Origin: an uncultured virus (IMG/VR IMGVR_UViG_3300013123_000002)
Taxonomy: Duplodnaviria > Heunggongvirae > Uroviricota > Caudoviricetes
Virus record (IMG/VR): IMGVR_UViG_3300013123_000002
Length of the DNA stretch: 20,000 nucleotides
Strand: one strand, 5' to 3'
Every line of letters starts with the position of its first letter. Within the stretch, counting starts at the first letter, position 1. Positions 1 to 20,000 of the stretch are shown here, in pieces. Made by a program: the position numbers and the translations under genes. The notes under the pieces are model-generated. The model worked only from the letters and a program-made list of their open reading frames with translations, was not told the origin of the DNA and did not search any database.

Positions 1-196
1 GTTCTCCGATCAGCAAAGGGTTGTTCTTTTTTCTTCGGGAAAGGATTTGGCTGCACCGCTTTATCTCTTCTGCTCTTCCGACTACCGGGTCCAATTTTCC
101 TTCAGCTGCTAGCTGGGTTAGGTCCTTACCGAACGAGTCAACCAGTGGAGTTTTAGTTGCTGGAGATGGTTGTTTTGTTTGCGACATCTGTTTCAT
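1..196 (-). CDS. ClpB/ClpC/ClpA-family AAA+ ATPase, 5' part only (runs off window)
   Basis: Not in ORF track. Manual translation from ATG 196: [65 protein letters not shown]. This is the hallmark entry into Clp NBD1 ([15 protein letters not shown]...ILSRR.KNNP.LIGE). Confidence 0.93.
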
Positions 197-201
197 TTTG
201 T

Positions 202-837
202 TTAATCCCACCAGCCCTTCATACCAGAGCCGTCGAACCATTTATACCAACGGTTCTCATCTTTTTTCTCTTCCTCAGTCAAATTTTCTTCGACTTTTTT
301 GTAGTCTTCGTAGTTCTGCCCGTGAAGTATCTCGAAGAGCTCTTTCCAGGTGTCTTTTTCCAACTTTCTGGACAGTGCATAGATCTCAGCATTATCTTTC
401 TCTTCCTGTTCGGTAGCTTTTGACACAACTTTCGTCCAGTTTGGATTCTTTTCATCGCTTTCGAAAGAAATCCAATCGGACACTTTTTTACCGAGCTGTT
501 CTTCAGCTACGCTGACAAAATCATCCTCAATGTGATAGTTTAGGATCTCTACAGCACGACGCATCTTTTCGATCTTCTTTAGGCGAGATTCGTCAACTTC
601 GTGACCGTACTTTTCGATATAGTCTGCAGTTGTTGTGATGTTCGTGCGAAGGAGTCTGAGAGCTCCGTGAGTGTCCCACGGATAAGTGTGCCAAAGGTCC
701 TTTCTGTAAGTTCTCAGGTTCTTAAGAAAGCGAGGCACGTCGTACCTCAGGCAATCCCAAGCCTTCCAAAACCACCTCTGACGATTGCGTAAGCGCTTTA
801 GGCTCTTTGCGAAAGTGCCGGTTAGTACAACGTCCAT
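202..837 (-). CDS. hypothetical phage protein (211 aa)
   Basis: ATG-TAA ORF tightly packed with neighbours; no recognised motif. Confidence 0.8.
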
Positions 838-854
838 GTGATGTTTCCTTTATT

Positions 855-1307
855 TTATTTACCTTCAGCATCTTCGATTTGCTTTTCTTCGATTATGCCC
901 TTGAGAAAGTTTCGGATGTTCGTTCGAACTTCGTACTTTAACCTTCTACGGTACCTGTGAGCTTCGGTGTTAACGATCTCCATCAGGTAATTGTAAGAAG
1001 ATTCCATGAACCACTGAGAGTGAAACCCACTGTGATTGTGGATCGACACCATGTGATCCTTAGTATCGTGGTACAAGGTGAACAGCATGCGTTCTTCGAC
1101 TATCAAAACTTCGCCAGTTATCTTATCGTAAAGAATCTTCTCTGGGTGTTTCTTTACTGTCATGACAACAAGATCGAAAACGTCCTTTTGTTCAGAATTA
1201 AGAAGCTTAAGCGCATGGTTTCTTTCAGATTCTTTACGTTTCTGACGAGTCCTTACGTTCATTCGCTTTATCTGATAGCTGAAATATCGTGTTACCGGAT
1301 TTTTCAT
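855..1307 (-). CDS. hypothetical protein (150 aa)
   Basis: ORF, co-oriented packing. Confidence 0.75.
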   Translation of the reverse strand: MKNPVTRYFSYQIKRMNVRTRQKRKESERNHALKLLNSEQKDVFDLVVMTVKKHPEKILYDKITGEVLIVEERMLFTLYHDTKDHMVSIHNHSGFHSQWFMESSYNYLMEIVNTEAHRYRRRLKYEVRTNIRNFLKGIIEEKQIEDAEGK

Positions 1308-1337
1308 TGCTTTTAGTTCTAAGATACTATACCAAAC

Positions 1338-1715
1338 TTATCGTTTTCCGGACAGTAACCGAAATATGTCTGCATCCGTTATTGTTAGCTTTTGAGGAAG
1401 GTCAAACTCTTCGAAGTTCTCGCTTACTCGGAGTTCTTCAACGTGCTTCCAAAGGCTAGGAACGTCGTAACATATAGGGTTGTTCTTCTCGTCAAACGCT
1501 TGCAGCGGAGTCTCGCTAGCAGTTCTCTCGTAGAGGTACCAGCCTATCCAATCTCCGCCAGTCTTTCCGTAGTACGCGTTTAGAGCTAAGTTCAGAGCAA
1601 TCATCCATCCTTCCTCGTACTCTATCAGGTCTATGCCCAACTTTGCTGCCTCTACTCCGCGTTCTCCCTGAACTTCTATAGCTCGTATTATCGCTTTGAA
1701 TACTTCAAGTTTCAT
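1338..1715 (-). CDS. hypothetical protein (125 aa)
   Basis: ORF; ATGA overlap with upstream gene stop. Confidence 0.75.
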   Translation of the reverse strand: MKLEVFKAIIRAIEVQGERGVEAAKLGIDLIEYEEGWMIALNLALNAYYGKTGGDWIGWYLYERTASETPLQAFDEKNNPICYDVPSLWKHVEELRVSENFEEFDLPQKLTITDADIFRLLSGKR

Positions 1716-1918
1716 CCCAAATCAATTTTAGGTTTAGCCAATAATTTTTCCTTAAAATCCTCAAGAGCAGTTTCCAAACCAGCGGCAATGAGAAGTTCCA
1801 GGTCGCCAGGGCCGGATATCGCTTTGTTCTTCTGTGCTATCGCTAGGGACTGCACTATCGCGCTAGCGTATTCCTGGCTAAGCTGCGGTATGTTCAATTC
1901 TTTCTTAGTGTCTTCCAT
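1712..1918 (-). CDS. hypothetical protein (68 aa)
   Basis: ORF overlapping both neighbours (coupled). Confidence 0.7.
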   Translation of the reverse strand: MEDTKKELNIPQLSQEYASAIVQSLAIAQKNKAISGPGDLELLIAAGLETALEDFKEKLLAKPKIDLG

Positions 1919-2429
1919 TTAGGTGATTGATTATTTTGTCGGCGCAGTCAGACAACCTGGTGTTTACCTCTGCCCAATCGCCGAATACCCACACGTGGTG
2001 ATTTTTCGTTATGTACGGGTACTCTTCAGTCATCTCTTCGAACCACCGTCCCAAGTTAAGATCATCTATCGCGATCCATTCTTCGACAGATTCGTGGTTC
2101 TGCTGTAGCCACCGTGCTATCTGGTAAGCTCTGTCCATGTCAAGCCAGGAACTAATCTTGGCTTTTTGAGTATCTGTTACCCCTATCACGACCGGAGGAA
2201 TGCCGTAGTGCTCGAATACCGAATTTAGTTGATCCACTGTGAAGTGTTTCTTCCAGTCAGAGCTGACAATGACCTTAGCATCGGTTTCTGTGATTATCTC
2301 TGCTAAAACTTCGCACTGGTCCTTTTCCCAACCGTACGGTATCGTGAGGTCTTCGGAGATTTTCACCGACCCATCGTCCCAGGTTCCATAAGATAGCGGC
2401 CCGTCGATGTCCACGAATATCACTTTCAT
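1905..2429 (-). CDS. HAD-superfamily phosphatase, Swiss-Army-Knife RNA-repair-like type (HAD_SAK_2-like)
   Basis: MKVIFVDIDG motif I, IVSSDWK motif II, WIAIDD motif IV. Start moved to ATG 2429 (ATGA overlap with upstream TGA). Confidence 0.8.
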   Translation of the reverse strand: MKVIFVDIDGPLSYGTWDDGSVKISEDLTIPYGWEKDQCEVLAEIITETDAKVIVSSDWKKHFTVDQLNSVFEHYGIPPVVIGVTDTQKAKISSWLDMDRAYQIARWLQQNHESVEEWIAIDDLNLGRWFEEMTEEYPYITKNHHVWVFGDWAEVNTRLSDCADKIINHLNGRH

Positions 2430-2638
2430 TTGTTTCGCTCTTCTATTATTTCTGCCCACCTATCGTCCGCTCTTCTCCAAAGGTTTACAAATAAGGACGA
2501 ATAGTGAGCAGGAAACATTGTTCCAAAATTATTGATCAGAGCAAACGCCCCAGTCAATTGGTTCGTAGTCGTGCACGAATCGATAACTTTTTCGATCCAC
2601 TTAGCTACGTCACCGTAATGATTGCTAGTTGCTGCCAT
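2426..2638 (-). CDS. hypothetical protein (70 aa)
   Basis: ORF packed between SET and HAD genes. Confidence 0.7.
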   Translation of the reverse strand: MAATSNHYGDVAKWIEKVIDSCTTTNQLTGAFALINNFGTMFPAHYSSLFVNLWRRADDRWAEIIEERNK

Positions 2639-2639
2639 C

Positions 2640-3047
2640 TTACTTTATTTTTGTGTTTGTTCTGCCGTCCTTCCAGTAATCGTCGCCGCCGTAGTACAGA
2701 AAAATTTCCTCCCCAGCTTTAATAGGGGCACACGAGTAAAACTTAAAACTGCGAGATGTAGTATCAGTCACCCAGTACGCATTGCTCGGAGATCGGTGAT
2801 TGTATAGCATTCCGTAACCTAAAACTGCGACCTGTTTGGTTTCAGCCGTCATTGGTCCGGCCGGATAGTTGAACCGGTAATCTATAAGAAGAGAAGACGA
2901 TTCTCCGTAAGCTATAGGAAGTTCGACAAAAGCGCACTCTTCGATTAGTTCGTTGTTCGCTATGTCTTCCGTCGCAAACACTCCCCAACCGTGGACTGGG
3001 CTCTCCCTTACTTGTATCTTCTTTGATTGAAACAGAGCTATCATCAC
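2640..3047 (-). CDS. SET-domain protein (putative lysine methyltransferase)
   Basis: SPVHGWGVFATEDI, LYNHR..N and IKAGEEIFLYYG motifs. Confidence 0.9.
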   Translation of the reverse strand: MMIALFQSKKIQVRESPVHGWGVFATEDIANNELIEECAFVELPIAYGESSSLLIDYRFNYPAGPMTAETKQVAVLGYGMLYNHRSPSNAYWVTDTTSRSFKFYSCAPIKAGEEIFLYYGGDDYWKDGRTNTKIK

Positions 3048-3259
3048 TTTATGAGTTCTTGTATTTTTCTGTCAAGCTCTTCCAGAACCCTGCTAATTCC
3101 GTACTTGTTGATAAAGTAGCTGAGAACCGGCCCGGCATTGTTTTCCAAGTACCAAACACTGTTGAGGTGACTGTACTCTTTCATCCACTGAAAAGCATGC
3201 TTAGTTAAGCACTCCTTGTACACGTCTTCTTCCCGGTAAAACATCTCGTTATTTGCCAT
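3044..3259 (-). CDS. hypothetical protein (~71 aa)
   Basis: Start moved from TTG 3346 to ATG 3259 (MANNEMF), which overlaps the end of the upstream ORF. Confidence 0.6.
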   Translation of the reverse strand: MANNEMFYREEDVYKECLTKHAFQWMKEYSHLNSVWYLENNAGPVLSYFINKYGISRVLEELDRKIQELIK

Positions 3260-3437
3260 GGTCAATGTACGATTCTTTTGTGATGGCGATAATTCTCTCC
3301 CTCTGCTCAGGAGTCCAACTGTGACGGGCTCTCCACATTTCGACAAGAGCTTCTGCTAGCTCTTCATCGTAGTAGTTGGATCCCTTTTCTTCTTGGATGG
3401 TGATGATTATGCCTGGTTCGGCGAAGGTTGTTTGCAT
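3249..3437 (-). CDS. hypothetical protein (62 aa)
   Basis: ATG ORF downstream of the GTAGTATAAT box. Confidence 0.6.
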   Translation of the reverse strand: MQTTFAEPGIIITIQEEKGSNYYDEELAEALVEMWRARHSWTPEQRERIIAITKESYIDHGK

Positions 3438-3467
3438 ATAATTTCGCTAGTCTTTTTTACTAACGAT

Positions 3468-3477
3468 ATTATACTAC
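3468..3477 (-). promoter_or_regulatory. putative sigma70-like -10 promoter element GTAGTATAAT
   Basis: Identical 10-mer also at 7265-7274 and 11571-11580, each at or near a gene boundary. Confidence 0.6.
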
Positions 3478-3629
3478 TCAGGCTGTTGTTTGGATTTTAG
3501 TTTGGGCTTACTTTTCTTAACTTTCAAGCCCTTTTTCTTTGGGTTCAACCCAAAAATGTTAGGATCGCCGGTCTGGGATAAACTTGCTTGCTGCAAGAAT
3601 TGGTCAAAATTTTCGACGAGCCTCTTCAT
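3474..3629 (-). CDS. small basic protein (51 aa)
   Basis: ATG 3629 (MKRLVENFDQFL), 5 nt after the upstream TAA; Lys-rich tail; TAG stop. Confidence 0.55.
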   Translation of the reverse strand: MKRLVENFDQFLQQASLSQTGDPNIFGLNPKKKGLKVKKSKPKLKSKQQPE

Positions 3630-3634
3630 GTTGT

Positions 3635-4030
3635 TTACTTTGTCACTCCGAATATCATCGCCAGTATTATTCCAGCGATTGCAGTGAAGACTATCCAAAT
3701 GATCTTAGTAACAGTGTCCTTAAACGACATCATGTCTTTGTGTTCTTCTATAAACTTGTCGAAGTCCTTTTCCTCGGATTCTTGCTTCTTTCTGAATTCT
3801 GTGTTCTTGTTGACCCTAACGATAATTCCGTCTTCCGGATCCAGTAACTGTCTCTTTATCGCACGAAGATCTTCCTTCATTCCTTCTTGAGACTGATCGA
3901 TCCGCTCTATTCTCTCTTGAATTGCTTTTAATTCGCCGTTCGGTAGTTGCTTCTTAATGACTTCTAATGCTGTTAGAATGTCATTCATCATGTTATCCAC
4001 TGAATCGTTAGTGCCACGAGAACCTGTCAT
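3635..4030 (-). CDS. coiled-coil protein with C-terminal transmembrane helix (holin/XhlA-like architecture)
   Basis: Heptad-like charged N-terminus, then IIWIVFTAIAGIILAMIFG. Confidence 0.65.
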   Translation of the reverse strand: MTGSRGTNDSVDNMMNDILTALEVIKKQLPNGELKAIQERIERIDQSQEGMKEDLRAIKRQLLDPEDGIIVRVNKNTEFRKKQESEEKDFDKFIEEHKDMMSFKDTVTKIIWIVFTAIAGIILAMIFGVTK

Positions 4031-4067
4031 TTCGTGTACGAAGTTATTTTTAGTAAAAAGTAGTTGA

Positions 4068-4346
4068 TTAAGCGGTTGGCTCTTCGGTTTCTTCTCCCGA
4101 TGGAGCAGGCTCTTCGGATCCGTCTTCCGGACCGTCTAGCAAGGTAACTTCGTCTTGTCCAGGTTCAGTAGCTGGAATTTCGTCAGTCATTTCCGGTGTT
4201 TCCGGTTCAGCAACGATAGGTTTGGTTGGAAGTTCTGGCTGTTCCCCAATCGTAGGAACTGACATTCCACCGTCCTGAGCGGCTGTGAATTCTTCAAAAC
4301 TTAAGACCTTCTTAGCTCCGCTGCTAGTTAAACTCATTTCTGCCAT
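4068..4346 (-). CDS. acidic Pro/Glu-rich protein, possible virion internal protein
   Basis: Downstream of TATAAATA; N-terminal KKVLSFEEF motif. Confidence 0.7.
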   Translation of the reverse strand: MAEMSLTSSGAKKVLSFEEFTAAQDGGMSVPTIGEQPELPTKPIVAEPETPEMTDEIPATEPGQDEVTLLDGPEDGSEEPAPSGEETEEPTA

Positions 4347-4367
4347 GTTGGTTATGCAATTTTGAGT

Positions 4368-4375
4368 TATTTATA
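4368..4375 (-). promoter_or_regulatory. T4-like late promoter TATAAATA
   Basis: Exact T4 late consensus 21 nt upstream of ATG 4346. Confidence 0.7.
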
Positions 4376-4383
4376 CGGAAAGA

Positions 4384-4405
4384 GGAACAATTTGAGCCTC
4401 GCTCT
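4384..4405. repeat. 3'-UTR arm of inverted repeat enclosing the Zn-ribbon gene
   Basis: GGAACA-N4-GAGCCTCGCTCT on +; reverse-complement match at 5371-5390. Confidence 0.75.
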
Positions 4406-4416
4406 TGCACAAATTG

Positions 4417-5292
4417 TTAATTGTTTCTAGCGGTTCCGCACGTTGGGCAGAAGGCTTCACCGGATCTCCACCTACGGCCGCAACCTGTGCAGTACGAGCG
4501 AATCTCGCCAATCTCTGCGGGTTTTTGGCTTTCTGGAAGGATCTTCACTGTGTAGTAAGCGCAAGCGTAGAAGCTGAAATCTCCGTAAGTATCGACCAGC
4601 TTCTGGTTTGAGCGTTCACCCTTTTCGATTCTACCTGTCTCTATGTTTAGAGAGGATTTTGTCAACTTTAGGCCAATCGGTATTTTATCAGAAAAACTGT
4701 CCTCACAAGCCAGGTTCATGTTAGCTGAGTAATTAGCTGACATTCCGATGTTGTCTCCGAGACCTGCGCTTGGCGTGCTGTTGAAATAACAGTGGTCAGA
4801 CGTGAAGGTCGGATTGACGGTCGGATTTCCGGTAGTTCCGCCGCAAATTGTCGGTCCATTAATAGTGATGGAACCGTTTCCGCAGAACCAATTTTTCGGT
4901 TGGACGATCTCATCGTAGAACTCGACTGTTACCAGTCCGTTCTTTGCGATTGCAGCTCTTCCTTCAGCTGAATTTTCTGCTTCGTAGGTCGTGAATTTGA
5001 ACTTACGATCCTCTTCCAAGAACCGTTCGAGGTAACCTCTTTGGCCAGGATTCACGACGATACCTCCACCTGACACGGAAACTCCGTTGATGGAAATTTT
5101 TGCGAGAACTCTGTTTGACCTTGGATTCCAAAGCTCAATCTCAAAGGAGGTTCCGTCCTTCATGTAAACGTTTTCTCCGTAAAGCTTTAGACGATTTCTA
5201 CTCACGGTGACGTGAGCGGTTGGAGTTGGATTTGATGTTGAGTAATAGTATACTCCGCTCGAATAGTACGAGCTTGATTGATTTAGGTACAT
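4417..5292 (-). CDS. phage protein with beta-rich N-domain and C-terminal double-CxxC zinc ribbon
   Basis: C-terminal YCTGCG...FCPTCG. Start placed at ATG 5292 after an A-rich TIR; the alternative ATG 5322 lies in structured RNA. Confidence 0.8.
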   Translation of the reverse strand: MYLNQSSSYYSSGVYYYSTSNPTPTAHVTVSRNRLKLYGENVYMKDGTSFEIELWNPRSNRVLAKISINGVSVSGGGIVVNPGQRGYLERFLEEDRKFKFTTYEAENSAEGRAAIAKNGLVTVEFYDEIVQPKNWFCGNGSITINGPTICGGTTGNPTVNPTFTSDHCYFNSTPSAGLGDNIGMSANYSANMNLACEDSFSDKIPIGLKLTKSSLNIETGRIEKGERSNQKLVDTYGDFSFYACAYYTVKILPESQKPAEIGEIRSYCTGCGRRWRSGEAFCPTCGTARNN

Positions 5293-5314
5293 AGTTAGCT
5301 GTGTTATTTTTGCA

Positions 5315-5390
5315 AATCTCATCGCGACCGTTCGATCGATCGCTCAAGGGCCCTTGGACCCGAGACTCACAGAGCGAGGCTCTATGTTCC
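5315..5390 (-). ncRNA. putative structured 5' leader (hairpin plus three-way junction)
   Basis: Minus-strand stems AGTCTC/GAGATT, GGGTC/GGCCC, GCGATCG/CGGTCGC and CATAGAG/CTCTGTG in a GC-rich intergenic segment. Confidence 0.55.
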
Positions 5391-5395
5391 AATAG

Positions 5396-5403
5396 TATTT
5401 ATA
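5396..5403 (-). promoter_or_regulatory. T4-like late promoter TATAAATA
   Basis: Exact consensus immediately 5' of the structured leader. Confidence 0.7.
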
Positions 5404-5417
5404 CGATGGTTGGAAAA

Positions 5418-5747
5418 TTAGTTTTGCCGAGAAACTAGCTTAACGAAATCGCTAATAGTGTAACACAGTACAGCTTTCTGATCGTAGTGTTCCAGTGTGA
5501 ATTCTATGATCTCGTCGATCTGCGATTCGCTGCAGTAAATTCTCACAGGGATCATACGGTCGTTGAACTGTTCGTTATCTTCGCTGACCCACTGCCCCTT
5601 TGAAGTTTTGAATATGGTCAGTCCTCCAGCAATCGACCGAACTTTATCGTCCCACTGGTGGTGATAAGCAAGGTCGAACTTATTACCAGCATTGTCATGG
5701 TACGGGACAAGAATTTCCCAAAGATACTTTCGGCTAGCTATTTTCAT
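5418..5747 (-). CDS. hypothetical phage protein (109 aa)
   Basis: ORF with GGLTI...GQW...MIPVRI pattern; function unknown. Confidence 0.75.
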   Translation of the reverse strand: MKIASRKYLWEILVPYHDNAGNKFDLAYHHQWDDKVRSIAGGLTIFKTSKGQWVSEDNEQFNDRMIPVRIYCSESQIDEIIEFTLEHYDQKAVLCYTISDFVKLVSRQN

Positions 5748-6348
5748 CGAACACAGATTTGAACAGGGTTCGTAATGCAGATAAGGTCACTGTGCTCTTT
5801 GCGCTGTAATAAAGTTTGTCATCGTCTGCTTCGCCGAACATTGCAAATATTGACTCAGCATGAAATTTTTGGAGTTTGTCGACTGTTCGCTTAGCGTACA
5901 TGTACTTTCCTTCCAGGTGGGTCTCTATCTCGTTAAGCCAGTCAGCCATGACTTTGTTATGAGTTGTGAACCTTCTTTTTTCCTTCTTCCACTGATTTCC
6001 GCACTTGTTGCAGTGATTGACCTCGTTTGTGTCAATTTCCATCTCACCGTAGATACTTCCGCACCCCAAGAAAAAATCGCCGCCAACGTGACCATCACCT
6101 TGAACTCTCTGAATCTTGTCGACCACGTCAAGATTTCCGTCAGCTCCGCACTTTGGACAGGTGCTGTTGTGCAGGTTTACGTAAGACCGATTAGATTCGT
6201 CTTCTTCGGCTTCCTTTACTTTGGCCATTCCTCTGAGCTCTTCCAACTCTTTCTGAACTATAGCTCTTTGTTCAGCATTCTGCTTGTTACCTGCTTTAGC
6301 CAAGCGGTTTGTGCGCTTGACCCACCAAATTTTTAACGATTTGAACAT
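5734..6348 (-). CDS. hypothetical protein with CxxC..CxxC zinc-binding motif (204 aa)
   Basis: CPKCG and CNKCGNQW; TAG stop overlapping the next gene. Confidence 0.75.
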   Translation of the reverse strand: MFKSLKIWWVKRTNRLAKAGNKQNAEQRAIVQKELEELRGMAKVKEAEEDESNRSYVNLHNSTCPKCGADGNLDVVDKIQRVQGDGHVGGDFFLGCGSIYGEMEIDTNEVNHCNKCGNQWKKEKRRFTTHNKVMADWLNEIETHLEGKYMYAKRTVDKLQKFHAESIFAMFGEADDDKLYYSAKSTVTLSALRTLFKSVFDENS

Positions 6349-6349
6349 T

Positions 6350-6829
6350 TTAGTGATTCGTTATGTGATTTCTTACAGATTGTACCAATTCGTCGATGGA
6401 ACTGTACACGGTCGGCCCGCAAGCAAGTGAGGTTTGCTTTCTGACATCAAACGATCTGGGATAATTAGGATGCGTCCCCACGAATATTCTGCGTACGTTC
6501 CCTTGGGTAGGAAGTCTTAGCCTACCCCACAAGCCGTACTCGAACAGAGTGATCGGATTTAACGAACCTTCCGAGAACCAAAAGAGAATCATGTCAGCTT
6601 TTTCGAGGTGCTTAAATTCCCACTCTATTTGAACGTCTGACTCTTTCTCGTCGCCAGTATCAAAATTGTCTCTTCGTGGGTTGAAGATGACTAGGTCCGG
6701 AATGTCAAACAATTTTTCTATCACTTCGTTCTGCCAGTTTGGGCAGTTAGTGATTCCGCCAGCAAGAAAGATGCTTCTGGAAGCTAGGGATTTTTCAGAA
6801 TAGTTCGGTGCTTGAAGGACTACCGCCAT
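6350..6829 (-). CDS. nucleoside 2-deoxyribosyltransferase-like protein
   Basis: SIFLAGGI..CPNWQ, IFNPRR, QIEWE..HLEKAD.ILFWF, PITLFEYG. Confidence 0.85.
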   Translation of the reverse strand: MAVVLQAPNYSEKSLASRSIFLAGGITNCPNWQNEVIEKLFDIPDLVIFNPRRDNFDTGDEKESDVQIEWEFKHLEKADMILFWFSEGSLNPITLFEYGLWGRLRLPTQGNVRRIFVGTHPNYPRSFDVRKQTSLACGPTVYSSIDELVQSVRNHITNH

Positions 6830-6838
6830 AGGATTTGA

Positions 6839-7066
6839 TCATTTTGCCCAATCGTAAGTCTTTCCGGTCAACGGATTGTAGCTAAAGATTGCGTACTCAA
6901 GAAGGATGCGTTTCTTCTCTTTCTTCTTCTTTTTACGAGGAAAATTCTGAAGGTTTTTGTACTGATCAATAAGATCGTCACACCTCTGCTTGTTTTTTTC
7001 TTCCATGTCGTGCATCATGTCCACAAACATGTAAGTGGTTCCCATCAGATAACCTAGAGCGCTCAT
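6839..7066 (-). CDS. hypothetical basic protein (75 aa)
   Basis: Start moved to ATG 7066 (MSALG), ATGA-coupled to the upstream small ORF. Confidence 0.6.
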   Translation of the reverse strand: MSALGYLMGTTYMFVDMMHDMEEKNKQRCDDLIDQYKNLQNFPRKKKKKEKKRILLEYAIFSYNPLTGKTYDWAK

Positions 7067-7224
7067 TTTTCTACGATTTTGCAGTATTTCTTTTTGAATT
7101 TCACTGTGTAGGACCCCATCATGCTTGACCACACGCCTTTGTAAGAGTGTTTGAGTTCCTTATCGACCTTCATTCGCGAACCTTCCGGAATTCCATCGTG
7201 TTCTTTGATCACTTCTACTACCAT
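7063..7224 (-). CDS. small hypothetical protein (53 aa), missed by ORF track
   Basis: MVVEVIKEHDGIPEGSRMKVDKELKHSYKGVWSSMMGSYTVKFKKKYCKIVEK*. Fills the gap after promoter 7265; its TGA overlaps the next ATG. Confidence 0.65.
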   Translation of the reverse strand: MVVEVIKEHDGIPEGSRMKVDKELKHSYKGVWSSMMGSYTVKFKKKYCKIVEK

Positions 7225-7264
7225 GTTGACACAATTTTTTTAGATGAACCTTAAGCTCACCTAA

Positions 7265-7274
7265 ATTATACTAC
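7265..7274 (-). promoter_or_regulatory. putative -10 element GTAGTATAAT
   Basis: Second exact copy of the 10-mer, intergenic. Confidence 0.6.
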
Positions 7275-7295
7275 AAAAAGGAAAAAATGGAATGG

Positions 7296-7859
7296 TTACT
7301 GCATGTTTCCAAGCTCTTCGTACTTGGCAAGGATCGTGTCGATAGCTTCTTTTCTACCGGGAGAAATGTTTGTTATCATGTCTCCCAAATTGACCGAATT
7401 GTGATAGATCGAGTCAAATTCGTTGGAACTTATGATGCTAGGATCCTGTTTCTGCAGAGAGATGATGTCGACCAGCGTGTTGCTCAGCAGATCTTCTGCG
7501 CTGTGCAGATCTATTGCAGTTGGATCTTGCTCTAGGTAAGAAACGTAGCTTGTGATGTTATCTGCAAGGTCAGCTATCTCGTTACGTATCATCTTGTAGT
7601 CGACTTTGGAAGTCGGCGCACTGCTTTTCTTCAGCGAGAACACAGGAATCTTCACGATCTTCTGTTCAGCTCCTTCTAGCTGAACTCTTGCAAAGTCGCC
7701 AACGATTTCAAGCACTTGACCTTTACCTCTGTAAGAATCTACGTAATCCCTTTCACCTATTTCGTTAGGATCGGAACTGCTGGCTAGTTCAGCTTCTGGG
7801 TTTTCTAGAAAGCGGTCTGCGCTGAATTCTTCGAAGACCTTTACGTGTTTTCTTGGCAT
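7296..7859 (-). CDS. hypothetical protein, possible virion internal protein (187 aa)
   Basis: N-terminal KHVKVFEEF motif; AATAAATA late-like box at 7879-7886. Confidence 0.75.
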   Translation of the reverse strand: MPRKHVKVFEEFSADRFLENPEAELASSSDPNEIGERDYVDSYRGKGQVLEIVGDFARVQLEGAEQKIVKIPVFSLKKSSAPTSKVDYKMIRNEIADLADNITSYVSYLEQDPTAIDLHSAEDLLSNTLVDIISLQKQDPSIISSNEFDSIYHNSVNLGDMITNISPGRKEAIDTILAKYEELGNMQ

Positions 7860-7884
7860 AACTAAGGTAACTTTTTGTTATTTA

Positions 7885-9612
7885 TTACCTTTTGAATTCC
7901 ACCTTTACTCGAGATCTGAATTCTACCGGAAATTGATCACCGGCTACTTGAAAAAGATCAGAAAAACACCCATCTACCAAATAAGTGACTGCCCAATCGT
8001 CCGGAGTTCGTATAGATCGGCCAGTTCCTTGTAAGACTGATATGGAAGTCTTCCAGTTGTACCATTTTTGCGAGAATTTGAGCTTTGCTGCAACGTACTT
8101 ATCACCAAGGTGAGGGTAAGGTACCTTCATGAACACCTGAAACCGAGAAAGGTCGTCGATTAGGTTCAAACCTTCAAGCAGTGAAGGCCCCATGAGAACA
8201 GTTCCCCTCTTCTTCTTCATCTTCTTCAACATGACGTCCTTTTCCTCAGAACCTTTGTAAAGAAGGACCCTCTTCCTGACCTCTTTAGGAAGGGCCTGCC
8301 ACAATTTTTGCCCAAGTTCATAAGAACCAGTGTGTATGATGCCTGAATCGTCTGGGTGTGTAGCTAGGATTTGGGATAGAGTCTTAACACCCCATTCGAA
8401 GTTATCTTCTAAGTGCCGAGCTGACATCTTCTTTCCTGGGTAGTAAATGATAGGTGAGTTATCCCACTTGAAGTGAGAATCCATCTTGAAGTACCTTGCG
8501 TTCTTTATTCCGTGATTCTTCATGAAATCGGTTGGGTTGCCTACTGTTGCTGTCATTAGCAGTTTGAACCCAAACTGGTTGAAGAAGTGCTTTCCTAGCA
8601 AGTAGTATTCGTCGATGCAGTTGAAAGCTATGCTTTTCTCGCCTGGATTTTTTACCATCTTGCTGACTCCAACTTGGTCTATTATGTCGCAATAATCTTC
8701 TATCTTGCAGTGACAGTCCTTGCACCAGTCGTAAAGGTTGAACACTTTTATCCACTCTCGTGGCACATCTTCTTCGCCGAACTCTTTACCTGCAATCTCT
8801 CGAATATCACCGACTGAAGAAACCAAACTTTCGAGTATCTTTTCTACTTCTTTCATCAAAGTCAGAAGAACGTCGTGATCTTCTTCGGCATAGATGTCCT
8901 TGACCAACCGCTCTAGACGATTTATGTCGATCTTCGGTCTCTTCAAACCTATGTCGAACAAGCCGTCTGATAATCTTTCGACTTTCTTGTAGATGTCATG
9001 CGAGACTAACGGGCTGAAGTGACCTTGAACGATGTCCAGTATCTTGTGAGCTTCATCACAGACTACAAAATCTCTCTTCGGAAACGGTGGAGTAGTCTGC
9101 TTTTCTTCGACGTAATTTCTTTGGATGAGCGCGTAAGGGTAGGTGAGAAGAGCTAACGGCGAGCGTATCGATTTTCTTCTTGCCATCAGATAGCCGCAGT
9201 GCTTGAAACACGGTAGGGATTCTGCCGCTTGGTACGACATTCCCTTGCTCTTGCAATCTCCGATCGAAAATCTTTCTCCGTTTACTGCACACGCGTAATT
9301 ATCAACGCCCTTCACGTTTCCCCAGTTCCAAAGTTGCATTCTTCTGAAATCGTTGACGTACTGCTGGTGAAGGACGAGATCCGAAGCGAGTATGTAGCCA
9401 CGTTTTCCCTTGTGAATGAGAAAGTCAGCGGCTACCATAGCGATGATTGACTTTCCTGACCCAGTCGGAGCGTCCAACAGGTAAATGCCGTCCGGATCCT
9501 CAAAGTAGGCTTCGAGTATGTCGATTATGACCTCTTTTTGCTGAGGCCTGAACTGTAGTGTTGGGTGCTTTGTTTGAACGAACTGTTCGAACTCTTTTTT
9601 CAGATCCGTCAT
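7885..9612 (-). CDS. DinG/YoaA-family SF2 DNA helicase
   Basis: Q motif FRPQQ, Walker A APTGSGKS, Cys cluster (putative Fe-S), DEAH, EGLN, KVPYP, QGTGRSIRTPDDWA. Confidence 0.93.
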   Translation of the reverse strand: MTDLKKEFEQFVQTKHPTLQFRPQQKEVIIDILEAYFEDPDGIYLLDAPTGSGKSIIAMVAADFLIHKGKRGYILASDLVLHQQYVNDFRRMQLWNWGNVKGVDNYACAVNGERFSIGDCKSKGMSYQAAESLPCFKHCGYLMARRKSIRSPLALLTYPYALIQRNYVEEKQTTPPFPKRDFVVCDEAHKILDIVQGHFSPLVSHDIYKKVERLSDGLFDIGLKRPKIDINRLERLVKDIYAEEDHDVLLTLMKEVEKILESLVSSVGDIREIAGKEFGEEDVPREWIKVFNLYDWCKDCHCKIEDYCDIIDQVGVSKMVKNPGEKSIAFNCIDEYYLLGKHFFNQFGFKLLMTATVGNPTDFMKNHGIKNARYFKMDSHFKWDNSPIIYYPGKKMSARHLEDNFEWGVKTLSQILATHPDDSGIIHTGSYELGQKLWQALPKEVRKRVLLYKGSEEKDVMLKKMKKKRGTVLMGPSLLEGLNLIDDLSRFQVFMKVPYPHLGDKYVAAKLKFSQKWYNWKTSISVLQGTGRSIRTPDDWAVTYLVDGCFSDLFQVAGDQFPVEFRSRVKVEFKR

Positions 9613-9664
9613 TTGGAATTCTTTGCTAATTTTTACTAACCAATTCGATTGAGTTTCGAAAGGA

Positions 9665-9901
9665 TTAGCCGCATTGATCTTCCTGGTCGACAGAATCTAT
9701 TGGAAGTTCGAAGAATGGAGTTTTGTCGAAAATCTCGGTAAAAGCTTTTCCGCTAGGGCTTATACAGCCGTAAGTGTACTGCAAGTACTCAAAAACGGTC
9801 TCGCCTTTTTTGAAGTCTCTACCCAACCATGGGCATTCTTCCTGGGTCACATCTCGTGTGAGCTGGTATGCATGTGATCGTTGACTCATAGTTTTATTCA
9901 T
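9665..9901 (-). CDS. hypothetical phage protein (78 aa)
   Basis: ORF with LTRDVT..ECPWL...TYGCIS..G...PFFELP. Confidence 0.7.
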   Translation of the reverse strand: MNKTMSQRSHAYQLTRDVTQEECPWLGRDFKKGETVFEYLQYTYGCISPSGKAFTEIFDKTPFFELPIDSVDQEDQCG

Positions 9902-9935
9902 CTTTTATGGTACGGCCACAACCGTTCCTTGGTTC

Positions 9936-9970
9936 AAAAAAAGACCGGGACGTTTAGGGCCGTCCCGGTC
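9936..9970 (-). terminator. rho-independent terminator
   Basis: GACCGGGACG/CGTCCCGGTC 10-bp stem followed by T7 on minus strand, just after the 9991 stop. Confidence 0.9.
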
Positions 9971-9990
9971 CAAAGAAAGGAGATGTATGA

Positions 9991-11541
9991 TTAAATCTGC
10001 TCAGCCTTTTCGGTCATTTCGAAAGTGAAGTCCAACTGGTGACCGTCCAGGAAGAGAGTGAGTTTGTTCTCGTCGAAGGTCTTGAACTCCTTGAACCATT
10101 TCTTCGAAAGGATGAGGGAGAACTTGGTCTTCGCGATTTCGCGTAGAGCTGCCCGACGAGCTTTGTTAAGTTCGTCAGACTTCGTGATGATGTAATTCTG
10201 AAGAGCTTTCTGCTGATCTTCCGGTTTCATGCTCATGAAGAGCGGAGAGTTGATCTGCTGGTTGTACTCTTCGATAGCGACAGCCATTACCCATTCAGAT
10301 GGTTTGGAGATAGGTCCTTTTGCTATGTTGGCAATCACGTCCTCAACTTTCGGTAAGGACGACAGACCTTTCACCTTAGTGAACAGGTTGACTGACATGT
10401 AGAAGTCGGTGGATTCAGCGGCTGTCATTTTCGGAGCAAAACCGTTGTAGTCGGTGATGCCGTTCTGCTTTAACCATTCTGCTGCTTCCTGACCGTAGGT
10501 GTCAGCGTACGATTTGCTTTCCTTCGGGAAGAGATTCTTCCTGTAGTAATCGTAAACTTTTTTGCGACCCTGAAGCTTGATCAGTTCCCATTCCTGGCGA
10601 GCCAGATCGTTAGCTGAACAGTTCTGGACCATCGCTCTGTTCACGAGAGGAAGGCTGCCAAGGTCAAGGATGATGTAATCTTCCTGAATCTCAGCTGTGA
10701 TTCCGCGGCTGAGCAGCAGGTCGTACAGTTCCTTCGTGTAATTCACCGGAAGTTTGGTGATGTTGAGAATACCGTCCTTGATGAGAGTGTAAGCTCTGTA
10801 CTTGAACGATGGGACCGAAGTGATGTTGTGCTCATTAGCTGGCAGTTCAACAGTTCCTTCAATGCGACACAGAACCGAAAGGTTTGCGCGACTCTCATTC
10901 CAGACAAGGCTGGTGAGAGCGTAACCAGGGTTCGGGTCGGTCTGAACGAACTTTGCTTCGATCTGTTCAGGTTCGCCGGCTTCGTTAACCGCGGTAACGC
11001 GCTTGCGGCCAATGCGGTTGTAATTGAATTCCGAGTGGCCAGGGAAGAATTTGTTGTCCATCTCGCCAAGGTCGTTGATCAGATCCATGACGCAGTACGC
11101 ATGGTCGTCAACTCTGGTGATTGGGAAGACTCCTTCAGGGAACCTCTTCGTAACGTCAACGACGCATTCAGCCACAGCAGCTTTGAAGGCATTGAGCTTC
11201 TGCTTTCCGAAAGCGTTTGCGAGCATGCGGTAGTGGTACGGGTCGCTCAGCATGTTGAACATCCGTTCGGCATCATCGTTGAGAAGTTTGTCTGACAGGA
11301 CGTAAACCGCTGCATAGAGGGCAGAATTGTCCGGAAGGACGGAGGTACCGAGAGGTTTGGATGAGAAGTAGTAAACCTGGTCAACGTCTTCGCTCACCAT
11401 GATCTTTCCGTTGTCAATGTTGTACAGGACAACACCACCGGACGGAGTGACTGAGAAAGCGAAATCGTAAAGGTCCGACTCAACGTCGACGACAACTTTC
11501 TTGCCACCGGTGAGACCGGTTGAGATCTTCTTGTCGAACAT
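9991..11541 (-). CDS. large hypothetical protein (516 aa), probably 5'-truncated member of a phage vWA-domain-protein family
   Basis: Long ORF with C-ending codon bias; coding-like in-frame codons (CDGFDEFEP) continue upstream of the ATG up to a promoter box. Family link is from recall only. Confidence 0.7.
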   Translation of the reverse strand: MFDKKISTGLTGGKKVVVDVESDLYDFAFSVTPSGGVVLYNIDNGKIMVSEDVDQVYYFSSKPLGTSVLPDNSALYAAVYVLSDKLLNDDAERMFNMLSDPYHYRMLANAFGKQKLNAFKAAVAECVVDVTKRFPEGVFPITRVDDHAYCVMDLINDLGEMDNKFFPGHSEFNYNRIGRKRVTAVNEAGEPEQIEAKFVQTDPNPGYALTSLVWNESRANLSVLCRIEGTVELPANEHNITSVPSFKYRAYTLIKDGILNITKLPVNYTKELYDLLLSRGITAEIQEDYIILDLGSLPLVNRAMVQNCSANDLARQEWELIKLQGRKKVYDYYRKNLFPKESKSYADTYGQEAAEWLKQNGITDYNGFAPKMTAAESTDFYMSVNLFTKVKGLSSLPKVEDVIANIAKGPISKPSEWVMAVAIEEYNQQINSPLFMSMKPEDQQKALQNYIITKSDELNKARRAALREIAKTKFSLILSKKWFKEFKTFDENKLTLFLDGHQLDFTFEMTEKAEQI

Positions 11542-11570
11542 CGGTTCGAACTCGTCGAAACCGTCGCAGT

Positions 11571-11580
11571 ATTATACTAC
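11571..11580 (-). promoter_or_regulatory. putative -10 element GTAGTATAAT
   Basis: Third exact copy; contains the TAA of the upstream ORF. Confidence 0.6.
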
Positions 11581-11904
11581 TTGGGGTGAAATTGTTTCAC
11601 TTTCTGTTAACAATTGTTGGTGTTCAGACGCATGGTACCAGTACTTAGTTAGGTGGTCCTTTTCGAAATCTTCTAGAGGAACCCACACGTATGTTTCACA
11701 ACTGTCGTCTCTGATATTTTCGGGAATGTTAACGAGTACTTGCCCGTTTTCATCCTTTCCGATTGCGTTCATTCCGCAGCCTTCGCACAGGACAGGAACG
11801 TAAGTTCCGTTTTTCAAAGAAGCAGCGGTTTCCCTGATGTTTATGTCAGGCTGTGTTTTATCTCCAAACGTTGCAGCTGAACACTGCGTGCAAAAATCAG
11901 CCAT
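11572..11904 (-). CDS. hypothetical CxxC/CxxC protein (110 aa)
   Basis: MADFCTQCS ... LCEGCG. Confidence 0.75.
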   Translation of the reverse strand: MADFCTQCSAATFGDKTQPDINIRETAASLKNGTYVPVLCEGCGMNAIGKDENGQVLVNIPENIRDDSCETYVWVPLEDFEKDHLTKYWYHASEHQQLLTESETISPQVV

Positions 11905-11909
11905 TTGTT

Positions 11910-12416
11910 CTAGGTGTTTTTCATGATGCGCATCGCGTAGCTGTTGACTACTGGTGTGCCTGTGTTATAGTACCCAAGAGCGATGTCCCAACGCTTTGAC
12001 ATCTTGTAAAGGTACGCCATGTACTTCATTGAGATTTCAACGTTAAGCTCAAGGTCAGTAAGGAGTTGATCTTTCGTTACTCGTTCACCGTAAATGTAGG
12101 TTGCGGTTGATGGAAGTATCTGCATTGCTCCGCACGCCCCAGCGCTGGAAACTCTAGCTGGATTGTAGTCCCAGTGAAACGGTCCCTCGTACCCGGTTTC
12201 TGCTTCAGCTATTCCGAGTGCTATTTGAAGAGGTACCTCGTACTTTTCCGAGTATTCAACCAAGTAATCGTACATTCTGATGCTTAGAGGTCCCTTGCTA
12301 ATAGGCGTTCCAACCGTCTGTATCTTTTTTTGGGTTACTTTGGTCGTTTCATAAGACCAGACTGCGCCTAATAGCATTAGCGACGCTAGAAATATGATTA
12401 ATTTCGCGCGTATCAT
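11910..12416 (-). CDS. soluble lytic transglycosylase (SLT-domain) with N-terminal signal/anchor
   Basis: Catalytic AETG, S.AGACGAMQI.P.TA, N...MKYM, ALGYYNTG. Confidence 0.9.
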   Translation of the reverse strand: MIRAKLIIFLASLMLLGAVWSYETTKVTQKKIQTVGTPISKGPLSIRMYDYLVEYSEKYEVPLQIALGIAEAETGYEGPFHWDYNPARVSSAGACGAMQILPSTATYIYGERVTKDQLLTDLELNVEISMKYMAYLYKMSKRWDIALGYYNTGTPVVNSYAMRIMKNT

Positions 12417-12745
12417 GGTTTTACTGCTTCCTGGTATTTTTGGTTAGCGTAAACGTTGAAGATTGCTGTACCAACCGAATCGCAGTACACAGTGTAGTTT
12501 CCAGTAGAGCGATCTATGATCATGAGTTCGCTTTGTTCGTTCACCGCAACTGAGGTTTCTCTCAGAGTCTTAACGTTTCCGAGAGGTGATTCTTGAACAG
12601 GTTTGTTGGTGAAAACATAATAGTAGTAACCGATGAAAAAACCAACTACTAGAACGATTGCTATTACTAGGGCATTTCCTAGACCTTTGAATAGTTTCTT
12701 TACCCACTCTTCAGCATTTTGAAAAATTACTTTAGGATTGTCCAT
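12413..12745 (-). CDS. single-pass membrane protein coupled to the SLT gene
   Basis: ALVIAIVLVVGFFIGYYYY TM helix; ATGA overlap with SLT start. Confidence 0.7.
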   Translation of the reverse strand: MDNPKVIFQNAEEWVKKLFKGLGNALVIAIVLVVGFFIGYYYYVFTNKPVQESPLGNVKTLRETSVAVNEQSELMIIDRSTGNYTVYCDSVGTAIFNVYANQKYQEAVKP

Positions 12746-13085
12746 TTCTTATTTTTGTTATTTGTTCTTCCGGCAGCATTTGGATGGCCGCTTCGACCAC
12801 GGTCTTGAAGTCTTTTAGACCTATGACCATGAGCCGGCCTCCGTACTCGACGAATTCTTCGTCTTCGACGGAACTAATTTCCGATCTGTGCTGATTTACG
12901 ATCTGCTCAGCTAAAACGCGAGAGATCTCTGTGCGAACGAGCTCGTCGAGAGCGCGTTCTCCAAGGTTAGCCCGCTTTACAAGTTCCTTATCTATTCTGT
13001 ACTTGCAAGTGTGAAGAGTGTTCCCCAGTTTGAATTGGCGAAACAACTTCATTATGGTTCTGTTAATAGTTTCGTCTTCGCACAT
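12732..13085 (-). CDS. hypothetical protein (start may be ATG 13052)
   Basis: ORF overlapping the downstream gene start. Confidence 0.65.
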   Translation of the reverse strand: MCEDETINRTIMKLFRQFKLGNTLHTCKYRIDKELVKRANLGERALDELVRTEISRVLAEQIVNQHRSEISSVEDEEFVEYGGRLMVIGLKDFKTVVEAAIQMLPEEQITKIRNGQS

Positions 13086-13135
13086 TAGTCGATAGTTTGG
13101 GCTAACCTACTAAAAAATGCGGTGATCGGTCTAGT

Positions 13136-13143
13136 TATTTATA
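13136..13143 (-). promoter_or_regulatory. T4-like late promoter TATAAATA
   Basis: Exact consensus upstream of the hypothetical/membrane/SLT unit. Confidence 0.65.
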
Positions 13144-13149
13144 CTCCAA

Positions 13150-14121
13150 TTAGACGAAAGGTTTATCTGAGCTCCAAGCTATAGGTGTTGATCCAGCAGT
13201 AGTTACAGTCATTCCGATTGGACTGGAATCGGTTAGAAGAGAACCGTTGGTTGATGCTCTCAAAAGAAGGTGAGAATCGTAAGATATGTTCAATCCTGAT
13301 GTCGGCGCAGAAAAGTTTTCCCAGTATTTTGCAACAGTTGGATTTACGTGAAAGTTGCTTATCAACTCGGTGAAGTAAGTGGTAGAAGCGTATCCAGGGT
13401 CGATTCCCAAATGCATAACAGTTTCAGTATCAGTGATGTTGTCCGGTATGTAAGCCGCTGCTCCAAGCTGAGTGTCGTTGTGAAATATCCTCACGTAATT
13501 CTTGTAACGGCATATCGCTATGTGGATCCACTCATCCTGCCAGGTAGGCAAGCCTCTGAATATGTACTGCCCGTTGTACCAAAAATAGATTGCTCCGCTT
13601 TTCGAGCTTGTGCCGAATCCTGAAGGCCATGCACCGAACTGAAATACTCTAGGAAAATCCGAACCTAAGCTCTGTTTCTGGAACCATTCAACTGTAAAAT
13701 CATTCGTTCCTGGGAGAAGGTCGGTAGCGCTGGCTACTTCTCCGTAACACGTTCCAGTTCCAGTGAAGCTCATCGACCCGCTGACCTCGTAAGAAGTGTA
13801 CAGGCTGTTGGTAGAAAGGAACGTGTCGAACCAGGGTATCGTTGTGCCAGGTTCCAATCCTGTGCTGCTCTTGTATAGAGATTGTAGTAGCGAAAGGTAG
13901 CTAGCATCAGTCTTATTAGTGGACCTAAAGAATGTCGGTTCAGCTCCGTTCTACAAAGCTATGATGAACCCGGGTATCTCGTTTGGTTCCATGTACCACG
14001 TCAACCCACCAGGAAGTTCATCGTAATTAAGGTTCGGTTCGCCTATCGACATGTTGTAATAGGCTATCCCGCCTGCACCGATGTCTCCGATTGCAAAAGG
14101 TCTGGCTTGGTAAGTTGACAT
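13150..14121 (-). CDS. LamG/concanavalin-A-like domain protein (323 codons) containing one in-frame TAG at codon 57
   Basis: GTNDFTVEWF, WIHIAICR, YFTELISNFHV and LLLR LamG-like motifs. The frame is open from ATG 14121 except for TAG at 13951-13953. Confidence 0.75.
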
Positions 14122-14139
14122 GATCCGCTACTTTATTCT

Positions 14140-14147
14140 TATTTATC
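14140..14147 (-). promoter_or_regulatory. late-promoter variant GATAAATA
   Basis: One mismatch to TATAAATA, 18 nt upstream of ATG 14121. Confidence 0.5.
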
Positions 14148-16014
14148 AGTAGTTTGTGATCAGCTCGGTCCTGAAAATTAAACGGTCAGTTCCCTGTTCG
14201 GTCAGTTCTACCAAGTAGGTCTTGCGATTCTGTAAGTGAATTCCCCAGATGAAGAACAGCTGAGAGTTGAATATTTCCCAACCACACCTAAATATTTCGG
14301 CATCATCGTCCTTCAGAATGACGTTTACTTTCGGTTCGATCCTTTTCTCCTTGAGAAACGATGTTTTTATCAGAACAACGTCCTTCCCGTCGTACTCGAC
14401 GATCATGTCGGTTTTATCAAGAACAGTAGAGCCGTAGGTGTCTTCGACTTGCTGAAAAACTTCCGGACTCTTGTAACCATGAAACACGTAAACGTCACGA
14501 TCAGTTTTCGGAACGATTGCTTTGTCAGATATTGGACAGCAGTTGTAAGTGTAATTATCGTAAATGTTTAGGTTTATGTCGAACGATTCCTCAATGTCCA
14601 CTACTGGGAGGGCTTTAGGGAGGTCGTACTTTGACAGTATGATGTTGAATGTGTCCTCATCGTGAAACTTAAAGATGGACCTCCTGGTCGAATCCTTGTG
14701 CTCGTTGTAGATGTCCATCTGCTCTTTGAAGAACCACGCTGACCTTTCGTCGTATAGCATCACGTTGGTCTTTCGTCTAGGAAATATTCTAACAGGAACA
14801 CCTATCTCGTCGCCAAGAGCGTGCAACGAACTAACGCGGTCGCCGTTATCTTCTATGCTGTAGATGACGTCGTGCACGTGGGAATTCGTCAAGGGGTAAT
14901 TTTCCAGCTGGTTGAAGTACTTAGCTATCGAATCCATGCCTACCGTGATGTAAATGTCGGTGTCAAGGAACACGAACTTCTTTCCTGGAAAAGCAGTAAG
15001 TGAGTCGAGTTGAATGACCGGCTTGGAAGTGATCGTGTTGAAGCTGCGCCCGCGCTTGTCAAGAAAATCCCTGCCTGTGATGTCTATCCGCCTAACTACG
15101 AATTGATCGGATAGCTCGTGAACTAACGTGGACGAATAGTTCACCGTGTACAAAATGCACCTTCTTCTCGAGAACTTTTCTATCGTGCTGATCAGAGTTC
15201 TAGCGGTCGGCTCGTAACTCTGCGTGAAGTATGTGATGTAGTAGAAATCGTCCAAGTACTCCACTTTTCTCCTAGCTACGATCGCTTGGCCCCTTCTCTT
15301 GAACTCAGTGTGCTTCTTTCTGAAGAAGTGGTAGATCATCTTTTCTACTCCGCCAACGTACACTTTCCCGCCAGTCCAAAGTGCGTCAAACTTGATCTTG
15401 TAGCTGATCGGGTCCATGTTAGAACAGTCAAACATGACCTTCACATGAATCCCTAGCTTTTCGTAAGTTTCGGTTATCTTCCTCTCGTCGTACTCGTCGT
15501 AGTCTGGTTTTGACATGCACTCGTAAAAGGTTGGATCATTTAGGTAAACTGTTCTAACTTTTTCGGTGTTTCGAGTTATCGCCAAAGGTCCAGAGATGCG
15601 ATTGTAAATTGGACCGTTCTCTCCGAAGGAGATCACGTCAAACTCGTCAAGATAAGGTTCCATCCAGGAAGCAACATCTCCAAGCAAAGTGTCAATATCG
15701 TACCAACCAACGAACTCGTAATCCTTCACATACTCTCGAAAAAGGTCCGGATAAGTAGGCTTAATATCGTTGAGCTTGTAAGCTGACGGGATTACTAGAG
15801 GTCTTTTTGTTCTGTCGAACAATCTCTGCTGAACGTCTCTCGGCGTGATCTTGAAGAATTTTACGTTTTCAGCTTCGAACTTTTTGTCGACTTCTTGGTC
15901 GGTGAAAAAGTAAAAATCGATTCTCTGGTTTAGGCAGGTTGAGTGGTGGTACTCGAAATAGCTGGGAAGCTTACCGAACCATACTTGGATTAGAGCTATC
16001 CTGTTCTTAGACAT
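14146..16014 (-). CDS. two-domain putative glycosyltransferase (N-terminal DUF6625-like plus C-terminal GT-A-like)
   Basis: WFGKLPSYF, FFTD, YKLNDIKP, GWYDID in the N half; FLDTDI (DxD) and HDED in the C half. Confidence 0.75.
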   Translation of the reverse strand: MSKNRIALIQVWFGKLPSYFEYHHSTCLNQRIDFYFFTDQEVDKKFEAENVKFFKITPRDVQQRLFDRTKRPLVIPSAYKLNDIKPTYPDLFREYVKDYEFVGWYDIDTLLGDVASWMEPYLDEFDVISFGENGPIYNRISGPLAITRNTEKVRTVYLNDPTFYECMSKPDYDEYDERKITETYEKLGIHVKVMFDCSNMDPISYKIKFDALWTGGKVYVGGVEKMIYHFFRKKHTEFKRRGQAIVARRKVEYLDDFYYITYFTQSYEPTARTLISTIEKFSRRRCILYTVNYSSTLVHELSDQFVVRRIDITGRDFLDKRGRSFNTITSKPVIQLDSLTAFPGKKFVFLDTDIYITVGMDSIAKYFNQLENYPLTNSHVHDVIYSIEDNGDRVSSLHALGDEIGVPVRIFPRRKTNVMLYDERSAWFFKEQMDIYNEHKDSTRRSIFKFHDEDTFNIILSKYDLPKALPVVDIEESFDINLNIYDNYTYNCCPISDKAIVPKTDRDVYVFHGYKSPEVFQQVEDTYGSTVLDKTDMIVEYDGKDVVLIKTSFLKEKRIEPKVNVILKDDDAEIFRCGWEIFNSQLFFIWGIHLQNRKTYLVELTEQGTDRLIFRTELITNY

Positions 16015-16040
16015 CTAATGTAACTTTTCGCTCTTATACT

Positions 16041-16065
16041 AAAAAAGCCTGAGTGGTTCAGGCTT
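16041..16065 (-). terminator. rho-independent terminator after tRNA
   Basis: AAGCCTGA/TCAGGCTT stem followed by a T-run on minus strand. Confidence 0.8.
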
Positions 16066-16067
16066 CT

Positions 16068-16140
16068 GAGGGAATGGGGGAGTCGAACCCCCGACTAACG
16101 GTTTTAGAGACCGCCGTTCTACCGCTGAACTACAAACCCA
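16068..16140 (-). tRNA. amber suppressor-type tRNA (anticodon CUA), tRNA-Trp-like body
   Basis: D arm GTTC-AGCGGTA-GAAC; anticodon arm GCGGT-CT[CTA]AA-ACCGT; T arm GGGGG-TTCGACT-CCCCC. Acceptor stem imperfect; no CCA. Confidence 0.85.
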
Positions 16141-16186
16141 ATTTAATCGAAAGTTTCGCCAACTACTAAAACTTTTACGGACTTTT

Positions 16187-16609
16187 TCATGATCTTTCTT
16201 TGTAAAAATACTGTACCCCAATTTCGTTCAAAAAGTCAACCAGGGCATTGTACGCTGAGACTAAACCAGCTCTATCATCGAGAAGGATGCTGTAAAAGAT
16301 CTTTCTACTCGAAGATTTGAAGAAAGATGGGTTCTCGTTTATCGTATGGTACGGAATGTCGTTCGCTTGAAGATAGGCTCTAACAAAATCGTGGCGTTCG
16401 TTAGCAGTTCCGGTCCAAACAACAAAGCTTATTCCAGGAACTTTTTCCAACGTTCTTAGTAGGTCAACTACCATGTCGTAAGTGTCTCCCTTTTTGCGAT
16501 AATCGTACACAGTGTTGTCAAAATCGTACGCTACGACCAAACCTTCGTGAAATCGGTACTCGTCAACTAGTCTCTTGACTACGTTTTTATGATCTAAGTA
16601 AGTGTCCAT
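16187..16609 (-). CDS. HAD-like phosphatase (140 aa)
   Basis: VAYDFDNTV motif I, VVWT, INEN, LLDDRAG. Start moved to ATG 16609 (A-rich TIR). Confidence 0.75.
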   Translation of the reverse strand: MDTYLDHKNVVKRLVDEYRFHEGLVVAYDFDNTVYDYRKKGDTYDMVVDLLRTLEKVPGISFVVWTGTANERHDFVRAYLQANDIPYHTINENPSFFKSSSRKIFYSILLDDRAGLVSAYNALVDFLNEIGVQYFYKERS

Positions 16610-16621
16610 GTTTTTCTTGTT

Positions 16622-16656
16622 AAAAGGAAACCTTCCGCTCACAGGAGCGGAAGGTT
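16622..16656 (-). terminator. 12-bp hairpin/terminator overlapping the PTH2-like stop codon
   Basis: AACCTTCCGCTC-CTGT-GAGCGGAAGGTT followed by TCCTTTT. Confidence 0.65.
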
Positions 16657-16932
16657 GCTGAAGATGTTGCGTTTATCGGTTAAACAAGCGATCGCTGTTG
16701 CTTCGTGATCAAGGTCAGGTTCTTTGAAAATTGAGAAATCCAAGTCTTTGTAGTAAATTTTTGAGATCCACTTGTGCAGGTCGAACTTTGAACCGACGTT
16801 TAGGTAGACCAGGGTTTCGTTTTCCCAGGTGTTCGGATGATCAATCATCCACTGCGCGACGGCGTGGCCAGCCTGTACGGCTGGGCTGGATCCCTTAAGA
16901 TCCGTTCTCACTAACACAAACAGCTTCTGCAT
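16639..16932 (-). CDS. peptidyl-tRNA hydrolase PTH2-like protein (97 aa)
   Basis: KLFVLVRTDL, AVQAGHAVA, TLVYL and F.EPDL...TAIA match the PTH2-fold signature; start ATG 16932. Confidence 0.8.
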   Translation of the reverse strand: MQKLFVLVRTDLKGSSPAVQAGHAVAQWMIDHPNTWENETLVYLNVGSKFDLHKWISKIYYKDLDFSIFKEPDLDHEATAIACLTDKRNIFSNLPLL

Positions 16933-17194
16933 ACTTCGCCATGATTTCGTCAACCTTTCTTTGTGAATACTCAGTTTCCGGGTTGATAGCCGTCTCTATA
17001 GATTTGCCTCTGAGCAGAGCGTACGCGATGTACATGTGCTTGAGTTGGCTTTTCTGTTCGAGCGCTAAAAGCTGCGCGTCTTTAGGATTCAAAGAACGTG
17101 TTCCCTTGAAGTTTACAGTTTTTCTCTGTTCCTTGGTCTGCCTCTGCTTTTCTGCGAGGGCTTTGATTTCCGATTTTAAGTCTTTTGTTGTCAT
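16895..17194 (-). CDS. basic helical hypothetical protein, partner of the PTH2-like gene (99 aa)
   Basis: LKSEIKALAE..., HMYIAYALLRGKS; overlaps the PTH2 start by 38 nt. Confidence 0.8.
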   Translation of the reverse strand: MTTKDLKSEIKALAEKQRQTKEQRKTVNFKGTRSLNPKDAQLLALEQKSQLKHMYIAYALLRGKSIETAINPETEYSQRKVDEIMAKYAEAVCVSENGS

Positions 17195-17281
17195 TGTTTT
17201 TGAATTTTTTTGTTGTGAATTTTGTGAATTAACAGCTTGAGATTCAAAAACTCCGACAGGACTTCTAATGCTCTACTTCAT
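17195..17281 (-). promoter_or_regulatory. MK-amber minigene leader with TIR-occluding hairpin
   Basis: ATG AAG TAG at 17281-17273, then 26 open codons in frame to ATG 17194; GTTTTTGAAT/ATTCAAAAAC perfect 10-bp repeat. Confidence 0.65.
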
Positions 17282-17328
17282 CTTGTTTGATTTTTTTGTT
17301 ATTGTGGTGCAAAATTGCTTAGTGAAGT

Positions 17329-18384
17329 TTAACGTACCACTTTTTCCGTTGAACTGTCACTTTTCAGCTTATTAGTTTCTACTTTTTTTGAGATCCAGTG
17401 TCCGTGCGAATTGTTGATCGCCTGCCTAAATTGCGGCCGAACGTACTTGGCTATGCTCTTTCTGAAATCGCCGTAGTTGAAGCTGTCAGCTATTCGGACA
17501 ACGTAACCCTCATTAGTTTCTGAGTACTGAGCAAACGCTTTTTCGATAGCTTCTCTGTCGTAAATGCCGTCATAGATCACAGGAACTGTTTCCAGTCCAA
17601 GGATCTGAGCGTACTCAGTCGTTTCTTCCCAGGCCAAGCAAGTGTTATCGATCCAAACTGAAAACACCATGAAGTATGAAGGTAAGTTGTCATACTTCAT
17701 TGAGTGAACAGTGTAGAGGTTCTCTCCGCATATTCGCATGTTATCGTCGATCATCCAACCGATTCTGGACCACAGGCCTTTCACCCAATTCCTGGTCTCG
17801 TGACTTCCTGAGTCTAACGAACGTGCGTGGATCTTATCGTTGTACATGGTCGTGTTCTCACCGTCCATCTTCAAGGTAACGATGACTCTTTTTCCGACAA
17901 AATGATCGTCGTTCGCCAAGATTCTGTCATCCTTTAGTAAATTGCTCCAAGGAAGGTGCATCGTTCTCGGGTACTTAACGTACTTTTGAAACAAGTGTAG
18001 CATGTTCCCTTCTGATAGGACTTTCTGAACGGATTCGTCGTAAAAGAGTTCACCTCTCAATCTAAAGCCGTTGGGCAGAATTATGTTTCCCCACTTATCG
18101 TATTGGAGATCATCGTACATGTGATCAGGTATGACGATCTGAGTTATACCAGCACTGTTGCGAATCTCGTTGCACGATAGAGTAGTTCTTTCTGCTGCAA
18201 GGTGGTGGTACTCGCACAGAGAAGCTCCGTTTTCTAGGTAATAACCTCCGTCTGAAAACAGCCTACGCTCTATGATGTGATGTGCGTCCTTAGCCGGGTT
18301 GCCGCACATCACACACGAGTAATTATCGCGAGCAAAAACTAGCGACCTAAAATCGTCCCGTGAGTATAGTGCTGGTGTTTCCAT
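17329..18384 (-). CDS. HNH endonuclease-domain / RNA ligase (Rnl2-like) fusion (351 aa)
   Basis: N-term VFARDNYSCVMC..DAHHI..NGASLCEYHH; C-term KYPRT.HLPWS, KMDGEN, CGENLY, EGYVVR, AKYVR. Start reset to ATG 18384 because the track ORF runs through a tRNA. Confidence 0.88.
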   Translation of the reverse strand: METPALYSRDDFRSLVFARDNYSCVMCGNPAKDAHHIIERRLFSDGGYYLENGASLCEYHHLAAERTTLSCNEIRNSAGITQIVIPDHMYDDLQYDKWGNIILPNGFRLRGELFYDESVQKVLSEGNMLHLFQKYVKYPRTMHLPWSNLLKDDRILANDDHFVGKRVIVTLKMDGENTTMYNDKIHARSLDSGSHETRNWVKGLWSRIGWMIDDNMRICGENLYTVHSMKYDNLPSYFMVFSVWIDNTCLAWEETTEYAQILGLETVPVIYDGIYDREAIEKAFAQYSETNEGYVVRIADSFNYGDFRKSIAKYVRPQFRQAINNSHGHWISKKVETNKLKSDSSTEKVVR

Positions 18385-18400
18385 GAGAGTATTGTACCAA

Positions 18401-18437
18401 TAAAAAACCTCACCCTTTTCAGGATGAGGTAAAAAAA
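18401..18437 (-). terminator. rho-independent terminator after tRNA-fMet
   Basis: Minus strand ACCTCATCC-TGAAAA-GGGTGAGGT followed by a T-run; A-run on the other side. Confidence 0.7.
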
Positions 18438-18482
18438 TAGTAGGTAGATTCCAGTACTTGCCCGATGCGATACCTACAAGTG

Positions 18483-18555
18483 TTGCGGGAGAAGGATTCG
18501 AACCTTCGACCTCAAGGTTATGAGCCTTGCGAGCTACCTCTGCTGCCACCCCGCG
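18483..18555 (-). tRNA. tRNA-fMet (initiator, anticodon CAT)
   Basis: CGCGGGG...TCCCGCA-A with C1:A72 mismatch; CAAGG-CT[CAT]AA-CCTTG; GAAGG-TTCGAAT-CCTTC; no CCA. Confidence 0.93.
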
Positions 18556-18559
18556 ATGT

Positions 18560-18614
18560 AAAAAACGGGCGCCTTTAATAAACTTGATCGAGAACGTCAC
18601 GCTAGCGCCCGTTT
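18560..18614 (-). repeat. inverted repeat / terminator-like hairpin just upstream of tRNA-fMet
   Basis: AAACGGGCGC/GCGCCCGTTT (10 bp, 32-nt loop) followed by a T-run. Confidence 0.6.
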
Positions 18615-18702
18615 GGGTCGCCTCTGCGAAACGCTGAGGTCTTTCAGTTTTGCGTGTTTGTCTCGTTACCTATTTCATATCGTTGTTAAGCGTCGTTCTG
18701 GG

Positions 18703-18879
18703 TTATTTATACAAGGTTACCGAAAAAGGTTTCACTTGTTGTTTTTCCAATACATCAGCCGATCGAACGAAACGAAACTCTTGGTCGTCCGCTTTTCCAC
18801 CTTTGAGAATCTCGTCCTCTTTAGCAACTTGCTCGTAAACTCTGGAAAATTCCGAAAAATTAGGTACGAATTGTTTCAT
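18703..18879 (-). CDS. small hypothetical protein (58 aa), missed by ORF track
   Basis: MKQFVPNFSEFSRVYEQVAKEDEILKGGKADDQEFRFVRSADVLEKQQVKPFSVTLYK*; starts 4 nt after the upstream TAA. Confidence 0.55.
   Translation of the reverse strand: MKQFVPNFSEFSRVYEQVAKEDEILKGGKADDQEFRFVRSADVLEKQQVKPFSVTLYK
18704..18711 (-). promoter_or_regulatory. T4-like late promoter TATAAATA
   Basis: Exact consensus upstream of the leader and tRNA-fMet. Confidence 0.6.
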
Positions 18880-18883
18880 ACCT

Positions 18884-19297
18884 TTATTTATCGTCAGCAG
18901 TACCAGCCACTTTCGTTAGAACGATTCTCTCGTACTGTTCCTTACAGATGTCTACTAGAGCAGGATCGTTAAACGCGTAAATGTCCGGAATATTGAGAAC
19001 GTAGCACTTTTCGGTTGCTCCAAGACTTTCGATCTCTTCCTTCACCATGTTGTAATTCTGAGAATTGACGAAAACTATCTCGTCTGCCCATTCAACCAAA
19101 GCTTCGGATATAGGGATTAGTGCGTAAGATTCGTCGGTTCCGCAGTTTCTGACGTTGTAACCGTACTCTCTGATCAGAAAATTCTGGAGAGTGGCTGACC
19201 TTAACAGACCAGCGGAGCACGCACACAGGACCTTCTTGGTCTTTCCCTGGTAATGGTTGTGAACGTTGTAGATTTGATTTCTAGTTGCTTTTATCAT
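18884..19297 (-). CDS. low-molecular-weight protein-tyrosine-phosphatase-like protein
   Basis: VLCACSAGLLRSAT (CX5RS P-loop), VEWADEI, LNIPD.Y; start likely ATG 19297. Confidence 0.85.
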   Translation of the reverse strand: MIKATRNQIYNVHNHYQGKTKKVLCACSAGLLRSATLQNFLIREYGYNVRNCGTDESYALIPISEALVEWADEIVFVNSQNYNMVKEEIESLGATEKCYVLNIPDIYAFNDPALVDICKEQYERIVLTKVAGTADDK

Positions 19298-19310
19298 GTT
19301 CTTTCTAAAT

Positions 19311-19652
19311 TTATACAACAAATGGCTGATAATCAGTTTCAGTTACTCCACGAAGTTCAGCTAGCATGTTCTGAGCTCCATCGTAATTCCAAGAGTGAAC
19401 TATTACTATCGGCGGAGGGTCTTTCATCTTTGCTATGAACTGAGCTACTTCGTAACCCGTATTCTTACCGCTCTGTTGAAAAACCTTTCCTCCAAGATCG
19501 TGATCCAAGCTCGCCAAGTCAAATTTGATCTTTTTTAACAGATCAATAGCTTCAGCCGCATTTTCTGCAATGCTCAGTTCATGATTTGCGTCCCATCTTT
19601 TTTTGATGACATCGATCCGATTGTGATCGTCATCGAGGAATAGTATTTTCAT
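19311..19652 (-). CDS. stand-alone receiver-fold protein, cyclic-phosphate-processing receiver-like
   Basis: ILFLDDD..R, SLDHDLG, TGYEVA, IVHSWN..GA..M. Confidence 0.8.
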   Translation of the reverse strand: MKILFLDDDHNRIDVIKKRWDANHELSIAENAAEAIDLLKKIKFDLASLDHDLGGKVFQQSGKNTGYEVAQFIAKMKDPPPIVIVHSWNYDGAQNMLAELRGVTETDYQPFVV

Positions 19653-19660
19653 TTCAGTCG

Positions 19661-19867
19661 TTATTTTAGCAGATCAATCTTACCCTTTTGTACGTCCTTC
19701 CATCTGCATTGTTTATTCGTTGTATGATCTATCACGGTTCCGTCAACGACCCGGTACGTTCTCTTCCTTAAACCCCTTCCTCCTTCTCCGATCTGATCGT
19801 TTCGACGATTCCGTACCTTTTCTTCGTGTTCGTTAGTCGCAATCGACTTCAGCTTTTCTTCTAACAC
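19661..19867 (-). pseudogene. C-terminal fragment of a class-1 release-factor-like (RF-1 domain) protein, GGQ domain absent
   Basis: RNDQIGEGGRGLRKRTYRVVDGTVIDH...DVQKGKIDLL resembles the RF1 segment R..QVGSGDRSERIRTYN..GRVTDH...V..G.LD; no GGQ upstream in this frame. Confidence 0.55.
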
Positions 19868-19880
19868 ATAGCCGTAGCCG

Positions 19881-20000
19881 TTAGCCACAATACGAAGAAA
19901 GCCTCCGAACTGCAACATCGTAATATTGTTTTTCCTTTTCAATTCCAATAGATTTGCGATTTAATTTTAAACAAGCAAGGTTAGTAGTTCCAGAACCCAT
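19881..20000 (-). CDS. site-specific DNA methyltransferase (N6-A/N4-C, beta-type), 3' end only
   Basis: Not in ORF track: MGSGTTNLACLKLNRKSIGIEKEKQYYDVAVRRLSSYCG* (SAM-binding motif I MGSGTT and IGIE). Confidence 0.88.
   Translation of the reverse strand: MGSGTTNLACLKLNRKSIGIEKEKQYYDVAVRRLSSYCG

Follow-up and report, generated by a model that had tools for sequence, protein, structure and literature searches.

The window analysed here is a stretch of 20,000 nucleotides from an uncultured virus of the class Caudoviricetes, and the gene under study lies on its minus strand, between two copies of a late-promoter-like box. T4-type late promoters start transcription at a set distance from the box, and this rule places the first transcribed base at a G shortly past the upstream copy. 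Since the homologs of the encoded protein begin at the second methionine of the ORF (M11, ATG 5292-5290), the 5' UTR would be of about 98 nt and not of 68, and no Shine-Dalgarno sequence is visible ahead of that AUG. The two ends of the predicted transcript are complementary to each other and form, in the predictions described below, a helix referred to as P0. The features of the locus, in window coordinates, are the following:

5403-5396, minus strand: late-promoter-like box TATAAATA, read from the sequence
Between this box and the predicted +1, minus strand: spacer CTATT, read from the sequence
5390, minus strand: predicted +1, a G, the sixth base past the box, from the T4-type late-promoter rule
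5390-5385, minus strand: outer part of the P0 5' arm, GGAACA, followed by the internal-loop bases TA (UA) at 5384-5383
5382-5371, minus strand: inner part of the P0 5' arm, GAGCCTCGCTCT (RNA GAGCCUCGCUCU)
5386-5368, minus strand: local 5' hairpin CAUAGAGC-CUC-GCUCUGUG, an alternative that cannot form together with P0
5312..5370, minus strand: three-way-junction leader, from alignment and covariation
5370-5362 with 5320-5312, minus strand: leader helix P1
5361-5357 with 5352-5348, minus strand: leader helix P2
5343-5337 with 5330-5324, minus strand: leader helix P3, with the junction UUGA between P2 and P3
5290..5311, minus strand: A-rich unpaired spacer and start codon AUG (5292-5290, M11)
4417..5322, minus strand: coding region, an ORF of 301 aa (291 aa from M11)
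4419-4417, minus strand: stop codon TAA
4405-4394, minus strand: inner part of the P0 3' arm, AGAGCGAGGCTC (RNA AGAGCGAGGCUC), starting 11 nt past the stop codon
4393-4390 and 4389-4384, minus strand: loop AAAT (AAAU) and outer part of the P0 3' arm, TGTTCC (UGUUCC)
4418-4386, minus strand: alternative local 3' hairpin AACAAUUUGUGC...GCUCAAAUUGUU, overlapping the stop codon
4375-4368, minus strand: next late-promoter-like box TATAAATA, 8 nt past the 3' arm
4068-4346: downstream gene of 92 aa, served by the box at 4375-4368

All the coordinates given by a first-pass annotation of this DNA were confirmed on the sequence, and so were its remarks that the next late promoter follows within 10 nt of the 3' arm and that the 5' arm can also fold into a competing local hairpin. 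The hairpin at the other end (4418-4386), whose loop contains part of the P0 3' arm, was absent from that annotation. No terminator is found in the window sequence between the 3' arm and the next box, and for this reason many transcripts in the window's clade may read through into the next gene.

The predicted fold of the protein combines an Ig-like β-sandwich, into which a variable, disordered linker is inserted, with a zinc ribbon at the C terminus. There are 520 phage homologs, some of them with a precomputed PF13240 assignment, and homologs are found in Lak and further huge phages, but the protein encoded in the window has no match in Pfam or PHROGs. The AF2 model (pLDDT 61) retrieved nothing from the PDB with Foldseek at an E-value of 1e-3 or better, and only generic β-sandwiches with Z below 8 in a wide VIA-align search, while a look-up of the protein atlas brought up “hypothetical protein” clusters only. 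At the nucleotide level, a blastn search with positions 4000-5800 found nothing among 50,697 phage records. Relatives about 90% alike are contained in contigs from RNA libraries, which speak for presence only and not for the starts, ends or strand of transcripts.

P0 is an exact complement of 12 + 6 bp between the transcript 5' end and the 3' UTR, and a repeat search of the window returned the 12-nt arms as 100% complementary, with 965 nt between them. Under an equilibrium folding model, which takes no account of co-transcriptional traps or ribosomes, P0 is part of both the MFE and the centroid structures of the 1015-nt RNA, its 18 pairs are all predicted with probabilities of 0.72-1.0 in the full-length fold, and both structures leave the A-rich spacer and the AUG mostly free of pairs. 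When the two ends are co-folded, the predicted energy is -35.4 kcal/mol, versus -10.2 kcal/mol for the competing 5' hairpin and -9.6 kcal/mol for the 3' one; these local hairpins could nonetheless keep the transcript ends apart. On its inner side, P0 runs without any gap into P1 of the three-way-junction leader.

Could such a complementarity be fortuitous? The first-pass annotation had put the chance of the 12-mer match roughly at 1e-3 or less, and our own arithmetic, for a 30-nt against a 45-nt stretch, lowers it to ~4e-5. The contig-wide controls agree: with up to one mismatch tolerated, the 12-mer is present at the two arms and nowhere else in the 131,445-bp contig, while the reversed control pattern has 0 matches. 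Furthermore, the contig has 52 late-promoter-like boxes, and when the 24 bases transcribed first from each are compared with the 4 kb downstream, a complement of at least 12 nt turns up for this box alone. The complementarity is not due to chance.

The compensatory 5'/3' UTR complementarity that the same annotation had proposed to look for in homologous loci is clearly present. The homolog set comprises 65 distinct loci (50 viral and 15 further metagenome loci), and a P0-type helix that joins the start of the transcript to the initial ~25 bases of the 3' UTR is found in 42 of them, that is, in 35 of the 50 viral loci (5'/3' duplex of -17 kcal/mol or lower) and in 7 of the 15 others. The RNAduplex windows were of 30 nt and 45 nt, as wide windows gave spurious long extensions. 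The arms fall into 11 types of differing sequence (A-H, I and J, and K, this last one being the named huge-phage record LR756500, outside the 65 loci). The best partner of the 5' arm is its own 3' UTR for 7 of 8 helix-type representatives, and none of 20,000 swapped permutations gave a better summed energy than the own-UTR combination. In the core-anchored arm pairs (n=16 distinct), 84.4% of the cells are paired, versus 27-50% when the arms are slid, and both sides have changed in 12 of the 16 anchored columns; at one position, for instance, the window has U-A, another locus (L019) U.G and a third one (L084) C-G. Helix length also varies, from 18-25 bp with an internal loop in type A, the window's clade, to 10-14 bp in types E, F, I and K. 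Local 3' hairpins like that of the window accompany most arm types, and the local 5' hairpin reaches -6.8 kcal/mol in most type-A relatives and is weak in others. Two candidates were not scored as P0: the n2-type loci (L030 group), whose duplex of -14 kcal/mol joins a 5' hairpin to a terminator stem, and LR756508 (L120), with -25.5 kcal/mol but a scattered pattern.

Close relatives and flanking signals point in the same direction. Compared with a relative of 89% identity, the 5' UTR differs at 0 of 96 nt and the 3' UTR at 1 of 52, with flanking genes at 80-91% identity. A promoter box (up to 2 mismatches) lies exactly 5 nt ahead of the arm in 20 of the 35 distinct helix-bearing viral loci, the boxes of non-A arm types being AT-rich look-alikes only, and terminator hairpins follow the 3' arm in several arm types; with the promoter before and the terminators after them, both arms lie inside the transcript. 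In a quick tree the arm types track the protein clades, and arms and gene have therefore evolved jointly. As a test of sense-strand pairing, the internal counts read from the alignment, about 6 G.U pairs versus 2-3 A.C mismatches, are too low for a verdict, and the raw figures of 38 G.U versus 4 A.C are biased by helix-end extension. Altogether, P0 is shown in silico to be a selected RNA-level helix and, because its pairing has been kept through many matching changes in the relatives, it is almost certainly functional.

These same data bear on a reading at the DNA level, in which the arms would be the terminal inverted repeats of a mobile cassette. The inverted repeats do flank a single ORF, and repeats recognised by one protein would likewise change together. 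The first-pass annotation had listed terminal inverted repeats among its possibilities, but this part finds no support: the gene is in place in 27 of 27 informative loci (those whose downstream gene is at least 61% identical), with no empty site; the protein has no transposase, integrase or endonuclease match or domain; and the bases beyond the arms, CTATT and TCTTT, form no direct repeat or target-site duplication. In addition, the promoter box stands outside the 5' arm and the terminators outside the 3' arm, the arm types follow the protein clades, the arm loops are unequal (2 versus 4 nt), G.U pairs are tolerated, and the relatives without the helix retain a local hairpin, all of which makes a mobile cassette highly improbable. 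The related idea that the arms are a direct repeat of one protein-binding hairpin was also discarded, as the loops in the window (CUC and GAG) are complementary and not identical, and most other arm types are non-palindromic.

The leader that follows P0 is conserved as well. In an alignment of 50 distinct loci (A2), 81.9% of the cells of the leader pairs are paired, versus 42-49% when slid, both sides have changed in 17 of 21 pairs, and the score was matched by 0 of 500 shuffles. RNAalifold on the MAFFT alignment recovered five P1 pairs only, P2 and P3 having been proposed by eye and then tested. A covariance model built for the leader (R1) finds one copy in the 131-kb contig (E 1.7e-16). In Rfam 15, the region 4200-5600 gave four chance-level matches at E-values up to 10, to unrelated eukaryotic and archaeal families, and the whole window gave, at the gathering score, two tRNAs only. 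As judged from these alignments and searches, the leader is specific to this gene family, and its junction is probably a protein- or ligand-binding operator.

Nonetheless, 23 of the 65 distinct loci have no P0, and therefore the helix is dispensable for the gene. What do these relatives have in its place? Among the 15 distinct viral loci without the helix, 11 were folded, and 9 of these 11 (from three of the five helix-less groups) present a local hairpin of 6-8 bp directly 5' of P1, the exceptions being L031 and L076; in LR756504, P1 itself forms the 5' end. The Lak phage homologs have neither the leader nor P0. P0 can be compared with the 5'-terminal stem-loops that stabilise bacterial and phage mRNAs, for example that of the ompA leader: the helix lies at the 5' end or a few bases from it, and a local hairpin takes that place in most of the folded helix-less relatives. 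The difference is that the second strand is supplied, in the window, by the 3' UTR, 965 nt away.

A different function would be that of a processing stem. RNase III stems flank the 16S and 23S rRNAs, RNase III sites lie between the T7 early genes, and P0 is similar to them in that complementary segments bracket about 1 kb, with a duplex of 18-25 bp in the window's clade. P0 could thus be cut by RNase III to excise the cistron from read-through late transcripts, the remaining stub protecting the 3' end. The length and internal loop of the type-A helix would suit this function, as would the lack of a terminator between the 3' arm and the next promoter; yet the 5' strand is already a transcript end, the helix has only 10-14 bp in types F, E, I and K, which is short for RNase III, a processing stem being expected to span about two helical turns, several types have an intrinsic terminator a few bases past the 3' arm, and the 6-8-bp local hairpin of the helix-less relatives is no RNase III substrate. 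There is a precedent in the 5'/3' duplex of icaR, which is described as cut by RNase III (PMC7821165). On balance, a processing stem seems rather unlikely.

Two other readings concern the 3' end. In one of them, P0 aligns the RNA ends for joining by an RNA ligase of the phage, whose gene lies at 17329-18600 of the window (phrog_24030, E 3e-124), resulting in a circular mRNA. End pairing would indeed bring the termini close, but for want of a terminator the 3' arm does not, in the window's clade, coincide with a defined 3' end, and the 5' triphosphate of a primary transcript is no ligase substrate; we give circularisation hardly any probability. The contigs of four RNA-library runs contain no back-joint, although contigs would not be likely to reveal one. 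In the other, the 3' arm and the distant 5' arm together form the stem of a split intrinsic terminator, with a U run behind it. Types I, E, B and C have 4-7 U directly past the 3' arm (L101 GGGUUUUUUUAG and L055 CCCCAGUUUUU are examples), but what comes after the arm of the window is CUCUUUCCG, a poor U tract, a distinct terminator hairpin is present in types D, G and H, and several of the U runs can be explained by pairing with A-rich bases by the promoter or the stop codon, so that a split terminator is very unlikely too.

The remaining reading is that P0 is mainly a translational switch, in which the 5' arm holds the AUG weakly until the 3' arm is made and the AUG is then freed, so that only complete, 3'-intact mRNAs are translated. 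In the leader-only fold of the window the AUG is paired to the 5' arm at nt 5-7, as it is in 11 of 13 distinct type-A leaders; the single G and the single H leader also pair it, and the start region is open in the full-length fold. By eye, L083 offers a possible A-U to G-C change, with CAUGG in the arm and CACAUG at the start. Against this, start-codon pairing appears in 0 of 15 leaders of types B-F and is confined to types A, G and H (13 of the 30 leaders), the possible compensatory change in L083 is a single one, the AUG helix consists of only ~6 A/U-rich bp, positions +1 to +6 of the ORF are fixed by a conserved Met-Tyr (which leaves only two positions free), and CAU is common by chance in a 20-nt arm. 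A function mainly as a switch is consequently doubtful. Its logic would be the inverse of the fold-back inhibition of hok, and this affects the long-range switch of the type I toxin kind that the first-pass annotation had put forward: the fold-back at the RNA level is supported by the compensatory changes, but the hok-type logic is not, the start region being open in the full-length fold. Likewise, the likeness to type I toxins holds for the end pairing and fails for the product, which has 291-301 aa and is no small toxin.

Pairing between the UTRs of one mRNA has been described in bacteria for only a few individual genes (hok, RNAIII, icaR and hbs). In hok, according to PMC9841398, the 5' end pairs with the 3' end, with covariation support and competing local pairings. 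P0 resembles the tac/fbi elements of hok in that 5'-terminal nucleotides are predicted to pair with their own 3' UTR and are kept so by compensatory changes. The differences are that the product of hok is a small toxin, that hok is accompanied by an antisense RNA and that its mRNA becomes untranslatable by fold-back, its closed form being inert with a sequestered RBS, whereas here the product is a β-sandwich/zinc-ribbon protein of 291-301 aa, the span enclosed is ~1 kb and the closed form has, in the predicted structures, an open start region. If anything, it is the 3'-less form that pairs the AUG in the leader-only folds of the phage type-A leaders. For icaR of Staphylococcus aureus, the 3' UTR pairs with its own 5' UTR (PMC3868564; PMC7821165). 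There a UCCCC motif covers the ribosome-binding site and gives rise to an RNase III target, which lowers expression. Unlike that anti-RBS arrangement, the 3' arm in P0 pairs with nt +1 to +20, which precede the AUG (+99) by ~80-98 nt, with no Shine-Dalgarno sequence. In hbs of Bacillus subtilis, 5'/3'-UTR pairing overlaps a cleavage site for an endonuclease in the leader, hides it and makes the mRNA more stable. Protection of this type is our favoured functional model by analogy, and the geometry, with a predicted buried 5' end and a structured leader, is consistent with it. That said, hbs is a single bacterial gene studied experimentally, and the present case is that of a family of phage genes, studied in silico, whose arms covary in 11 types and whose pairing starts at the predicted first nucleotide. 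A search of open-access papers and bioRxiv returned no earlier description of this phage end pairing or leader. P0 resembles the end pairing of hok and hbs, but in a new phage family.

We consider it more likely than not that end pairing through P0 buries the 5' terminus and stabilises the full-length mRNA, with a possible additional role as a switch. In silico, the first ~20 nt of the transcript, beginning at the predicted first transcribed base or a few bases away from it, are joined to the segment 11 nt past the stop codon, closing the ~1-kb mRNA into a loop. With its 5' terminus and its 3' UTR hidden in the duplex, the full-length mRNA would resist nucleases that act on free 5' ends or require access to the leader, in the way that local 5'-terminal stem-loops and the hbs UTR pairing protect theirs. 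In relatives without a 3' arm, the local 5'-terminal hairpin at the same spot may serve the same end. In the window's clade, the 5' arm has two weaker partners besides P0, its own hairpin and the start-codon region, and P0 might there double as a switch, the AUG being freed only after synthesis of the 3' UTR.

A bolder reading, to which we grant only a small probability, is a self-checking closed-loop mRNA. With the leader stacked on P0 and the 5' arm toggling between masking of the AUG and pairing with the 3' UTR, the stop codon would be brought within a few nucleotides of the start region, translation would be limited to transcripts with an intact 3' end, and terminating ribosomes would be let go close to where translation starts, on an mRNA lacking a Shine-Dalgarno sequence. 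The hosts do not seem to use such sequences. If true, it would be the counterpart, in a bacterial virus and with RNA alone, of the circularisation of eukaryotic mRNAs.

A review from 2021 asks whether pairing between UTRs is a more general phenomenon (PMC7821165). End pairing is here the trait of a whole family, with at least 11 arm sequences, in jumbo and huge phages of lakes, sludge and digesters, and its three-way-junction leader is a candidate RNA motif to be added to the few known from huge phages. Moreover, the local-hairpin forms, the helix-less forms and the U-A / U.G / C-G set constitute a natural compensatory series, which suits tests of the effect of end pairing on mRNA life and translation.

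The mRNA predicted for the minus-strand gene at 4417-5322 can be closed by a long-range helix (P0) that pairs its 5' end with the region just past the stop codon, the elements of which are laid out as follows:

5403-5396, minus strand: late-promoter-like box TATAAATA, followed by the spacer CTATT
5390-5371, minus strand: 5' arm, GGAACA-TA-GAGCCTCGCTCT
4419-4417, minus strand: stop codon TAA, 11 bases before the 3' arm
4405-4384, minus strand: 3' arm, AGAGCGAGGCTC-AAAT-TGTTCC
4375-4368, minus strand: next TATAAATA box, eight bases past the 3' arm

A repeat search of the window returns the 12-nt arms with 100% complementarity and a separation of 965 nt, and the 12 + 6 bp helix is part of the minimum-energy structure of the 1015-nt transcript as well as of its centroid, with pair probabilities of 0.72-1.0 in the full-length fold. 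The two-end co-fold reaches -35.4 kcal/mol, and the competing local hairpins -10.2 (5') and -9.6 kcal/mol (3'). Since coordinates, repeat search and folds agree with the pairing, the first-pass annotation was right in describing these arms at 4384..5390, with 12 + 6 bp spanning ~1 kb, and the local 5' hairpin that it proposed does exist as a competitor of P0. In the 131,445-bp contig holding the window there is no further copy of the 12-mer (allowing one mismatch), and no other predicted 5' end (52 late-promoter-like boxes) has a complement of at least 12 nt within 4 kb.

Homologous loci were collected by an alignment-based scan of viral contigs (74 loci, 73 with complete ORF and flanks, 50 distinct flank pairs) and a metagenome scan (15 more distinct complete loci). 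The duplex was measured between the 30-nt stretch ending at the start of P1, the first helix of the downstream leader, and the first 45 nt past the stop codon. It reaches -17 kcal/mol or better in 35 of the 50 viral loci, not in the other 15, and the helix is also found in 7 of the 15 metagenome loci, so that 23 of 65 distinct loci are without P0. Arm sequences vary by clade, and their types track the protein clades on a quick protein tree:

Arm types (5' / 3' where both are given)
Type A (the window's type): GAGCCUCGCUCU / AGAGCGAGGCUC
Type B: AAAGCCUCGUGUGG / CCACACGAGGCUUU
Type C: UUAGAGCCUCUC, plus a second helix GAAGAAG / CUUCUU
Type D: GAAACCUUGUUGAU
Type E: CUGGGGAGCC
Type F: UAGAGCCUGA
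Types G and H: further arm types among viral loci
Type I (L101): ACCCUUCUCUCUUU / AAAGAGAGAAGGGU
Type J: the arm type of L088
Type K (named record LR756500): UCUCACUUUGUU / AACAAAGUGAGA

The compensatory 5'/3' complementarity that the first-pass annotation suggested looking for is present in these loci. When partners were swapped among one representative per type (13 types), the best partner was the own 3' UTR for 7 of 8 helix types, and the summed energy of -228.8 was matched by 0 of 20,000 permutations (mean -134.2). Likewise, in the 16 distinct arm pairs whose common AGCC core allows them to be aligned in register, 84.4% of cells are paired, compared with 27-50% when the partner is slid by 1-3, and 12 of 16 columns have changed in both arms. 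A single P0 position follows the classical compensatory path, from U-A in the window through U.G (L019) to C-G (L084). In the comparison with a relative at 89% protein identity, 0 of 96 nt differ in the 5' UTR and 1 of 52 in the 3' UTR, and the neighbouring genes are 80-91% identical.

Covariation alone, nonetheless, does not separate an RNA helix from DNA-level terminal inverted repeats, because a single protein recognising both repeats would likewise make them change in concert. The architecture of the locus argues against such a cassette: the 5' arm has the promoter boxes on its outer side and the 3' arm the terminators, Pfam and PHROG give the protein no transposase-like domain, and the flanks hold no direct repeat. 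Furthermore, synteny with a downstream 131-aa gene holds in every type-A locus, and 27 of 27 informative loci (downstream gene at least 61% identical) carry the studied gene ~400 nt upstream of it, hence no empty site. The arm loops are unequal and G.U is tolerated (G.U versus A.C counts being too small to settle the strand alone), and relatives have local hairpins in place of the helix. The IR-bounded cassette of the first-pass annotation thus finds no support, and we hold it very likely that P0 is a real, selected RNA helix. The 131-aa gene itself (3635-4030, minus strand, two genes downstream) follows in every type-A relative at 61-65% identity, against 42-48% for the studied gene, and has weak matches only (a PHROG labelled 'hemolysin' and DUF2951). 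In the type-A loci L007 and L008, a tRNA-3'-end-like sequence (..GGTTCGAATCC.., by eye) lies just upstream of the promoter box, ~60-100 nt before the 5' arm, so the upstream neighbour is variable and the downstream one fixed.

Between the 5' arm and the AUG lies a three-way-junction leader with the same order in all clades: P1 (9 bp), the P2 hairpin, the junction UUGA, the P3 hairpin and an A-rich spacer. Across 49 distinct sequences, 81.9% of cells are paired versus 42-49% when slid, 17 of 21 pairs show two-sided changes, and the covariation score is reached by 0 of 500 shuffles. Rfam 15 holds no match for it. Its covariance model hits the contig once (E 1.7e-16) and also matches LR756500 (E 8e-9) and LR756504 (E 8e-7), both huge-phage records, with no hit in two Lak records or LR756508. 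The 5' arm ends 0-6 nt from P1 across loci, with no gap in the window, and therefore P0 and P1 can stack; the coding region would then exit and return at the P0-P1 junction, which would place the stop codon (11 nt from P0) near the start region. In two divergent metagenome members (L087, L091), three-way junction and P0 give way to another leader, GUUAGCUUC...GAAGUUAGCUAA, and to a plain terminator. The Lak homologs L118 (Lak-B5) and L122 (Lak-A1) have a short unstructured leader without three-way junction or 5'/3' helix, and an in-frame TAG a few codons past the likely ATG, at a position that differs between the two.

What do the relatives without P0 carry at this place? Eleven of the 15 helix-less viral loci were folded. 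A 6-8-bp local hairpin ending exactly at the P1 start is present in nine (for example L056, AGAGC-GCUU-GCUCU, L030 and L028), which belong to three of the five helix-less groups; L031 and L076 have none. In LR756504, the promoter box is followed by P1 itself. Helix-less forms occupy at least two places on the quick protein tree, L056 and L106 being nested within type A. Of 35 helix-bearing loci, 20 have a TATAAATA-like box (at most two mismatches) exactly 5 nt ahead of the arm's first base, and so, read by eye, do the three type-C loci; in the remaining ones the spacer is 1-9 nt. With the transcript start placed by a late-promoter rule that we take to apply, the trait shared by helix-bearing and hairpin relatives is, judging from sequence, a helix at the predicted 5' terminus.

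In the window's clade, folding offers the 5' arm three alternatives: its own hairpin, the start codon and the 3' arm, the last being much more stable than the others. When the leader is folded alone, the AUG pairs with arm nt 5-7 in 11 of the 13 distinct type-A leaders and in the one leader each of types G and H, but in none of the 15 leaders of types B-F. The 3' arm also lies within a local hairpin overlapping the stop codon, and similar hairpins are common in other types. The modelled three-partner pattern is compatible with either a folding pathway or a switch; the start-codon pairing is limited to the clade and thinly supported. RNA-library contigs (four runs, two studies, sludge and wastewater) cover ~90%-alike relatives along most of the gene, and say little on expression, as contigs reveal neither transcript ends nor strand nor circles.

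The ORF encodes 301 aa without Pfam or PHROG matches; many of its 520 homologs (E 1e-3 or better) carry a precomputed C-terminal zinc-ribbon domain. The homolog N-terminus 'MY...' corresponds to the second Met, M11 (ATG 5292-5290); the upstream ATG falls within a conserved RNA helix, and relatives do not preserve it as a codon. No Shine-Dalgarno precedes the start codon of this or the next gene, whose 21-nt leader (4347-4367, minus strand, between the TATAAATA box and the ATG at 4346) shows 100% identity to that of the 89% relative. The AlphaFold model (mean pLDDT 61) consists of one Ig-like beta-sandwich, broken by a disordered variable linker (residues 142-223), and the zinc ribbon, and fold searches with it gave nothing beyond generic beta-sandwiches. 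At 4701-4772, an RNA-library contig has 82 different bases for 70 of the window, in agreement with the length-variable linker of protein alignment and model. Homologs (tblastn) occur in Prevotella Lak megaphages and 460-735-kb uncultured huge phages, and the phage is probably a jumbo phage, since the contig is estimated 51% complete at 131 kb.

Elsewhere in the window, a tRNA (16068-16140, minus strand; ARAGORN label tRNA-Pyl) with anticodon CUA reads the stop codon UAG, and reading TAG as a residue turns ORF 13150-13857 (minus strand, TTG start, virion-protein PHROG matches) and ORF 13951-14121 into a single ORF of 323 aa with an ATG start (13150-14121, minus strand), a combination hinting that TAG is recoded in late genes, which has been reported for some huge phages. 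ORF 17329-18600 matches PHROGs for RNA ligase (residues 79-413) and HNH endonuclease (residues 80-147); its 5' part contains a tRNA-Met gene (18482-18555, minus strand), so the true start must lie downstream of the tRNA.

Pairing of mRNA ends is known from hok (tac/fbi; PMC9841398), RNAIII and icaR (PMC7821165; icaR also PMC3868564) and hbs. The phage gene has end pairing and covariation in common with hok, whose toxin, translational lock and antisense RNA fall outside the likeness; icaR masks a ribosome-binding site and P0 masks none, and a protective role is likely shared with hbs. Unlike all four, P0 is a family-wide trait of a phage gene, begins at the predicted +1, spans ~1 kb and is fused to an undescribed three-way-junction leader, a combination for which no description was found in open-access papers and bioRxiv. 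On balance, and with ends that are predicted, we lean towards P0 chiefly burying the 5' end, which would stabilise and possibly license the full-length mRNA.

What the first reader, a model, noticed from the sequence alone, without database searches (positions are those of the whole stretch)
16639..17300. MK-amber minigene plus start-occluding hairpin: candidate readthrough/termination-sensing switch controlling a phage peptidyl-tRNA hydrolase operon
Seen: after an A-rich initiation region (AAAAAAATCAAACAAG) the minus strand reads ATG AAG TAG (17281-17273). Twenty-six stop-free codons (SIRSPVGVFESQAVNSQNSQQKNSKT) follow, exactly in frame with ATG 17194 of a 99-aa gene that overlaps a PTH2-like gene. 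GTTTTTGAAT (17251-17242) is perfectly complementary to ATTCAAAAAC (17205-17196), which ends 1 nt before that ATG; the 5' arm begins ~21 nt after the TAG. Established: two-codon minigenes (lambda bar type) cause peptidyl-tRNA drop-off, which Pth must recycle, and leader-ORF ribosomes control downstream starts by melting hairpins. Inference: a ribosome terminating at UAG leaves the hairpin closed. Readthrough (RF1 shortage or inhibition, or the nearby tRNA-CUA) opens it or makes an N-extended protein, inducing hydrolase when termination is impaired. I know of no described phage system with this layout.
Basis: partly seen in the sequence, partly recalled or inferred. Interest (0 to 1): 0.9.

Follow-up and report, generated by a model that had tools for sequence, protein, structure and literature searches.

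The report
Stop-codon-gated leader switch in phage
A large phage places a tiny leader gene interrupted by a UAG stop, plus a hairpin that hides the next gene's start, in front of two small genes, so they are probably made only when the phage's own UAG-reading tRNA overrides the stop; dozens of distant phages keep the same design.

Summary
On the minus strand, ATG AAG TAG (17281-17273) is followed by 26 sense codons in frame with ATG 17194. A helix pairs 17257-17242 with 17205-17190, covering that ATG.

In a relative at about 85% DNA identity, all 6 changes in the 26 codons are synonymous third-position changes. In a 59% relative the helix keeps its register through 3 double changes.

The downstream gene has a Pth2 fold. 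Among 80 IMG/VR loci with this gene, 74 carry a suppressor tRNA: 66 CUA, 7 UUA, 1 UCA.

- 41 of 46 dereplicated CUA clusters have an ATG-(1-9 codons)-TAG mini-ORF at the matching place, against 53 of 182 control windows.
- The gating stop follows the anticodon: TAA with UUA, TGA with UCA.
- Read through, the leader encodes Pro-Pro in frame in 33 of 47 clusters (1 and 4 in the other frames), often RGPP or RAPP.
- Those Pro codons form the arm that pairs with the next gene's ribosome-binding site.

Best reading: a suppression-sensing translational switch. The window's copy is a variant without Shine-Dalgarno pairing, fused in frame to the main gene. No experiment supports this, and five literature searches found no description. 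This scan noted the same design before on another genome (e1-5680253).

The parts
17306..17324 (-). Conserved upstream block, a possible promoter. It lies between the RNA-ligase stop (17329-17331) and the leader.
   Evidence: There is 1 difference in the 47 nt upstream of the leader ATG between the window and G001, although flanking genes differ by 15-18%. The block is also kept in L015, where the upstream gene is different. It occurs once in the window. Promoter function was not tested.
17273..17281 (-). Leader start and gating stop: ATG AAG TAG.
   Evidence: It is identical in L002/G001, L003 and L015. L016 has ATG plus 4 codons plus TAG. The class pattern M-X-TAG is shown.
17195..17272 (-). 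26 read-through codons (SIRSPVGVFES...NSKT), in frame with the main ORF.
   Evidence: All 6 of 6 substitutions against G001 are third-position and synonymous; the other two frames give 0 synonymous changes. L015 has one S-to-N change. One sludge contig has one V-to-G change.
17258..17269 (-). I-R-S-P codons directly after the gating stop. This corresponds to the R-x-P(-P) motif of the class.
   Evidence: The motif is kept in L016 (VIRSP), and L082 has SRSP. Class leaders end in RGPP, RAPP, RSPP or KPP-stop. Arrest activity was not tested.
17242..17257 (-). 5' arm of the start-occluding helix: outer GTCG, 2-nt mismatch, then GTTTTTGAAT.
   Evidence: It begins 15 nt after the TAG.
17190..17205 (-). 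3' arm of the helix. It covers -11 to +5 around the main ATG.
   Evidence: In the codon-anchored register 14 of 16 positions pair, against 6-8 at shifted registers. Three pairs change on both sides relative to L016.
16895..17194 (-). Main ORF, 99 aa from ATG 17194 (128 aa if read from ATG 17281 through the TAG). It belongs to a helical protein family of unknown function.
   Evidence: There are 20 homologs at 59-86% identity, and their gene calls start at the internal Met. The model is a 3-helix structure with pLDDT 87 and no PDB fold match. A family member lies directly upstream of the PTH2-like gene in 43 of 80 loci.
16639..16932 (-). PTH2-fold gene (97 aa). It overlaps the main ORF by 38 nt.
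   Evidence: phrog_3668 at 5e-11. Profile against PDB Pth2 at E 6e-4. Model pLDDT 95. Foldseek hits 2zv3, 3erj, 1xty and 1q7s at TM 0.76-0.80. Pfam PTH2 is below cut-off.
16629..16656 (-). Terminator-like hairpin plus T tract at the end of the two-gene unit.
   Evidence: 12 pairs, 7 of them GC. The PTH2-like stop codon lies in the loop.
16068..16140 (-). tRNA with anticodon CUA (amber suppressor), the presumed trigger.
   Evidence: ARAGORN and Rfam tRNA at 53 bits. It is conserved in G001 and L017. A suppressor tRNA lies on the same strand after the PTH2-like gene in 46 of 46 CUA clusters.

Best explanation
The stretch is a suppression-sensing translational switch.

**Layout.** One transcript carries three elements:
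- a tiny leader ORF (ATG AAG) that runs at once into a UAG;
- a helix whose 5' arm lies 15-31 nt past that UAG and whose 3' arm covers the start codon of the next gene;
- a two-gene cargo: a helical 99-aa protein and a Pth2-fold hydrolase.

**Off state.** If the ribosome terminates at UAG, it stays clear of the helix. The start site stays buried and the cargo is not made.

**On state.** If the phage's own tRNA(CUA) inserts an amino acid, the ribosome runs on into the 5' arm and melts the helix, exposing the start site. In most relatives the read-through peptide ends in RGPP, RAPP or PP-stop, so the ribosome probably pauses there and holds the helix open.

**The window's lineage.** Here the leader has no closing stop, so the same ribosome also continues into the gene and makes a 128-aa form.

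**Shown:** the anatomy; coding-type evolution of the 26 codons; helix covariation; class-wide recurrence; frame-locking of Pro-Pro; and stop-anticodon covariation.

**Inferred:** read-through by the tRNA, arrest, and the effect on cargo expression.

**What the cargo does.** It may clear peptidyl-tRNA or stalled ribosomes that suppression creates, or it may feed back on the suppressor tRNA. This is a guess.
For: **The window lineage**
- Window against G001: the 26 codons show 6 substitutions, all third-position and synonymous. The 99-aa body shows 21 synonymous and 20 nonsynonymous changed codons.
- ATG AAG TAG is identical in 3 further records.
- Window against L016 (59% protein identity), in one register anchored on the Pro codon and on the ATG: 14 of 16 and 13 of 16 positions pair, against 5-8 at shifts of 1-3 nt. 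Three pairs change on both sides.
- L082, L083 and L016 each bury their AUG with a different arm sequence.
- In L082 the leader is in another frame and stops at ATGA on the main start. In L016 a TAA lies between leader and gene. The leader is therefore a separate unit in relatives.

**The class**
- The PTH2-like profile finds 328 relatives in IMG/VR, of which the best 80 were kept. Of these 80 loci, 74 hold a suppressor tRNA: CUA 66, UUA 7, UCA 1.
- The tRNA(CUA) is on the same strand in 46 of 46 clusters and starts 0-60 nt after the PTH2-like stop in 30 of 46.
- An ATG-(1-9 codons)-TAG mini-ORF lies at -500 to -330 in 41 of 46 CUA clusters, against 53 of 182 control windows (p = 7e-14). TAA and TGA mini-ORFs are not enriched.
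- UUA loci have TAA-gated leaders, including GenBank Lak-A2. The UCA locus has a TGA-gated leader.
- Pro-Pro occurs within 22 codons after the gating stop in frame 0 in 33 of 47 clusters, against 1 and 4 in the other frames (p = 1e-11).
- Those Pro-Pro codons overlap the 5' arm in 30 of 33 clusters.
- Arm-to-RBS duplex energy has a median of -15.7 kcal/mol, against -9.4 for 137 other gene starts (Mann-Whitney p = 1e-12).
- The gating stop lies at least 12 nt before the arm in 40 of 47 clusters.

**Outside support**
- RAPP and RGPP are robust arrest cores (abstract of PMC12992588; abstract and passages of PMC10951233).
- G000 initiates without Shine-Dalgarno: 7 of 97 long ORFs have an SD-like 4-mer, and upstream regions are 44% A. 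This fits an arm aimed at the AUG rather than at an SD.
Against: **No direct data**
- There is no experiment and no RNA data; no RNA run was listed as holding the stretch.
- The amino acid carried by the tRNA is unknown.

**The hairpin is weak on its own**
- The window's hairpin is AU-rich and weak, with z = -2.1.
- By the crude MFE measure, RBS pairing is common at ordinary genes too: at least 6 nt are paired in 89 of 137 controls against 40 of 47 here.

**The arrest step is doubtful for the window**
- The window peptide has R-S-P-V, not RxPP. In ApdP the A132S change, which gives RSPP, is listed among non-stalling variants (passage in PMC10951233).

**A plain 128-codon gene is not excluded**
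- In the window the leader is fused in frame, so a 128-codon gene with one recoded TAG explains the synonymous changes equally well.

**Limits of the comparative sample**
- Only four independent lineages of the close family have DNA I could read.
- Clusters are related, so counts are not independent events.
- 7 of 54 clusters gave no leader candidate by my rule, or no upstream ORF.
- 6 of 80 loci show no suppressor tRNA within 2.5 kb.
Confidence: 0.72

Rival explanations
1. Plain recoded gene. The real gene is 128 codons from ATG 17281, with TAG as a sense codon read by the phage tRNA, as in code-15 phages. The internal ATG and the hairpin have no regulatory role.
For: - The leader is in frame with the main ORF with no stop between, and the 26 codons evolve under purifying selection, with 6 of 6 changes synonymous.
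- The phage tolerates another in-frame TAG, at window 13953-13951, where G001 has CAG.
- Recoded stops as expression timers are an existing hypothesis (Borges et al. preprint, passages).
Against: - In L082 the leader is out of frame and ends on the main start. In L016 a TAA separates them. In most class members the leader closes with a stop 30-75 nt before the main start.
- The helix covaries to keep the internal AUG buried.
- All 20 homologous gene calls begin at or 3 codons before the internal Met.
- The genome is otherwise standard-coded: only 2 supported in-frame TAGs in about 103 kb of aligned sequence.
Confidence: 0.13
2. Sensor of host termination capacity. The leader reads out RF1 activity (shortage, inhibition or phage attack on RF1) rather than the phage tRNA. 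Near-cognate read-through or prolonged pausing at UAG opens the helix.
For: - Two-codon ORFs place the stop at the earliest possible point. From recalled knowledge, release on very short peptidyl-tRNAs is inefficient and drop-off is frequent.
- The cargo has a peptidyl-tRNA hydrolase fold.
Against: - The gating stop changes to TAA or TGA exactly where the neighbouring tRNA is UUA or UCA. TGA is read by RF2, not RF1.
- 17 of 47 leaders carry 2 or 3 gating stops in series, which near-cognate read-through would rarely pass.
- A ribosome paused at the stop sits at least 12 nt before the arm in 40 of 47 clusters.
Confidence: 0.08
3. Ordinary upstream mini-ORF and an unrelated structure. UAG is a true stop, nothing downstream of it is translated, and the helix responds to some other signal or is a by-product of A/U-rich sequence.
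For: - Short ATG-stop ORFs are common by chance: TAG-ending ones occur in 53 of 182 control windows.
- The window's hairpin alone is weak.
Against: - Substitutions are frame-locked and synonymous.
- Pro-Pro is frame-locked, 33 against 1 and 4.
- The stop follows the anticodon.
- TAG mini-ORFs are enriched, 41 of 46 against 53 of 182.
- The helix shows compensatory changes.
Confidence: 0.04

Closest known systems
Arrest-peptide leaders that unmask a downstream ribosome-binding site (SecM-secA; RAPP-type ApdA/ApdP and other RAPP/RGPP uORFs)
   Same: - A short upstream ORF whose translating or stalled ribosome melts a stem-loop that sequesters the next gene's RBS (SecM scheme, figure legend in PMC10951233).
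- Many class members end in RGPP or RAPP, the cores reported as robust arrest sequences (PMC12992588 abstract).
- The Pro-Pro codons sit on the sequestering arm.
   Different: - The input differs. Here ribosomes can reach the arrest motif only after decoding 1-3 stop codons cognate to a neighbouring suppressor tRNA. Known cases sense secretion or insertion force, or small molecules.
- The cargo is a Pth2-fold protein, not Sec/YidC.
- The window's own peptide has RSPV and no closing stop.
- Arrest has not been tested.
prfB (release factor 2) autoregulation by an early in-frame UGA (recalled knowledge, not checked in a call)
   Same: A stop codon placed early in a reading frame serves as a gauge of how well that stop is being terminated, and sets the yield of a translation factor.
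   Different: - prfB escapes the stop by a +1 frameshift and senses RF2 itself.
- Here escape is by a suppressor tRNA, the read-out goes through an RNA helix, and three stop types are used according to the tRNA.
Stop-codon recoding as a timer of late or lytic genes in code-15 and code-4 phages (Borges et al. preprint 10.1101/2021.08.26.457843; Lak phages, PMC6784885)
   Same: - A phage-encoded suppressor tRNA, with in-frame stops that block translation until the tRNA acts (passages).
- The class includes Lak-A2.
   Different: - Those papers describe stops spread through structural and lysis genes, and a 'code change module' of tRNA, synthetase and release factor.
- The word searches found no mention of a leader, a hairpin or a peptidyl-tRNA hydrolase: 'peptidyl' and 'hydrolase' gave 0 hits in the preprint, and 'peptidyl' gave 0 hits in PMC6784885.
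- The window's genome is otherwise standard-coded.
Lambda bar-type two-codon minigenes (recalled knowledge)
   Same: An ATG, one sense codon, then a stop. There is a conceptual link to peptidyl-tRNA hydrolase.
   Different: - bar minigenes are toxic in pth-defective hosts through drop-off, and no regulatory read-through or helix is involved.
- Drop-off here is untested, and leaders of up to 10 codons exist in the class.
Pth2 of jumbo phages (Iyer et al. 2021, PMC7824862)
   Same: [quoted passage not shown]
   Different: It makes no link to suppressor tRNAs ('suppressor' gave 0 hits) and describes no leader.

Membership tests
Stop-gated leader class upstream of the helical-protein/PTH2-like pair (defined here; also noted earlier in this scan as e1-5680253) | Short leader ORF whose early stop is cognate to a suppressor tRNA encoded nearby on the same strand | tested here: met
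   ATG AAG TAG at 17281-17273, and tRNA(CUA) at 16140-16068 on the same strand. For the class: 41 of 46 clusters.
Stop-gated leader class upstream of the helical-protein/PTH2-like pair (defined here; also noted earlier in this scan as e1-5680253) | Sequence after the gating stop is selected as coding in the leader's frame and encodes R/K-x-P-P | tested here: inconclusive
   The coding signature is met: 6 of 6 changes are synonymous. The motif is I-R-S-P-V, with one Pro rather than Pro-Pro.
Stop-gated leader class upstream of the helical-protein/PTH2-like pair (defined here; also noted earlier in this scan as e1-5680253) | Arm downstream of the stop pairs with the RBS or start codon of the next gene | tested here: met
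   14 of 16 positions pair, and 3 compensatory pairs are seen against L016. The duplex energy is -14.6 kcal/mol.
Stop-gated leader class upstream of the helical-protein/PTH2-like pair (defined here; also noted earlier in this scan as e1-5680253) | Leader closes with its own stop before or on the main start | tested here: not met
   There is no stop between the TAG and ATG 17194, and the leader is fused in frame. Relatives L082 and L016 and most class members do close.
RAPP-like ribosome arrest peptides | C-terminal RAPP/RGPP-type core | tested here: not met
   The window has RSPV. In relatives the core is present: RGPP in at least 9 clusters and RAPP in L124. In ApdP, A132S is listed as non-stalling.
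RAPP-like ribosome arrest peptides | Nascent-chain-dependent stalling shown by toeprint or peptidyl-tRNA accumulation | not testable with these tools
   This needs in vitro translation.
Pth2 (PF01981) for the gene at 16639-16932 | Sequence match above Pfam's gathering score | tested here: not met
   13.9 bits against 23. Two homologs carry a precomputed PF01981 hit. The profile against PDB Pth2 gives E 6e-4.
Pth2 (PF01981) for the gene at 16639-16932 | Pth2 fold | tested here: met
   The model has pLDDT 95. Foldseek hits 2zv3, 3erj, 1xty, 1wn2 and 1q7s at E 1e-6 to 2e-4 and TM 0.73-0.80.
Pth2 (PF01981) for the gene at 16639-16932 | Catalytic residues and hydrolysis of peptidyl-tRNA | not tested
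   The alignment shows invariant VQAGHA and EPD blocks. I did not map these to the published catalytic residues. Activity needs an assay.
Code-15 (TAG recoded) phage genome | Many in-frame TAG codons in genes, with low coding density under code 11 | tested here: not met
   Standard code gives dense ORFs, and TAG ends 37 of 199 long ORFs. Only 2 in-frame TAGs are supported in about 103 kb aligned to G001. An apparent 17-TAG ORF was an off-frame reading of a collagen-like repeat gene. The record is about 51% complete, so the rest is unseen.
Lambda bar-type minigene | Two-codon ORF that causes peptidyl-tRNA drop-off | not testable with these tools
   The two-codon form is present. Drop-off needs an experiment.

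The most novel reading that the evidence does not exclude
Huge phages carry a dedicated feedback circuit for genetic-code switching. The circuit has two parts.

- **The sensor.** A leader ORF measures how well the phage's own suppressor tRNA beats the release factor at a given stop codon. It is built from 1-3 cognate stops, an RxPP arrest peptide and an anti-RBS arm.
- **The cargo.** A Pth2-fold enzyme and a helical partner are made only when suppression is on. They either tune the suppressor (for example by hydrolysing its acylated or peptidyl form) or clear the stalled ribosomes that genome-wide read-through creates.

This would be the first natural riboregulator whose input is nonsense suppression. 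It would also give a defined natural target for the suppressor tRNAs found in phages that otherwise use the standard code.
Probability: 0.45. Interest if true: 0.9.

Novelty: new variant of a known kind. Interest (0 to 1): 0.85.

Why it matters
**A target for puzzling tRNAs.** Suppressor tRNAs turn up in many phages, including ones that use the standard code, and their targets are often unknown. One genome announcement says so outright (PMC9022506 abstract). This design gives such tRNAs a concrete, conserved target.

**A possible checkpoint in code switching.** It suggests that phages monitor suppression itself. The read-out is coupled to a Pth2-fold enzyme that had so far been discussed only as a ribosome-rescue factor after tRNA cleavage (PMC7824862).

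**A new input for a known mechanism.** Leader-peptide and arrest-peptide control would gain a new kind of input, namely competition between a tRNA and a release factor at a stop codon.

**A compact natural sensor.** The element is about 90 nt long and exists in TAG, TAA and TGA versions. That is of interest for work on expanded genetic codes.

**Directly testable.** Ordinary reporter and toeprinting assays can test the idea.

Tried and rejected
**Whole-genome TAG recoding: rejected**
- Code 11 gives dense ORFs.
- A 1,872-codon frame with 17 TAGs turned out to be an off-frame reading of a collagen-like repeat gene that is open in the standard code.
- Most minus-strand 'TAG bridges' were antisense frames with stops in G001.

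**Searches for more DNA relatives of the 99-aa gene**
- IMG/VR by protein and by profile: only G001 and a near-identical strain.
- JGI metagenomes: L015, L016 and a partial L017.
- GTDB genomes: none.
- GenBank phages by tblastn: none.
- An IMG/VR pattern scan gave 61 loci, of which 59 were chance matches.
- The 20 homologous proteins come mostly from collections whose DNA I could not fetch.

**Sequencing runs**
- No RNA holder was listed.
- Contigs of 3 sludge or digester runs repeat the G001-type variant, with one extra V-to-G change.

**Other checks that gave nothing usable**
- Rfam found nothing in the leader.
- No release-factor gene (PF00472) was found in G000 or G001. Both are fragments, so this says little.
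- The tRNA's amino-acid identity could not be inferred from similarity to other phage tRNAs; there was no clear nearest type.
- Complex prediction of the 99-aa protein with the PTH2-like protein gave no answer, score 0.02.
- The fold search for the 99-aa protein had a best E of 1.8.
- The simple MFE measure 'at least 6 RBS nt paired' discriminates poorly, 89 of 137 controls. I replaced it with duplex energy and a threshold of at least 9 nt.
Full report
**1. The observation**

One search confirms every coordinate on the minus strand.
- After an A-rich stretch come ATG AAG TAG (17281-17273).
- Then follow 26 sense codons (17272-17195).
- Then comes ATG 17194 of a 99-codon ORF. It overlaps by 38 nt a 97-codon ORF starting at ATG 16932.
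- The 10-nt arms 17251-17242 and 17205-17196 are perfectly complementary.
- The predicted fold adds an outer 4-bp stem, 17257-17254 with 17193-17190, so the start codon itself is partly paired.
- A terminator-like hairpin closes the two-gene unit at 16656-16629.
- A tRNA with anticodon CUA lies at 16140-16068.

The hairpin on its own is unremarkable: z = -2.1, and 5 of 200 shuffles fold as well.

**2. Context**

The window is the first 20 kb of a 131-kb IMG/VR phage record estimated at 51% complete. All window genes are on the minus strand.

Neighbours include:
- an RNA ligase;
- a cyclic-phosphate-type receiver domain;
- a helicase;
- a transglycosylase.

The genome initiates without Shine-Dalgarno. 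Only 7 of 97 long ORFs have an SD-like 4-mer, and the 20 nt upstream of starts are 44% A.

It is essentially standard-coded.
- TAG ends 37 of 199 long ORFs.
- A scan for in-frame TAGs with a coding signature on both sides, using the collinear relative G001 (174 kb, 82-92% identity), left two in G000: this one, and window 13953-13951, where G001 has CAG.
- An apparent 17-TAG ORF was an off-frame reading of a collagen-like repeat gene.

**3. The 26 codons are translated**

Between the window and G001, the 47 nt upstream of the leader ATG differ at 1 position, and ATG AAG TAG is identical. The 26 codons differ at 6 positions, all third-position and all synonymous. In the other two frames, 0 of 6 would be synonymous. 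The 99-codon body has 21 synonymous and 20 nonsynonymous changed codons.

All six falling on third positions has a chance of about 0.001.

Two further variants are informative. L015 keeps the same leader behind a different upstream gene, with one S-to-N change. One sludge contig adds a V-to-G change in the low-complexity part.

So a ribosome must pass the TAG, or start at an unusual codon just after it.

**4. The helix is selected**

L016 shares 59% protein identity. It has a leader of ATG plus four codons plus TAG, and then V-I-R-S-P.

Anchoring the 5' side on the Pro codon and the 3' side on the main ATG gives these counts:

| Register | Window | L016 |
|---|---|---|
| Shift 0 | 14 of 16 paired | 13 of 16 paired |
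| Shifts of 1-3 nt | 6-8 of 16 | 5-8 of 16 |

Three pairs differ on both sides.

L082 (60% identity) and L083 bury their AUG with yet other arm sequences.

In L082 the leader runs in another frame and ends at a TGA that overlaps the main ATG. In L016 the frame between leader and gene holds TAG, TAA and TAG, and a 78-nt, strongly structured insert sits in the loop.

The leader is therefore a unit of its own. The in-frame fusion in the window is a lineage peculiarity.

**5. The cargo**

*The 97-aa protein.*
- It matches phrog_3668.
- It misses Pfam PTH2's cut-off, 13.9 against 23 bits.
- A 22-sequence profile hits two solved Pth2 chains at E 6e-4 and 6e-3.
- The model has pLDDT 95.
- Foldseek's top hits are archaeal Pth2 and human Bit1, at TM 0.73-0.80.

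*The 99-aa protein.*
- It models as three helices with pLDDT 87.
- It has no fold match; the best E is 1.8.

**6. The class**

The Pth2-fold profile finds 328 relatives in IMG/VR. I analysed the best 80.

*Suppressor tRNAs.* ARAGORN finds one in 74 of 80 loci: CUA 66, UUA 7, UCA 1. After dereplication there are 54 clusters; 3 loci were dropped for lacking 520 nt upstream. In the CUA clusters the tRNA is on the same strand in 46 of 46, and it starts 0-60 nt after the hydrolase stop in 30 of 46.

*The helical gene.* A member of the 99-aa family lies directly upstream in 43 of 80 loci.

*The mini-ORF.* Occurrence of an ATG-(1-9 codons)-stop mini-ORF at -500 to -330 from the hydrolase start, by stop type:

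| Stop | CUA clusters | Control windows | p |
|---|---|---|---|
| TAG | 41 of 46 | 53 of 182 | 7e-14 |
| TAA | 22 of 46 | 92 of 182 | not enriched |
| TGA | 9 of 46 | 60 of 182 | not enriched |

By a fixed rule, 47 of 54 clusters yield a leader 60-170 nt before the main start. It is mostly M-X-stop with a Shine-Dalgarno sequence in front.

**7. What the leaders say when read through**

*Pro-Pro is frame-locked.* In frame with the leader ATG, Pro-Pro appears within 22 codons of the gating stop in 33 of 47 clusters. The other two frames give 1 and 4 (p = 1e-11). Typical endings are KPP-stop, RGPP, RSPP and RAPP.

*Multiple gating stops.* 13 leaders have two gating stops and 4 have three.

*The Pro-Pro codons form the arm.* The codons (CCN CCN) overlap the arm that pairs with the main gene's RBS in 30 of 33 clusters.

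*Arm-to-RBS pairing is stronger than at other genes.*
- Median duplex energy is -15.7 kcal/mol, against -9.4 for 137 other SD-bearing gene starts in the same loci (p = 1e-12).
- Duplexes of -12 or better occur in 38 of 47 against 36 of 137.
- The cruder MFE measure is less discriminating: at least 6 nt paired in 40 of 47 against 89 of 137, and at least 9 nt in 36 of 47 against 50 of 137.

*Spacing.* The gating stop lies at least 12 nt before the arm in 40 of 47 clusters, with a median of 18. A terminating ribosome should therefore leave the helix intact.

**8. The stop follows the tRNA**

- The two UUA clusters have TAA-gated leaders: MKLQHW-TAA-VTLSRGSP... and MELQHW-TAA-VTCDRGP-TAA. The first of these is also found in GenBank's Prevotella phage Lak-A2.
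- The single UCA locus has MKRI-TGA-TRNKGPD....

This is few lineages, but it is the pattern expected if the neighbouring tRNA is the trigger. It argues against RF1 status alone, because TGA is read by RF2.

**9. Mechanism**

*Shown:* the anatomy, the selection in frame, the covariation, the recurrence and the stop-anticodon matching.

*Inferred:*
1. Termination at the gating stop leaves the RBS or start buried.
2. Suppression lets the ribosome enter the arm.
3. RxPP or PP-stop holds it there.
4. The main start opens.

RAPP and RGPP are reported as robust, EF-P-refractory arrest cores (abstract of PMC12992588). [quoted passage not shown] The SecM scheme of RBS unmasking is described in that paper's figure legend.

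A caution applies to the window. Its motif is RSPV, and ApdP A132S is listed among non-stalling variants. The window may therefore rely on simple passage of the ribosome, which in this lineage also yields a 128-aa product.

What the cargo does is open.

**10. Known or new**

Five full-text searches found no description of a stop-gated leader or of a Pth2-suppressor tRNA link.

| Paper | What I saw | Result |
|---|---|---|
| Borges et al. preprint | passages by word search, | 'Peptidyl' 0 hits, 'hydrolase' 0 hits. Describes a tRNA, synthetase and release-factor module. |
| PMC13037316 | passages, | 'Peptidyl' 0 hits, 'hydrolase' 0 hits. |
| PMC7824862 | passages, | Reports PTH2 in jumbo phages as a possible rescue factor. 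'Suppressor' 0 hits. |
| PMC6784885 | passages, | Reports code 15 and several suppressor tRNA types in Lak phages. 'Peptidyl' 0 hits. |

Supplements of these papers were not read and could list the gene.

This scan's own notes hold the same design on another genome (e1-5680253). I reached it independently, and here I tested its claims on this window's family.

**11. Verdict**

- The kind (leader-ORF control of a sequestered start) is known. The input (nonsense suppression by a cognate phage tRNA) and the cargo are new.
- All support is computational.

Noticed in passing
window 13951-13953 (minus strand): A second in-frame TAG joins ORFs 13951-14121 and 13150-13857 into a 323-codon gene with a ConA/Laminin-G-like domain. 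Both sides evolve as coding sequence, and G001 has CAG (Gln) at that codon. Conversely, G001 has TAG where G000 has TAC at G000 position 87547.
   Followed up: partly
L016:322-400: In this 59% relative, a 78-nt, strongly structured insert sits in the loop of the start-occluding hairpin. The fold of 270-460 has z = -5.0. It matches no tRNA and no Rfam family. It may be a small mobile hairpin element.
   Followed up: partly
window 16068-16140 (minus strand); L002:4004-4077: By ARAGORN's drawing, the tRNA(CUA) has two U-U mismatches in its acceptor stem. These are kept in G001, while pairs 1:72 and 7:66 change (U-U to U-A; U-A to C-G). Its amino-acid identity could not be inferred.
   Followed up: partly
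window 17329-19652 (minus strand): A cluster that looks like RNA repair lies just upstream. It holds an RNA ligase whose N-terminal part matches HNH endonuclease families, tRNA-Met (18482-18555), a weak dual-specificity-phosphatase-like ORF (18884-19321) and a cyclic-phosphate-processing receiver domain (19311-19652).
   Followed up: no
L160 (GenBank MK250019, Prevotella phage Lak-A2), about 737-1800: A published, unannotated megaphage genome holds the full module in its ochre version: tRNA(UUA), a TAA-gated leader, a longer helical gene and the PTH2-like gene.
   Followed up: partly
L161 (Xanthomonas phage XacN1, AP018399) 940-1800: Here the PTH2-like domain is the C-terminal part of a 280-aa annotated protein (ORF364). 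ATG AAG TAG lies in frame 5 codons before its annotated start. No tRNA was found within 1.5 kb.
   Followed up: no
G000:C1:125561-131443 (outside the window): A gene of at least 1,960 codons with long Gly-Ser-Ser-Gly-Thr-Ser collagen-like repeats runs off the end of the record. Its other frames mimic TAG-recoded ORFs.
   Followed up: partly
window 16187-16609 (minus strand): The gene between the PTH2-like gene and the tRNA(CUA) matches phrog_1238 ('phosphoheptose isomerase'). It is the only part of this stretch with DNA similarity (71%) to the 735-kb uncultured phages LR756501 and LR756503.
   Followed up: no
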